A DNA stretch of 64,000 bases from positions 10,989,480-11,053,479 of the forward strand of contig CM121342.1 in NCBI GenBank assembly GCA_051530055.1, read 5' to 3'. The stretch comes from Neoechinorhynchus agilis. Lineage: Eukaryota; Animalia; Acanthocephala. Under the pieces are notes generated by a model that searched no databases, was not told the DNA's origin, and was given only the letters and a program-made list of their open reading frames with translations. A program made the position numbers and the translations under genes. Shown piece after piece: positions 1-64,000 of this stretch (its first letter is position 1; each line of letters starts with the position of its first letter).

Positions 1-896
1 CATTGGAAGTTTTGAGCGCATTCGGGTTAAACGAAATCTAATTAGAATTTTAGGAGAAAAAACTAAGATTTTTGTGAAAATCTATCTCTACACATTTAAG
101 AAACAAATGGCGACCACTATTCTTGCGATATTGTTTTGAAAAATGGAGCATTTACTTTTATGTAGTTTTTTATATCACTCGCATTCCATAAATATTTCAA
201 TAACTTTAATATTCCAACGTAAACTGCTCCTGCACTTCAAGTTCAGTAATAAACACGATTTGATTAAATCGTGAAATTGTTGCTGAATTGAACTCTGGAT
301 TTTTTTAATTATCTTAACTCTGAAACCGGCGATGACAAATCAAACTATAAGGATCATCTTTTATTTTGTTGGGTGGTATAGAGATTGGTTTATTGTGAAA
401 GGTTAATAATAAATCAATATCTACATCATCAAACAAAGTAAATCCATGAACAATTTTTTGTCTTGGATTATTATCTTCGGGGAAAAAGATACTTTCTTTT
501 GGTAGTTATACACACCCGGATTTAAATTCCTAGATTTATTGCCGGTATTTCGTCGTATAATTCCGACGATAACACTTGTGTGCTTGTATTTTAGATGATA
601 AACCTTGATAATGTCGGAATTATTTGACGAAATACCGGCCCAAGACATTAAGAAGCAGTATGGTAGTTGCTGGAACAATTTTTTGGAGTTCATTCAAGAA
701 AAGTCCTCATCGAAACACGATTTTGTTATATTATGAAACCATCGCAATATTTTAAATTAAAGAAAATATTTCAAGTAAAAAGAAGGTGAACACCCTAGAA
801 ATAATTACGTAGAAATATAAATTTTTGCTTTGTGTCGGCTAACCAAGAACGTGAGACACAAAATGTAATGATTTCGTTCGTGAGAATTACTGGATT

Positions 897-1573
897 TTGT
901 AAAGATGTTCATCATTTACTTTTTTAATTGGCAAGGGTCAGGTCGATGTTCATCAGGGCATTTAGATTTTGTTCCGATGGAATGAGCCTCAAAGATGAGC
1001 TGAATTGGATTTGTAGTAGCAGTTTAAAAGGGAGTGGATATCCAAAGAGATACATTGAAAAATGTAAGAAGGCAGCGCAATATGTTCCATCGATTAAAAA
1101 AAGCTATCAGCACGAAAAGAAGCACTTCATTAAGGCACAATTCATCAGTGGTCCATTGAACTCAAAAATGGAAGCTGTAATCAAAAAGATTGATATAACA
1201 AGAAGGGCAAGACTCTACAAACAGTATTTCGGCCGAAGAATGATTATGGTATTGCTGGATGTGTTTACAAGATCCCATGCTGCAACTGCAATCTAGCTCT
1301 TATGTGGGACAAACGAGCAATCTAAAAAGAAGGATTGCTGAGCACCTAAAAGCAACTTTTAGAAAGACTGAGTTTAGCAATAGTGTCCCATATTATGAGC
1401 AACGGGCACAATGTTAATTTTGATATTGTTCAGATTCGTGCGCGGGGTGGACAATGGAGACCATCATGATGCAAAAACGGTTACGTTTGTGGATTTTAGA
1501 TAGACTGAAGAAGGCCTACGCGAAGGCCGAAAATTATCAAATCAATTATTTGATAATTCGCTATAAACTAGTA
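897..1573 (+). mobile_element. 5'-truncated, decayed Penelope-like element (RT thumb/linker + GIY-YIG + 3' hammerhead)
   Basis: ORF 928-1296 (SGYPKRYI, KAQFIS) is followed by frameshifted GCVYKIPCCNC / SYVGQTSNLKRRIAEH. Hammerhead at 1501-1540. A 12-bp direct repeat AATTACTGGATT at 885-896 and 1574-1585 is a TSD candidate. Confidence 0.8.
1501..1540 (+). ncRNA. Minimal type I hammerhead ribozyme motif
   Basis: taga CTGAAGA a GGCC tacgcgaa GGCC GAAA AT T A tcaa: core boxes intact, 4-bp stem II, palindromic stem III AATT, stem I has one mismatch. Confidence 0.7.
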
Positions 1574-1705
1574 AATTACTGGATTGTTCAATTAAGAGGG
1601 ATCTTAATCGCTCGTCATTACCCACATCAGAGTACAAAGTGTCATCATAAACAAGGAAGAATGACTTTATTTTTGTGTTCTCACAGCTAACATCGGTTCA
1701 TTCGA

Positions 1706-2140
1706 ATGCTCCATCGATTGTCGGGTCACCTAATCAAGTTAGTGAGATTTTCAAGTAGGAGGGAACTTTCACTCGAGATTGACTCATCGGTTTTGAAGGT
1801 AATCTTTCATATTTTGATTTTCAATGAACGTCTTTTGTGTTTTCAGAGACTTCAGGAAATTAACGAAAGGAGTTTGAGAGTTGAACTTGTCGGTGGAGGC
1901 TGTTCCGGTCTTCAAGTTTGTTTCTCACTCGATTCGAACCTTTCGGGCGCTACTGACCAGACGTTTGAGCTTGATTCAAGCGGTCACCGAGTAATTGTCG
2001 ATATAGAAAGTCTGAAGGAGCTTAACGGTGCAAGACTCGAATACCAAGACGATCTTATAAAGTCAGGATTTCGCGTAGTTCATAACAAAAAGAAGCAAAC
2101 ATGTTCATGCGGATCTTCGTTTGTACCTTTAGGCGATTAG
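1706..2140 (+). CDS. ISCA2: Iron-sulfur cluster assembly protein 2 (A-type carrier), mitochondrial; in-frame 48-nt intron 1799-1846
   Basis: GGGCSGLQ and TCSCGSSF motifs; SLKELNGARLEYQDDLIKSGFRV; Arg/Ser-rich N-terminus; GTAATC...TTTTCAG intron. Confidence 0.9.
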   Translation: MLHRLSGHLIKLVRFSSRRELSLEIDSSVLKVIFHILIFNERLLCFQRLQEINERSLRVELVGGGCSGLQVCFSLDSNLSGATDQTFELDSSGHRVIVDIESLKELNGARLEYQDDLIKSGFRVVHNKKKQTCSCGSSFVPLGD

Positions 2141-2493
2141 CCACGAACAAGAGGCAACTGATCGAAGTTACCGAAGCTGCATCCAATGAACTCCATCGTC
2201 TACTTAGTCAACGGAACAGTTCGCCTTCGGCTGGGATGCGTTTGAGCCTTAAAAGACACGGGTGCTCAGGTGTAAGTTTTGAATTGAGTTACGCTTCCGG
2301 CAACACGAAACGTGATGAACTCGTTGAAGTTGCGAACGGTATCCGTTTATACATTGACCCAATGGCCATTATGAACGTGGCAGGCACTAGGATGGATTTT
2401 GTACACGATAAACTAGAACGGAAGTTCACTTTCAGCAACCCAAACGCTTCCCGAACTTGTGGATGCGGAGAAAGCTTTAAATTTGAAAAATGA
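2101..2493 (+). CDS. ISCA1: Iron-sulfur cluster assembly protein 1, mitochondrial; overlaps ISCA2 by 40 nt in another frame
   Basis: VTEAA, HGCSGVSF, GTRMDFVHDKL, FTFSNPN, TCGCGESF motifs; presequence-like MFMRIFVCTFRRLAT. Confidence 0.9.
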   Translation: MFMRIFVCTFRRLATNKRQLIEVTEAASNELHRLLSQRNSSPSAGMRLSLKRHGCSGVSFELSYASGNTKRDELVEVANGIRLYIDPMAIMNVAGTRMDFVHDKLERKFTFSNPNASRTCGCGESFKFEK

Positions 2494-2670
2494 AAACAAA
2501 GTAGCGAGTCGTGTGGTTTTGAGATCAGTTGACACTTTTGTTATTCGATTTGTTTTAACGACTTCCATTCTAAAGTGAGATCTTTTGCTGAAAAAAGAAA
2601 CACTAGTACACACTGTGTAGAAAACCAATTTTTAAACTTGGTTTTAACATCTTCTTTTTGAAGTTTTTGT

Positions 2671-4431
2671 TTAAATTTTTAGTTTATCGAAGAAAAGGTC
2701 GTTTCCATAGACTGAAGTCGTTCCTGAATTACACACAGGAACGCGTTCAAACACGCGTTCCGGTCGGTTTTGGAAATACAAGAACACACTGGTCCCTTTA
2801 CCATGAGTAGAAACGACCTTTATATCTCCACCGAGGTACCTAATGTACAGTCTTGACACAGGCAGTCCAAATCCGCCGCTCAACATTCCTAGAGTTGTCG
2901 ATCGGTGCGTTATTGGATGACGTTTGGTTGAATACGAATATCGGAACACTTGATCCAGTTCTCGAATTGGCATGCCAATACCCCGGTCAGATAAGTCTGG
3001 TGGGGCTCTCGTCTTCATGGAGTTCGTAATGATATCGACTAGAATATCCACTAATCTAAAAGTAATCGCCGTATCGGACCTATCTAATTATCCTTATAAA
3101 AAGAAATTAGCTTTTATATGGGACAAAACAATTTTTCAGTTGCACACATAAGTGAAGCTGTATGAGAAAGCTCTTTAATCTCTCAAAATTGAGATTGGGT
3201 TCGGTCATAAATTTTGAGATCGGATAGTACGGATGAAAAGACCAGGTTTAAAAATCAATGCTATTCGAATACCTCCAGTCTGTGGAAATTGAGACGAGAG
3301 TCATCAGCGTATGACGACCGTTAGATCATTTCGAGCAGGAATTACGTCCATACGGATTCGGAGTCGGGTGCCAAATTTAAGAATATCGCTTTCGACGAAC
3401 GACCTGGTTTCCTTTGGTGGAAATAACTGCATCTTTACAACGGCTTCCATCGCATTGGCCAAACATTCAGAAAATATTCTGTCTAAATGTTGATTTACAT
3501 ACGGAATTCGGACACTTTTAAGGTCCGTCTCGCTTGTACCACGTCCCAACCGCGGTTCAATAATCCTCACGTCAATCCTTAAAGATCGCAATATCATTTC
3601 CCTAGCACTAGGATCAATTTTTTCAGTAATGACGCTTTCAGACTCGGCTTTGCTTATCAATAAAGACTTTGTGTTCTCGAACGCCCGTTGAGCACTTTCT
3701 ATCACATCGTAATTAGCAGTCATTATAGGCAATATGCGGACTTTAACCCCCTGACTGCGATGAAGGAAATCATCGGGACCATGTTGGGTTTGTTGCGATT
3801 TGGAATAGAACGTACTCAAGAACATTTGAATCGGCAAGCGCATACTGATTCTTATTCCTAAGAATCTATCAGTGAAATATTGCATACAATTATCTTTGCC
3901 TTTATTATAGGGTTCGTCAGTACCAGCTCGAAGTTCACTGTAAGTGTCGCTCAGTGAATGGATTACATTTGCGTGTCGATTAATGAGCGTCTGAAGTGTT
4001 TCTGCAAACGACTCGACGACCATTCGTTTCCGTTCATCAGGAGAATAATCACTAAGTCCATGGACTTCATATTTAAGCAAGTCGCACATTGTCTGATCGT
4101 AGAGGCTTTTTATGTCCTTGAACCCTTTTGTACGTTTAAGAAAAGCTGGAACTACACTCATTTCTTTGATCATGTTAGACATTCTGACTGGTAGTTCACA
4201 TCGTAGGTGGTTGTATAAAGTTACCAAGTCCTTTTCTCGAGAAAATTCAAGCATATTGGCAATGGACATCGGTGTAGGGTTGAAGTTTGCATATTCGTTT
4301 AGTTTGTGTTCATATTCGACCGTTGCTGGAGATGGAGATGAAAATGTCAGTAGTGACCTAGATGCATGGACGTTCACTTTGAAAGAGCGAAATAATCTTC
4401 CACAATGAGCCGTAAAATACAATGCGGCCAT
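2671..4431 (-). CDS. PDK: Pyruvate dehydrogenase kinase (PDK/BCKDK family); proposed intron 3353-2997
   Basis: NPTPMSI..MLEF, ELPVRMSNM, FTDRF...RISMR, N-box ECLANAMEA, SDRGIG, YSYST, GGFGLPVSRLYIRYLGGD, GKGT. The canonical join GTATGG...CCACCAG gives RLRIHLSDRG. Confidence 0.88.
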
Positions 4432-4792
4432 TGTTTCAGTGTTCTTTATGTTGGCTACTCCGTGTTTTTCTCTCGTTTGAATCTATAAAAAGGACACAAG
4501 TGTTTAAACGACCACACAAAAAAATCAACCCAAGGCACGTAAAACACTCCTTTATGAGAAAGAGAACTTGTATCGAATGTCTCATTTGTGCTCTTTAAGC
4601 CACTCAAAATGGCGTATGTAGTGATGAATTCGTGCAGCACAAAGATTTACGCTTTCTTGAATTTCCGCACTTGTTACTGAGATTTATGTGTGTGCGCGCG
4701 CGTTTCTGAACAACGCCTTAAAGAAAGCGGATACCGACAATCGAACCTTCATTTTACCCATCAATGATTAGTCGTTTGAACATTGAATTGTC

Positions 4793-4900
4793 TTTTCCTA
4801 TCGGAGAAATTAAAATGATTTTTAAAATCCAATTGGTTTCGGCGAGGCACACACAAAATTGTACGAATTTAAAATCATTTTAATCTCTCCGATAGGAAAA
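4793..4900. repeat. Foldback/MITE-like element, same family as 26887-27055
   Basis: Arms TTTTCCTATCGGAGAAATTAAAATGATTTT / AAAATCATTTTAATCTCTCCGATAGGAAAA. Internal TTTCGGCGAGGCACAC is shared in reverse complement with ~26980-27010. Confidence 0.8.
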
Positions 4901-4929
4901 TAACCTGGGCCGTGTGCCCAAGCATTGAT

Positions 4930-5745
4930 ACTTAATAAAAAAAGGTACCGGCTGGCCAGTCTTCAAAAATAGACAACCATTAGTGATTATATTGTGCGTA
5001 TAGAAGAAGATCGATTATTGGACTTATGAACGGAAAATCGAGTATTCATCTTTTTTTCTTTTGAGAACGACTTCGTGATAACGACAGGAATCATTCCAAG
5101 CACACGATTGATCAACGACGACAACAACAAAAACCTGAAATGGATACGAGCTTCAGTGTTCGTCTAAAGCGCACTGATCCATTATATTTCAGAAAAAAGT
5201 GGCTCAAAATGCTCAATGTCTTGAACTTCATGGCGAATGGAACGGCACTCAGTGTTCCCCCGCAAAGATTTTTGACGCCTTTTTGTGTAAGCGCGCAAGC
5301 CCTACATTTCCACGCTAAAAAAACGAGTCGTCAGATATCAACGAGGTTCGATGACACCAAACGTAGGCACACGAAGTGGCGGCGCAGAGCAATCAGGAAA
5401 CACACAAAGGGGCAACGAAACGTAAAACACCAGAACGAGTTTGATTCTTCAATCTATGACACTACGCACATGTCATTGCACAGTTCTGACTTTCGGATAA
5501 TGCACTCTCTAGAGGGAGGTGACCGATGACTCTTTGCAAACAAACGAAATCGTTTGAAAGCCTTGCGTTATTGCCGGATTTTTATGAATGTGAAGAAAAG
5601 ATGGATTTACCTACGGCTATCCCGTCTTTTTGTAACCTATCCAAATCACAAATCCGTCGTCTTGAAACGTTAGTTGATTATTGAAAAATACATACAAACA
5701 ATTGACTGAAGAAGGCCATCGAAAAGGCCGAAAATTTTCAAGTTA
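4930..5745 (+). mobile_element. Highly decayed Penelope-like 3' end (GIY-YIG remnant + hammerhead)
   Basis: KTSRQISTRF and SSIYD..H..DFRIM resemble the PLE GIY-YIG C-terminus; the region ends in a hammerhead of the same type as 1501-1540. Boundaries approximate. Confidence 0.5.
5702..5741 (+). ncRNA. Minimal type I hammerhead ribozyme motif
   Basis: TTGA CTGAAGA a GGCC atcgaaaa GGCC GAAA AT T T TCAA: stem I TTGA/TCAA, stem II GGCC/GGCC, palindromic stem III AATT, predicted cleavage after 5737. Confidence 0.8.
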
Positions 5746-5809
5746 AATCTATTTTCTTAATCAAACATCGCTAATTGAAATTGAAACTATTTTCATAAAA
5801 CAATCAAAA

Positions 5810-6131
5810 TGCCTCAATCCCAATTTATTTCACACTCCTTTTTCAAAACTACCCAATCTTCTCGGAGAGGAAAGACCAACCTTATAAGCGCTCCTGCAAA
5901 CAATAAACATAAATTCCCACAAGAACGGACATCCCCAGACCGTAAATTCCCACCCGAACGGACATACCAAACAGTTGGAAAAACTTGCAAACAATAGACT
6001 GAAGAGGCAAGGAAAACCTTGCGAAATATTTCTAAAATAAATGAGTAACGAAAACACCGGGGACAGGATTCGCCAACGCACAATCAAACGGAATATCTGT
6101 GTGTTTAGGAGGACCCAAAGGTACATGGGTC
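5810..6131 (+). repeat. Dispersed repeat family X, copy 1 (carries a ~140-bp hammerhead-containing segment absent from copy 2)
   Basis: Shares CTCCTTTTTC, ATCTTCTCGGA, GAGGAAAGACCAACCTTA.AAGC, repeated GAACGGACATCCC and GAGGACCCAAAGGTA with 27790-28102. Confidence 0.75.
5995..6034 (+). ncRNA. Minimal type I hammerhead ribozyme motif (best preserved in window)
   Basis: TAGA CTGAAGA g GCAAGG aaaa CCTTGC GAAA TA T T TCTA: perfect 4-bp stem I, 6-bp stem II, palindromic stem III ATAT, followed by AATAAA. Confidence 0.85.
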
Positions 6132-6308
6132 TAATTTCTTAAACTCAAAAATCACTAAAACGTATTATTCTTATAAGAGTATACGTTCGCAACTGACGAT
6201 CCTTTACAAACTTTAGTTTTGTTCTTAGTTTTCACAGCGAGTGAAATCGATTTTTCAGAAACAAAATTCGTATAGTTTTTCAATGCTCGAAAATCCCAGT
6301 GCTGACCG

Positions 6309-6692
6309 AAGCATAAATAAACTTTGTTTTAGCTTTATTCGAAAATTCTCTTATGTCTTCTGGCAAGCCGCTTATCTTTTCGAATAAAGTGTTTTTTCGA
6401 ACATCTCTTACTCGGCTTTTTCTTTAAGGCACCAGGGAAGTGATTGAATCACTGAGACTAATACACACGATCGCCGATTACTCATAACCAAAAGGGGCGA
6501 AATACCATTCAATAGGGAGGAGGAAACTCACTGATGATTATGGCTGTTGTAAGATACCGCTTTGGCTCTGTGTGCCTTAAAGAATAAGCCGAGTAAGGAA
6601 CGTTCCAAAAACACTATTCGAAAAGATAAGCGGCTTGCCAGAATACATAAGAGAATTTTCGAATAAAACTAAAACAAAGTTTATTTATGCTT
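6309..6692. repeat. Foldback element with ~120-bp arms; spacer holds a SINE-body fragment (~6460-6560)
   Basis: AAGCATAAATAAACTTTG...GGCAAGCCGCTTATCTTTTCGAATA is mirrored at ~6570-6692. Confidence 0.85.
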
Positions 6693-6801
6693 TGTAACAA
6701 AAGAGCATTTCAACTCAAAAAGTGCACCCTCACAACCATCTTACAGAATAAGTCGTGTATTTTCCAACTCACAAGTGCGTGCTCCGTAAAGTGGATAACA
6801 A

Positions 6802-9166
6802 TCATTGTAGTCCTCGTCGCAGAGTCTCCATTTCCTTCCCTACAAGTTTAATTTTAATGGTACTTTGTCTTAGAGCTTCTTCGTCCTCATTTGCTTTCAC
6901 TTGATCCGTCTCAAACTCCCGTAATAACTGTTCAAGACCATCGAGATGTTCCTTAAGAGCTTGCTGACCGCCTGTCTTCAATCGAGCAACGATTTTATCT
7001 CGTTTCAATGACAACGTCTTCATTTCTCGTTGAAAATCTATTCGTCGGTTCGGATCTTGGACCATTTGAAGCGACCGTTCCAATTGAGCACTAGCATAGT
7101 TGATCAACTGCAGGCTTGAAGGTCTAACTACAATGTGAGGTGTATCAAGAACAAGCCATCTATGGAGTTGAGTGCTCTGAACACATAGTGGGTACCGGAG
7201 TCTCAAACTCACGTCTATCGTTGTAACGGTCTTGCGCCGAAGTAACATAGACAACGCTGAACACCGATATTGGGCACTGTTTTCGAGATTGGAGAGGGCA
7301 AGGGAAGCTGAGGCGTCAATGCGTTCGCTAAGGTTAAGGAAACCGTACCGGCTTATAAGCTCAAAAAGAATGTCTTTCCTTCGAGAAGACCGTCTACTTG
7401 GTCTGTAATCACCACGATCTATACTGAAAGTTAATTCAAAATCTGAATCGTCCATGATTTTCTGCCGAATAACTTGTGGTTTGTCCTTAGGAAACGGATA
7501 TGTTACCAAGGCTGGAGTTTGGAAAGAGAATTATTTAATAAAATTGACCCCTGTTGGGTATAGTACGGTATTATAAAAACCTTATACAAAAATGAACGCT
7601 TTCGGTCTTTAAATGTAGCTCCATCTACAGCCTCGAAAAAAAGTCCAAACGTCCAGCCATTTCTACTCGAATCATTTTCCCTATGGCATCAGCATTTACA
7701 GCGATTTTAATGATCAGACTATTGATATGGACATCAGCATCGTTCGCAATTTCCCGATCTTCATAGTGAAACCTGATCTTGTCATCTAAACTGCACATTT
7801 TGGCACTTTTGAACTTCGCTAATTCTCGCTTAGCATCTTCGAGCATTCTTGGATCATTGGTGCTCAAAGATGCGAGTTTAAGCTGTTGTTCAAGTTGAGA
7901 TTGGATCCCTTGTATTAATGTTGATGAATTAGCTAGAACCGAAGCGCCATCCTCGGTCCTGAGAGACGTGCTTCTCTTCAATTCAACCATATATTTTTTA
8001 GCTTCATCCATTTGACCACGGCGTTTCGCATCAATCGCCAAGCTTTTTAGTTTTTCAATGGATGTATTGGGTGATGTTTGAGTGATTGATGGAACAATGA
8101 ACGAAGCTGACTTCTTCGCAGGTCCTAGTGGTCTAAGAGATTTCAATGCTGCTTGCGTGGATGGTGGTGATGAAAGTGTAGAAGACGGTTTTGTCTGTTT
8201 AGGAGCAATCGGAAGAGGGCCAACGCCTATCTCGAAAATTAATATAAATATTTGAAAGCAATGGCGCTTACCAATCGCTTCAGGCAGACTTCCATAATTA
8301 AACGGTTTATTGTTCTTAAACGCTTCAATTGCCTGTTCGTATTGCTGTTTTGTGTACGTTTTAGAAAACACAAATATTGGTTATTGTTTTGAAGTACGCC
8401 ACAAACCTTTAAAACTCGTTGAAGACGCCTTTGTTTGCATCGATCTTCTCCACATGAAGCTAATTGCTTTTGAAAGGAAGCGTAAGACTCGCTTAATTTA
8501 GACAAAAGTAGTGACGAATTCCCTTTCGGTTCTTCGATTTTCTTAGTTTCCTCGACAGGTCTAACAGCACATACCGAAGGCAGAGGAGGAAGGGAATTCA
8601 AATCGACTTGATGACCAGACAGAACTTGCTTCTCTAAGTGTTCGATCGCGTTCAACTGCCGACCAAGTCTCTTTAGTCTCATTTGATCAGTTGTACATTC
8701 CGATATTGCTTTCTTATAAACATCCAGACGATCTCTAATCACTTTAAGATTAGTTTCATCGACCTCCACTTTAATATCATGTTCACATTCAACTCCTTTT
8801 ACGCCCTCGAGCGCATTTAGTTCGGCTATACCAGCGGTTCCCAGTTTTTTAAAGTTTCAAAAAGAATAAACGAAAATCCCGCATAATTGAGAACCGTTGA
8901 AACAAAAGATCCTCATCGTTCTCGTCCACGTCTGAAATATCGTCATCTTGTTTCAAATGCTCATTGACCAGTTTTTGTGGATCGATCACGATATGATCGT
9001 TGGAATCCGGCGTTTTTCGTCGTTGCACATTTTTAATAAGGTCTTCGGAATTTTGACCTTCAAGAGCGAGAAGCTCCCTCTCGAGTTCAGCTTCATCCAC
9101 GTCCCAAGTCGTGCCATGAGCAGATCCTGACAAAAGAGACTGCATTTGCGAGCAGAGGTCATCCAT
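6802..9166 (-). CDS. CC2D1: CC2D1/Lethal giant discs-like protein (DM14 repeats + C2 domain), about 5 exons
   Basis: DEAELERELLAL N-terminus; DM14-like RLDVYKKA...VDLNSLPPLP and QYEQAI...NYGSLP; C2 with TYPFP, FELI..GF, LRLRYPL, RWLVLD; canonical introns resolvable (e.g. AAG|GTTTGT..ACAG, G|GTAAGC..ATAG). Start codon tentative. Confidence 0.8.
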
Positions 9167-9887
9167 TTCTTTTGGAACATTCCCAAAAGCAGGAAACAAC
9201 TTAATGAATTTAGAAATGCGCCAAGGTTTCGCAGAGAGAGACAAGACTTACCGAAGAATTCTGTGGATCGCGGTTTTGAGACCGAGAATTCTTAAACGGA
9301 TCAGCAAGTTCCCTTTTGGAAGTCATCTTCAATGTGACACAAAAAAAATTAGCGCGAGAACCACAAGCAATCTAATCAAATATTATTTGGTTCAATCAAG
9401 ACGTTTTGAACAATGACACGCGATTAAATGCGGTATTCGGCTAAGACGACGACGATTTCAAGCCTTATTCTTAAGCCAAAAGTTTGTAAACACGCTATAA
9501 GACAGAAAGACTCTTGATTTTCAAGAATGTTTTGCGGCCATCGTCGTAAATCGGCTTAATAGATTAATTCAATCAAGTTTCATTGTGTCGTATTTGGCAC
9601 GGCATTCGCAGCGTGAATCTTAAACCGCACTCGGGAAGACGTCCAGCGGTAGGGGGGACGCTACCGGCGTTATGTTCACGACCTCGACCGGCACCGAGAT
9701 GGGTCGTGATTAATTGTAAGAGAAAAAGTTAATTTATTGAGAATAATTTCTAACTAAAGTTAAGAATATGATGAGGTTGATTTAATTGTAATTTATATTC
9801 GCTGTAACTTTTAAATATTTCGTAGCATGGTTTAGTTTTGACGTTAAAAAATCTCGAAATTTTAACAATTTTTTCCATCACAAAGCT

Positions 9888-10130
9888 TTGGCTGATTTAT
9901 TTTTAGGGCTGAGGGAGAGCTTCCATTTCGTGCCTTTCTGGATCGAAACGTTCGGTGCCCTCGGAGAATCTGCATTTCAGCTGGTTTCAGATATAGCAAA
10001 GAGATCGATGGTGATGAAAAGGGACCCACGTGCGACAACATTCCTTAAACAAAACATCTCCCTTGCAGTACAACGAGGGAATGCTGCCAGCGTGAGTAAA
10101 ATCGCGGCTCTACAGAACACAATCTTTTAA
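9888..10130 (+). mobile_element. CRE-clade RLE retrotransposon 3' fragment, tail-to-tail with the next element
   Basis: FVPFWIETFGALGESA...FLKQNISLAVQRGNAAS. Confidence 0.85.
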
Positions 10131-10159
10131 AAATTGGAGCATAAAAATTATTTTCAATT

Positions 10160-12955
10160 GAACATAGTTTCGTTTTCTTCAAATGTTATGTTTGTTCGGC
10201 AGCTTCCTTGATGGCCGCGGCATTGCCGCGTTGGATCGCCGCGCTGATTCGCTGCAACAGGAAGCTGCTGGATCGCATATCGCCGGAGACATCCCAGCGT
10301 GTCCACCGCAATCGGGATGAAAATATATTGATGCCCATCGAGCGAGGAGTAATTCTGCCGCTTCTTTTCCTCGCTGAAGCTGGTGACTGCTCCCGCCTTT
10401 GAGGTGGCATCCCGTAACTGGGATGCTGCGAGCGTGTTGGGGCAGGTAAAATCCCAAACCAGTATTTTCCCGGAGCACCATGGGAGGAGATTCGCTCCAT
10501 CAGGGCGTTTACCGTCGTTCCGGGAGAGTCCAACTGGTTCGAGTCGAGCTGGAAAACCGGCCGTTGAGAGTGCTTCCCTGATTATGCGGTTGACTGCTGA
10601 TTGCCGTGCGTGGCGAGCAGTTGAACGCTTGCAGTCAAGGCCGTGAGTTCCTGATCCGTTCACTGTCTCACCGCACCGACATGTATATGAGCCTGAGAAT
10701 TCGATGCCCAACCGATGTCCCACAGCGACGGTGATGGCCTGATCATCCAGCCTCGTGCCAACAGATGTGATTGGGAAAGCCTTCAAGAACGAGCTCTATC
10801 GTTGGGAGATGAGCATGAGTTAAGAAGCTGCTGATAACACGCAGTGTGGAGCAAGGCAGTCCAACGTTTTTGGGAGTTTATTTCCGTTGGAACGACCTGC
10901 CGGAACACTGACGTCCATTGAGCGTGCGCTTCGATCAGTTCAGGCGGTGGATGTGACTCGTGTCGAATGTGTGGTGGGATGATTCTCAGCACCAGGTCTG
11001 AAGAAACCGAGATCGACGACGAAAAGGCAGGAATTGCTACTTCGGTGGCACTCTGGATGCCAAGACCGCCGAATCGAATAGGAAGGATCGCCTGTTTCCA
11101 TGCTGTGTCGGACAGACGTAGGTTAAGTACTTCTGACAGGGTTGATCGAACGCAGTTGTCGAAATCCCTGGTGAGCACTGACTTGAAGCATGGAGAAGTC
11201 CTCAGAAGGTACGCAATCTTCGGTAGCGACAGACATCGTGATAATATGAACAGAGCGTCGTGCCGCGCTATGTGCAAGAGCCTGGAGGCAATGAGCCGCA
11301 ATTGATCGATGGCTTTTGAAAGGAACGTTTCCAGGTTAGAAAGGTTACCGATTGGAGACCCGAGAATGTCAGCTGGGTCGGTCGCAGTTGTCTTTTCTCC
11401 GGGCAGTACGGTGAGCAGTCTCGATGCATCCTCTTGGTCGTCCGAAATGATTTCGCATTTGTCCGTTCTCAGGAATAGTCCGATATCGGCATCCATTTCG
11501 GAGATGTTTTTGATGTCGCGAGTGAGCTGGTCGATCTCCCCTCCGATGCAACAGTCGTCGAGGTACCAGATCGATAACTCTGACGAAGAGCTGTGGGCAA
11601 GATGATTGATCTTCAATGCGAACAGCAGAGGACCTAGAGGATCATCTTGTTGAACGCCGTCTGCTGATTTGACCTGGAACTCGCTAAGCAGCAGCATGCT
11701 GGACTGGTCGTAGCACAAGGACACATACAGGTAGATTTCTGGTATGTGCTGGTGGACAACCTCTGTCATCGCGGTGCGGCATATTGAATTGAACGCGTTC
11801 TCCATGTCAAGCTTGACCATAGCCGTTCCCTTATTGATACCATTTCGACTATACGCTCGTGCTGCATGCACGGCTGCCTCGGCTCCAGCAGGAACTGCGA
11901 CTCCTAATTGAACTGGCAAGAGTTGATCAATAAATCGATCGGTGGCGAACTGACACGCGACTTTGGATGCCAGTCGACGGAAGGTACAACCAACGGCAAT
12001 GGGACGAGCCCCTCCACCTTTTTTTGTGAAAGCGATCAGCTTGGCACCGCAGAGTAGACGAGCGACTGGAGGAGGTACGGAACCGCGGACGATTACGCGT
12101 GTGAGCTCGGTGATTGCGTTGAGCAATCGTGTACCTTGAGCTCCAGAAGAGAAGCAGGTCAAATCCCGTAAGTGTCGAGGACTCAAACCATCATGCCCTC
12201 CAGCTGACGATGGCGGAAAGGACATCAGAGCGTAAGTGACGGTGGAGACTGTAATGAGTATGAGGGGATCGCGATCGGACTATGTGAACGACGAATCATA
12301 ATTTGGCTTGAAGCAACTCCGTCTGCGTGGAGGATGCTTCAATTTTAAGGAGTCGAGGATGTCCTTGTTTGGCGCGAATAGGCGGTCCGTTCCGCTTACA
12401 AGTCGAACGGCACCCCTCAGGTCGCCGTCCTCCAGCTTCTCGGAGCATTTCGCACGTAGTTGAGAGTCCGGGTCGTGAGGAAAATTACGGCGATGGCTCT
12501 GCCATCCAAGATGCTCGACTTGTTCAAAAAACTCGAAAGCGTCGGACCTGTTGCGAATCTTTTGACTGAGCGATTGATTCTCGTTGGCTTCAGCAGTTTG
12601 TGTTGGAAAACGTAAGACGGCTTTGGGAAACGCGAGGAGGTTGAACCAGTCAGATGGTACGGTTGGATCTCGTATGATACGCTCGATCAGGCATGCTAAT
12701 TTGGAAGCTAAGAAGGACCTGGCGCCTCGCGGGATTCGTCTAATCATGCTGGTACCGTGTGAAAGCATCTCGATCAGTGCATCGGTGGGGCATTCGTGTC
12801 TGTGACCACAGTTGTGAGTTCGGTTAAATTGGATGGATTGGATGAAGACGGAGAAGCAGGCTGAGTTGGAGGTTTTCTGGATCCAGGGCAATGCGAACCA
12901 TGCTGACCGTGGGAGCGGACGAGACCACGTTGTTGCGGCGGACGTTGTTGCGGCG
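10160..12955 (-). mobile_element. CRE-clade non-LTR retrotransposon (RT + zinc knuckle + restriction-like endonuclease), 5'-truncated and frameshifted
   Basis: RRIPRGAR, KHPP, GLSPRHL, RPIAVGCTFRRL, DMENAFNS, GVQQDDPLGP, WYLDD, CRCG..GTHGLDC, RPDG, WDFT, QRGNA. Confidence 0.92.
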
Positions 12956-12993
12956 TATTTCGTCCAATCACACTGGACTTCTTCAGTCAATTA
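12956..12993 (-). ncRNA. Truncated hammerhead motif abutting the 5' end of the CRE element
   Basis: aattga CTGAAGA a GTCCA gtgtgat TGGAC GAAA TA, then CRE sequence; the UH site and the 3' strand of stem I are missing. Confidence 0.6.
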
Positions 12994-14299
12994 TGGCTTG
13001 TAAGTTTTTAAATGTTCGAATCGTTAAATTTGCCGCCTCGAAATTTGCGAATATGGCATTTTTATCGTGAAGAAATTGTATTGTAGATTTTAAAAAGATC
13101 AACAATGATAACTAAAATTATTGTCGGTTTGTAAAGCAAATACAAATTCTAATTGGTTGTCATTTTTTATTAAATGACATTGATCGAAATACTTTAAACA
13201 TTTTGTCGACTACAGTCTACAAAAAAACAGATGAGCAGACCTATTATAATTTTCAAATCGCTGCAATACGTCGAACGTAATTAACGTCTATAATACCTTG
13301 CCTCTAATGCTGATTGGCTGCATTGGTGTTTTATTACTATTGAAACACCTTTAAGTACAATATGCGATCGTTTCGATCCATATTCGCAATTGAGCACGAA
13401 TCGAAAACAACAACTCTACAATGTTCATCCGATTCTTATTTATCATCGTTTTAATTCTGCGCAGTGTTTCTAGAAGCGACATTGCAAGCAAATCTTTCAA
13501 AACCAAAAAACAACGGTTCAAAAAAATGTTTTACGGTCGACGAATTGTATTTCAATTATTGATCGTTGCAGAGTTTTATTAAAATTTGCTGCTTCAATTC
13601 ACTTCTCAAAAAACTTAATATGAAAATTTTAAATAACCAAATTACAAATCATTCCCTTTTCATCAATAAATATTGCTATTTTTTTTATTGCGCACTTGAA
13701 TTTTCTATAAGCACTGGCGCATTACCTTTTTACATTGATCATTTTCTCACCAAAATGCATCAAAATTTACGAAACAAGCAAAATGAAAAGATGAAATTGT
13801 ATACATTTAATGGAAAAGTTAAAATGGGCGACAGTAAGCATTTTTTGGTCTCATCTAAAATTCCACTTTTACATAATATATCACATCTTAAATTTGAGGT
13901 AAATACCATTTAGTTTTATAGGTAAATCATAAAATACACTTGAAAAATATCAGCAATCGAATCGGTCATAAAACCCGCCTATTTTTATTGCTATTGATTA
14001 TTTGAATTAGGTCAAATCAGTATAATTAAATCGGATTTTTAGTTGGAAAAATTTTACTCTCAAAATGAATATTAGATTTTTCGTATATGTTTGAAGATTG
14101 AACTATTCATGCTTTTATGTGGCGGAAAAATTACAGTGCGAATAAAACAGCTAAACAACCTTTATAAAGGCACGAGATTGCGCCTCCAAAAATATCGGAA
14201 CGATGTTATTGCAGTTTATTCGAACTTAGTTTTAGCAATGTTAAAGTTTCTCCTTTTAACGCTCAATTTTCGTGCCGATCGTTCCTAAAGATTTGAAAG

Positions 14300-14565
14300 T
14301 TTTGATTCTCACATGTTTGATTGTTTACCTATTTTTTGGAGCAATTGTCGAGTTAGGCGTTAAAACCCAGTTTTTAGAATATTTGCTCAATTTTTTTAAA
14401 GAATATAATTGGAATCTGAGATCTGCACCTTTTTGATTCTCACATGTTTGATTGTTTACCTATTTTTTGGAACAATTGTCGAGTTAGGCGTTAAAACCCA
14501 GTTATTAGAATATTTGCTCAATTTCTTTAAAGAATATAATTGGAATCTGAGAACTGCACCTTTTC
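14300..14565. repeat. Tandem duplication, unit about 131 bp, 2 copies
   Basis: GATTCTCACATGTTTGATTGTTTACC... starts at 14304 and at 14435. Confidence 0.9.
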
Positions 14566-14588
14566 TACACATCTGTCAATTAAAAAAT

Positions 14589-14802
14589 AAATTGTTTTCT
14601 GGCGTAGAAATTAAATTGATTTTATTTTTAAAATCCGATATTTCGGCACAATCTTGTATGCCTTTTGATGAAGGTTGCTTGTAAGTTATTAAATATGTAA
14701 CTTCGCCTAACTTACAAGCAATCTTGATAAAGGAGCAATATTGTGCCGAACTATCGGATTTTAACATAATATCATTTTAATTTCTACGCCAGAAAACAAT
14801 TT
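14589..14802. repeat. Foldback element whose two arms each carry a degenerate U3-A8 hammerhead
   Basis: Arms AAATTGTTTTCTGGCGTAGAAATT / AATTTCTACGCCAGAAAACAATTT; right arm contains TTGATAA g gagc aatatt gtgcc GAAC TA T C gg. Confidence 0.75.
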
Positions 14803-14976
14803 TTGAGTGCTTAAATTTTGGTAAAGAAAAACAATGAGAATTCGGAATGACATTTGAAAATCTTCACATGAGCGATTGTTTCGACCACCGTAAGTCACCT
14901 ACGATATTCGGAAATAATATAAAACGTCGATATTTGATCGCAACTTCGGCTCACTGACAAAAAGATTATTGATAAT

Positions 14977-17353
14977 TCTATCCAATTGTTCCTTCGAGTG
15001 GGTGTGTATTCTCAATGGCGAATTGTTACACACTCGAGTTTTATTGAAATCAATCTTGCGAATTTTCAAGGCCTCAGCCTCCTTATCAAGCATCTATTGG
15101 TAGCCTTGACTCGGGTGCGCAGGACCGTCAATTCCCGAGGTGATGTTTCACCCCTGCGCTGAAGACCTATGGAGATTCCTCGTCGAAAGTCTTAGAGAAT
15201 GATTGCTCTTGTTCCCTTCCATTGTGTCCTCCATGTTAATGAGCAGAGACTCTTTTATCAACCTGTTTTGTAGGTTTCTCTTGGTCATCCTTGTACACGC
15301 GTTTTCAAAATCGATTCTGTGGTCGTTATTAATAGCGTGATTGAATAAAGGTGACGACAAGTCACCTCGTCGTAGCGGATACTCATGTTTCTCTAATTTT
15401 TTCGCATCCCCTGTTTTTTCTGTCCAACGTAGACTTTGTCGCAATCCTTACAGGATATCGAATATACCACCCATCGATTTTCCATAAGCTGTGATGGTTT
15501 CACTTTCAATATCCCGCTCAGTTTTAGTCCTGACGGATAGTAGGGAACCAGGTTCGTCGAGTTCGATTTTCTGAACAAGTATGTCAGCATGTTACCCGCC
15601 CTCGTTGAGATGAACTGAGCTCGAATGAATTTCCTCTCCAAACCGTCTCTAATATCACTTTCCGCCGTGCTCTTCGCTCTAGCCAATGCCTTCCTTATAG
15701 CGTATGCCGGGTACTCAAGGTCCTGAAGTTTTGTAAAGATGCTCTCTATGTCCTTAATCATCACATGGGCATTGCTTGCGATTTTTATGGCTCGCTTGAA
15801 GATGTTTACCGCAGCATTGATTTTGTACTTGGTATGTCCGTGGCTTCTCCAATGGTTCGTCCCTCAGGGTATACCTGGCTTATGTAATTGCGAATCAACA
15901 CATCTAAGAAGCCTTCCCTGGTCATCCTCTGGGGTGATGCCCATCTTTATCGACGGATTTATTCCGTTCAATTGATCCTCTAACTTCATTTTAATAGGAT
16001 CCTTGTTAGTCACTGCAAACACATCGTCAACGTACCTCCAACACGCCACAATCACAGGAAACCTCAATCTCAGTTGCTTCTCATATTCGATCATATAGAT
16101 GTTGGCCAACGCTGGTCCTAACGGTGATCCCATTGCCACTCCGTTCGTCTGGTCGTAGAATATTCCTTCGAATAAGAACGTAGACTTCGTCGTGCAGTGA
16201 TCAATCAGTACTGACCAATACATCCATATCCAGCTTGGGATCCAAACATCGTTTCGAAAGTAAATCCGCAGCCAAGATAGTTGCTTCCTTTATCGGTACA
16301 TTCGTAAATAGTGCAGTGAATCTGTCGTCCAAAGGAAGTGGTTGTTTCCATGTTATCCCGAATTAGTGTGTTAATATCCTTGCCAAACTTGTGGCAGAAC
16401 GAAGAGTAAGACCCAATGATCGGTGTGACCTTCAGAAATGGTTTGTGGACCTTTGGTAGCAGGTACATGAATCCCGGCTCCGCATTAGCCGATCTTATAC
16501 GCTTATATCAGTTTTGGGTAATTTTCCCGGCCAATTTTAGACCATTCAAGTAACTGTTAAATCCACGCTCTCTTATCGAAGTTGGATCCTTCTTAAGTTC
16601 CTGGAGTTGGTCTGCTTCAATATATAAATACCCACCTCGATATAGTCCGTTGTGTTTAGCACGACTAGTGCTTTCCCTTTGTCCGCTCGACATGCTCTTA
16701 TAGTTTTGTCATCTTTCTATACTTTCAACGCATGCTTTTCCTCCTTTGACATATTGTCCTTATTCCAGTTATTCTTAGTAAACGATATCACAGAACATGT
16801 CGTCATCCACTCTTTTAATCATTGCCTCGGTGTTACATATAATATCTATGTCCGTGACTTTTGTTGTTGGTATGAAATCCGGACCCAGTTCAAGGACACT
16901 TCGTTCGTTCGAATTGAAGAGTCTACTCGACCAATTAAACAATCTATTCTCATGCTTCGGTTGTTGCCATCGATGACATCCTAGGTAGGACAATTTCTTG
17001 GCATGCTTCGCCTTAAGAATCTGATATCCTTGGAATCAAACGTTTTTATTAACCATTCCCAAATACTCCTCATTTTCTTTAGACCTACACCCATTCGGTA
17101 TCGCGCATTCCTTATTGCAAACTTCATAATCATTCTCTCGATATCACGCTCCTTCTTAGATCCTTGTAGTCCTATAATGCCCGTTTTGATGCGAGCGCAA
17201 ACCGGCGCGACTCTATTCTTCAGAATCTCCATGGGTCTTCAGCGCAAAGAGTGAAACATCTCCTCAGGAATCGACGGTAAGGAGGCTGAGGCCTTGAAAA
17301 TTCGCGAGATTGATTTCAATAAAACTCGAGTGTGTAACAATTCGCCATTGAGA
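14977..17353 (-). mobile_element. Near full-length but frameshifted Penelope-like element with an inverted terminal repeat
   Basis: NERSVLELGPDFIP, ADKG, MYLLPKVHKP, GVAMGSPLGPALANIYM, WRYVDDVF, VYSISCKDCDKVYVGQ. The 3' segment ~15008-15180 is repeated inverted at ~17225-17355. Direct repeat ATTATTGATAAT at 14965-14976 and 17354-17365 is a TSD candidate. Confidence 0.92.
15057..15092 (-). ncRNA. Hammerhead motif, U3-A8 variant, in the PLE 3' terminal repeat
   Basis: TGC TTGATAA g GAGGC tgag GCCTT GAAA AT T C GCA on the PLE sense strand. Confidence 0.7.
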
Positions 17354-18113
17354 ATTATTGATAATGTTAATAGCCATTCGCCACAATACCAAGAAGATGA
17401 AAAAAATCGAAATGAGCTAGATGGTTTCATTAAATCGAGCTTGATTTGAAAAAACGCACAATTAGGTCAAATGCGAGATTTATTGTGTTGGAATGCTATT
17501 GCCAAGTTTGAAAAAGTCATTGATCCTGCAAGTACATTTGGCAATGAATTCAATGTCAACCGCTCGTCTGAGACACGAAGACTATGCGATAAGTGTCATT
17601 TTATGTTTTAGAAACGTTTAGACTTATAAAATACTTGTCTGACTTTAAGTTCTTTTTAAATCTCAAAATACCGTTCTCTTATTTCCTCTTGAGTTTATCA
17701 ACTGAATTTCGATGAAGATCAATTTAACGAATTTTTAGCCCTTCCCTATTCAATAATAGACAATCTTCTCCTCTCGAACGTAGTACTTTTCAAAAGTGCT
17801 TCTGCAATATCCGGAGTTTTGTTAAATTAATCGTAATGGCTTTATAATTATTTTTTATTATGTATTTTGAGGCTCTCTATTTCAAACCGCTTTTAATATT
17901 CCCCATATATATACTGAATTTTATTAAGTTATGATTTTATCTTTCTCTGGTTAATTAAGCAATTTAAAAATTTCGAATACGAAAAGTCAATTCTCGTGCG
18001 CTTTTTTTCTCATAATCGCTTAGTAGACCACCAACAGCAGAGAAAAACGAAATAAAATTTAATTTTAAAATAACGTCGCTTAGTCTCCAAGCATGGTAAT
18101 TTATTCAGGAATA

Positions 18114-20324
18114 TCATTCTTCAACTTCAGGAAAGGACTTCGAATGTCGTAAAGATGGCGGTCTCACTACATGATGAGAGGGCAAAGCTGTAGAACTATG
18201 ATTTCGAGTCCACGATCGCGTAAGTAACCGCTTTACCTTCCTATGTTCGGGCGCAAGGAACATGACATCAAGAACCTGATATTTTTGTTCTCGGACCAGC
18301 TTTCGATTTTTTCCAAAGGACAAAACGACTATATCGCAAACCAAAGTCGCCAATCCGAGAATCCCAACGATTGAACCAATATTCATACTAAACGCAATAA
18401 TATCAAACTTACCAGCAGCTCCATTTACATTGACAACTAAACGAATTCCATAGGCTTTGGTAAGCAACCTTTGTTCTTGGGCGCCAAGCTTCCAATAATC
18501 TGAATATCTGAAATTATAGCCCGCTGAAAATCGTTCAACGTAAAATGGTGCATCAATACGCCGGAATTCATAATTGGGCACACAACGGTGAATGGCCAAA
18601 TCGAGATTGCAATTCCATTGAATCTTGAGACGAATCGCGCATCCATATTTAAGCATCAGTTGCAGTTCAGTTTTGTTTTTTTCAACAGCTTCAAGGATTC
18701 GTCCCACTTTGAAGATAGGGCAAAGTGGATCAGTGACTTCATGGTGAATGCAACTTCTAAAATATCGAGGTGATAGTTCTGGAACGAAGTTTTTCCGGAT
18801 AACACCAAACGCGGGGAATTCAATATAGTTTTTAACGAGGATCGTCAAATTCGGTATATGTCGAAAAGATTGAGGAATATGAATGTCATTTTCAATCGGA
18901 CACCATCCACGAACTTGACACACTTTTTCAAGTTTCTTGCCTGCAAACATTCTATCTGCAAAAACACACTTCCCCGTGACCTTACCGTTCTGTTTTGGAC
19001 GAAACGAAGATGGGACGCAGTCGGAATCATTTTTACATAAACTGAAACTCAAATCAGGATCCTCAGGACAATAGCCGCGCTTTTGCTGGGTTAAAATTCG
19101 GTTAGTCATGATGAATATGGCATTGTCTTCATGTGATGGTATCCGGAGCCAAAGAGTTGTCGACCAAAGGGAAAGATAGATTCTACGAAGTATTACAATT
19201 AACTAACAAAAACGTTCACCTCTTAGAAAAACCATTCGGCAACTTAGATTTTTAGATCTTGTAATACAGTTGTTCATTTATATATGTGTGTGTATTTTGT
19301 TTGGTGATGAGAAGAATAGCGATTAATTTATTAATTCTCAATATTTCGTCCGTTTCGTCCAACTTCTGAAACGGACAAAATATTGAGAATTAATAAAACA
19401 GTCTCTATTTTTATAATCACCAAAGAACACACATATATATAGATCTTAGGAAATTACAATCAAACATGGTCCAGTATTTTTTCACGTCGACATTTAAGTA
19501 AGAACCTTTATATTAACTTCAAAATAAACTCTAAATTTCGATTTCTAGAAACTGGTAATTTCCCTTTTAGTTATACATAAAAAATTGTTCGTACTCAAAT
19601 TCAATTATACAGTCCAAAAGGGCGATTTATTCAAGTCACTGTGTCGAAATATTAAAGTCATCGTGTCTGTAAAATAGATGCGCGTTTATTGCCATCTAAT
19701 AAAAAAACGATTACTAAAAATTTCGTTGTTTTCGCGTACAAAGTTATCTTTAATTTTTACAAATTTATATAAAACAATAACAACCTGATTGAGTTGGGCA
19801 TTATTTTGTTGTGTTTAGCGCCCATTGGATGTACAAAAATCCCTACAAATTTTGTACTTCCTATAAGACGAAAAGCATGATTCAAAATTAAATTATGGCT
19901 GCATTTTTAAAAAGCTTTGTCTGTCGTCTATTTGATTATCTTAAATTGATAGCGTGAGATTTGTTGCGAATGACGAAGTAAACACCAAGAATCGATTACT
20001 CGATGGATCCGAAGTTATCACATATTCGGCAGCGTCCAAAACAACATCATTATGTTTGATCCGATGGAGAACAGCTCCCTTTGTCTTTATGGTTGTAGCG
20101 CTTATAATGGACCGGTCCACCCGTTGGTATCCTTTCATATGAACCATGATATATAAGATACAATAGACGAGAATGAGGCACTGAATGGTCCTGCAGAGTA
20201 TAGCAAGTCCAGCACTGTTGATTGTAACAACTTTCGGCGTTTCGTATTGAATAAAGGCTGTTCTGAGAATGCTTTTCAAGCTTCTCGTGAACCTTGTGCC
20301 TTTTTTGTTTGTGGTCGCTTGCAT
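18114..20324 (-). CDS. P2RX: P2X purinergic receptor; proposed intron 19999-19127
   Basis: YETPKV, KGYQ, TIKTKG, GYCPE, CQVRGWCPIE, DPLCPIF, WNCNLD, GYNFRY, KAYGIR, GAAGKFDI; two TM helices; ATP-binding K/NFR/K residues present. Confidence 0.92.
19279..19440. repeat. Foldback element inside the P2X intron
   Basis: TTTATTAATTCTCAATATTTCGTCCGTTTC / GAAACGGACAAAATATTGAGAATTAATAAA, plus outer TATATATGTGTG / CACACATATATA. Confidence 0.8.
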
Positions 20325-20699
20325 TGAGCGTCTTACTAAATTGTAAGGACGGATATCTTTAGAAGTTGTCGGCAGAATTTTGACTGGCTCAGTTATTGGT
20401 TGCCAAGAGTAGGATAATGGGTGGTGGTAGCAATAAATATTAAAAAAGCGTTTAAATGAGGAAGTCTGCTTGTTTGCCTGGTTACAATGTCTTTATCCTT
20501 CTCTTTAAGGACTTCTATACGAACATTTGGCACGATATCTCCGAGCTTGGTGAGAGTAACACCGGTAGGGCACTTTAAAGGGCATTTATTGAAAAAGGAT
20601 AAGTGTGCGTGTGTATATGGAGAAAAAGAGGACGTGTAAAGAATTCGATTCAAACGATCTACCGATACTTCTCGTATTTATATGCAGACACTTAGCAGG

Positions 20700-22500
20700 A
20701 CCACTTCATTTATTCAAGCTAGTAAGTTCTTGAATAATTCACACGCTCAACGAAATGTATCTCAAACGGTTATCATTAAGTTCTTTGAGTATGGAAAAAT
20801 TCGAGTACTCCAAAAAAGATGAAATTTCGCACTATGGCACCCAAACCCCTAGTGTAAAAAAATCATACTTGCTTTGGAACTATATTATTCCATGATAAAT
20901 TGATCAAGACACTCCCAGGTTTCTTGTAGATATCTATAAGTTATGAACTGTTGAATGTCGTGTACTAACTGGGAGCAAATAGGACTTTGCGGGAACTCAA
21001 ATTATCAAAATGCATCTAAGGAACTCCTAAGCAGTCATGACTTGTACCGAACTATCAAATGTCTATTCACAAAGAGTTGAAATTGCGTAAACTGACTCCA
21101 TGGGACACAAACTAATTTTTATGCTGATCCAGTTGGGAAGAATAGAAGTTCCCTGATGGTGATCAATTCACTTATGGCATCCATCAAAGTTCATGAGCGG
21201 CGGTAAACCTGGTAAAAGTTCACAATCTGATGAATTTGATCAGTCAAGGCTATTTGATAAGTTCTTGGAAAGCACGGTAAACATTTAGATGCCGAACTTT
21301 GTGACATTTGCAAATGATGAAATGCCTATCGATTCATCAACGTTTAATACAGCTCAAGACTTCTATATCGACATTGATTAACGGCGCAATCTTTCATTAA
21401 ATGTCGAACCATAAAAGAACTCGCTTTTGTAATTTATCGAAATAATTTGGTCTCGCCGCATATAGACAAAATTTTAGAATAACGATAAATTTTTAAATTA
21501 CTTCCTTCATTTAAAAATCCGAGCATCCTCTCCCTGCAAGCATTTCGATCTCTTAACGGAAAAAACAAATGGTTTGTGCTTTATTCATCTCAACATTTCT
21601 CATGTCCACAGGTTAATCGCTCAAATGTAAATCCGTATTGACCTAACGTTTTCTTAAGCCTTCCGAAGTGTAAAGAGTACAACATTAATATCCACTTTAT
21701 TGTGTGATCTCCGGCAACCCTAAGATTGATCGATTTCAGTTGTGACTTTGAGACAATCGTATATTTTAATTTTTTCATTCGACTGGTCTTATCTACGCCG
21801 ACATAACTTTGTTTGCGTTCGAATTTTACTGTAAACCCTAATGAATTCCATGATGAGATTGCTTGAATGTGCTCGGACAATTTTTAGTTTGAGTCATTGC
21901 TTTCTAAGAAGGAAATAATAATCTCTTATGCTTTCTCAAGATCCACTAATTTGTATAGCGTTTGTTTATTCCAACGAAGATGGGATTCGCACTGGTAAAG
22001 AATTTGGCATCCGTTCAGATATTGGGCGGAGAGACACATTTAAAAGGAAAAACTTTAACAGAATTATCAACGAACTATCACTCAATATTTTCGCTCCATC
22101 ATGAAAGATATGAGTGATATTCTAAACGCATGGATAGAATAACTCTCGCGCATAATTTGGAAGGAACGGCGATATTTATGTAAGATAATGAGATGTTGCG
22201 TAAAACTAGATATATGGGTAAAGGAAATTCGCCCTCCGCCGTGTAACCGAAGCTAACTACTCTGGAGATAGTATGCAGGTTTGTCCGTATTCTTAGAGTT
22301 GAGGATAAAGTCGATTTTTAACTCACATAGATCGCTCTTCATTTATTTCTGTTAATAATATTGATTTGCCAAGGAAGTACTCTGTTCGGATTTCGTGATA
22401 AATATATTTCAAAGGAACCTTTTAGCCCATAAAGCGGACGACAATCATGTAAACAAGGTCAAACGTGGAGTATTCGGTAAGATTTATCGGCTATGTAGCA
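20700..22500 (+). mobile_element. Possible very decayed LINE-type RT relic
   Basis: Only weak motif echoes (IDLTFS*AFRSV resembling D.SKAFDSV); many stops. Confidence 0.25.
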
Positions 22501-22573
22501 ATGCTGTTTTAATTGCAAAAAAACCCCATAAACCTCGGAAAATGAATAAAACGGAAAATTAATAGAAAGAGAG

Positions 22574-22698
22574 GTGAGCATAATCCCGGGCATGACATTA
22601 TCGATTTATTTTCATTGTTTCGCAAGTTTGTTGGCGAGGTTACCTCTTTCGAAATATCTCAAATAAATAGATAATGTCATGCAAGGGATAATATTCAC
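22574..22698. repeat. Foldback with a hammerhead 3' half (family of 26362 and 41235) in the loop
   Basis: Arms ATCCCGGGCATGACATTATCGATTTATTT / AAATAAATAGATAATGTCATGCAAGGGAT; loop GGCGAGGTTACCTCTTTC GAAA TATC TCAA. Confidence 0.7.
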
Positions 22699-22793
22699 TA
22701 CAGATCTAAGCGAAAAATTGTTACTCATTCTCATAGAATCATCAAATTTCTGTAGGAATGAAATTTTAAATTTCAGTATACAGAAGAGATTCA

Positions 22794-23271
22794 ATGTATA
22801 ACCACGGTTTTATCGTAATAGATTCTCTTCTATCACCGGACCGTGCGGCTATTAAGCAAAAGCACGAAATTCTAAAAAGACAACAAAAAGCTCTAACAAA
22901 GTACAGATTGGCATGCGCGAAAACGAGGACTTTTCCACTGCAATCGTGTCCACCACTGGATGAATGTTTAGGTAAGTGCTTAGGCTTGAGTTTTTTAATT
23001 AACCATATTTTTTGTACAAGATGAACCACTAGAGATTTTGAGTGGTCGTCCCTATGATGAGGATGCTGATACCTTTTTGACATATCACCGTCAACGTCGC
23101 TTCTTGTTTAATTCAAATAGAGAAATAATGAGGAAAACAAGACGGAAAGCCTATGAAGCCTATGAGGAGAAGTGCAGAGGAAATTTTATCTTGAGAATTA
23201 GTAGAGCATGTCCTCCCCTAAATAGAGATAAATGTGAACAAATCGCTGCCCAATTGCCAACAAGCCAATGA
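22794..23271 (+). CDS. Two-exon orphan protein (intron 22972-23020)
   Basis: G|GTAAGT...TTTTGTACAAG|AT joins two ORFs in frame (ECLD-EPLEILSGRPY); no recognisable domain. Confidence 0.55.
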
Positions 23272-23406
23272 AATGCTTAAGCAGGCTATGGTTATCATTA
23301 ATAAACTGCTGCATTTTAAAACTGCGAATTCAGGGAGAAAAATAAGACATCTTTGAACATTAAAGGCGTAATTTTTTTGAAACAGTTTCTTTTATTATAC
23401 TGTTTG

Positions 23407-23720
23407 TTACACAAACAACAACAAAACGTTTAAACAATCACCACTTCCACGAAGAAGAAGATGCATCGCTCTCCCCTCAGTGGTCGCGACCACACTCGCT
23501 GCGTTTCCTCTTTGGATCGCAAGACCAATGTTTTGGCGTAGGAAGGCACCAGCTCTTGTATTTCCTGTCTTGGCCTGGAGTCTACTCGATAACTCCTTCG
23601 TAAATCTAAGTGCCGAGCTACTGAGCGCACCATGTCTCCACTCCAAAAGGGTACAAAAACGTGAGACTTACTTAATTCTCTATATTTCGCCACCTTTCGG
23701 TCCTCCGCGGCAGTAGCCGA
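23407..23720 (-). mobile_element. CRE-clade 3' fragment
   Basis: AAEDRKVAKYREL, HVFVPF, GALSSSA, FLRQNIGLAIQRGNAAS. Confidence 0.85.
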
Positions 23721-24334
23721 TCAAATTTTTAGATTCAAGCTTTTGGACACATTTAGCTCCAAAAATCCGTAATTAATGTGCATGAATATTAAGGCATTTA
23801 AAAGGAAATTTGGACGCTCAAGATAGTCGAATGGACGAAATCCATGGCTAAACAACTCAGCCTAAAATGTTTAGCGCTAACGGTAAAACCTTTTATTTCG
23901 AAGGCAACATATCTAATGCTTTGCTTTAAAGCATTGATGCGCTTCAAGAAACATGACCGCATGATAAGGACTAAATTAAACACACAAATTGACTTCTCAT
24001 TTTACTGCTATGTTCTGTTGAACGTATAAAGGCCGTAAAGCGAGGCACTGAACATTTCGACTTTTAAATGAGGAGTTTCACCGTAATTGCGAAACATTTT
24101 AAAAAGTTCCTTAATTTAAGAGCGTCGTTATAGCGAAATATCTTATAAAGAACTGCTGTATAATGAGTAAAGGTTTTAACTGATTCCTTATATTGTTTTT
24201 CGCTGATGATGGATGTACGGGACGATGAGCAGCAAAAGAGGCGATCGCGTTAAAACTAGATGGGCAAATATAGATTAAATGGCTTCTTAATCGATCGTTT
24301 GTCGTTAGTACGGTCAAAGCAATTTTTGATTTAT

Positions 24335-26870
24335 TCACACTTGACTTAAAGAAGATGTCTGGGAAGTAGTGGAAACCGTCAAATCGGAATCATTTTCGTC
24401 TACGCTTATAAACTCTTCAGAATCCGCTAGTAAGACAATATCTTCGGAGTCCTTTCTTTTCTTTTCAACGAAATCAATCGGTTTTCGTTCCTTGCACTCC
24501 ACAACTAAATCTCCGTGTTTCATTGTATCATTTTTGACCGAATGAGTTTTCTTTGCGGGTGGCACAGTTTCTGATAAGGAAAAATTGTAGCTAATTGTTC
24601 TTTTACGACCAGCAACTTTTAATTCTGATGAAAGTAGCTTTGATTCCAAAGCGAACGAAGAACGGATGGGCATAAAAACAGAAGCTAAAGAGCCCGCGAT
24701 CGCATTTCTTTGATTTGAGCAATTGAGACCGAAGTGGATTCCTGACATACTCAAAGTAAGTATAAGTTCATCAAAGGCAACTGAGTGGGTTTTGCTCGTT
24801 TGCATGAATTCAGTATAAATCGCGTATCGATGACAAATCGTACCAAGATCATCTAATAAACAGCCACATGCTTTCTTCTAAAGAAGACAAAGAAAACTCA
24901 TGGCCGATATGTTCTTGTCGATTACGTGAGAATATACGGAGATAACAACGCTTAAAGCACTCGCGGAATTGTCTTTATTGCGAGTTGTGGTGAGTAGAAT
25001 GCATAGTTGTCGAATTATTGACAAAAGTGAATCCCTATTGTTATCTAATCCTGATAACGGACCGAATTTGGAGACGTATGCTATAAAGAGTTTCAATGTA
25101 ATAGCTTCAAATTTCTCACTTTTGAATCCTTTCAAAAATAAACTCACAAGGTCTGTTGACTTGGACTGAAGGACGCTCGGGCAACTTTGTGCTATCACGT
25201 AGAAGATATGAATACATTGCATAGTTATTTCTTCATCAATGTCTTGATCCACTAGTTTCAAAAGGTTATCAACCAATGAGAAAACCAATGTGCGATCAAC
25301 GCAATGTATTGTTTTTTCGGCCAATATGCACCCAATCACGGCAAAATACCGTCGAATTAACCATTTCGCGTTGCGTTTTTCGTTCGGTTCAACCAGCCCT
25401 TTTTCGTTAAAGTTAAAATTAGGGAATGTGGTCATTATAGAGGAAAATAGTTTGTTGTGAAAATCGTTTAGTAATTTATTCCAGAAAGCGTTGTATCGGA
25501 TGTAGTCGTTTGATAATAGAATAGGCACTTTCGAGATTGTCCGGCACAGATCCTATTTTATCATTCGGTTGTTATGGAGCACAACGAAACCAGTTTACCT
25601 TATATGGAAATGGATATCCTGTGCTCAGCAATGGCACTAAACAATTTAAAATAGTTTCCGAATTGACGTTCCGGGCATTCTCGTGCCGGAGCTTTTCGAT
25701 TAGAACATTCAGAATTCGAAGACATTGAACAGGGCACTATAAAGGGAAAAGGGTGATTATTTTAAAAAAAATTCAAGAAATGATTGCAATGAAACATTAA
25801 CACAAATACAATCCCCCAAAAAATATCGTGTTTGAAAATCAAATGGCAAAATTGAATTGCCTTGAAAATTCACAGTGAAGAATTCAATAATAAAGCTCGA
25901 GTGTGTAACAATTCGCCATTGAGAATGCAAAATTGAATGTTTGTCTCTGAACTATGGGTGGCGATTGTGGAGGATATCACGAGAAATCAATGATTAATGT
26001 AACACCGAAATTTTTGGGTCTCAATTATTGGTTTTGAACGATTTCTTGTCGGATTTTATTCATCTAACTGGTGAAACTTGTCAAATCGATCCGATCCATT
26101 GAATCAGTTTCGATGGTGTTATACGAAATGGTTTTAAAAGCAGAAAGCTCTTCTCGTATCGACAAATATTTTACTTTCTTCGCGCTGACTTTGACGAAGA
26201 AAAAGCGATCCGAGGACAAAAGATAACGCCTATAATCGATTTCAAAAAAACACCCAGAGAATTTCGCAAAAAAGAGTTCACAGTACAAAAATTATTCACA
26301 AAGTATTGTAAACTTGGCCTAATTTTACGAACTAATGAAGATACATAAAACCTACAATCAATGACTGATGAGGCGAGGTTACCTCCTTCGAAATATTTCA
26401 AATAAATCAAATAAATTATGACAGGGATTAACCCGAAGGATTTTCTCTGTCGATGATTAATGAAGATACCTTCGGTAGGTCGGTCAAAACGCGTTCAGTC
26501 ATGCAACCAATTTTGATTTTGCGGCATTCGTCCATTGATAACTTTTTGAACTCACTAAGAATTGATCCTATGTACTCGTACAACATCATTTGTCGGATCA
26601 ATCGATGATCGGAATCGGACACCAATGTGAGCAAATCATTTAACTGTTTCAACAATACACTTCTCCGATCTGCATTCTTAGCACTTGCCAGGTCATTACT
26701 TAGAGCATCGATTTCCGATTTTATGCCATCAACCGAGAAGATAACAAATCGTTCCCTTACCATTTTTTTACCTTTAACATCCCGTAATATTTCGTAATCA
26801 TTTGATGCGTTGTCTGATTCTGTCGTGTACTTTGACGTTTTAAGGGAATCCTGCGTCCGAAACGCGATAA
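24335..26870 (-). CDS. PELP1: PELP1/Rix1-like HEAT/ARM protein with acidic tail, multi-exon
   Basis: By-eye similarity to PELP1 segments (LLTLVSDSD..LIRQ; CRTISKVPIL..FWNKLL; CIHIFYVIAQSCPSVL). Canonical phase-0 joins AAG|GTATCT..TTATAG|TGC, AAG|GTAAAC..AATAG|GAT, CAC|GTAATC..CTTTAG|AAG. Start uncertain. Confidence 0.55.
25858..25927 (+). mobile_element. Solo terminal fragment of the 14977-17353 PLE family (intronic)
   Basis: CCTTGAAAATTC...CTCGAGTGTGTAACAATTCGCCATTGAGAAT matches the PLE terminus. Confidence 0.75.
26362..26400 (+). ncRNA. Minimal hammerhead motif (intron of PELP1-like gene, antisense to it)
   Basis: TGA CTGATGA GGCGAGG tta CCTCCTTC GAAA TA T T TCA, then AATAAAT. Confidence 0.65.
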
Positions 26871-26886
26871 AATGACTAATTAATCA

Positions 26887-27055
26887 GTTGTTTTTCTCGC
26901 GAAGAAAGATTAAAATGATTTTTATGGTTAAAATTGAATTGATTTCGGTAAAAGCTTTCAGACAACCATGATTAAGAAATGCTGTGTGCCTCGCCAAAAC
27001 CAATCGGATTTTAACCATAAAAATCATTTTAATCTTTCTTCTCGAGAAAAACAAC
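26887..27055. repeat. Foldback element (family of 4793-4900)
   Basis: GAAGAAAGATTAAAATGATTTTTATGGTTAAAAT / ATTTTAACCATAAAAATCATTTTAATCTTTCTTC. Confidence 0.85.
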
Positions 27056-27789
27056 CATTTATGGACAATTCAATATTCGAACGACTAATTAATCGAAATC
27101 ATCAAGAGAAAATCCTTCCCGGCGACGGGGGGTTTTCGAGATATGGTGATCATAATTATCCCGTCGCGGATAAAAGTACATTTTATTGAATTAGGATTCG
27201 CATCATCGTCAGTCATTGTTTCTTAAATTGAATAAAACGTTTTTTGTCGTTTAAATTGAGGAATTTTTCTACACAGTGTGACTGTGTCACAAAATGAAAT
27301 CAATAGAACGGGACATCGAAATTTTTGTCGATTTTCTACCATTTGACGCACAAGTATTGACAAATCCTGAAATATACTTTCACCGCTAATTTCTCACTAA
27401 CCCCCCAATCTAACGAAATTTTCACGCCTCTTAAAAAACGACTGGTAAGGCGAGCTTGCCGCCTATTACTAAAAGACAAAGCTATTTTGACTGTATGGAA
27501 TGCCTGGGCGATCGCAGGCCTGGTCTTTTACTCACGCAGACGTCCGCCTAAACAGCGAATCAAGTTCCAGAGCTCCTTCTTTATTGCTCTACAAAAATCT
27601 TCCTAACTCTTGGGCGCACCCTTCGACTGGTTCGACAGAAGCAATTTATGGACTGACATTGAAAGAAAATAACTATAAATGGCAAGCCTATAGCTAAACG
27701 GAGCCTGCAGACCTATACCACATTCGTTCGTAATCCTAATTTGCATCGTAATCCTAATTCGTTCTCGCAATCCTAATTCCTTTCATCAT

Positions 27790-28102
27790 CCCTCAACCTC
27801 GCACCTCCCTATATCTACGCTCCTTTTTCCACGCTGCCCTATCTTCTCGGATATCATAACATGAAATGATTCTGAGGAAAGACCAACCTTACAAGCTCAC
27901 CTGCAAGCCATAACCACCAATTCCCACCAACTCAATTGGATATTCTCAAACGAATGGACACATCCTCACATGAACGAACCGTCCCCGGCTGGATAGTTCC
28001 TACCCGAATAGACATCCCTCTGACAAGATATTAAATAACGAACGGACATCCCACGACTGCATATACCATATCGACGGATGAGGACCCAAAGGTATACGGG
28101 TT
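27790..28102 (+). repeat. Dispersed repeat family X, copy 2; preceded by (G)TAATCCTAATT x3
   Basis: Shared blocks with 5810-6131. Confidence 0.75.
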
Positions 28103-28149
28103 CTCCTAAACCTTTCTTTGTATTCAATAAACGTCTTATATATAAAAAA

Positions 28150-31100
28150 ACGTTACTTCATTTATTTCATTATCAACACACAACTCCCAATTGAATCCAA
28201 TTTTCCAAAAATCACCACAGTCCGCCAAATTCCAGCTTCTCTCCTCCCTCGACCGTCGCCATCACGCTGGCAGCATTGCCTCGTTGTACTGTCAGCGAGA
28301 TATTTTGTCGCAGGAATACACCTGTTCGTGCATCACCGGTCGTTTCTCTCAATTTCTTCGAGATCCTGGAGCAGAGTGAGTGCCGAGCTGCCAAGCGCTC
28401 CATACATCTCTAGTCCGAAGGGGACAAAATAGTGGGCCCTTGCTAAATCCCTATATTTTCGTAACTTCCTCTCTTCCGCTGCACTGGCGGCACCACCGGC
28501 GATTTCGGGGGAGTAGCGAATGTTGCTGGCTGCGAGGGTGTCCACACGCGTTGCGTCCCAGAGAAGGCATTTGCCCTCCCGCCACGGAAAGACCGAAATT
28601 CCGTTAGGTCGACGACCGTCTAGTCGACAAAGATGGGCGGGTTCCAAGATGTTCCGGAAGTTCACCGTTCCCAACGCCCGAGATATTACGGTATTGATCT
28701 CAGAATGGCGTGAGAACCTTCCTCCTGACGATCGGCAAACGAGACGGCATCGCCAGAAAGCATCAACCATAAACCCACATCCGGGAGACCAAGCTTTAAG
28801 AACACTGCGATCCTCGTTAGCTCATCAGTGAAAAGAGTTTCCACAGATGCCATGTCGATACTGCCAATAATATAGCTCGGACGACCTCATCGCGAGAACC
28901 TGAAAGTAGAGAGCTGTGAGCTCTCGCGACGAAAGGTCTGTCCCAGATCGACTGTCTGAGGCCATCCACGGGAACATGGTTAGCGCCTGTCTACTGGCAC
29001 AATTCTGCAACTGCCACCACAGTCTTGGTAAAGACAAAACTTTTCCCTCAGAATTTTCTTCACTATTGGTTGACTCCCCCATACGATCCAAGTATGGCTG
29101 GCAAGGCAAGGTCTACTAGCACCCGAATGCCCACTACCCCAGATGACACATGCAATGAAGCTTGTCGCCACGCCTCATCTGAGAGCTGGACATTGAAAAT
29201 ACGCTCGAGACAAGCCCTCACCTTGTCGTCAAGCTTAGCCAATCCTTCCTTATGTTTGAAGAATGTTGCTGTGCGGACCCTATATAACAATTTGGGGATA
29301 AAGAGTGCGTTCTTGATCAGAAATAACACGTCGTGAACCGAGAGAGCGCTTACCCTATTGCACAGCAACTTTCGATATGATACGGCCGATCTCAGCTTCC
29401 ATATTTGAATCAAAGACGCAACTAGCCAGGTGGCTGAGCTGCCCGGGAGTCACGAGTTTCAGACCTGGAGCTACGGCCTCGAACCCATCCATTAGCTCCT
29501 TGACTTTGGCGGCTTATTCGATATTTAATACTAGGAGCTCACACCTTCCAGCATTGAGCTCAATGTTCATTCTTGAGATCTCCCTAATCAGCGTCTCCAA
29601 ATCGCGCAGTACAGCGGAGGGATCACCTCCGAGCGTAGCGTCATCCAAGTACCAAGCGTTGAAGCTGGAATGGAGAGAGTGCGCTACTGGATTTACTGTT
29701 AGGGAGAATGCGATTGGACCGAGAGGATCTCCATGCTGCACTCCTCTTTGGGACCAAATGAGGTGGTCTTCGAAAGCAAAGGAGTCGCGGTCCCGTAGGC
29801 ATTGAGAAGATACTAAAAGGCTTCTGGTGCGTGATCCCTAATTGCGCAAAACATACTTTCTCTATTGAGGGAGTTAAAGGCATTCTGAAAATCGCACTTA
29901 AGAATCACGCACGGCTCTGAACTCCTCGTCGTAAACTTTCGCAGCGCGTGGACAATAGCTTTCGCCCCGCAGGATGTGCAGCAGCCCAGTTGGACTGGGC
30001 GAAATTGCTGCCCGCTTTTATCTGTGATACGTTTACAGAGAATTTTCCTGCAAGTCCGCGACGAATCCCACCTTCTTTTTTGTGAGGCACATAATGATGC
30101 TCCGAAAAATAGGTTTTTTGTAACGGGATTCAGGTCCTCTCGAGTCAGGCGGTCGACTAACCGAGAAAGCGCACTTTCTAGAGAGCTGCTTCACCAGTTG
30201 TAAAGGACATCATGTCCTTTAAGTGCTGAGGCCTTAGCCCGTCAAGCCCATGACCCGAGCAATTTGCAAAAGATGAGGTAGCCTTTTTTAACTCTGAAAT
30301 TGGAGTGGGTGTCCTGTGTTGTATCGGAGGAGGTGGAATTTCAAAACTGCCACTACTGCATGGGTTTTTTGACCGGAGTATTTGTAGTGTCGCGTTGTCT
30401 CCTTGTGCAAAACTGTCGGAGGATGACAAGAACCGAACAGCCCCCCCCCGAACATCTCCGTCCGCAAGCTTCGAAGAGACACGTTCAGTCAGGGATCACT
30501 TTGAAAAACGGCAACGAAACCCTTCCTTCATACGTCCCTTACGAACCTCGCGGAGATTCCTTTCAAAATCATTAAATATTTGTTCAAAGGAGGCTAACCT
30601 TTCCTTGATTGTTGATGCCAAAGACACCCCAGAATCATCACTGGCGCAAAGGACTAAGCGCGGGAATGCGAAGTCGTGTCCATGATGGCGTACAGTTATT
30701 TTGGAGGCAATCGTTGAGCAATCCCGTAAATGCGATATCGTGCGCCCTTTGGGATTCGTTTCAGGACGTTCCTGGGCAGAACCCGCACGATATCAGGTAT
30801 CGAAATAGGGTCAGTGGTGATCTGAGAGATCCCAGCCATAAACAGATCGGTTAATTGTGGTGGAGAACCAGACTTACTACAGCGGAGATCCCGGGGACAA
30901 TGGACAGACAAAACCCCCAGATTGGTTAATTTAAAAGACCTACCGCAAACCGGACACACACCAGTAGAGACGCATGGGAGCCCGGCAGCATTGGTCTTCT
31001 CAGGTTGATCATGATCGATGAGTGGCGCGTTCAAGGTGTCTACGTCAGTAGCGTCGATTGTAGGCGATATGAACGCAGTTCGCGATACGTCTTATTTGGT

Positions 31101-31150
31101 CATGGAAAGCTCGTTTTCAAGGCTGGGCTCAACATTTGGCTCCATTGTTG
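28150..31150 (-). mobile_element. Near full-length CRE-clade retrotransposon, many frameshifts
   Basis: N-terminal CPVCG..H..C zinc finger, KRIPKGAR, GLDGLRPQHL, QHGDPLGP, WYLDD, RPNG, WDAT, FVPFGLE, QRGNA. Confidence 0.92.
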
Positions 31151-31380
31151 CCAAAATCTTGCTTGTCTTGATTATAATTGGACGGTCCTTTGGCTCGAAT
31201 TTTAATAGAATTAGAACTTTTTAAGGCTTTAATCTGACATACATGGTCCCGAATTTTGTTGACAATTTGTTCTTAATTTAACAATTTGCTCTTAATTTAA
31301 CAATCAGTTCAAAGAGCACTCGTACGAGAACATCTTGGTTACATTTTTCTCTAGGCATTTAACCTCCAGATCCTCAGAGC

Positions 31381-31640
31381 CAGTGAGTTTCATCTTCTGT
31401 ATCGGCGATAATGGATTTTGAATCCTTTTAGTCTGAAAGCTCAAGTGACACAACTACTGAATGAACAAACGCAGTCAGTTTTATACCTCGGCGTAATTAA
31501 TAACATTTTGTCAAAAGGTTCAAAATCCACGATCGCCGATAGGGAAGATGAAACTCACTGATACTTATGACCTCATAGTTCAGCAGGGTATTAAGTGTGA
31601 TTTTATGCGCTTCCCTGACCAATGAATCGGTGGTGGGCTC
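31381..31640. mobile_element. Two back-to-back copies of the tRNA-derived SINE family
   Basis: AAAATCCA..ATCGCCGATA..GAAGATGAAACTCACTG at ~31381-31422 (-) and ~31521-31560 (+), each behind a B-box-like GG(A)TTCAAAATCC. Confidence 0.5.
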
Positions 31641-31650
31641 TGTGCCAATA

Positions 31651-31751
31651 CAGATTTAGGGCATCTCTTCCTCGACTTTTTAGTTTTCCTTCTTTGCATG
31701 AAGCCACAGCGATATCTGCGGAAAAGTCGAGGAAAGGATGTCCTAAATCTG
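31651..31751. repeat. Short foldback
   Basis: CAGATTTAGGGCATC..TTCCTCGACTTTT / AAAAGTCGAGGAA..GATGTCCTAAATCTG. Confidence 0.8.
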
Positions 31752-32854
31752 AATCAAAGGAATCGACTTGCCAGTAAAAACATTTAAGAACTTAAACATT
31801 AATAAAATATGTCTGATCCAGGATTATGATAACCAAAACTCCAACTCTGTCAATCCGAAGAATATTCCCTCTAGGATATTTTATTGAATCGAGATATTTT
31901 GAAGCATTTATAAAGGTTTTAGTTGTTTTGTCCAGTATTGCTCGACCAACGCAAACGGTCCTAGAACTTCGGGAATGGCGATCCTTATCTTCGTGCTATA
32001 TGACCTCTCAATTTTTCAATCTTTTTATCTTCGTAGTGGCACTTTATAGATATGAAACTTTAAGGCTTTTAAAAGTGCAATCATTGGGAAATGGTGTGGT
32101 AAATGCGTCCTTGTTGTCATCGTGGAGTTATCAAAACGCTAAACTATTTTGACCTTAGTAGAATTTGTTGGTTTTCGATTTTCCCTATCGCATAATTCTG
32201 ATCATAACTCATCACAATCAACGCTACGAATCACCGGATTTTTATAAGATCGCAGGGCATCTTCACAACGCGCACCTAATTCAACTTCACTCTAAATTTC
32301 CGGTTTTTCTTACATATAATCTGGTAAAATGCAACTTGATTTTTCAGCCGCATGATTAATCAAGTTTTGTTTTCGAACATGGACACTTGGACAGAATGGT
32401 AAGGATAAAGAAAACGAAAATTCTTTATTTCTGAGCTTTCGTCGTCTTACGGCTTCCTCCGAATTTATTTTGGGATGTATTTTTTACGAAAACAATTATT
32501 GAGGATGTCGATATGTGTAGTGGGTGTATGATTAGAAGTGTTATTTAGAACTCAATGATGAGTCCCGCCTCCTGTAAGTATCTGAGGATCCGGAGGAATT
32601 TACAAACTCGTACCGGATGGTTCAGTGCATTGATTAATTGAATTACTTCTCTGAACCAAATCGGCGGGCTGTGTGCCCAAAAATTGTCAGCCGTGTGATA
32701 AAAGGCCACACATTGATATAAGTTACCGGCTGTCCAATCTTCATAAAAATTAAAGATATTATTCACAGATTGTTTCTGGTCATGCGACATAAAGAAAAAT
32801 GATTTAATTTTGACAAGTTAGTTTGTTGCTTAAGCGTGTCACCATGTAAAGAAG

Positions 32855-32952
32855 GTCTTATTAATGAGGTTTCGAACCTCGTCGGGTTCATCATTAATTT
32901 GTTAGCTATTAGAATATGAACCCGACGAGGTTCGAAGCTTCATTAATAAGAC
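32855..32952. repeat. Short foldback
   Basis: GTCTTATTAATGAGGTTTCGAACCTCGTCGGGTTCAT / ATGAACCCGACGAGGTTCGAAGCTTCATTAATAAGAC. Confidence 0.85.
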
Positions 32953-33229
32953 GTTCTCTACCATGTGAAGAGCAAAATAGCAATACTAATTCCTGAAGAA
33001 GCCGTCAGACCGCGATAGCTCCATAATAAAGATTTTCCTTTTTCTTTATTATTACAACAGCCGCCAAAGTGCCCATTTAAAACAAAAACTTACATATATT
33101 TATATCAGCGTCCTGTTCTAATTTCCACTATCCAATTTTGAAGCCACTTCTTATTTCTTGTCTACTTGTTTTTACCTTTTTATTTACTTATTTAATATTT
33201 CGAACAAAATAGATAGTGTTAGATCATTC

Positions 33230-34980
33230 ACACCACCGCTCTGGATCACTCAGCTGCCGTCCTGGTGTAACGGCCGAAAGGACGAATGCAGCGTTCCTTC
33301 CCGTTGCACAGCCACACTTATGTTTTGTAGGAGGAATGCTCTTTATCTCTGATAGCCAGTGATCCGTCTCAATCTTTTCGACAATTGATTGACCAGGTCC
33401 TGGGCCACGGTACCAAACGACCCGAGTGCCTCGATGCCAAAGGGAACGAAATAGTGATTTCGATTCAGGTCAAAGTATTTGGTCCTTTTGCGTTCCTCAG
33501 CGGTGGTTGCTGCTCCCCCTGGTTTAATGGTGGCGAACTTTATGTTGCTGGCTGCGAATGGCGTTCCAGGGAAGGCATTTTCCTTCTCGCCACGGGATTA
33601 CGGTGATACCGTCCGGTCTACGGCGCCCATCGAATTGGCAGAGATTGCTCGTCTCTAGGATGTTTTGATCATTCACAGTATTCAGGGCACGACTAAGAAT
33701 TGCGTTCACTTCGGCGTGTCGTGAGTACCGTCCGCCTGATTGCCGACAGACGAGATCATGGCGTCCCGATAGTTCCACGGTCGCTCCTCAACGGCAGCGA
33801 TGGGATGTGCACATCGGTACGCCAAATCTCAGAGACACTGTAATCCTTACTGTCTCGTCGGAGAGAAGGGTACCCACAGAAGCGATTGGGATAGCCTTGA
33901 GCCAAGCACCCAATTCTCTTGTAGAGACTGCCGCCAATCGAGTTCGATTCACCAGGTCACGAGAATCGGAAATTAAGGAGTTATGAATTCTCGCTACCAA
34001 GGGTGAGTCCCAAGCTGATTGTTTGCAACCATTGACGGGGACCTGCTCACTGCGTGAATCTCCACACCAAAGATTAAGAGCCTCCACGAAATCTTCATCC
34101 AAAGTGTAATTCTCGCCAAAAACGGGTGGAACTATTTTGCGGCTTACTTCACGCGATCCCAAATAAGTTGGCAGAGAAATATCGACTGCTATTCAGATAC
34201 CAAACCGCTGGACAACACAGGCAACGAAGTTTGTCGCCAAGCCTCGTCTGACAACTGAGTATTTAAAATTTTCTCAAGAGAAGCTTTCACCGTCTCGTCC
34301 ACTTTTGCCAGCTTCTTCCTATGTCTAAAAAAGGTGCTGTGCGCAGGTTATACATCATTTTTTGAATGAAGAGGGTGTCTTTGATCAGGAGCAGAGCCTC
34401 GTGTGAAGATAATTTATTAACTCGTTCGCATAGCACCGAAAGTTGGAGTTGAAGATTATCAATATCTGCTTCAACATTAGAATCAAAAATGCAGCTTCCT
34501 AGAAGACTCAGCCGGTCGAGAGTGGCCAGGTTCTGAAAAATTTTCACGATAGTTTGCCTGGACGCCTGATCTTCCACGTTCATCACTACAATTTCGCATT
34601 TTGCAGCATTCAACTCAATGCCAATTTTCGCCATCTCCTTCACGAGTGTCTCCAAATCGCGCAGTACAACCTCCAAGCGTGGCATCATCCAGATACCAGC
34701 CGTTAAAGTTGGACTGAAGAAAATATGCGACGGGATCCACTGCGAGTGAGAAGGCTATTGGGCCCAAAGGATCCCATTGTTGAACTCCTCTTTCTAACAA
34801 CAAAACGTAGTTATCGAACAACAAGAGAGTAACAGTCCCATAGGCATTAACGAAATAGCGAAATGCTTCTGGTGCGTGATCTCTAACTACTTTGAGCAAC
34901 GTTTTCCTCCTGCAAAGCAATACAATAAATAATTGGATTGATCTCACCCTGACGAATAAGCAGCCAATGGCGACCATACA
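33230..34980 (-). mobile_element. 5'-truncated CRE-clade retrotransposon
   Basis: GVQQWDPLGP, WYLDD, LGAWLKAIPIASVG, GRHDLVC, RRPDG, FVPFGIE. Confidence 0.9.
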
Positions 34981-35149
34981 AAACTAAAACACTGTCAATG
35001 GAAAATTGTAATTGGACAGAATTTGGAAAATATCCAATCTGTTATTAATAAATCATAGAAAACTATATTTGAAGTTTATCTTAAATTCGTTCAGTTTGTT
35101 GTTGACAAGAAAGAGAAACATTCAGCTTATTGAAAAGGATCTGTTATTC

Positions 35150-36500
35150 GACAAGGAACGATATCATTTTACTATAACGGGGAGGCTCTAATACCTTCAT
35201 CGTAAACTAAATCATAATTCTAAAGAACTATATCGCTTAGTAAATCATCTATTACCTGTAAACCTCATTCTCAAAACATTACCGCGATTTTTGTGATAAA
35301 GCATTGATGTTCTAAAAAGTTTCCACATTACTACAAAACAAATCTAATGATTACGTTATAAATTTATATTATTTTATTATGACAAAGGAAAAAGTTTTAT
35401 AGCAACCGCAAATAAAATGCTGAATGAACCTTTAATATAATCACTGAGTTTAGAAAAGCTTCCTTGATAAAATTGAGTCAAAAACAACATGATTTAAAAT
35501 GGGTAGCGGCAAGTTTTGATTTGGAACTAAATTATATACATTAAACCAAATTACATCCATTACTAATAATCGGCTCTTTGAAATTGACGAAAATCGATAT
35601 TTTGCAATATTTCTTTAATCACTCTTGAAGCCCCAAAGAAAATTGCTATTATAGTTTGGTACTTGTCTAGGTATTCGCAATAAAATACCTCTGTTTCGAT
35701 TTCAACACAGTGATTCCACTACGCTAAAATACGAAAAGATAAGGAAGCGAAGAGTGTTTAATGGAACCCTTTGGGCTGCAATAAAGTCAAAAAGCAAAGT
35801 ATGATACTTCACATCAAGATCTGCAAATATTCCACAGCCGATATAGTAGCACTGAAATTCGGCGGGTTAACTGTGGTAGCAAATTTGCACTGTTTCATGT
35901 TCTACAAAAATTTTCTTTAGCAATATAAACTTTCATTCCGTTCTACATGATAATCTATACCCTCAAAGATTGCCTTATTAATATAGCAGGTTGCGAATGA
36001 TAGTAGTACAAATCTACGAACTTACCAGTAATTACAGTAGATTTTACAGAATGTTTAATGCCTTAAGGTAATGGAGCTTAAAACTCAACGTAAGCTTTTT
36101 TACTATATAGGTTCAAATAAGTGGCAAAAGAAATATACAAGATCGTTGGCATAAATTTAGACAAATGATCGTATCCGTACTTTCGACATCTGAAGGAAAC
36201 ATTGTTAGAATTTTTTAAAAGACAAATACAATTCTGTGTAGTTTAAACTGTTCACGACAACTCTAGAGACATTGGGTGCTGTTATTGGGAAAATTCCTGA
36301 AGCACTTGTTTTTCTTGGCGTTGACTCATGTGCTTAACATAAACGCATATAATGAAATTCGATTTGATCCTAATGTGATCAGAGAGTACTAGACGTTTGA
36401 AGGCCACTTATTAGAACTTCGTTGCTATGAATTCTAGAACTATAAATGCCTGACTGTGAATAGCTTTTGTCGTGATAGTGGGTTTTTAACCTGTGATTTT
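35150..36500 (+). mobile_element. Possible decayed L2/CR1-like LINE
   Basis: Weak echoes only (KELYRLVNHL, YKIVGINLD); no long ORF. Confidence 0.25.
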
Positions 36501-37700
36501 TCACGCATGTGCTGCTCTAATGACTAAGGAAGACGACCAGATCCGTAAATTTAATCGTTCTTAACACCAGCGGTGGCTAATTAGTCCATTTAAGTTTCTT
36601 ATAAATTCGCAGTGGCTGGTTGGTATTCATACAACAGTCAAATCCGAATTGTGCAAAATAATCCATTTAGTAAACGTCAAACAGTTACAACTTGAATTCT
36701 GCGAAAACTTAATCTTTTAAATAAAGTCTAAACATTGTAGAATGAATCTTATGTGATTTGGACGATGTTACCTTCTACTTGACTTGTAATTTCATTTAAA
36801 ATGCACTCATACCAGAATAAAGGTATAATTTTTAGCTTTTTAAATTAAAATAATATCGTCATCCGAAAGTTATTGGTCCCATTGATTACTTACTGTGCCA
36901 CAAACAGAAATTAACTTTAAATATTGAAGTTATCGCTTTGTATCTTTTCATGTTCGATTTTCGTTTTTCTGTATTAGCACTTCATTATTTTTTGTTGCCT
37001 AAAATGTTTCCAATTTAAGCACAGATTTTTATTCTTGGCTTTTCATTTAATGCGTAAAATCTACTATTTCAAGATCACTGCTTAGTACGACACAAATTTA
37101 AATACTAATGCTATTGAGTTTACGAAAAAACTCCCTTAATCGAATTCCAGGTCGTTATTTCGTCTCAGTGTTTCTTGTTTTTAAGCTACGTTAAGTAATT
37201 CTTAATTCGCTAATCATAAAAATGTAAAAGAGGCGATTGTACATTACTAGTTTTTATTTTTTCTTTATTTTTCTCGATTAAAAGATATTTCTAGTAAAAT
37301 TCTTGTTCTGTTTAAATTTGAATCTTCTTTTTGAGACGCAAAAATGCAAAAAACAAATGAGCCGAAGCTGAATTGAAACGATATGGTCGAAATACTACCA
37401 ATTTTGTGTCCACTAAAGTGTTTTACGCAACGCTTAGAAAAACGATAGTAATGAAAAAGCTGTGACTATTTCAATTTCCTTTATGTCAATTCCATTCAAA
37501 GCCTGTAGCTATTTAAATTTAAAACATGATCGAGTGATTTTTACAATGACAATACCAAAGGTGAAAATCTTATCCGACTTAATGTAGGACAAGTTTAAAT
37601 TTTTCACAATGATTCTTTGATCTGATTGTTGCTCAGCATGGACAATTCAATCTCATGAGTATCGCCAAAAATATTTCGCTTAAATTTTAGATAAAATTCA

Positions 37701-38755
37701 ATGCTGCAAATCAATAGAAGCAGCATGACAATGGTGAATTGTCCAAATGAAATTAGTACGCTGCTCATGAAAGTAGCTGTAATCTCGAGAATCGTAATAC
37801 AGCCGATTTTTTATACTGTTGGCTTGACAAGTAGCGTTCTCCTATACCTTACCATGCGATCGTCCTTGTTCAAGCGAACATCATTTTCAGTTTACCTACG
37901 AGCTATCGCAATAGTCGATGGATTGGTAGCTTGCGGAGTTTTTATAACATGGCTGGAGGCTACAAACATAGCGAATATTAACAAACGGACAAACTGTTCG
38001 CTTCCATTATTTCTAATTTTTACAACGACAACTCAATCTAATTGGCTGTTATTCGCAGCAAACGCTGATCAATTGGTAGTAATTTTGAAACCGAATTTTT
38101 CTCGTAAATTTGCAAATAAAAAATCAGCAATTGTTATTTGCTCCAGTATACTCCTACTCATTTTAACTGTAATGCTACAATGGCTATTCATTGCCCGTTA
38201 AAGCACGACTCAGTGTGATGTGCAGAAATCATCTGAACTGTGTTTTATAGCAGCGAGAAATTTGAGATTGTTGGAACACCCTGCGTATTTGTACCACAGG
38301 CAAGAAGTTGGGGAAAAATAGGATTTCCAATTTTCTATAATTTATTCTGCGTCGGATGTCCGATGATATGCACTTTCTTATGCAGCGTTTATATCTATGT
38401 TCAAGTTGGTCTTGCCAAAAAGAAGGCAGGACTTAAATTTGCAGGAAAAAGTAAACAGACAGTTAAGAATATTCTTTACATCTCATATTTCCATTTGTTT
38501 GCATCTTTACCTTTCTCTGGTTTGCAATTTATTACCCCACTGATAATGGAAAAACACAGCCATTGTGGACTTCAATCAGCTTGGGTATTTCTTAACAAAA
38601 TGGCGGTTCATCTTATTTCTACAACTTATTGTCTCAAGTTTTACATCCTATATGTGACTATGAAATCAATCAGAATGAATATGAAAAATATTATTATTTG
38701 TAAAGTGTGGGCAACCAAAATTAATTATACTGGAAAAGACAGACGGCGTAGCTGA
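37701..38755 (+). CDS. Rhodopsin-like (peptide-receptor type) GPCR, interrupted by a stop plus frame change at 38199-38250
   Basis: TM1 GLTSS, TM2 YLRAIAIVD, TM3 SNWLLFAANADQLVVI, ECL2 Cys, TM5 CPMI, TM6 ASLPFS, TM7 STTYCLKFYILY. Confidence 0.72.
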
Positions 38756-38956
38756 ATCGGAAATATATTTAGGGATAAAAAGGAACAAAATGTCAAATTT
38801 AATTCCTTAAAAATCCGGTTTTATCGGGGATGATATTCATTTATCAAATCGAGAGAATCCTTCGGGGTGAACAATCACGATAAAAACATTTCATTGGTCG
38901 CGGGATTGGCGATCTAGCGAACCCGAGACATATAATACAAAACAACAAATTTTTAG

Positions 38957-38996
38957 ATGACTGATGATTCGATGCATTTTTGGCGAAATATTTCAT
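38957..38996 (+). ncRNA. Hammerhead motif with eroded stem II, ~200 nt after the GPCR stop
   Basis: ATGA CTGATGA ttcgatgcatttttggc GAAA TA T T TCAT: perfect stem I and palindromic stem III, AATAAA follows. Confidence 0.55.
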
Positions 38997-39021
38997 ATAA
39001 ATAAAATATCACTTTTATTTT

Positions 39022-39180
39022 TTCCGTACACGGCCGCACGGACACATCGTCCATCGATTTCGGTCTGGGAAGTGCTGAGATTCTTAAACTAATACCCGAA
39101 CGATCTTGTGCATTGAGCGCAGACCAGCGCTTCCCAGACTGAAATCGGTGGACTGTGTGTCCATTCGGCCGTGTATGGAA
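39022..39180. repeat. GC-rich 56-bp-arm hairpin
   Basis: 39022-39077 vs 39125-39180: 48 of 56 positions complementary. Confidence 0.9.
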
Positions 39181-39289
39181 TAATAGAATATCTATCAAAA
39201 AAGACTACCGGCTGAGCCATTTATAAGAATATTATAAACGGAAAGCTAATTCAGGCCAATGTAAGGCGAAGTTTGTACATTCCGCAGTT

Positions 39290-39420
39290 GCGTTAAGGTG
39301 GTCAAGTGGACTAATTTTCTTGATCCCAGTTAAGGGTAAACTGGTTCGAATCCGTTACCGCCGACGACACCACAATTAAAGGGGACGAAATACCCCGTTG
39401 AAGGGAGGTAGCTCACTATT
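39290..39420 (+). mobile_element. tRNA-derived SINE (Pol III A and B boxes + body)
   Basis: A-box TGGTCAAGTGG 39299-39309, B-box GGTTCGAATCC 39343-39353. Body CGCCGA..AAAGGGGACGAAATACC..GGGAGG..CTCACT is shared with ~6470-6535 and ~31530-31560. Confidence 0.55.
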
Positions 39421-39845
39421 TAGTATCCAGTCCGATTTCCATCTTCATTAAATGACAAGCCAAGTAGAGTTTTGAATGGATCAAACATCACCTGATCCCC
39501 TCCTTGGTCATTTCCCGTCTTAACTTCTATAAACCTTCTTCTTGTTATTTCAGACAATTCTTTATCCTGGCTCATCATAATCTTCTCTCTATCTTTTACA
39601 GTCATTAGTCTACTGAATGACTTTAAAAGCTGTTATTTTATTTAGAAAGCATACCTTACAAATTTCATATCCTTTTATTAGTTCTTCACTCTATTTTCTT
39701 ACTATTTAGTATCCAATCCGATTTCCATCTTTATTAAATGACAAGCCAAGTAGAGTTTTGAATGGATCAAACATCACCTGATCCCCTCCTTGGTCATTTC
39801 CCGTCTTAACTTCTATAAACTTTGTTATTTCAGAAAATTCTTCAT
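39419..39845. repeat. Local duplication of ~145 bp (39419-39570 and ~39706-39845)
   Basis: TTAGTATCCA.TCCGATTTCCATC...ACTTCTATAAAC present twice. Confidence 0.85.
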
Positions 39846-40049
39846 CTCGATCTTCTTCAAGGGACCGATAATTCGTCCCTTCTCAGTTCTTTACCACCAT
39901 CCAACCGAAATATCTTTGTATATTGTAGAAAAAATCCAAATCGTTGTTAGAAATATTCTTGAATGAAGCGATTCCAAAATCATTTGTTATCCAGTCTTGA
40001 TTGCAAATCATTTTGATTACTTCATTTTTTAACAATTCAAACAATCTGT

Positions 40050-40720
40050 TTGAAGCACACTCACCACCTCCCGCCAAATTCCAGCTTCTCTCCTCCCTCG
40101 ACCGTCGCCATCACGCTGGCAGCATTGCCTCGTTGTACTGCCAGCGAGATATTTTGTCGAAGGAATACACCTGCTCTTGAGTCTCCGGTTGCCTTTCTCA
40201 ATTGCCCTCCCGCCACGGGAAGACCGAAATTCCATCGGGCCTACTGCCGTCTAGTCGACAAAGGTGGGCGGGTTCCAGGATGTTCGGGAAGTTCACCGTT
40301 CTCAATGCCCGAGAAATTACGCCGTTGATCTCAGAATGGCGTGAGAACCTTCCTCCTGACTTTCGGCAAACGAGACCGTGTCGCCCGGAAGCATCAACCA
40401 AAGACCCACATCGACAGCGATGGGGCGTGCATATCGGGAGACCAAGTCTTAAGGATACTGCGATCCTCGTTACCTCATCAGCAAGAAGAGTTCCCACAGA
40501 TGCCAGAGGAACAGACTCTAACCACGCCCCAGATTCTCGTGTTGAAACTGCAAACAGTCTTGCTCGGACGACCCCATCGCGAGAACCGGAAAGTAGAGAG
40601 CTGTGAGCTCTCGCGATGTCTGAGGCCATTCACGGGAACATGGTTAGCGCCTGTCTGCTGGCACCATTCCTCAACCGCCACCATAGAAACCACTTTGTAA
40701 AATCGAATCGTAATTGTCGG
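40050..40720 (-). mobile_element. CRE-clade 3' fragment with an internal deletion; close relative of 28150-31150
   Basis: GAWLESVPLASVG, CRCG..GRHGLVC, RPDG, QRGNAASVMATVEGGEKLEFGG. Confidence 0.9.
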
Positions 40721-41196
40721 GATCGTCTCTGTGCTAAAAAATATAAAATTTAAATTGAAGTATTTTTGCAGGACAATCAACGTGATCGAATGGCATTTGT
40801 AAGGTTATCCTGTTTTTATTTCATACAAGAGAAGACTCCTTAGGGATGGACTTCACTGGAATCTCTAGAATTTGGACTAAAATTCTTTCGCCCTGTTGCA
40901 ATAGGTCTCATTAAGTTTCTTATATCGAACGAACAGTCTTGGCGAAGTAACAGCTTGAAGCGAAAATTGCCGTTACAACTATTTTTGAGGGGTTTATAGA
41001 TAATTCGAGTACCAATTTTTTGCTTCATTGTAATTACCGTGTTCATTAGATCTTTTCTTCGTAACGTTTCTTTCCAGAATCGATGTATGTTGTTTATTGG
41101 GAATTGCGTGCCTGATCTCCAATGATTGGAATTTAGAAATCGATTTGGCAATGTATTAGTTGTAGAAAGCTGTGAAGTACCAATAAATATTGGATA

Positions 41197-41322
41197 TTTT
41201 GACTTGTGGTGAAGATAATCCCGGTTAAAAATCATGATTGATAAGGCGAGGTTTCCTCTTTTGAAATATTTCAGAACAATAAAATGATCTTCAACCGGGA
41301 TTATCTTCACCACAAGTCAAAA
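41197..41322. repeat. Foldback with a complete U3-A8 hammerhead motif (41235-41273, +) in the loop
   Basis: 30-bp arms TTTTGACTTGTGGTGAAGATAATCCCGGTT / AACCGGGATTATCTTCACCACAAGTCAAAA; loop TGA TTGATAA GGCGAGG ttt CCTCTTTT GAAA TA T T TCA. Confidence 0.75.
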
Positions 41323-41405
41323 TTTACAATCCCGGTGGATTTTCTCGATATGATTAGTATTGGATATATTCAGTGGTAAAGAAATTAGGACTTCTTTCCC
41401 TGTAG

Positions 41406-41936
41406 ATGGACAACAAATCAGCTGAGACGTCCACTCTTCTCGAGGACAAACAATCCAATTCATGGAGGCCTCCTCTCGTAACATTGGAGACCACTTTGGG
41501 TTCTTTGGTCATTGAATTGTACTGGGATCATGCTCCTCGCTCATGTAGGAATTTCGCGGAACTCTCAAAGCGGAACTTCTACAATGGATGTTTATTCCAC
41601 CGAGTTATTCGTGGATTTCTAATTCAGTCTGGTGATCCCACTGGCACAGGGAAAGGCGGAACTTCGATATACGGGAAATCATTTGACGACGAAATTCACC
41701 CGGATTTAAAATTCACAGGAGCAGGGATTATTGCTTGTGCAAATGCAGGTCCAAACACGAATGGATCTCAGTTCTTTATAACATTGTCTCCCGCTCAGCA
41801 TCTAGACGGAAAGTATTCAATTTTCGGACGAGTTCAGTCTGGAATGGGCGTTGTGAAAAAAATTGGAATTGTTGAGGTTAGCGAAAACAATGTTCCGATG
41901 ATTGACATTACTATTTTACGGGCATATCCTTCTTGA
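41406..41936 (+). CDS. PPIL1: Peptidyl-prolyl isomerase-like 1 (spliceosomal cyclophilin), intronless
   Basis: WRPPLVTLETTLG, ELYWDHAP, FHRVI, GDPTGTG, LKFTGAGI, NGSQFF, C-terminal RAYPS. Confidence 0.95.
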   Translation: MDNKSAETSTLLEDKQSNSWRPPLVTLETTLGSLVIELYWDHAPRSCRNFAELSKRNFYNGCLFHRVIRGFLIQSGDPTGTGKGGTSIYGKSFDDEIHPDLKFTGAGIIACANAGPNTNGSQFFITLSPAQHLDGKYSIFGRVQSGMGVVKKIGIVEVSENNVPMIDITILRAYPS

Positions 41937-42079
41937 AAAAAGTGTTAAATTCACATGGAAAGTTTGAGTTTATCGCGAAAGAGTAAAAAGTAAAGCTTTG
42001 ATTTTATCACCTAATTTCGAATCATTGATGAGCTCCCTACAATTCCCTTACGAATTATTGTTGTAACGAATTAAGTTTA

Positions 42080-42529
42080 TTAACAAATAATGTATGGTCC
42101 AAACCTAAATATGGGTCTGAACATACAATAGAAGAATGGGTTCCATTCGTACATCATCATAGCCAAAATTTGAGTCCTCTTCTTCATGATCTCATCCTCG
42201 ATGTAGTTTTGGAAACATTTAATTCTGAAAGCTAATTCCATTCTTTGTTCCTCTGGCGACAACTTTGCCTCCGATAACTTAAAAGGAACGGCCTCCTTGA
42301 AATCCACAAGGCCAAAGGTTAGTGTTTCGGGTGGCAATGCGAATGGTCTCGCGTAGCATTGAAGACTCAAGAACATATTTCGATGGATATAGAGATTTGT
42401 GGTACTCACGCTGATTTGTGTCGATAGCTGCCGATCGAAACGGAAAGGTTCGGTGTTTTGGGAGACACTAACGGATATACTTATACATCGATTGGGAGGG
42501 GGTCCTATATGCTCAGCGTTTAATAACAT
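42080..42529 (-). CDS. Orphan ORF (149 aa; a small upstream exon is possible)
   Basis: Long ORF in AT-rich DNA between two genuine genes; no recognised domain. Confidence 0.45.
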   Translation of the reverse strand: MLLNAEHIGPPPNRCISISVSVSQNTEPFRFDRQLSTQISVSTTNLYIHRNMFLSLQCYARPFALPPETLTFGLVDFKEAVPFKLSEAKLSPEEQRMELAFRIKCFQNYIEDEIMKKRTQILAMMMYEWNPFFYCMFRPIFRFGPYIIC

Positions 42530-42688
42530 CTTTGTTTCGTCAAGGTGAATAACATCGCTAATTTATTGATGCCTATTAGAAAAATCGGATACTTTTGGGG
42601 CGAATAGCAATCCAATCGCATCTAACTGAAATTTTGCACACTGTGGACAAAATCTTTTAAGGTAGTTGAAATATAAATTCTACCAATA

Positions 42689-43543
42689 TTAACATTTACT
42701 TAAACAATCATTACAAGTCCACGCCTGCCCAGCAACACACTCCGCTAGACAATCAGCATGGCACCACTCGTCACATACAAAACATTGCTTAACTTGCTCA
42801 GCAGTTAGATTCTTATGTTCCATAAATCCACCACAGACACAACACTGACAATCTGATTTAAGATACTGTAAAAGTTGTCTTGCATAAGGGCGATTTTTCA
42901 GTTCTCTTTCGTAAGCTCGAGCTCTTTGATAGGCATTATTGCAATTCTTTGCAGATTTTTCAGCTGCAATCCATTTATTTCTTCTCTCGGGATCCGCTAT
43001 TAAAGGACCCATCACGTCCTCGACCTTAGTTGGAATTGCATGTCCTGTGTGGTCGCTTGGTGCCGTTTCTTCACTTAATGTTCCCATTTCAAAATCATCG
43101 TCCACGTACGGTGGACACGGCACTGGCATTTGCGCTTCTTCAATTCCATTTGAGTTTGCTTTAAACACAATAACACTTTCTTCTTCTGTTACTTGATCGC
43201 TTTCTTCGCCAAAACTTGAAAAATCGATTTCAACGTCATGGCTTCCTTCTCCCATCAGATGTAACGTAGTTTCAACCGATTTCGAAGATATATTGTATTG
43301 TTTAAGCACACGATCAACTTCATTAGAACTCCCGTTTGTATCTCTAATAACTTCACATAATCTATTCAAGTACCGATGACTGACGAACTCAAGAAGATTT
43401 AGAGCATCTGGAGAAACGGAATGGATTCCTGCGGATTCCATTATTGCCAATATTCCATCGGTCAGGTCCTCAAGACTACTGCTGTTTGTGCTTTCAATGT
43501 CGCTATCGGACGATTCCATCAAATTTGTTGTACGCGTGTTCAC
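42689..43543 (-). CDS. TAF3: TAF3-like: bromodomain-associated histone fold + C-terminal PHD finger, 284 aa
   Basis: AIMESAGIHSVSPDALNLL..V..RYL..L (BTP fold); C-x2-C..C-x2-C-x4-H-x2-C..W-x-C-x2-C. Confidence 0.72.
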   Translation of the reverse strand: MNTRTTNLMESSDSDIESTNSSSLEDLTDGILAIMESAGIHSVSPDALNLLEFVSHRYLNRLCEVIRDTNGSSNEVDRVLKQYNISSKSVETTLHLMGEGSHDVEIDFSSFGEESDQVTEEESVIVFKANSNGIEEAQMPVPCPPYVDDDFEMGTLSEETAPSDHTGHAIPTKVEDVMGPLIADPERRNKWIAAEKSAKNCNNAYQRARAYERELKNRPYARQLLQYLKSDCQCCVCGGFMEHKNLTAEQVKQCFVCDEWCHADCLAECVAGQAWTCNDCLSKC

Positions 43544-44147
43544 TAGGCGCTTGCGTGCTGTTTAGTTTTAAAAATACATAATATTCAGCGTCTTAATGAC
43601 AATGTTCGCTTCGGGAACAATCTTTCTATAGTCGCTTGAATCACTTATAGCACTTTGGGATGAGATAATCTTAAGGATAAACATCATCTGAGAAGGCTAA
43701 ATAGGAATGGTGAAAACCCAGTTTGGAGTATTTGAGACTTCTCACAATGTCGATATCCTAATATGTAGTTTGAAATTTTAATGGCATCCTGAATTTGAGC
43801 GCTAACGTCTTCAAATTATAAAAACTACGCTCAAATGCTGTAAAATCCGATACTGAAAATTACTGCACCAACCTAAGTTCGAGCGATATTCAACATTAAC
43901 AAGTTATCAAACTATTTAATTGCTTCCTGTTTAGATTATTTCTTTTGCGTGCCATTTTCGCATTATAAATATATTTCATTTATAAACGTTCTCACTCAAT
44001 TCAACAACTTTTTCCCATAATATCTTTATGAAATTATTTACCGGGTAAAGACCTAAATAATAATTCTAATCATATAACACGGTGTCTCACATACCGACAT
44101 CTTTTTTTTTATTTTGAGGTTACATATCGTTTATTTGATTACAATAT

Positions 44148-44945
44148 TTAGCATCTCCTTAGTCGTCCGCTTGGAATACTTTGTGCACTTTTCTGAACAT
44201 TCCAATTTAAACACGGATAGCACGGATGATATTTTGCATGGCATAAAATGCAGTATTCAAAAGCACAAGATTGATATCCACATTGTCCTCGTTGATAAGA
44301 AATATCCTCTAATGACGCTCGTTTGCATTTCGGGCATCTGGAGCATCGATATTCACGATTATTATGCAATGGTCCAAGAAGACCATAATCTATACGTTCG
44401 ATTGGTGACCTCATTTCTTTTACAGGTGAAATATGATTCATTGAATCGGACAATGGAAGTTTTGACTTGAAACGTCGCTTTCTAATCGTTGTTGTATTTT
44501 TATTCTCTTTTTGATCGAATAGTTCGTGGGTTTTCTTTTGTTGAGACCTTAGCTCGTATGGCTCACGTATGAAACCCATTTGATTGTCGAACTCGTCAGA
44601 GTTAAGTTTTCTTTTTTGGATTTTGAATTTGTCTATTTGAAGAATACCACGTTGAATTTGTGATCGCACAAGCTCATCAAAGTATTCTGGAGGAGGAATA
44701 ATCGGTAAGTACATTTGTTCCTTTTCTCTCCAAAAGTTACATTCGGTATTTGAATATTTAGCGTCCAGTTTGCATCTCTTGTTGGAGAAGGATTGTGTCC
44801 AATCTACCGCTTCGTTTCTCAATCTTTTGCATCCTCGAGTCGATTGCGTATTGTTTGCAGATGATCTCAGCTGAGAATTTACCACGGCAAATAAAAGCGA
44901 TTTAAAGTCATTGTCGCTATTCTTCATTGAAAAATGGGAACTCAT
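44148..44945 (-). CDS. FBXO5: Emi1/Emi2/Rca1-like APC/C inhibitor (ZBR domain + basic tail)
   Basis: CPKCKRAS..QRGQC...CAFEYCILCHAKYH...C; ends RLRRC. No clear F-box seen. Confidence 0.65.
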   Translation of the reverse strand: MSSHFSMKNSDNDFKSLLFAVVNSQLRSSANNTQSTRGCKRLRNEAVDWTQSFSNKRCKLDAKYSNTECNFWREKEQMYLPIIPPPEYFDELVRSQIQRGILQIDKFKIQKRKLNSDEFDNQMGFIREPYELRSQQKKTHELFDQKENKNTTTIRKRRFKSKLPLSDSMNHISPVKEMRSPIERIDYGLLGPLHNNREYRCSRCPKCKRASLEDISYQRGQCGYQSCAFEYCILCHAKYHPCYPCLNWNVQKSAQSIPSGRLRRC

Positions 44946-45428
44946 TTCGTTAGTTCAAGAACGTAAATTTTTCTGGCAATACGTTTAGCATCTGCAGTAG
45001 CTAAAGGAAGCTTGGTATTAAACGAAGCCAGCCAATCAGCTTCGTAGGAGGCACGAACCCAATTAAGATCAAAAGCGCCGATGAAGTAAAGAATAATTAT
45101 TCTCATACTTCATCGCCAATGGGCAATAAGTGAGTGTTCGATGAGGCGTAGTGGTCGGAAACTCATTCGCTTGAACTGCTTCCCTTAACAATAATTCCAT
45201 AAATATCTTCTCTGATGCGCAAAATGCGGAATAAGTTCCCGCGCTTAAGTTCTCAAGTGCTAAATTTTCCCAGCCCGAATGATTAACTACTATTTAGGAG
45301 AAACATAAGTGGAAAACTGCGCACCTAAAAATCCTTGTTCAAATGTGAGTGAAAAATTTACTTGATGATCAAAGGAAACCGTCGACAAAATTAGATAAAT
45401 CACAATTTAAGCGATCAATAGTCTGTTT

Positions 45429-45592
45429 ATGGCGGAAAAATTAAAGGAATTTATTAAACCCGATATTTCGGCACAATCTCGTGTTTTTATCGAGGTAGTG
45501 TCGCATTAAACACATTAACAACCTTGATAAAGGCGCACAAAATTGTGCCTCCGAAATATTGTATTTAATAAATTCCTTTAATTTTCCGCCAT
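45429..45592. repeat. Foldback whose arms carry the same degenerate hammerhead as 14589-14802
   Basis: Arms ATGGCGGAAAA..AAAGGAATTTATTAAA / TTTAATAAATTCCTTT..TTTTCCGCCAT; right arm TTGATAA a GGCGCAC aaaatt GTGCC tcc GAAA TAT. Confidence 0.75.
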
Positions 45593-48335
45593 TTACAAAC
45601 GTGAATAATTGAATCTTAGAACATTAATAGTATCTAGTATTTTTGCGCAGGTTAATAAAATTAATTTCAAAATCCGATTTCTAAGATCTCTAAGAAACCA
45701 TGGTCTTAATTTTGGGTTTAAATTTGAGAACAGAAGTCACTACTTAAATCTGAGTAAAGCAGCAAGTTAGCCTTGATCCAGTTTACGATTTACCATTAAT
45801 ATCCGTGTTTCAGTGATCATTATTGTCTTAAAGATGATATATCGATAGAGTGCTTTATAACAAAATTCAAGGACAAGTGTGTGACTCTAAGACTAATGAT
45901 CGAAACTTAATCTCCTCAATAGGATCTTCTTAACTTGCAATTACAACATCGATATCATTTATGATTTATACGTATTTGCCAGAAGATGCCTTACGCTTAA
46001 TTAAACGTAACAACTGCTTAAAATTGAACAGCAGACGTTTAAAATTGTTCATTCAATGGATTGATTTTTTAGGTTAAACAATTATTACTTTAATTCCTGC
46101 TCCTACTAAAATTTTTTTATTTTCGACTACTAAAGGGTTAAGAAATGTAAAAATTAAAGGTATTGCGATTTTATTGGTTGTTTAGCGCAAGTTTTCAAAT
46201 AAAAATCATTGTCGTCTCATACTTAGAAGTCATGACGTTTGCCAACAAAATTAATATAGTTTCCAAAAAAGTAGATCTTCGCACGAGATTCGTGCAAAAT
46301 ATTGCACCTTAGGATAGTAATATACCGACTGCATTACCTTCTCCAGTTCAAAAAGCTCAAAAGGTGGTAAAACAAAAAAGATCAAAGAAACACGAACTGT
46401 TCTTCATCGTGTTAATGCAATTTCCCCACCTATTTATTTCTGCTATTGTTTGGACTGAAACAATTTTTACGTGCTAATTATGCCTCGGGTAATCCGTTTT
46501 GGACACTTTGATCCATTTTATGCATCAATCAGCGGGTCTTTGAACAAATACGAGCCCTTGGCCAAGTAATTCACAGAATTAAAATATGTGATGGTTTATA
46601 GAAAAATTATTGAATTTCCCTCTTAATGTTCAGTCTTTTAATCCCTTTTACTTTTCGGCAATTAATTTATTCGCTTTTTAGTGAAACGGTGGATTTGCAG
46701 TGTTATATATGGTTCTATGAGCATTGGGCCTATCGCAAGTGCAGATTGTGATTGCAATAATTAAGGCAAAAATGAAGTTATTTCGTATTTACATACCTAT
46801 GCCAAGGCGCAGCAAATTGAAAGATTTACATCGCGTAGATGTTTACTAAATGATTTCAAAAATACAAAGTAATAGAAAAAATCGTAAAATAATTAGAGCA
46901 CAATTAAACTTCGACTAAAAACTGCCACCATTTTCAGTTTCCTAATAAATTTAAATTAGATGTTAAATTGAATTCTTGTTTGCTTTACCTCCTGTGCAAA
47001 GAATATTTCGAACTTTCACATTCAATTAGATGCTTAAGCCGATTGGCGGCTATGCAGCATAGATAAATTTAGTTGCACCGCATTCTCCCTAAGTCTATTT
47101 GCCCGGCAAATTATCCACCGACTAAATCGAGGTGTTATACACAACTCATTGGTTTTGCCTTTAAGATGGTCGCGGAAGATTGAGAACCGTAGAATGTTTA
47201 ACTAAGCACCACATTGTAGTCCGGAAACAGGTCTATGTGCACTTTAATCGCACATCCAATTGTTTATCATCTCCTCATCTGAATTCTAGACGCCATGTTG
47301 CCATGACCAATGGAATATGAAGAGCTATTCAAATTTTAATCACACTAAATAGGAGACAATACGTGTAGATCGGCCGACTTTTAGTAGCACCGTTACAATT
47401 GTTTCACACATGCATTGAGTTCAAAGTCATTCGAATGCTAAGAATAGTTGAGCAATAAGACTTGGTAATAGGTTAGATTTGCTTTATATCAATCGCTTTA
47501 TATCTAAAGGTCCAAACGAGCTTTCTGACATGCCAGACTAATGAACCGAAATCGAGTAGACAAAAGCATCATTCTTGTGGTTCAAGAACGAACATTTTTA
47601 GTCATTTTATTAAACGGCTAAGATATAAACACTGTTTTTTATGCATTTAGTAGTTTACTTTTAAAAAGATTATTTCTACTTTCAAAATAACGGTTTTCGC
47701 AATACTATCTTGACTTCCAATGAATATTTTGAGCTAAGACGATACATAATGATTCAGGGGTATTAGCTGATGATTTTATTGATTAACAATCTTGGGTTGT
47801 ATTATAGGGCAGTCTTTTTACCACGGTGAAGTATTTAACACAAGTAGCTTGCACTTTTATGAACAGTTTGCATCAGCTCTGCGCTAGTCAATTTAAATTT
47901 AGTACTTAAATCCAAAAGCCAACCGCATTGCAATATTTGATTTTGATCTTCACCAAAGACTTTCAAACCTTTCTTACTACTACAAGTCATGAATATTCAA
48001 GCTGTCTTTTTCTTAGTTAAAACGACACAGCAAAAGAAGCTAGACTATTGACTCATAGCTTAATAATACAGACATGCAAACTTCTAGCTTTGGGAAGCTC
48101 AACGCCAACTCGATGACTGGATCGTCGATTGTCAAAAAAATGTGACGGTCTTAGAAAGACAGTGCATTCATACTCGGTATAAAAATCCGAGCATTTTTGT
48201 GAAATAAGCCTCAAACTCTGCGCATACGGTGTATCCTCGTCGTTCAAAAGGATCAACTTTTACATCCGTGCTTGGAAACAGGTGAATATTGATTTGTTAA
48301 AGGAGTTTTAGAGCCGCAATGAATAGTTTTTCTTC

Positions 48336-51300
48336 ATGTTTGATGGTGAAGAATACCGATTGGAGGATCCGAGGAAACTGCAACTGGATGACAAGGAAAG
48401 CAGTTATCTTACCCTGACTGCTCTGGCTGATGAACAAATCAGTTCTGATGTCGATGAGAATGATCATGCTGAAGTTACCACAGTTCAAGAGGAGCGAAGA
48501 TCGACTGAAATATGTAAGTATTTCGAGTAGACTCATATTTTTCTACACTCGCCGCTGGAACCCAAACGTAAAATACGACTTGAACTTCCAAGTGCTTGAG
48601 GCAGGCAAACTTGCTGATTATACAACCTAACGTTCGCTGTTTTTTACTAGGGAATGTTAATGTTAAAGTGGTGTTCTTTTGATTTCAACCTGTGTTTCCA
48701 TCTGAATATGGAAAGTTCCGTTATCGACAACCAGGAAGCAAATGGAATAGAGTTATTTAGGGTTACAGCGGTAAAAGGAGATTCTAGAGATGAAGGTCCT
48801 CTATTATTTTAATTTATTTCCAAGCATAAATTCTAAGACCTATTTAATCTTACCATCCTTAAGACGAACCAAAACGCAATAAAAAGAAGAAGATAAAAAA
48901 GATTTCCATTCTCGTCTTAAAACTGTTGAGCTTATTGCCGGTTCTTTATTTTTTCATCTGTTCACTTGATCTCCTAACGTCAGGATTCCAATTGCTTTCA
49001 GGTAGGTTTCAGCTCCCCGTCTTTTTATAATTACACACACAAAAGGGAAACTGGCTGGAAAATTATTCGCCCAGGGAAGTGTATTGAACAATCCGATTGC
49101 CGGACTTATGTTAGGAGTCTTTGTCACCGTTTTGGTTCAAAGTAGCTCGACCACGTCGGCAATCATCGTCAGTATGGTTTCAGCTGATGGTTTGTTCAAG
49201 ACCGATAAATTTCTCTTTCGTTACTAAAATTAAGAACTGCAGTGCTAAATGTCAAAAATTCAATACCGATCATAATGGGCGCCAATGTTGGCACATCGGT
49301 TACCAATACGATCGTAGCCCTCGGTCAGATGGCAAGTTTTTGTTTGGGTAGTTGATATGAGTTCCCGTCACTCGTTTGTAGGACGACCGAGAAGAGTTCC
49401 GACGGGCATTTAGCGGAGCTACCATTCACGACGTGTTCAACTGGTTAAATGTCATAATTCAATTGCCTCTTCAAGCAGGCACAGGTGATTGAATCATTCT
49501 CGTTTAGTTCTCTTTACAAACAGATAGATAATAATAGTGCCTAAAAATAGACTAATTTTTTATTGATGATCTTTTAACTTTTTGCACTTATTTTTCTTAA
49601 CAGGATTCTTGGACAAAGCAACCGCACTTATGGTTAAAAATATAAACGGGACATCTAACACAACCAATCCTCAGTTTCTAAAGGTCATCACGGATCCACT
49701 CACAAGCAAAATCATACAGGTAAATGATGGAAAGACGTAAAAGGCTGATTTAAAATGCTTAATTTTATTAATAGATTTATTGTTCCGTTCCCTTGAAATT
49801 ATTCTGCTATTTTAACCTCAGCTCAACGCCACCGGAAGGGGATTGCGCTACGAATAAAATGCTTATAAAAGTAAATCTATTTATAGTTAAGCCATAGAAA
49901 TTACATTTTTTGTATCCCCGATAGTGAAAATACTGAATCTGCTTCTCAATTAGCAATGACGGAACAAGCGGTACCTGAACTTCTTGTATTTAAAGACAGT
50001 GTTAACCTATGAAAGCTCGCTTTTGACCTTACGGGTGCCCTGACTTCGTAACTCGCAAAGCCTTTATTTCGAGTCAACTCTTGACGTACCCTTTAGAGTT
50101 TGTCAAACGCAATAATCACTAAAGTAATCATCATTCCTTTCAACTTCTCCGCATTAAGATTATCTATTTGAAGGTGACTTAGTATCAAACGTCTGTAAAG
50201 AAAATCTTCTTGAATTATAACGATGAAGGAAAAGGCGATAAATTAAGTGTAGATTGCACAACTGAAATATAACTTAATTTTTCAATAAGGTTCTTTTAAC
50301 TTTGCCAGAAAAAAGTGCAATAACCTTTTAGAAATGAGTTAAAATTATTTCAATATTTCTTTGTTGTTTATGCGACGTCGGCATCGTTAGGATTAATTTA
50401 TTTAATAAATTTTATTTTTAGGTTAATAAGACTGTGGTTGAACTCGTAGCAAAGAACATTAGTCAACCAGATGATCGACTTATAAAAACCTCTTGTAAAA
50501 AGACAGTTTTCAATGAAACAACTAATACCGAAAGTGTAATAACTGTTGACTGTAAGCTCCGTGCCTTTCTCTTAAGACAAAAGCGTTACTGAAAGTTTAG
50601 GTGAATACCTTTTTCGACATTTAAAATGGCCCGACTGGGCCATCGGTGCATTGGTAACAGCGCTAGCGTTGATTGGCCTTATAATATGCCTCGTTCTGAT
50701 GGTGAAGATTCTCCGATCCCTTCTTGAAGGACCGATTTCAAAAGCCTTGAGGAAGACCATCGATAAAGACTTTCCTGGGATTTTCAGATATCTTACCCCG
50801 TATGCTTTTCTATTGGTAAGTCTCGTATTTTTTTGCGGAATGCAATTCAGCGTTTTCTAGTTTGGAATGGGTGCCACAATCTTGGTGCAAAGTAGTTCAG
50901 TTTTCACATCAGCCATTACTCCACTTGTTGGCACAGGGGTGATTGGTCTTCACCGGATGTACCCACTCACCCTTGGATCAAATATCGGCACAACTGTCAC
51001 AGCTATACTGTCGGCATTTAGTTCAGGAAGCGTTCAAAGTCTACGGAACTCACTGCAAACTGCCTTGGCTCACTTGTTATTTAATATTTTTGGTGTTTGT
51101 CTATGGTTCGTTGTGCCGATAACACGAAAACCACCTCTGGCAATTGCAAGATTCCTGGGCAAACAAACCGCAAAATATCGATGGTTCGCACTTTTCTACT
51201 TGCTTATGATGTTTTTGGCGTTTCCCGGTGTACTTTTTGGCTTATCATTCGCTGGAACGTGAGTATTTAAGGACACAGGAGGGTTATCTTAAGAAAATGT

Positions 51301-51625
51301 ATATTAAACGTTTCCGTTAACACGTTTTAGGGCATATGCCGCTGTCGCATTGGCCATAATCATTTTGATTATTGTCTTGATTTTAATTCTGAACGCCATA
51401 ATGAGATACAGACCAAAATGGCTACCTACATGGCTACGAAGTTGGAAATTCCTACCAGAACCCATGAGATCATTGGCACCATATGACAGAGCTCTCGCAA
51501 GGATGAAAATACTCAGCACAACTTGGATCAGGTCGCATTTGATCCGACCGGAATCCTCAGTTACTTCGATGACGAAGTTGTTTCGATATGAAAAAAGAGA
51601 TCAGGACGATCAGATGGAACTCTGA
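48336..51625 (+). CDS. SLC34A: Type II sodium/phosphate cotransporter, ~10 exons, including GC-AG intron 49332-49381
   Basis: [18 protein letters not shown], two QSSS motifs, [45 protein letters not shown]. Confidence 0.95.
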
Positions 51626-52072
51626 AATTTGGACTAGAATTGTTCAATATTACCAGATGAAATAAATTAAGTGAATAAAGAGAGAGAAGGTGTTTCAAAA
51701 ATAAATTCGATAAATACGTAAAAAAATTTTTTGGTTAGGGTGATATTTTCTAAAGCAATTCAAACAACAAAGCTCTTGTTCAAAGCCTTAAAATTGCGTA
51801 TTCTCCACAGAAAAATGAGCATTTTTACGAATGACGAGAAAAGGAGATCTAGTTTTCGACATTGATAGCCTTAAAATGCAAGAATAAATTATTATGAATA
51901 GTATTAAGAGAAAAATAGTCAATTGATTCTACGCTCTTTCGATTATTCACGACACTGGATGCTAAAATTAGTCCGCAAATATTCATAGACAATGTAGACT
52001 TTAAAAAGACTCTCCCGCAAGAATCATAAATTCAATAACTTTACGTTCATAGCTCCGTTTATAATAAACGTT

Positions 52073-53389
52073 ATGAATGTTAGAAATTGGCCACAGAATG
52101 AGTGTATTGTGAGTATATTGGGAATCAATATCATTCTGTTTGATCGAAGCCTTTTCTCGTATAGTACATCGATGACCTTATTCCAACTGATGAACTTATT
52201 ACTGATGATATCATTGTGAGTGAATGTCGAAGGAACTATGACTCGAATGGTCGGATTATCGATGGATTCGCACTTGTAATAGGGAATCCTTTCAGCGAAT
52301 AAAAGCTTTATAGCAGCAATAAAAGTATGAAATATTTAGGTTATCAAAGTTTATTTCTTAGCCAACTTAAGGGAAAAGTAAGCAAAATGCCTATCAACCG
52401 AAATGTTTTCTATCCCCTAATATTCCATTCGTTCTTTGTAAAAAAAGATATACTGTAAAATTTTATTTTTAATTTTAAAAAAGTCACTGAAAAAACATAA
52501 TTCAAAATAACATTTTTGCACAATTAAGATCTTTTTTTACAAAGAACGAATGGAATATTAGGGGATAGAAAACATTTCGTTTGATAGGCATTTTGCCTAC
52601 TTTTCCCTTAAGTCGGCTAAGAAATAAGCTTTGATAACCTAAATATTTCATACTTTTATTGCTGCTATAAAGCTTTTATAGAAATTAAATTTTGCTAGAT
52701 ATTGTTGATAGTTTTGACTTTCTTATATTAAGATTGAAATGACCACTGTATTATGTTTGAGAAGTAACTATTCGGTTGTTTTTATTGATTGGATATTTGG
52801 CTTTCACTTTAGCGCCTAGCTGAAATGCGAATCTTCCGTCTTTATTGTGGATCCCATGAACGCACTGATTGTTGAATGCGACACAGAGTTCTGTTCGGAC
52901 AAGGATTGCACAAACGTCTTAGTACAACGTGGGTGTCAGGTAAAAACCAAAATCGAAGCGATTGAACACAAAGGAAAGGGACTCTTTGCGGATGAGTCAA
53001 TTCCAAAATCTACATTTCTCTTTGAATACGCTGGAATCGCTAGAACAACTGTGGGTGGTTCCGCGACGGGTAAATACATTTTAACTGTTACGGTTTCATC
53101 TTTAAACTATACCAAATTCTCCATCGATGCTCAGAATTACGGAAACGAATCACGATACATGAACCACGCATGCGGAAATGCCGCCAATACCATTCCAGTG
53201 CTTGTGTGGACTCCTCGCCACTCTATTCCACACGTTGCCTTCTTCGCTTCAAAGGATTTAAAAAAGAACGAGGAAATCAGCTTTGATTATGGCTGGTCGA
53301 TTGACGGAGACGTGAAGGCGAGTACTTCTCGCTGTTTCTGCAATGGATCGCAATGTCAACGATATCTTCCTCATCACCGAAACAACTAA
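52073..53389 (+). CDS. Pre-SET/SET/post-SET lysine methyltransferase (SUV39/G9a/SETMAR-like); exons 52073-52108, 52165-52275, 52820-53389
   Basis: YDSNGRI and IVEC..C..CTNVLVQRG (reduced pre-SET), KGKGLFA, EYAG, RYMNHAC, EISFDYG, CFCNGSQC..YLP; three phase-0 canonical exons. Confidence 0.85.
52299..52679. repeat. Foldback element with ~150-bp near-identical arms, in the SET gene intron
   Basis: ATAAAAGCTTTATAGCAGCAATAAAAGTATGAAATATTTAGG... mirrored at ~52527-52679. Confidence 0.9.
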
Positions 53390-54240
53390 AAATCTATCGA
53401 ACTAATCCAAGGAAAACGCACGCCACCTTCATCCTCTTTCATATCATCAATGCAGTTTTCTTTTATTACATCTCCAGAATATGAGTCGATGATTGTCAGT
53501 TTTGGAACATAGTTAACATTTGAACGCTGGGCTAGGAAATCGATCACATCGTCTGCATCAAGTTCCACATGAAGCCATGGCATCGTTTCGTAAAATACTT
53601 CAAACGCGTCCTCGCTATCATTTCTTGAACAAAAAATAATTTCAAAATTCTTGGATTTGCTATGTTCTTCATAGAACTTGATTAAAGTCTCTGCGAATCG
53701 TCTAAGTGAAGGACAATGCTGACTGAGAAATTATTTATAGAGGATAAAAAATATTTTAAATACTTTGCAAAAATTGATTTATCGAATGAATTCATCGGCC
53801 TTCCTTTCATGATAAGGCCGAAAGCTAAGGACACTTCAAATTTCCTCTTCCGATTGCTTTAAAGAATAAAAGTTCCTACAAAATCCTGGCTTCGAATGAT
53901 TCGCAAGGTGATATTTCTATGTGTCTCAATGATGTTTCGTTCATTTGGAAAAAAACCATTTTTAAAGATTTTCGATTTATCTCCAATTTTTTGGGCATTT
54001 GATAAAATCAAGCAACTGGTAATTGAGTGAAAAAACCGCGTACGTATTTGCAGCCGGGCAGCATTATCCTCAATCACATGGTGGACACCAGGAAGCGCCG
54101 AAGTATAGAAAGATAAAATCGTATTTTTCTAAATTTTTAGCTGGAACTTTGTCCTTCGTGAGAATTTTATCTTTGCACAAAACCTGCAATTTTGACTTTG
54201 ATTCCTTATCGTAGGGCAGAGTAAAACTACAGTACAACAT
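53386..54240 (-). CDS. Nucleoredoxin/tryparedoxin-like thioredoxin-fold protein, two pieces
   Basis: FLYFGASWCPPC at ~54076-54110; RRFAETLIKFY, FEIIFCS, MPWL, VPKLTIID..GDVI, FPW at 53386-53722. N-terminus unresolved. Confidence 0.8.
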
Positions 54241-54639
54241 TTTTTGTTTTTGTCAGTTGTTTGACTCCAAAAAGACATGACTGTCTTTTACTAAAGTTTT
54301 ATGAATCATTTCATATGAATGCGTACATTTTGACTTATACGTTGTGGTTTTATAGCTAGTTTTCTAAAAACAATTAAAATTATTACCATTGTTTGAAAAA
54401 TCGAATCCATTGTTGATTATTAGATTTGCCATTTCATCGGCATTACCGTTCTGTGCGGTACCGTAGCTCAGTTTCTTAAATCAAGTTATTTTGAAAAAAA
54501 CAAGTCTGGTTTCGGTGAATTTAGCAAGAAAAATATATGATGCTTTTAACCTTGAAAAATATATGAACAATCAATATATCACGGGAAAATCCTTTCTCCA
54601 AAAGAGTACCAGTATCACAATGAATGCTTACAACTGAAT

Positions 54640-55570
54640 CGAGAAAATACTTCCAATCTATTTCATCAAGCTGCATCGAAATGCTTATTTTTTGGGCTAG
54701 GAACGAAGTCGATCTTGGCTCTCCAGTCGCCGCGTTGATTCGTTTTCCCAAGTCCTTCAGGAGGGCTAGTGCCGACCCTCCCAAGGCCCCATACGTTTCC
54801 ACGCCGAAGGGGACAAAATAGTAGTTTCGGATTAGCTTCCTGTATTTCGAGCATTTCCACTTCTTTGCCGCCGTCGCCGCTCCTCCTGGACCTTTTTTCG
54901 AGTGGCTGATGTTGGAGTTTGCCAACGTGTCCACACACGTTGCATCCCACAACAAACATTTTCCCTCCCGCCAAGGAAATACGGTCACGCCATCAGGGCG
55001 TCTTCCACCTAATATACAAAAATGAGTGGGTTCTAGAATGTTTGGGAGGGAAAGCGTTTTTAGAGTCCTACTCAGAGTGGCATTGATTTCAGCATGCCTT
55101 GGAAATCGTCCCGCTGACGTCTTGCATATGAGACCGTGTCTCCCTGAAGAGTCCACTGTAGTGCCGCAGCTGCAGCGATGCGGGATGCAAATCGGTAGGC
55201 CTCTAATCTCAAGGATACTGTGATCCTGACGACTGAGTCAGCAAGGAGAGTTCCAAGTTTTTCTACAGGGAGAGCATTCAGCCACGCTCCCGACTCCTTC
55301 ATGGAACAGGCTACCAGCCGCACCTGCGACACCTCACCCAGAAGATCTTTGAAAGAGTTGTGAATCTTCTGAACAAGAGGAATGTCCTAAGACGACTGTT
55401 TGCATTCATTTGCGGGGAGCTGGTTGATGCCTGTTAATTGATGCCATTGAGATAATCCTGTTTCAAAGATCGCATCCTTCAGTGATGTGCCTAAAATGGC
55501 ATCGACATAGACTTTACTTGCCCGGCAAGAGGAGAGGAATGCGGCCAGCATTTTGACCAGCACCGATGAA
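54640..55570 (-). mobile_element. CRE-clade fragment (thumb to endonuclease)
   Basis: SGAWLNALP, GRHGLIC, RRPDG, WDATCVDT, FVPFGVETYG. Confidence 0.9.
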
Positions 55571-58500
55571 TAGAAGCGGGGAGGTTGTAAACAACGCATA
55601 GATAAATTGTATACAAATAAATTTATGATTTTTTTCATTAAGTACCTTCGAATATAATTTGTTAATGAAGGAATTCGCCGGAGGAAATAAAAATGCAAGG
55701 CTCATTCACAAAACATTCGTCAATATGCGTAAATTAGAATATTTTAAGGTAAGCTATTGTTGTACCAAATTTTTATCGACACGTTGGATTTCTTGAGACT
55801 TGATTACTTCTGAGGAACACGAAAAATATTTTTTAAATAGTCGTATAGTTTAACAACATGGAAAGATTTTAAGGAATTGCTTTGTCGCATTTACAGAATA
55901 ATTTAGTTAATTTTTAGCAGTGTTATCGAAGTCTCAAACCACGATAGTTTTATACGGGAAAAGAATTGCGGATTTGTACTTACCAATACACGAAAAAGGA
56001 CGGATTCAAAAATTTATAACAAAAATAATCCGTTCTCAAAAATTGTGATCAGTGCCACACAGAGTGAAGACACCGAATCCCGAAACCAACCAGAAAAGCT
56101 GCTAATTTTCTTGATCTCGAAGCTATTTTCTACATTTAGACTCTAACATTCTTTTCACAATCGAATCTATCTTCTTGAAAAATGATATCGTTAGATTTAG
56201 CTTATAATGAAATTCTTTTTTATATCCGTTTAAGTCTTTGAATCACTTCACGAACTTGCATTTCTTTGAATACGTCGTAATAAAATTCGAATGATTCGAA
56301 GACATACGTTCGCTAGAACTTCGATGATGGTTTTTCTCGACCCTGGGTACAATTATCTTAAGCCAGCCAAAGATCGTGATTCGTTTTATAGGCTTTAACA
56401 ACTGGTTTATCTCTACTTGGATAAGACCATAATTCATTTCTCTCTCTGATTTGTTAACCGTGCTGAAAAATATCATTTATCTCGACATCTCAAATAATCC
56501 CATTCGACAACTACATATTGGGCAGTGACGGGTTTTGAAATAATTCGCAGAAGTTCGTGCTAAGGAAACAAATATTACCCATCTTCTGTAATATTGAACA
56601 TAGAAAAGTCACCGATAGCTGTATAGCTAAGAGCTTATTCAGGATCCTGCTCGTACATTGTACTGAACATCAATCATAGTGAGGCAATTTTAAAGGTCAT
56701 TAAATCGTGTTTTAATATTAAAATGGAAAATCTTTGGAAGCATATCATCAGACTTCTTGAAAGAGAACATGACACGAGTTTTAAATTAATGCTAATAATG
56801 GCCAAGAATGAAAATAAGGCATTTGGATAATATCAAGCAATTTAATCAAAGGGTTACGAACAGTATAAGGTCCATTGATTTTGTTCAAGTTGACAACAAT
56901 CAAAGATAAATCATAGCGATCGATTACTATTATCAATTAAGCCTGCTGTACTTTAAAGCGTGGGTCATGATTGATCCATTTAAGTTGGGGTTGTAACAAA
57001 GCAACGTGACTTATAATAAAAGCAAATATAGTACTTTCCAAGATCTAAAAATCGCGATTTTTGGAAAAGCACAGAAATGATTTATGCGCAAAAGGATCAA
57101 TGAACATAATTTTTCCGTGAGAGCAGCTGTCGGCTCAAACGTCCTGCAAAGACTTTAGTCATTATAGTACGACAAAAATGGGTTCGTGGTGATTTATGAC
57201 ATGAGCATTTAGAGTGGCTTTTCAACCAATCGTGCATCCTTTGAACTAATAAATGTCTAGATCGCAATACACTTCAATTCTGATAATCGGTAAAGATGAA
57301 GGATATCACTTTTCTTTGACTTCATCCAGGAACCATGTTAAAATCTAAGGAATAGAGTTCCAATAATCCAGGTTCCGTAAATACGCCTAATGGAACTAAT
57401 CATTATCTTCAAGATTATTACTTGAAGAATGTTTTCAGGCATTTTGAAAATTCATTGAATTCTTAAAAATGATAGAATAGTGAATAAATAAATGCTCATA
57501 ATAGATTTTTAGACTGCTGATCGCCCTTTATTTTGATAACATGGCCATACTGAAAAATGCGATCTTTATTAAATTTAGATGCTTACATTTTTACCTGGCT
57601 TTCATATCAGTTTGAGATGCAATTATTGATCTCTTACTTCTAAAATTCATCAACTTTTCACGAATTTCCTTTCGAGTAGAGGATTTGATCTTGGTCTTTG
57701 GCTGCCTCGTATTCGAAGATGTATCAACGTGTTCCTGAATGAGAGATCAATCCAATTATATTGAATGGTCGGATAAAAGATATTTTATAGGTACGAAATA
57801 TTCCACGAGGAAGCCTTTCACTGGATACACCCAAACTACTTTAGCGTTTCCAACTACGGGAAGAGGGATTAGATTTCTGACACCCTATGATTTCTGACCG
57901 AACCCCAACGATATTCTGATACAAAATTTTGGAATAAATCAGCTCCCATACCGCTTTTCTATCATATCAAACGGGGCTGTCAAAACAGCACAATGTAAAT
58001 TGGATCCATATGTGAGTTAACACTCAAATAGCAATATATGACACTAATCCATTTTCATTGATCATTCATCACCAAGCAAAAACTCGTGGATTAAAATGTT
58101 AGTTACGTGCATAAGTATATTTTACAGTTTTAAATTTAAGTATCTGTTCGACGCAGCTGAATGCATTTTTCTAACAAGCAACAATTAAATTAGCATTTTC
58201 ATTAAAGAAATTAGCTATTTCACGATTGATCGTTTCTGTTTGAGGCTGTTCATCGAAGCGTTTGGGAAGGCCAATATATTCGGGACGCTATCGGTTCCCC
58301 AAGATGTGACATAGATCTTTTCGAGAAAGTTCCTTGCACTTTATTTAGGCGTCTTTAAGTTATAAGTTTCATTGAAGTGACCCTCCTGTGTTTTTGCGTT
58401 CAATCACGAGGACTTTTTTATAGGTTAGATGAATAAGTACTAAAGTGTTATTTCTCTTTAGTTATCCGTTGTGAAATAAGCACGGAAACTTAAGTATTGG

Positions 58501-61200
58501 AATGTCTGATAGCAGTTTTATTTCTAACAGTTGGAGAAAAAACATTATCCTTAACTTTTCATCTCTTATCGCGATGGCTGAATGCAACTATTTGGTTGGA
58601 TGAAGCAATAATGAAGCACTTAGCCGATATTTCATCATTCGCAATGAGTATTATTGTGCAATTTTTAACGCTTGCAGCTTTTCGTTTCAGCTCGATTTAT
58701 ATTGTGGATATGGGTTTTAAGGCATTCAATGAATTTAAGCACCAATCGAACCAATACACCGCAATGTTCTGATTGCAGGGAGGCCATTTTTAATAGACTA
58801 ATTTTATGATCAGAAATCAAGAATATTTTTAAAATATAAGAACCGGGAATTCCCGAGCTATTTGAGGTAATCATTTTGTTTCTACACCTTACTGCTTACA
58901 TTGGACTGTTTAAATAATCAGTAAATAATTTACAATAACAAAGAAAGCACGGCCCAGAAACTACCGATCCTCATATACGATATCCTCACATTTCCATGAA
59001 GCACGATTAGTGTGCAAGTAGAAATTTGCTTTCCATTTTTCAACCCGAAAATCTCTAGATCGTGATTTTGCTGACCGATTTTATTCTTATTGATTTTTCT
59101 AAAAAAACATAGGACAAGCAACTTCTGTTCTTCACATTAGGTCGAAAAAAGGGGCATGTACCACATAAATTTTTGCAATTTAAAGTTAGTTCGAATATTG
59201 CAGATACTCACCATTAAAAATGATTCAGTCTAGTAAAACTTTGAGACAATCTTAAACACATTGCACTGTTCCCTAACAAACGAATGAGCGTCAAAAATTA
59301 AGTCCTCTTTTAAGAAGTATTCTTTAGTTTATAGTATCGTAATGTTACAACGACCATGTCAAGCATGAAAAGTTCAACGAGGAAATAGAGAAACTGTTTT
59401 CATATGGTCATCGGAAAAATTCATTAATGTAGGAATTGTCGGAGACCCCAGATGGAATCAAATGTAGTCCACTGAAAATTTCATGATATTATATTCTTGA
59501 AATGGACTTCAACTTTGTGATATTCTTAACACGTAAGTTCTAACCTGGAGTCTTTGTTTGTATCGACGATAAACTCGCACACACTTTCAATCGATCGCAT
59601 GGGGCGAAAAATGTTTCAGTGGCCATAAAATAGGTTCTACGGCGCTGATTTTGGAACTACTGCGTCCGAGATCTTTCCCACACGAAGCCTGCAGTAGTCA
59701 CAGAAACAGAACTCAACCGCATAATGAAACAACTACTGTAGCTCTTCTAGTTTTAGATTTATGATAACTAAGTGCCCTTAAGATTCCTCTGCAAATAGTA
59801 CTGCTTTTTATTTTTGCAGCATTTGCTGATCTATGGACTTTCTAGGAAGATCTAGCATGTCTTTTGCTACATTCACTACTTGAATTTTGAAGGATTCTCA
59901 AAAGATTTAAAAGCACTTGAATTCCATAATCAACTATTATTTTGTCGAAATTCCGTATATGTAAGCAACTAGAATTCAAAAGCAAAAGAAAAGTGTCGTG
60001 CTTAGCACAAAGGCGCTCTACTACGTTTAATAGTTTATCAAGTCACCAATTTCTTTGCCAACGAGGAGGAATAAACGAAACTTAAGGGCTCGGAAATCAG
60101 TGGTTTTACATTTTGCTGCTGGATTGTTTTAGCACGATTGTTCAATTTTTAATCTATGTATTGGCAACTGAGCCTCAGATGTTTTTTACTTCAGTAATTG
60201 GGGCGGGAGTAGAGCTTAAACATTCTTAGTATATCATTTGTTTCACGAGTAAAAGCCTTCAGGTATACTTCATGAGCACGGAATAAAATCTGAGATAGCC
60301 ATATTAATTGGTCCGTTTTTAATCCACAAATTTTGGCGATTTGTTTTAAGTATCATTTAAGGCTTAGCCAATGACTGTTAGCAATTTTGTATGGTGATAT
60401 TTTTATTCTTGTAAATGGATATATCAAAATAATTCTTCAGAAAGATGATTGAATCGCCGTAGACATCTTTAAACACAATTGGAGAAATCTATTAATCATG
60501 TTTAAGATACTTAACCTTTTCAATGCCTTCGTCCTCTTGTAAAATGCATTTGTCGCTTCGATTTAGAACGTGTCGTAAAGACCTACTTACATTCTGCTTA
60601 AAACATCCCTTTGTTTTTAGCACAATTAATTTTATATTTTACTAAGCATCTTTATCTTTTCAAAATTTCTATCAGTTTATGGATAGTAACCAAGTCGTAC
60701 ACAGCAATTCATAAGGTTTTATTTTTGTATCATTTTGACTTCTAAAAAGCTCCATTTTTTTCGTTGATAACTAAACAAGACCAGTGAAGTGTTTGAAATT
60801 GAGATTACTTAATCATGGAATCCTCATTATTTGCTAGTTTTGAGGTGAATTTTATCCCAGCAAAGACATTATATCAAATTAAGAAAAAAGCAAACTTCAA
60901 CTGGTGCATTTTTGTTTTAAATTATTGACTTCTCACCATATTTTTCACGGTTGCTTTTTGATTACACTGGTTGATTATTTTTGCTTAAGCAGTTATTTAC
61001 TTTGGGAAAGGAGCTACGTTGATTTTGGAGCACATTATATCTAGGATTGCTATTTTGAATCGATTTGTTTTAATGCTACTCAGTTCTTGTAATTCATAAA
61101 ACTGATCAATACTGTTGAAGGTTTGCAGAAAACATTTCTCTGTTTAATTAGTACAAGCAACAATAAATTAAGTTGTACCCGGTCGCAATGCCCTTTCTAG

Positions 61201-63467
61201 ATGAATTGCCCTGGAACCCGCTTTTACGTTGGCTCAAGCGAAAGTCTGAACGATCACGATGAAGATTTGGATGCGATGCAAAGTCATATAGATTTTCCCG
61301 AAAGGCAGGAACGTGATACAAATCTGTGGACCCTTACTGAAAATAGAGAAGGTCGGTTTTTATTAGGCTATGCTTTGACTTGAACCTATATTTTTGCTGA
61401 AAAATATCATTTCGCAGTTCAGAAATGAGTCCTTTCCGTGGAAATTTGAACATACATTTCCCTTTTTTGCTCTTTAGATTCTAAAACAATTCCTAATGCT
61501 AGCACGTCGAACCAACAACGTGGATCAATAAATCTAAGCACAACTGAGGATTCATCACCGCTTTTTATTGAATTAATTGAGCTCGAAGAATATGGTCCAG
61601 ATGAGTATGAATGGACGGAAAGAGCAAGATGGATACGATATGAAGAGGACTGTGATAACAAATTTAATTCGTGGGATTCTCCGCACATTTCTGTCGATTC
61701 TCATGAAAACATGATGATGCTCAAGCATAGACTTATATCAGGTTTGTACATTTCAACTTTCTACTTACCGATACAATCAACCATGTCAAAAAAGGGGTGA
61801 TAATCCTGGATATGCACGCGGATAACATGCGAGACGTGTTCAACCAATTGGCTACAAGCTTTATTGAAATCGGTCTTTTGGCAAAGGAAAATAAGCAGAA
61901 TTTTGTAGATTGTCTTCTACTTCCGCATCGACATCAACGTCCTTTGATTCAACCACGAAAATCAGTTGTCAACATGCCCGGGTTTAAGAACCTTTTAAAA
62001 CGGTCGAGTAATGTTATGCCGGACGTAAAGCAGGTCGCGGCGCCATCAACTCCGTCTTCACTTGCATGTGTCCGAAATGCGAATTCCTTTTTAACCGTCC
62101 CAAAATTGAGGCAAATGACAGGAACACCTAGTGCTGCTGAACTTAGCATTGGCAATCAAATTCCTATGGAACGAATTCCGTACCGATCGTCCTCGATATT
62201 TACGGATATGCAACTTAGAGCATCGATTGTTGGGAATTTCGATCGAAAAGGTGAAGAAGAGATGGTAAAAAGACTTTCCTCGTCGACCGAAGCTCTCATT
62301 GTTCTCACCGGTCGGCCTAGTTTTGTAGCGAGGCCTCTGACGGCGTTCATAAGATTACAATCTGTAAAAGTTCAAGGTACTGTTTTTTCTGATACTTGAA
62401 TTTTGTTTTAAATATAACTCAATCACAGAGCAGGTTATCGAATTGCCTATTCCTCTGAGATTCATGTTTATCCATTTTGATTCAAATGAGGAGAAATTTC
62501 GGTACCATACAATCGGTAGATCAATGTGCGTCTTAATGAATAATCAGGTTCGTATCTTAGTGTATTGTTTAATTTTAAACAATGGAAATTTGCTAGCATT
62601 TCCTGGTTTTCTTAAATCATTGTGCTCGAAAAAGTAGAGGCTCTTACACTCTTGCCACAGGCACTCTAGAATAAGGCTATCCAATATACCGATAAAATAT
62701 AAATTTACTAAAAGATGCCTAATGATCAAATTTCGAGAACCTTTGTAATTTCTGGGTTAAAACTTTTCGTTTATTTTCATAAGCGATGAATAGGAATACA
62801 AAACAATGGCAACAAAGACACGTTTGAGGAGTGCCATTATTGACGGGATACAGAAGTTCATTTCGTCATGTATTCTTGTTCCTTCTAACATAAAACTCGA
62901 TGTAAAGGATGAGAATAAGGTTCACCGACTCGCTGATGATCTTATACAGTATATGAACGTAATTAAAAATCGTCAAACGATCAGGCCAGTTCTTTATAAC
63001 GAAGGTGATTTGCTTTCGTATATTTTTACTTTCAACGGTACTTTAAATAGACGAATATGTTCTGCCTGATGATTTGAAAGTTGATAAACCTTTCAGACCA
63101 TTCGAAAGACGTAAATCATTATTCTATGGTGTCAGTATGGAAGTTCAATTGCTCGGAAAATACTATTGGAAAAGTATCAACAGTGCTTTCAATTGGACCT
63201 GTCTGCTTTGTGTCTTTACAATGTTCATCACATGTCTCGTTCCAACGATAACGTTTGGTGCCATTTTAGGTAAGTAGAACTAAATAGATTCAATGTAGAG
63301 ATTTTCGCAAACTTATAGCCGAAGCGACTGATCAAATGCTTGACGTTAAAAAGATGCTGCTAGCCACTTCAATGAATGGAATGCTGTTCAGCGCACTATC
63401 GGGGCAACCTCTGCTCATTCTAGGCCCAACTGGTCCAATGCTCATTATTGAAGAATTCATTCTCGAG
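61201..63467 (+). CDS. SLC4A: SLC4 bicarbonate/anion transporter, 5' part; gene continues past the window
   Basis: LFIEL.EL, EWTERARWIRYEED, AFIRLQ, PIPLRFMFI, YHTIGRS, PTITFGAIL, SGQPLLILGPTGP. Confidence 0.92.
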
Positions 63468-63644
63468 GTAAGCTCGAAAGCAGTGTTTATGGGTACCTAG
63501 CTTTATGAGACCCATTCTAATCCTTTGCAAAATCGCTAAATTTATGTATATTGTTTTTAAAATCCTTATTGTTTGTGATTCTAGAAGGGATTAAAAGGCC
63601 AAAAATGCGCAGTCTTTCCTAAAGCGGAGCACGGACTATAAGTT

Positions 63645-63940
63645 TTTCCAGTTATGTTTCTGATAATTTTCGAAAAAGACCCAAATCAATTCTGTAGTTT
63701 TAGCATACACTGAATGCTGACTTGAAAGTGACAGAAAAATCTCGTTGGCGTTCAAAGATTTTTGAGCACCAGTGGTATCTGCACTGTCGTAAGTATTTTC
63801 CAGTTATGTTTCTGATAATTTTCGAAAAAGACCCAAGTCAATTCTGTAGTTTTAGCATGCACTGAATGCTGACTTGAAAGTGACAGAAAAATCTCGTTGG
63901 CGTTCAAAGATTTTTGAGCACTAGTGGTATCTGCACTGTC
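63645..63940. repeat. Tandem duplication, unit 152 bp, 2 copies (SLC4 intron)
   Basis: CCAGTTATGTTTCTG at 63648 and 63800. Confidence 0.9.
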
Positions 63941-64000
63941 GAGCAATAGTAATCCGCATGATTTGTTTCACTGAGCAATTTCGCTGTAATATATTCAAGA

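What the first reader, a model, noticed from the sequence alone, without database searches (positions are those of the whole stretch)
1706..2493. ISCA2 and ISCA1 overlap on the same strand: the ISCA1 presequence is overprinted on the ISCA2 CxC motif
Seen: the ISCA2 stop is at 2138-2140 and the ISCA1 ATGs are at 2101 and 2107 in the -1 frame. The same 40 nt read T-C-S-C-G-S-S-F-V-P-L-G-D-stop and M-F-M-R-I-F-V-C-T-F-R-R-L-A; the second is Arg-rich, acid-free and presequence-like. The next ISCA1 Met lies inside the conserved domain, so initiation must be in the overlap unless splicing supplies another N-terminus. Established: ISCA1 and ISCA2 are ancient paralogs that form the heterodimer building mitochondrial [4Fe-4S] clusters; same-strand overlapping CDSs are rare in animals. 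Inference: a two-subunit operon-like unit, resolved by reinitiation on a bicistronic mRNA, by SL trans-splicing at TTTCGCGTAG (2069-2078), by an internal promoter, or by splicing donor 1799 to the weak AG at 2150-2151, which would put the ISCA2 targeting exon in frame with ISCA1.
Basis: partly seen in the sequence, partly recalled or inferred. Interest (0 to 1): 0.82.

Follow-up and report, generated by a model that had tools for sequence, protein, structure and literature searches.

The report
Overlapping ISCA2–ISCA1 two-gene unit
In thorny-headed worms, the genes for the partner proteins ISCA2 and ISCA1 (which together build mitochondrial iron-sulfur clusters) lie head to tail and overlap by 30-40 bases in different reading frames; two distant species share this layout, and public annotations wrongly merge the pair into one fusion protein.

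Summary
The window comes from Neoechinorhynchus agilis (Acanthocephala). An ISCA2 ORF (1706-2140, with a 48-nt intron) and an ISCA1 ORF (2101-2493) overlap by 40 nt in different frames. The ISCA1 start codons lie inside the codons of ISCA2's C-S-C-G cluster-binding motif.

The same layout occurs in Pomphorhynchus laevis, from a different acanthocephalan class. There the ATG also sits in tcATGcgg of the CSCG codons, the frame offset is the same, and the overlap is 28 nt. This rules out an assembly indel. Both public annotations bridge the frame change with different, weak-donor "introns" that delete the CxC motif. I judge these to be gene-finder artefacts.

In both species the spliced ISCA2 message has no ATG in any frame between the ISCA2 start and the ISCA1 start (344 and 377 nt). 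ISCA1 and neighbouring genes carry about 2.3-2.6 ATGs per 100 nt. Both ISCA2 start codons have weak context.

My best reading is a dicistronic gene of the MOCS2 type, translated by leaky scanning. No transcript data could be reached, so the mechanism is inferred. Rivals are a splice-generated fusion as in MOCS1, and a separate ISCA1 mRNA. It is a new member of a known but rare kind.

The parts
1706..1798 (+). ISCA2 exon 1: presequence-like N-terminus plus the first strand of the fold (MLHRLSGHLIKLVRFSSRRELSLEIDSSVLK). The start codon has weak context (cgaATGc: C at -3, C at +4).
   Evidence: The intron position (after ...K|RL.EI) is shared with P. laevis.
1799..1846 (+). ISCA2 intron, 48 nt, GTAATC...TTTTCAG, in frame and stop-free. 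It holds the only ATG (1824) between 1706 and 2101.
   Evidence: Its removal restores the conserved ...SSVLKRLQEINE... seen in homologues.
1847..2140 (+). ISCA2 exon 2, through GGGCSG and CSCGSSF to stop TAG 2138-2140.
2101..2493 (+). ISCA1 coding sequence (130 aa from ATG 2101, 128 aa from ATG 2107). ATG 2107 (tcATGcgg) is the start shared with P. laevis.
2101..2140 (+). Dual-coding overlap: the ISCA2 C-terminus (TCSCGSSFVPLGD*) and the ISCA1 presequence (MFMRIFVCTFRRLA).
   Evidence: Across the two species, codon identity is 5/7 here against 17/56 in the rest of ISCA2.
1709..2100 (+). ATG-free tract of the spliced ISCA2 message: 344 nt after intron removal, with no ATG in any frame.
2062..2132 (+). 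The 71-nt 'intron' of the public BRAKER model ACOME3_007211 (GTCAGG...CCTTTAG). It fuses ISCA2 lacking its C-terminus to ISCA1. It is probably a gene-finder artefact, possibly a minor alternative splice.
1661..1690 (+). Possible 9-codon upstream ORF (MTLFLCSHS*) ending 16 nt before the ISCA2 AUG. It overlaps a strong 3'-splice-site-like motif (TTTGTGTTCTCACAG, 1672-1686). Whether it is part of the mRNA is unknown.

Best explanation
This is one transcription unit carrying two overlapping cistrons, ISCA2 then ISCA1, inherited from the common ancestor of at least two acanthocephalan classes. ISCA2 is translated from the first AUG (1706). That AUG has poor context, so some scanning 40S subunits pass it. 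No AUG exists in any frame in the rest of the spliced ISCA2 ORF, so those subunits reach the ISCA1 AUG(s) at 2101/2107, inside the ISCA2 C-S-C-G codons. They then make ISCA1 with its own short basic presequence. Both partners of the mitochondrial [4Fe-4S]-building pair therefore come from one mRNA in a ratio set by leaky scanning, as human MOCS2 makes MOCS2A and MOCS2B. What is shown: the overlap, its conservation, the ATG-free tract and the weak AUG contexts. What is inferred: a single mature mRNA, leaky scanning, mitochondrial import of both products and their heterodimer function.
For: (1) The geometry was verified. (2) An exhaustive search of 1.84 billion representative proteins with the public fused model found one other ISCA2-ISCA1 two-domain protein among the 150 best hits listed, P. 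laevis GJ496_009298. Its DNA (L006) shows the ISCA2 last exon ending ...SCSCGSSFFVN* (stop 11672-11674). An ISCA1-frame ORF starts at ATG 11647 within tcATGcgg, with the same frame offset and a 28-nt overlap. The two species are only 49% (ISCA2) and 40-42% (ISCA1) identical, and their flanking genes differ (PDK-like against MCM8). (3) There are no internal ATGs between the two starts: N. agilis 344 nt and P. laevis 377 nt. ATG density in eight other coding ORFs of the window is 2.33 per 100 nt, which predicts about 9 (Poisson P about 1e-4). ISCA1 itself carries 10 and 15 ATGs. An unlinked ISCA2 homologue (L002) has 6 ATGs in 441 nt. ATG-free gaps this long are about 0.2% of gaps in the window, and the P. 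laevis gap exceeds the longest in L006. With the protein sequence fixed and background codon usage, 2.3 and 1.8 out-of-frame ATGs are expected, with P(0) = 0.037 and 0.073. (4) Both ISCA2 AUGs have a pyrimidine at -3 and no G at +4. (5) The ISCA1 N-termini from the overlap ATG are basic and acid-poor: +5 and no acidic residue in the first 19 aa in N. agilis. In P. laevis, the 57 codons between the ISCA2 stop and the ISCA1 domain are open only in the ISCA1 frame. GC over the whole 201-nt N-terminal stretch (11647-11847) is exon-like, 0.43 against 0.24 in the intron. The chance of an open frame is 0.006-0.012 on intron composition. (6) Synonymous sites in the overlap are more conserved than elsewhere in ISCA2 (5/7 against 17/56 identical codons, one-sided Fisher P = 0.045). 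(7) MOCS2 is a precedent: 77 nt are dual-coding for the essential C-terminal motif of one subunit and the N-terminus of the other, translated by leaky scanning (PMC9607355; PMC3923131).
Against: No transcript, 5'-end or ribosome data could be reached. No N. agilis transcript contigs are in the searchable collections. The transcription start is unknown, and both species have a short uORF just upstream of the ISCA2 AUG that might or might not be in the mRNA. Much of the ATG depletion lies at the amino-acid level: ISCA2 proteins generally lack Met, and within-gene codon permutation gives only P = 0.26 and 0.09. The conserved ISCA1 AUG itself has weak context (T or C at -3). The ATG is partly forced by the Ser-Cys codons, so its conservation alone is weak evidence. 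Both annotation pipelines found GT-AG introns that fuse the ORFs, and the N. agilis annotation run used RNA-seq. I could not see whether junction reads support that intron.
Confidence: 0.5

Rival explanations
1. Fusion by alternative splicing, as in MOCS1. The unspliced message yields full ISCA2. A minor or major splice (2062-2132 in N. agilis, 11641-11690 in P. laevis) removes the ISCA2 CxC motif and stop codon and joins the ISCA2 body, with its targeting sequence, in frame to ISCA1. The fusion is imported and perhaps cleaved to release ISCA1.
For: Both public gene models are exactly of this form and reproduce P0001 and P0123. The N. agilis acceptor is strong (TCGTTTGTACCTTTAG, 11 of 14 pyrimidines). 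BRAKER was run with RNA-seq hints. Human MOCS1 uses this trick, deleting the essential C-terminal motif of the first protein (PMC9607355).
Against: The two 'introns' are not homologous in position: 21 codons before CSC in one species, directly at CSC in the other. Both have atypical donors (GTCAGG, GTGCTC). The six introns reconstructed with some support in the two loci begin GTA; the three ISCA2 introns of P. laevis and the one of N. agilis are homology-supported, and two more are the unique fit to BRAKER model lengths. The one other reconstructed BRAKER intron, in the PDK-like gene, begins GTTCGT, but that model is itself doubtful. The deleted segment is a well-conserved, intact ISCA2 C-terminus carrying two of the three cluster ligands. 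A gene finder that cannot output overlapping same-strand genes must invent such an intron. This model does not predict an ATG-free ISCA2 ORF. In N. agilis the fusion would cut the ISCA2 fold mid-domain.
Confidence: 0.15
2. Separate ISCA1 mRNA. Either an internal promoter or spliced-leader trans-splicing within the ISCA2 exon gives ISCA1 its own capped message, so the overlap is between transcription units (an operon-like pair resolved at the RNA level).
For: Spliced-leader trans-splicing and operons are known in bdelloid rotifers, relatives of acanthocephalans, and in chaetognaths. Some genes in the window have strong 3'-splice-site-like motifs just before the ATG, for example PPIL1 and ISCA2 itself. 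AG dinucleotides exist shortly upstream of the ISCA1 ATG in both species.
Against: No paper in the library reports trans-splicing in Acanthocephala. Rfam finds no SL RNA in the window. The candidate acceptor at 2069-2078 is weak and not conserved. The best acceptor-like score upstream of the ISCA1 ATG is ordinary, since 66% of random positions score as well. In N. agilis a promoter would have to sit inside a 294-nt coding exon. This model does not explain ATG depletion over the whole ISCA2 ORF.
Confidence: 0.2
3. Coupled termination-reinitiation. Ribosomes finishing ISCA2 at 2138-2140 move back 31-37 nt and restart at the ISCA1 AUG.
For: The stop lies shortly downstream of the restart codon in both species (28-40 nt). 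Such coupling exists in some viral and human mRNAs (PMC3923131).
Against: I saw no UGGGA-type 18S-complementary motif when reading the overlap and its upstream flank. There is no unusual RNA structure around the overlap in either species (z-scores from +0.7 to -0.6). From my own knowledge, the distances are long for known eukaryotic cases. This model does not predict ATG depletion upstream.
Confidence: 0.05
4. A programmed -1 frameshift, or an assembly indel, makes one ISCA2-ISCA1 fusion polypeptide that retains the CxC motif.
For: The ISCA1 frame is -1 relative to ISCA2. P. laevis has a near-slippery G-UUU-UUC in the overlap (my reading).
Against: N. agilis has no slippery heptamer at the homologous place, and no stimulatory structure is predicted. 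For the indel idea, two independent assemblies share the offset, and the N. agilis assembly is MaSuRCA-based with Illumina accuracy. ISCA2 ends at the family's normal C-terminus, and ISCA1 has its own ATG and presequence.
Confidence: 0.04

Closest known systems
Human MOCS2 (molybdopterin synthase small and large subunits)
   Same: Two partner subunits are encoded by overlapping same-strand ORFs in different frames on one message. The overlap (77 nt there, 28-40 nt here) encodes the essential C-terminal motif of the first protein and the N-terminus of the second. The second ORF is reached by leaky scanning (PMC9607355, PMC3923131).
   Different: The pathway differs (Fe-S carriers, not Moco). 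The two products here are ancient paralogues of one fold. Both need mitochondrial presequences. Leaky scanning is only inferred here from sequence. The scanned distance is longer, about 390 nt.
Human MOCS1 (MOCS1A/MOCS1B)
   Same: It is a bicistronic locus in which an alternative splice deletes the first protein's C-terminal functional motif and stop codon and fuses it to the second domain. The upstream part helps mitochondrial import. This matches the form of the public fused models of the acanthocephalan locus.
   Different: The MOCS1 ORFs do not need a start codon in the overlap. Here the bridging introns have poor donors, differ in position between species, and are not verified by transcripts.
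Spliced-leader-resolved operons (nematodes, tunicates, chaetognaths, bdelloid rotifers)
   Same: Functionally linked same-strand genes are transcribed together, and the lineage is close to rotifers, which trans-splice.
   Different: Cistrons in such operons are normally separate, not overlapping in coding sequence. No spliced leader is known or found here, and there is no convincing acceptor before ISCA1.
Bacterial isc/suf operons containing IscA/SufA
   Same: A-type carriers are co-expressed with partners from a polycistronic message, and short start/stop overlaps are common.
   Different: Translation there is prokaryotic and coupled through Shine-Dalgarno sites. These are nuclear, intron-containing animal genes with mitochondrial presequences, orthologous to eukaryotic ISCA2 and ISCA1, not a recent bacterial transfer.

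Membership tests
A-type Fe-S carrier (HesB/IscA, Pfam PF01521) | Profile match above the curated threshold | tested here: met
   ISCA2 ORF 27.5 bits and ISCA1 ORF 56.3 bits against a cut-off of 26.3. PDB relatives are IscA, SufA and related A-type (HesB-family) carriers.
A-type Fe-S carrier (HesB/IscA, Pfam PF01521) | Three conserved cysteines: C-x(n)-C-x-C | tested here: met
   ISCA2 has GGGC49SG and C116-S-C118. ISCA1 has HGC55SG and C120-G-C122. The same holds in P. laevis.
Eukaryotic ISCA2 orthologue (upstream ORF) | Closer to ISCA2 than to ISCA1, with the GGGCSG.Q and CSCGSSF signatures | tested here: met
   44% identity to human ISCA2 against 26% to ISCA1, and 45% to P0121 (the human sequences were recalled from memory).
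Eukaryotic ISCA1 orthologue (downstream ORF) | Closer to ISCA1 than to ISCA2, with the F.F.NPN...CGCGESF signature | tested here: met
   37% identity to human ISCA1 against 29% to ISCA2. Among the ten top database hits whose names were looked up, those that carry a name are eukaryotic ISCA1-type proteins, for example 'IscA-like 1, mitochondrial'.
MOCS2-type overlapping dicistronic gene read by leaky scanning | Two same-strand ORFs overlapping in different frames, with the second start inside the first ORF | tested here: met
   conserved in P. laevis
MOCS2-type overlapping dicistronic gene read by leaky scanning | No AUG in any frame between the first and second start codons of the mature mRNA | tested here: met
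   0 in 344 nt (N. agilis) and 0 in 377 nt (P. laevis).
MOCS2-type overlapping dicistronic gene read by leaky scanning | Suboptimal context of the first AUG | tested here: met
   C or T at -3 and C or A at +4. The species' own consensus is not established.
MOCS2-type overlapping dicistronic gene read by leaky scanning | One mature mRNA carries both ORFs, and both proteins are made from it | not testable with these tools
   No transcript or proteome data for either species are reachable.
SL trans-spliced operon | Spliced-leader RNA and trans-splicing present in the organism | not testable with these tools
   No SL family hit in the window and no literature for Acanthocephala. The rest of the genome and the reads could not be searched.
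SL trans-spliced operon | Functional 3' splice acceptor shortly upstream of the downstream cistron's start | tested here: inconclusive
   Only weak AG sites exist before ATG 2101, with a score matched by 66% of random positions. They are not conserved in P. laevis.

The most novel reading that the evidence does not exclude
Acanthocephalans have kept their only ISCA2 and ISCA1 genes welded into one overlapping dicistronic message since before the Eoacanthocephala-Palaeacanthocephala split. An ISCA2 ORF purged of AUGs, possibly tuned by a tiny uORF abutting the ISCA2 AUG, acts as a built-in device that fixes the ratio of the two heterodimer partners. This would be the first cellular Fe-S assembly example of a translationally coupled heteromer in animals, and a second natural case beside MOCS2.
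Probability: 0.4. Interest if true: 0.65.

Novelty: new member of a known kind. Interest (0 to 1): 0.55.

Why it matters
Overlapping same-strand dicistronic genes that encode two partners of one complex are very rare in animals, and MOCS2 is the textbook case. A second, independent instance conserved across a phylum-level parasite lineage with a tiny 46-Mb genome would do three things. It would show that leaky-scanning dicistrons can evolve to couple paralogous heterodimer subunits. It would offer a natural system for asking how ORF-wide AUG avoidance is maintained. It would also correct the public proteomes: both species currently list a fusion protein without the ISCA2 cluster ligands, so ISCA2 appears non-functional and ISCA1 appears absent as a separate protein in comparative gene-content studies of these reduced parasites.

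Tried and rejected
- **Transcript evidence.** Exact look-ups of the ISCA1 ORF and of the single-exon PPIL1 ORF returned only the NCBI genome, with no RNA-seq contigs. The supplement of the N. agilis paper has no ISCA entry.
- **Spliced leader.** An Rfam scan of the window gave no hits. Literature searches found nothing for Acanthocephala. A test for acceptor-like motifs upstream of 13 annotated starts gave a mean of 7.4 against 5.7 at random, which is too small a sample to conclude from.
- **Intron-length signal.** Donor/acceptor spacing in the window gave only a faint excess at 30-49 nt. Building a splice-site matrix was abandoned because too few verified introns were available.
- **RNA structure.** Folding around the overlap in both species gave z-scores from +0.7 to -0.6, so there is no IRES-like or frameshift-stimulating structure.
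- **Wider taxonomic reach.** An unlinked ISCA2 homologue (L002) has no ISCA1 downstream. The other two-stretch hits of the exhaustive search are internal duplications or insert-bearing ISCA1s, not ISCA2-ISCA1 pairs. The top ISCA1 hits are protists and plants, not rotifers. Whether Seisonidea or other rotifers share the layout could therefore not be tested.
- **Shared-targeting-exon splice (1799 to 2151).** Rejected as unlikely.
- **Assembly indel.** Rejected because the P. laevis assembly shows the same frame offset.

Full report
**Source and observation.**
The window is from chromosome CM121342.1 of Neoechinorhynchus agilis (Acanthocephala, assembly GCA_051530055.1). Window base 1706 corresponds to record position 10,991,185.
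- The ISCA2-type ORF starts at ATG 1706. It has a 48-nt in-frame intron at 1799-1846 (GTAATC...TTTTCAG). Removing that intron restores the conserved ...SSVLK|RLQEINE... sequence. The ORF ends at TAG 2138-2140.
- The ISCA1-type ORF starts at ATG 2101 (second ATG at 2107) in the frame shifted by -1 and ends at 2493.
- The ISCA1 frame is closed by TAA at 2083-2085, and the next in-frame Met lies inside the domain.
- The 40 shared bases encode TCSCGSSFVPLGD* and MFMRIFVCTFRRLA.
- Both ORFs match Pfam PF01521 above threshold, match solved IscA, SufA and related A-type carrier structures, and keep all three ligand cysteines.
- The paralogues are 33% identical over the 85 residues that align, so this is not a recent tandem duplication.

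**What the public annotation says.**
The only N. agilis protein in the 5.8-billion-protein collection that matches either ORF is ACOME3_007211 (P0001, 222 aa). It is a fusion. It removes the 48-nt intron and also a second, 71-nt "intron" at 2062-2132 (GTCAGG...CCTTTAG). This joins ...EYQDDLIK to RLATNKRQLIEV... and deletes SGFRVVHNKKKQTCSCGSSFVPLGD, which holds two of ISCA2's three cluster ligands. The genome was annotated with BRAKER2 using RNA-seq. Gene finders of this type generally do not emit two overlapping same-strand genes (my own knowledge).

**Conservation in a distant relative.**
I searched P0001 exhaustively against 1.84 billion representative proteins. Among the 150 best hits listed, exactly one other protein had an ISCA2 domain followed by an ISCA1 domain: P0123. 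This is GJ496_009298 of Pomphorhynchus laevis, a palaeacanthocephalan. In its genomic DNA (L006):
- ISCA2 has four exons, and one intron is at the same position as the N. agilis intron.
- Its last exon reads ...SASQSCSCGSSFFVN* with the stop at 11672-11674.
- The ISCA1-frame ORF opens at ATG 11647, inside tcATGcgg of the C-S-C-G codons. This is exactly homologous to window ATG 2107, with the same frame offset and a 28-nt overlap.
- The annotation again bridges the frames with a small GT-AG "intron" (11641-11690, GTGCTC...ACCAAG) that removes CSCGSSF.

The two species share only 49% (ISCA2) and 40-42% (ISCA1) protein identity, and their flanking genes differ. The overlap is therefore an old, maintained feature and not an assembly indel. 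The N. agilis assembly is in any case Illumina-based MaSuRCA.

**Is the ISCA1 N-terminus really coding from the overlap?**
- In P. laevis, the 57 codons between the ISCA2 stop and the ISCA1 domain are open only in the ISCA1 frame.
- GC over the whole 201-nt N-terminal stretch from the ATG to the domain (11647-11847) is exon-like, 0.43 against 0.24 in the adjacent intron.
- An open frame of that length is expected in 0.6-1.2% of intron-like sequence, and in 9% on the region's own composition.
- From the overlap ATG, both N-termini are basic and acid-poor: +5 and no acidic residue in the first 19 aa in N. agilis. The N. agilis sequence RRL|A fits the R-3 processing motif; this rests on my own knowledge and was not tested.
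- Internal Mets in P. laevis would give acidic N-termini or none at all.
- Across the two species, identical amino acids in the overlap use identical codons in 5 of 7 cases, against 17 of 56 elsewhere in ISCA2 (one-sided Fisher P = 0.045). This is modest support for dual-coding constraint.

**How ISCA1 is expressed.**
The most telling feature is that the spliced ISCA2 message has no ATG in any frame between its own start and the ISCA1 start, in both species: 344 nt in N. agilis and 377 nt in P. laevis.
- The only ATG in the N. agilis interval (1824) sits in the intron.
- Eight other coding ORFs in the window average 2.33 ATGs per 100 nt, which predicts about 9 (Poisson P about 1e-4).
- The downstream ISCA1 ORFs carry 10 and 15 ATGs.
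- An unlinked ISCA2 homologue carries 6 ATGs in 441 nt.
- ATG-free gaps this long are about 0.2% of all gaps in the window. The spliced P. laevis gap (380 nt) exceeds the longest in L006 (359 nt).
- With the protein fixed and codons drawn from background usage, 2.3 and 1.8 out-of-frame ATGs are expected, with P(0) = 0.037 and 0.073.
- The stricter within-gene codon permutation gives only P = 0.26 and 0.09. Part of the depletion therefore lies in amino-acid content.
- Both ISCA2 start codons have poor context, with a pyrimidine at -3 and no G at +4.

This is the signature expected if scanning ribosomes that bypass the first AUG must reach the ISCA1 AUG unhindered. It is the mechanism described for human MOCS2. 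There, 77 dual-coding bases encode the essential C-terminal motif of MOCS2A and the N-terminus of MOCS2B (PMC9607355, PMC3923131). I therefore favour a dicistronic mRNA read by leaky scanning (confidence 0.5). The existence of a real, conserved overlapping two-cistron unit is much more secure; my estimate is about 0.9.

**Rivals.**
- *Fusion by alternative splicing, as in MOCS1.* This is the form of both public models, and the N. agilis acceptor is strong. Against it: the two "introns" are not positionally homologous. Their donors (GTCAGG, GTGCTC) differ from the GTA... donors of the six introns reconstructed with some support in these loci; the seventh reconstructed intron, in the doubtful PDK-like model, begins GTTCGT. 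They delete an intact, conserved ligand motif. The model does not predict ATG depletion.
No spliced leader is documented for Acanthocephala. However, relatives (bdelloid rotifers, chaetognaths) do trans-splice, and a few genes here have striking acceptor-like motifs abutting their ATGs.
- *Termination-reinitiation and -1 frameshifting.* Neither is supported by conserved motifs or by RNA structure.
P. laevis offers no good equivalent.

**Novelty and limits.**
Full-text searches found no report of an ISCA1/ISCA2 dicistron. The kind, an overlapping dicistronic animal gene for two partner subunits, is known from MOCS2, so I class this as a new member of a known kind. It also amounts to a correction of two public proteomes. 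Everything about RNA and protein products is inferred. The decisive data exist publicly (PRJNA1223661 RNA-seq and the P. laevis transcriptome and proteome) but could not be queried with these tools.

Noticed in passing
window 1259-1417 (+), with broken frames from about 928 to 1450: Remnant of a GIY-YIG endonuclease domain (Pfam PF01541, E = 1.9e-5) interrupted by stops. It is probably a decayed Penelope-like or other GIY-YIG mobile element, about 300 nt upstream of ISCA2.
   Followed up: partly
window 10154-12990 (-); related ORFs at 28333-28770 (-), 40198-40629 (-), 54521-55156 (-): A non-LTR retrotransposon with a reverse transcriptase ORF (PF00078). Its GC is about 0.52 in a 0.36-0.40 background. 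Several further copies of its C-terminal ORF are scattered through the window.
   Followed up: partly
window 2671-4431 (-): A PDK/BCKDK-like kinase gene converges on ISCA1, with 177 nt between the stop codons. The 321-nt intron of the public model (window 3080-3400, GTTCGT...GATAG) removes a stretch (...RLRIRMDVIPARNDLTVVI) that looks like the conserved segment before the DRGGG motif. That gene model is therefore doubtful.
   Followed up: partly
window 1661-1690 (+); L006 3394-3408 (+): Both species have a tiny upstream ORF next to the ISCA2 AUG. In N. agilis it has 9 codons and ends 16 nt before the AUG. In P. laevis it has 4 codons and its stop overlaps the AUG. If transcribed, it could divert ribosomes past ISCA2 toward ISCA1. 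The transcription start is unknown, and chance is not excluded.
   Followed up: no
window 41391-41405 (+), 1672-1686 (+), about 4480 (-): Strong 3'-splice-site-like motifs lie directly upstream of start codons: CTTCTTTCCCTGTAG abuts the PPIL1 ATG, TTTGTGTTCTCACAG lies 19 nt before the ISCA2 ATG, and TCCTTTTTATAG lies before the PDK-like ATG. This may hint at 5'-UTR introns or spliced-leader trans-splicing in this acanthocephalan. With 13 genes it is not significant.
   Followed up: partly
window 6802-7455, 7625-8682, 8849-9326 (all -): Three same-strand annotated genes lie only 166-169 nt apart, one with a faint CC2D1A/B DM14 match. They may be a single gene split by the annotation, or a tight same-strand cluster.
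   Followed up: no
window 18114-19109 (-): A long single-exon ORF encodes most of a P2X ATP-gated channel (PF00864, E = 8.7e-85).
   Followed up: no
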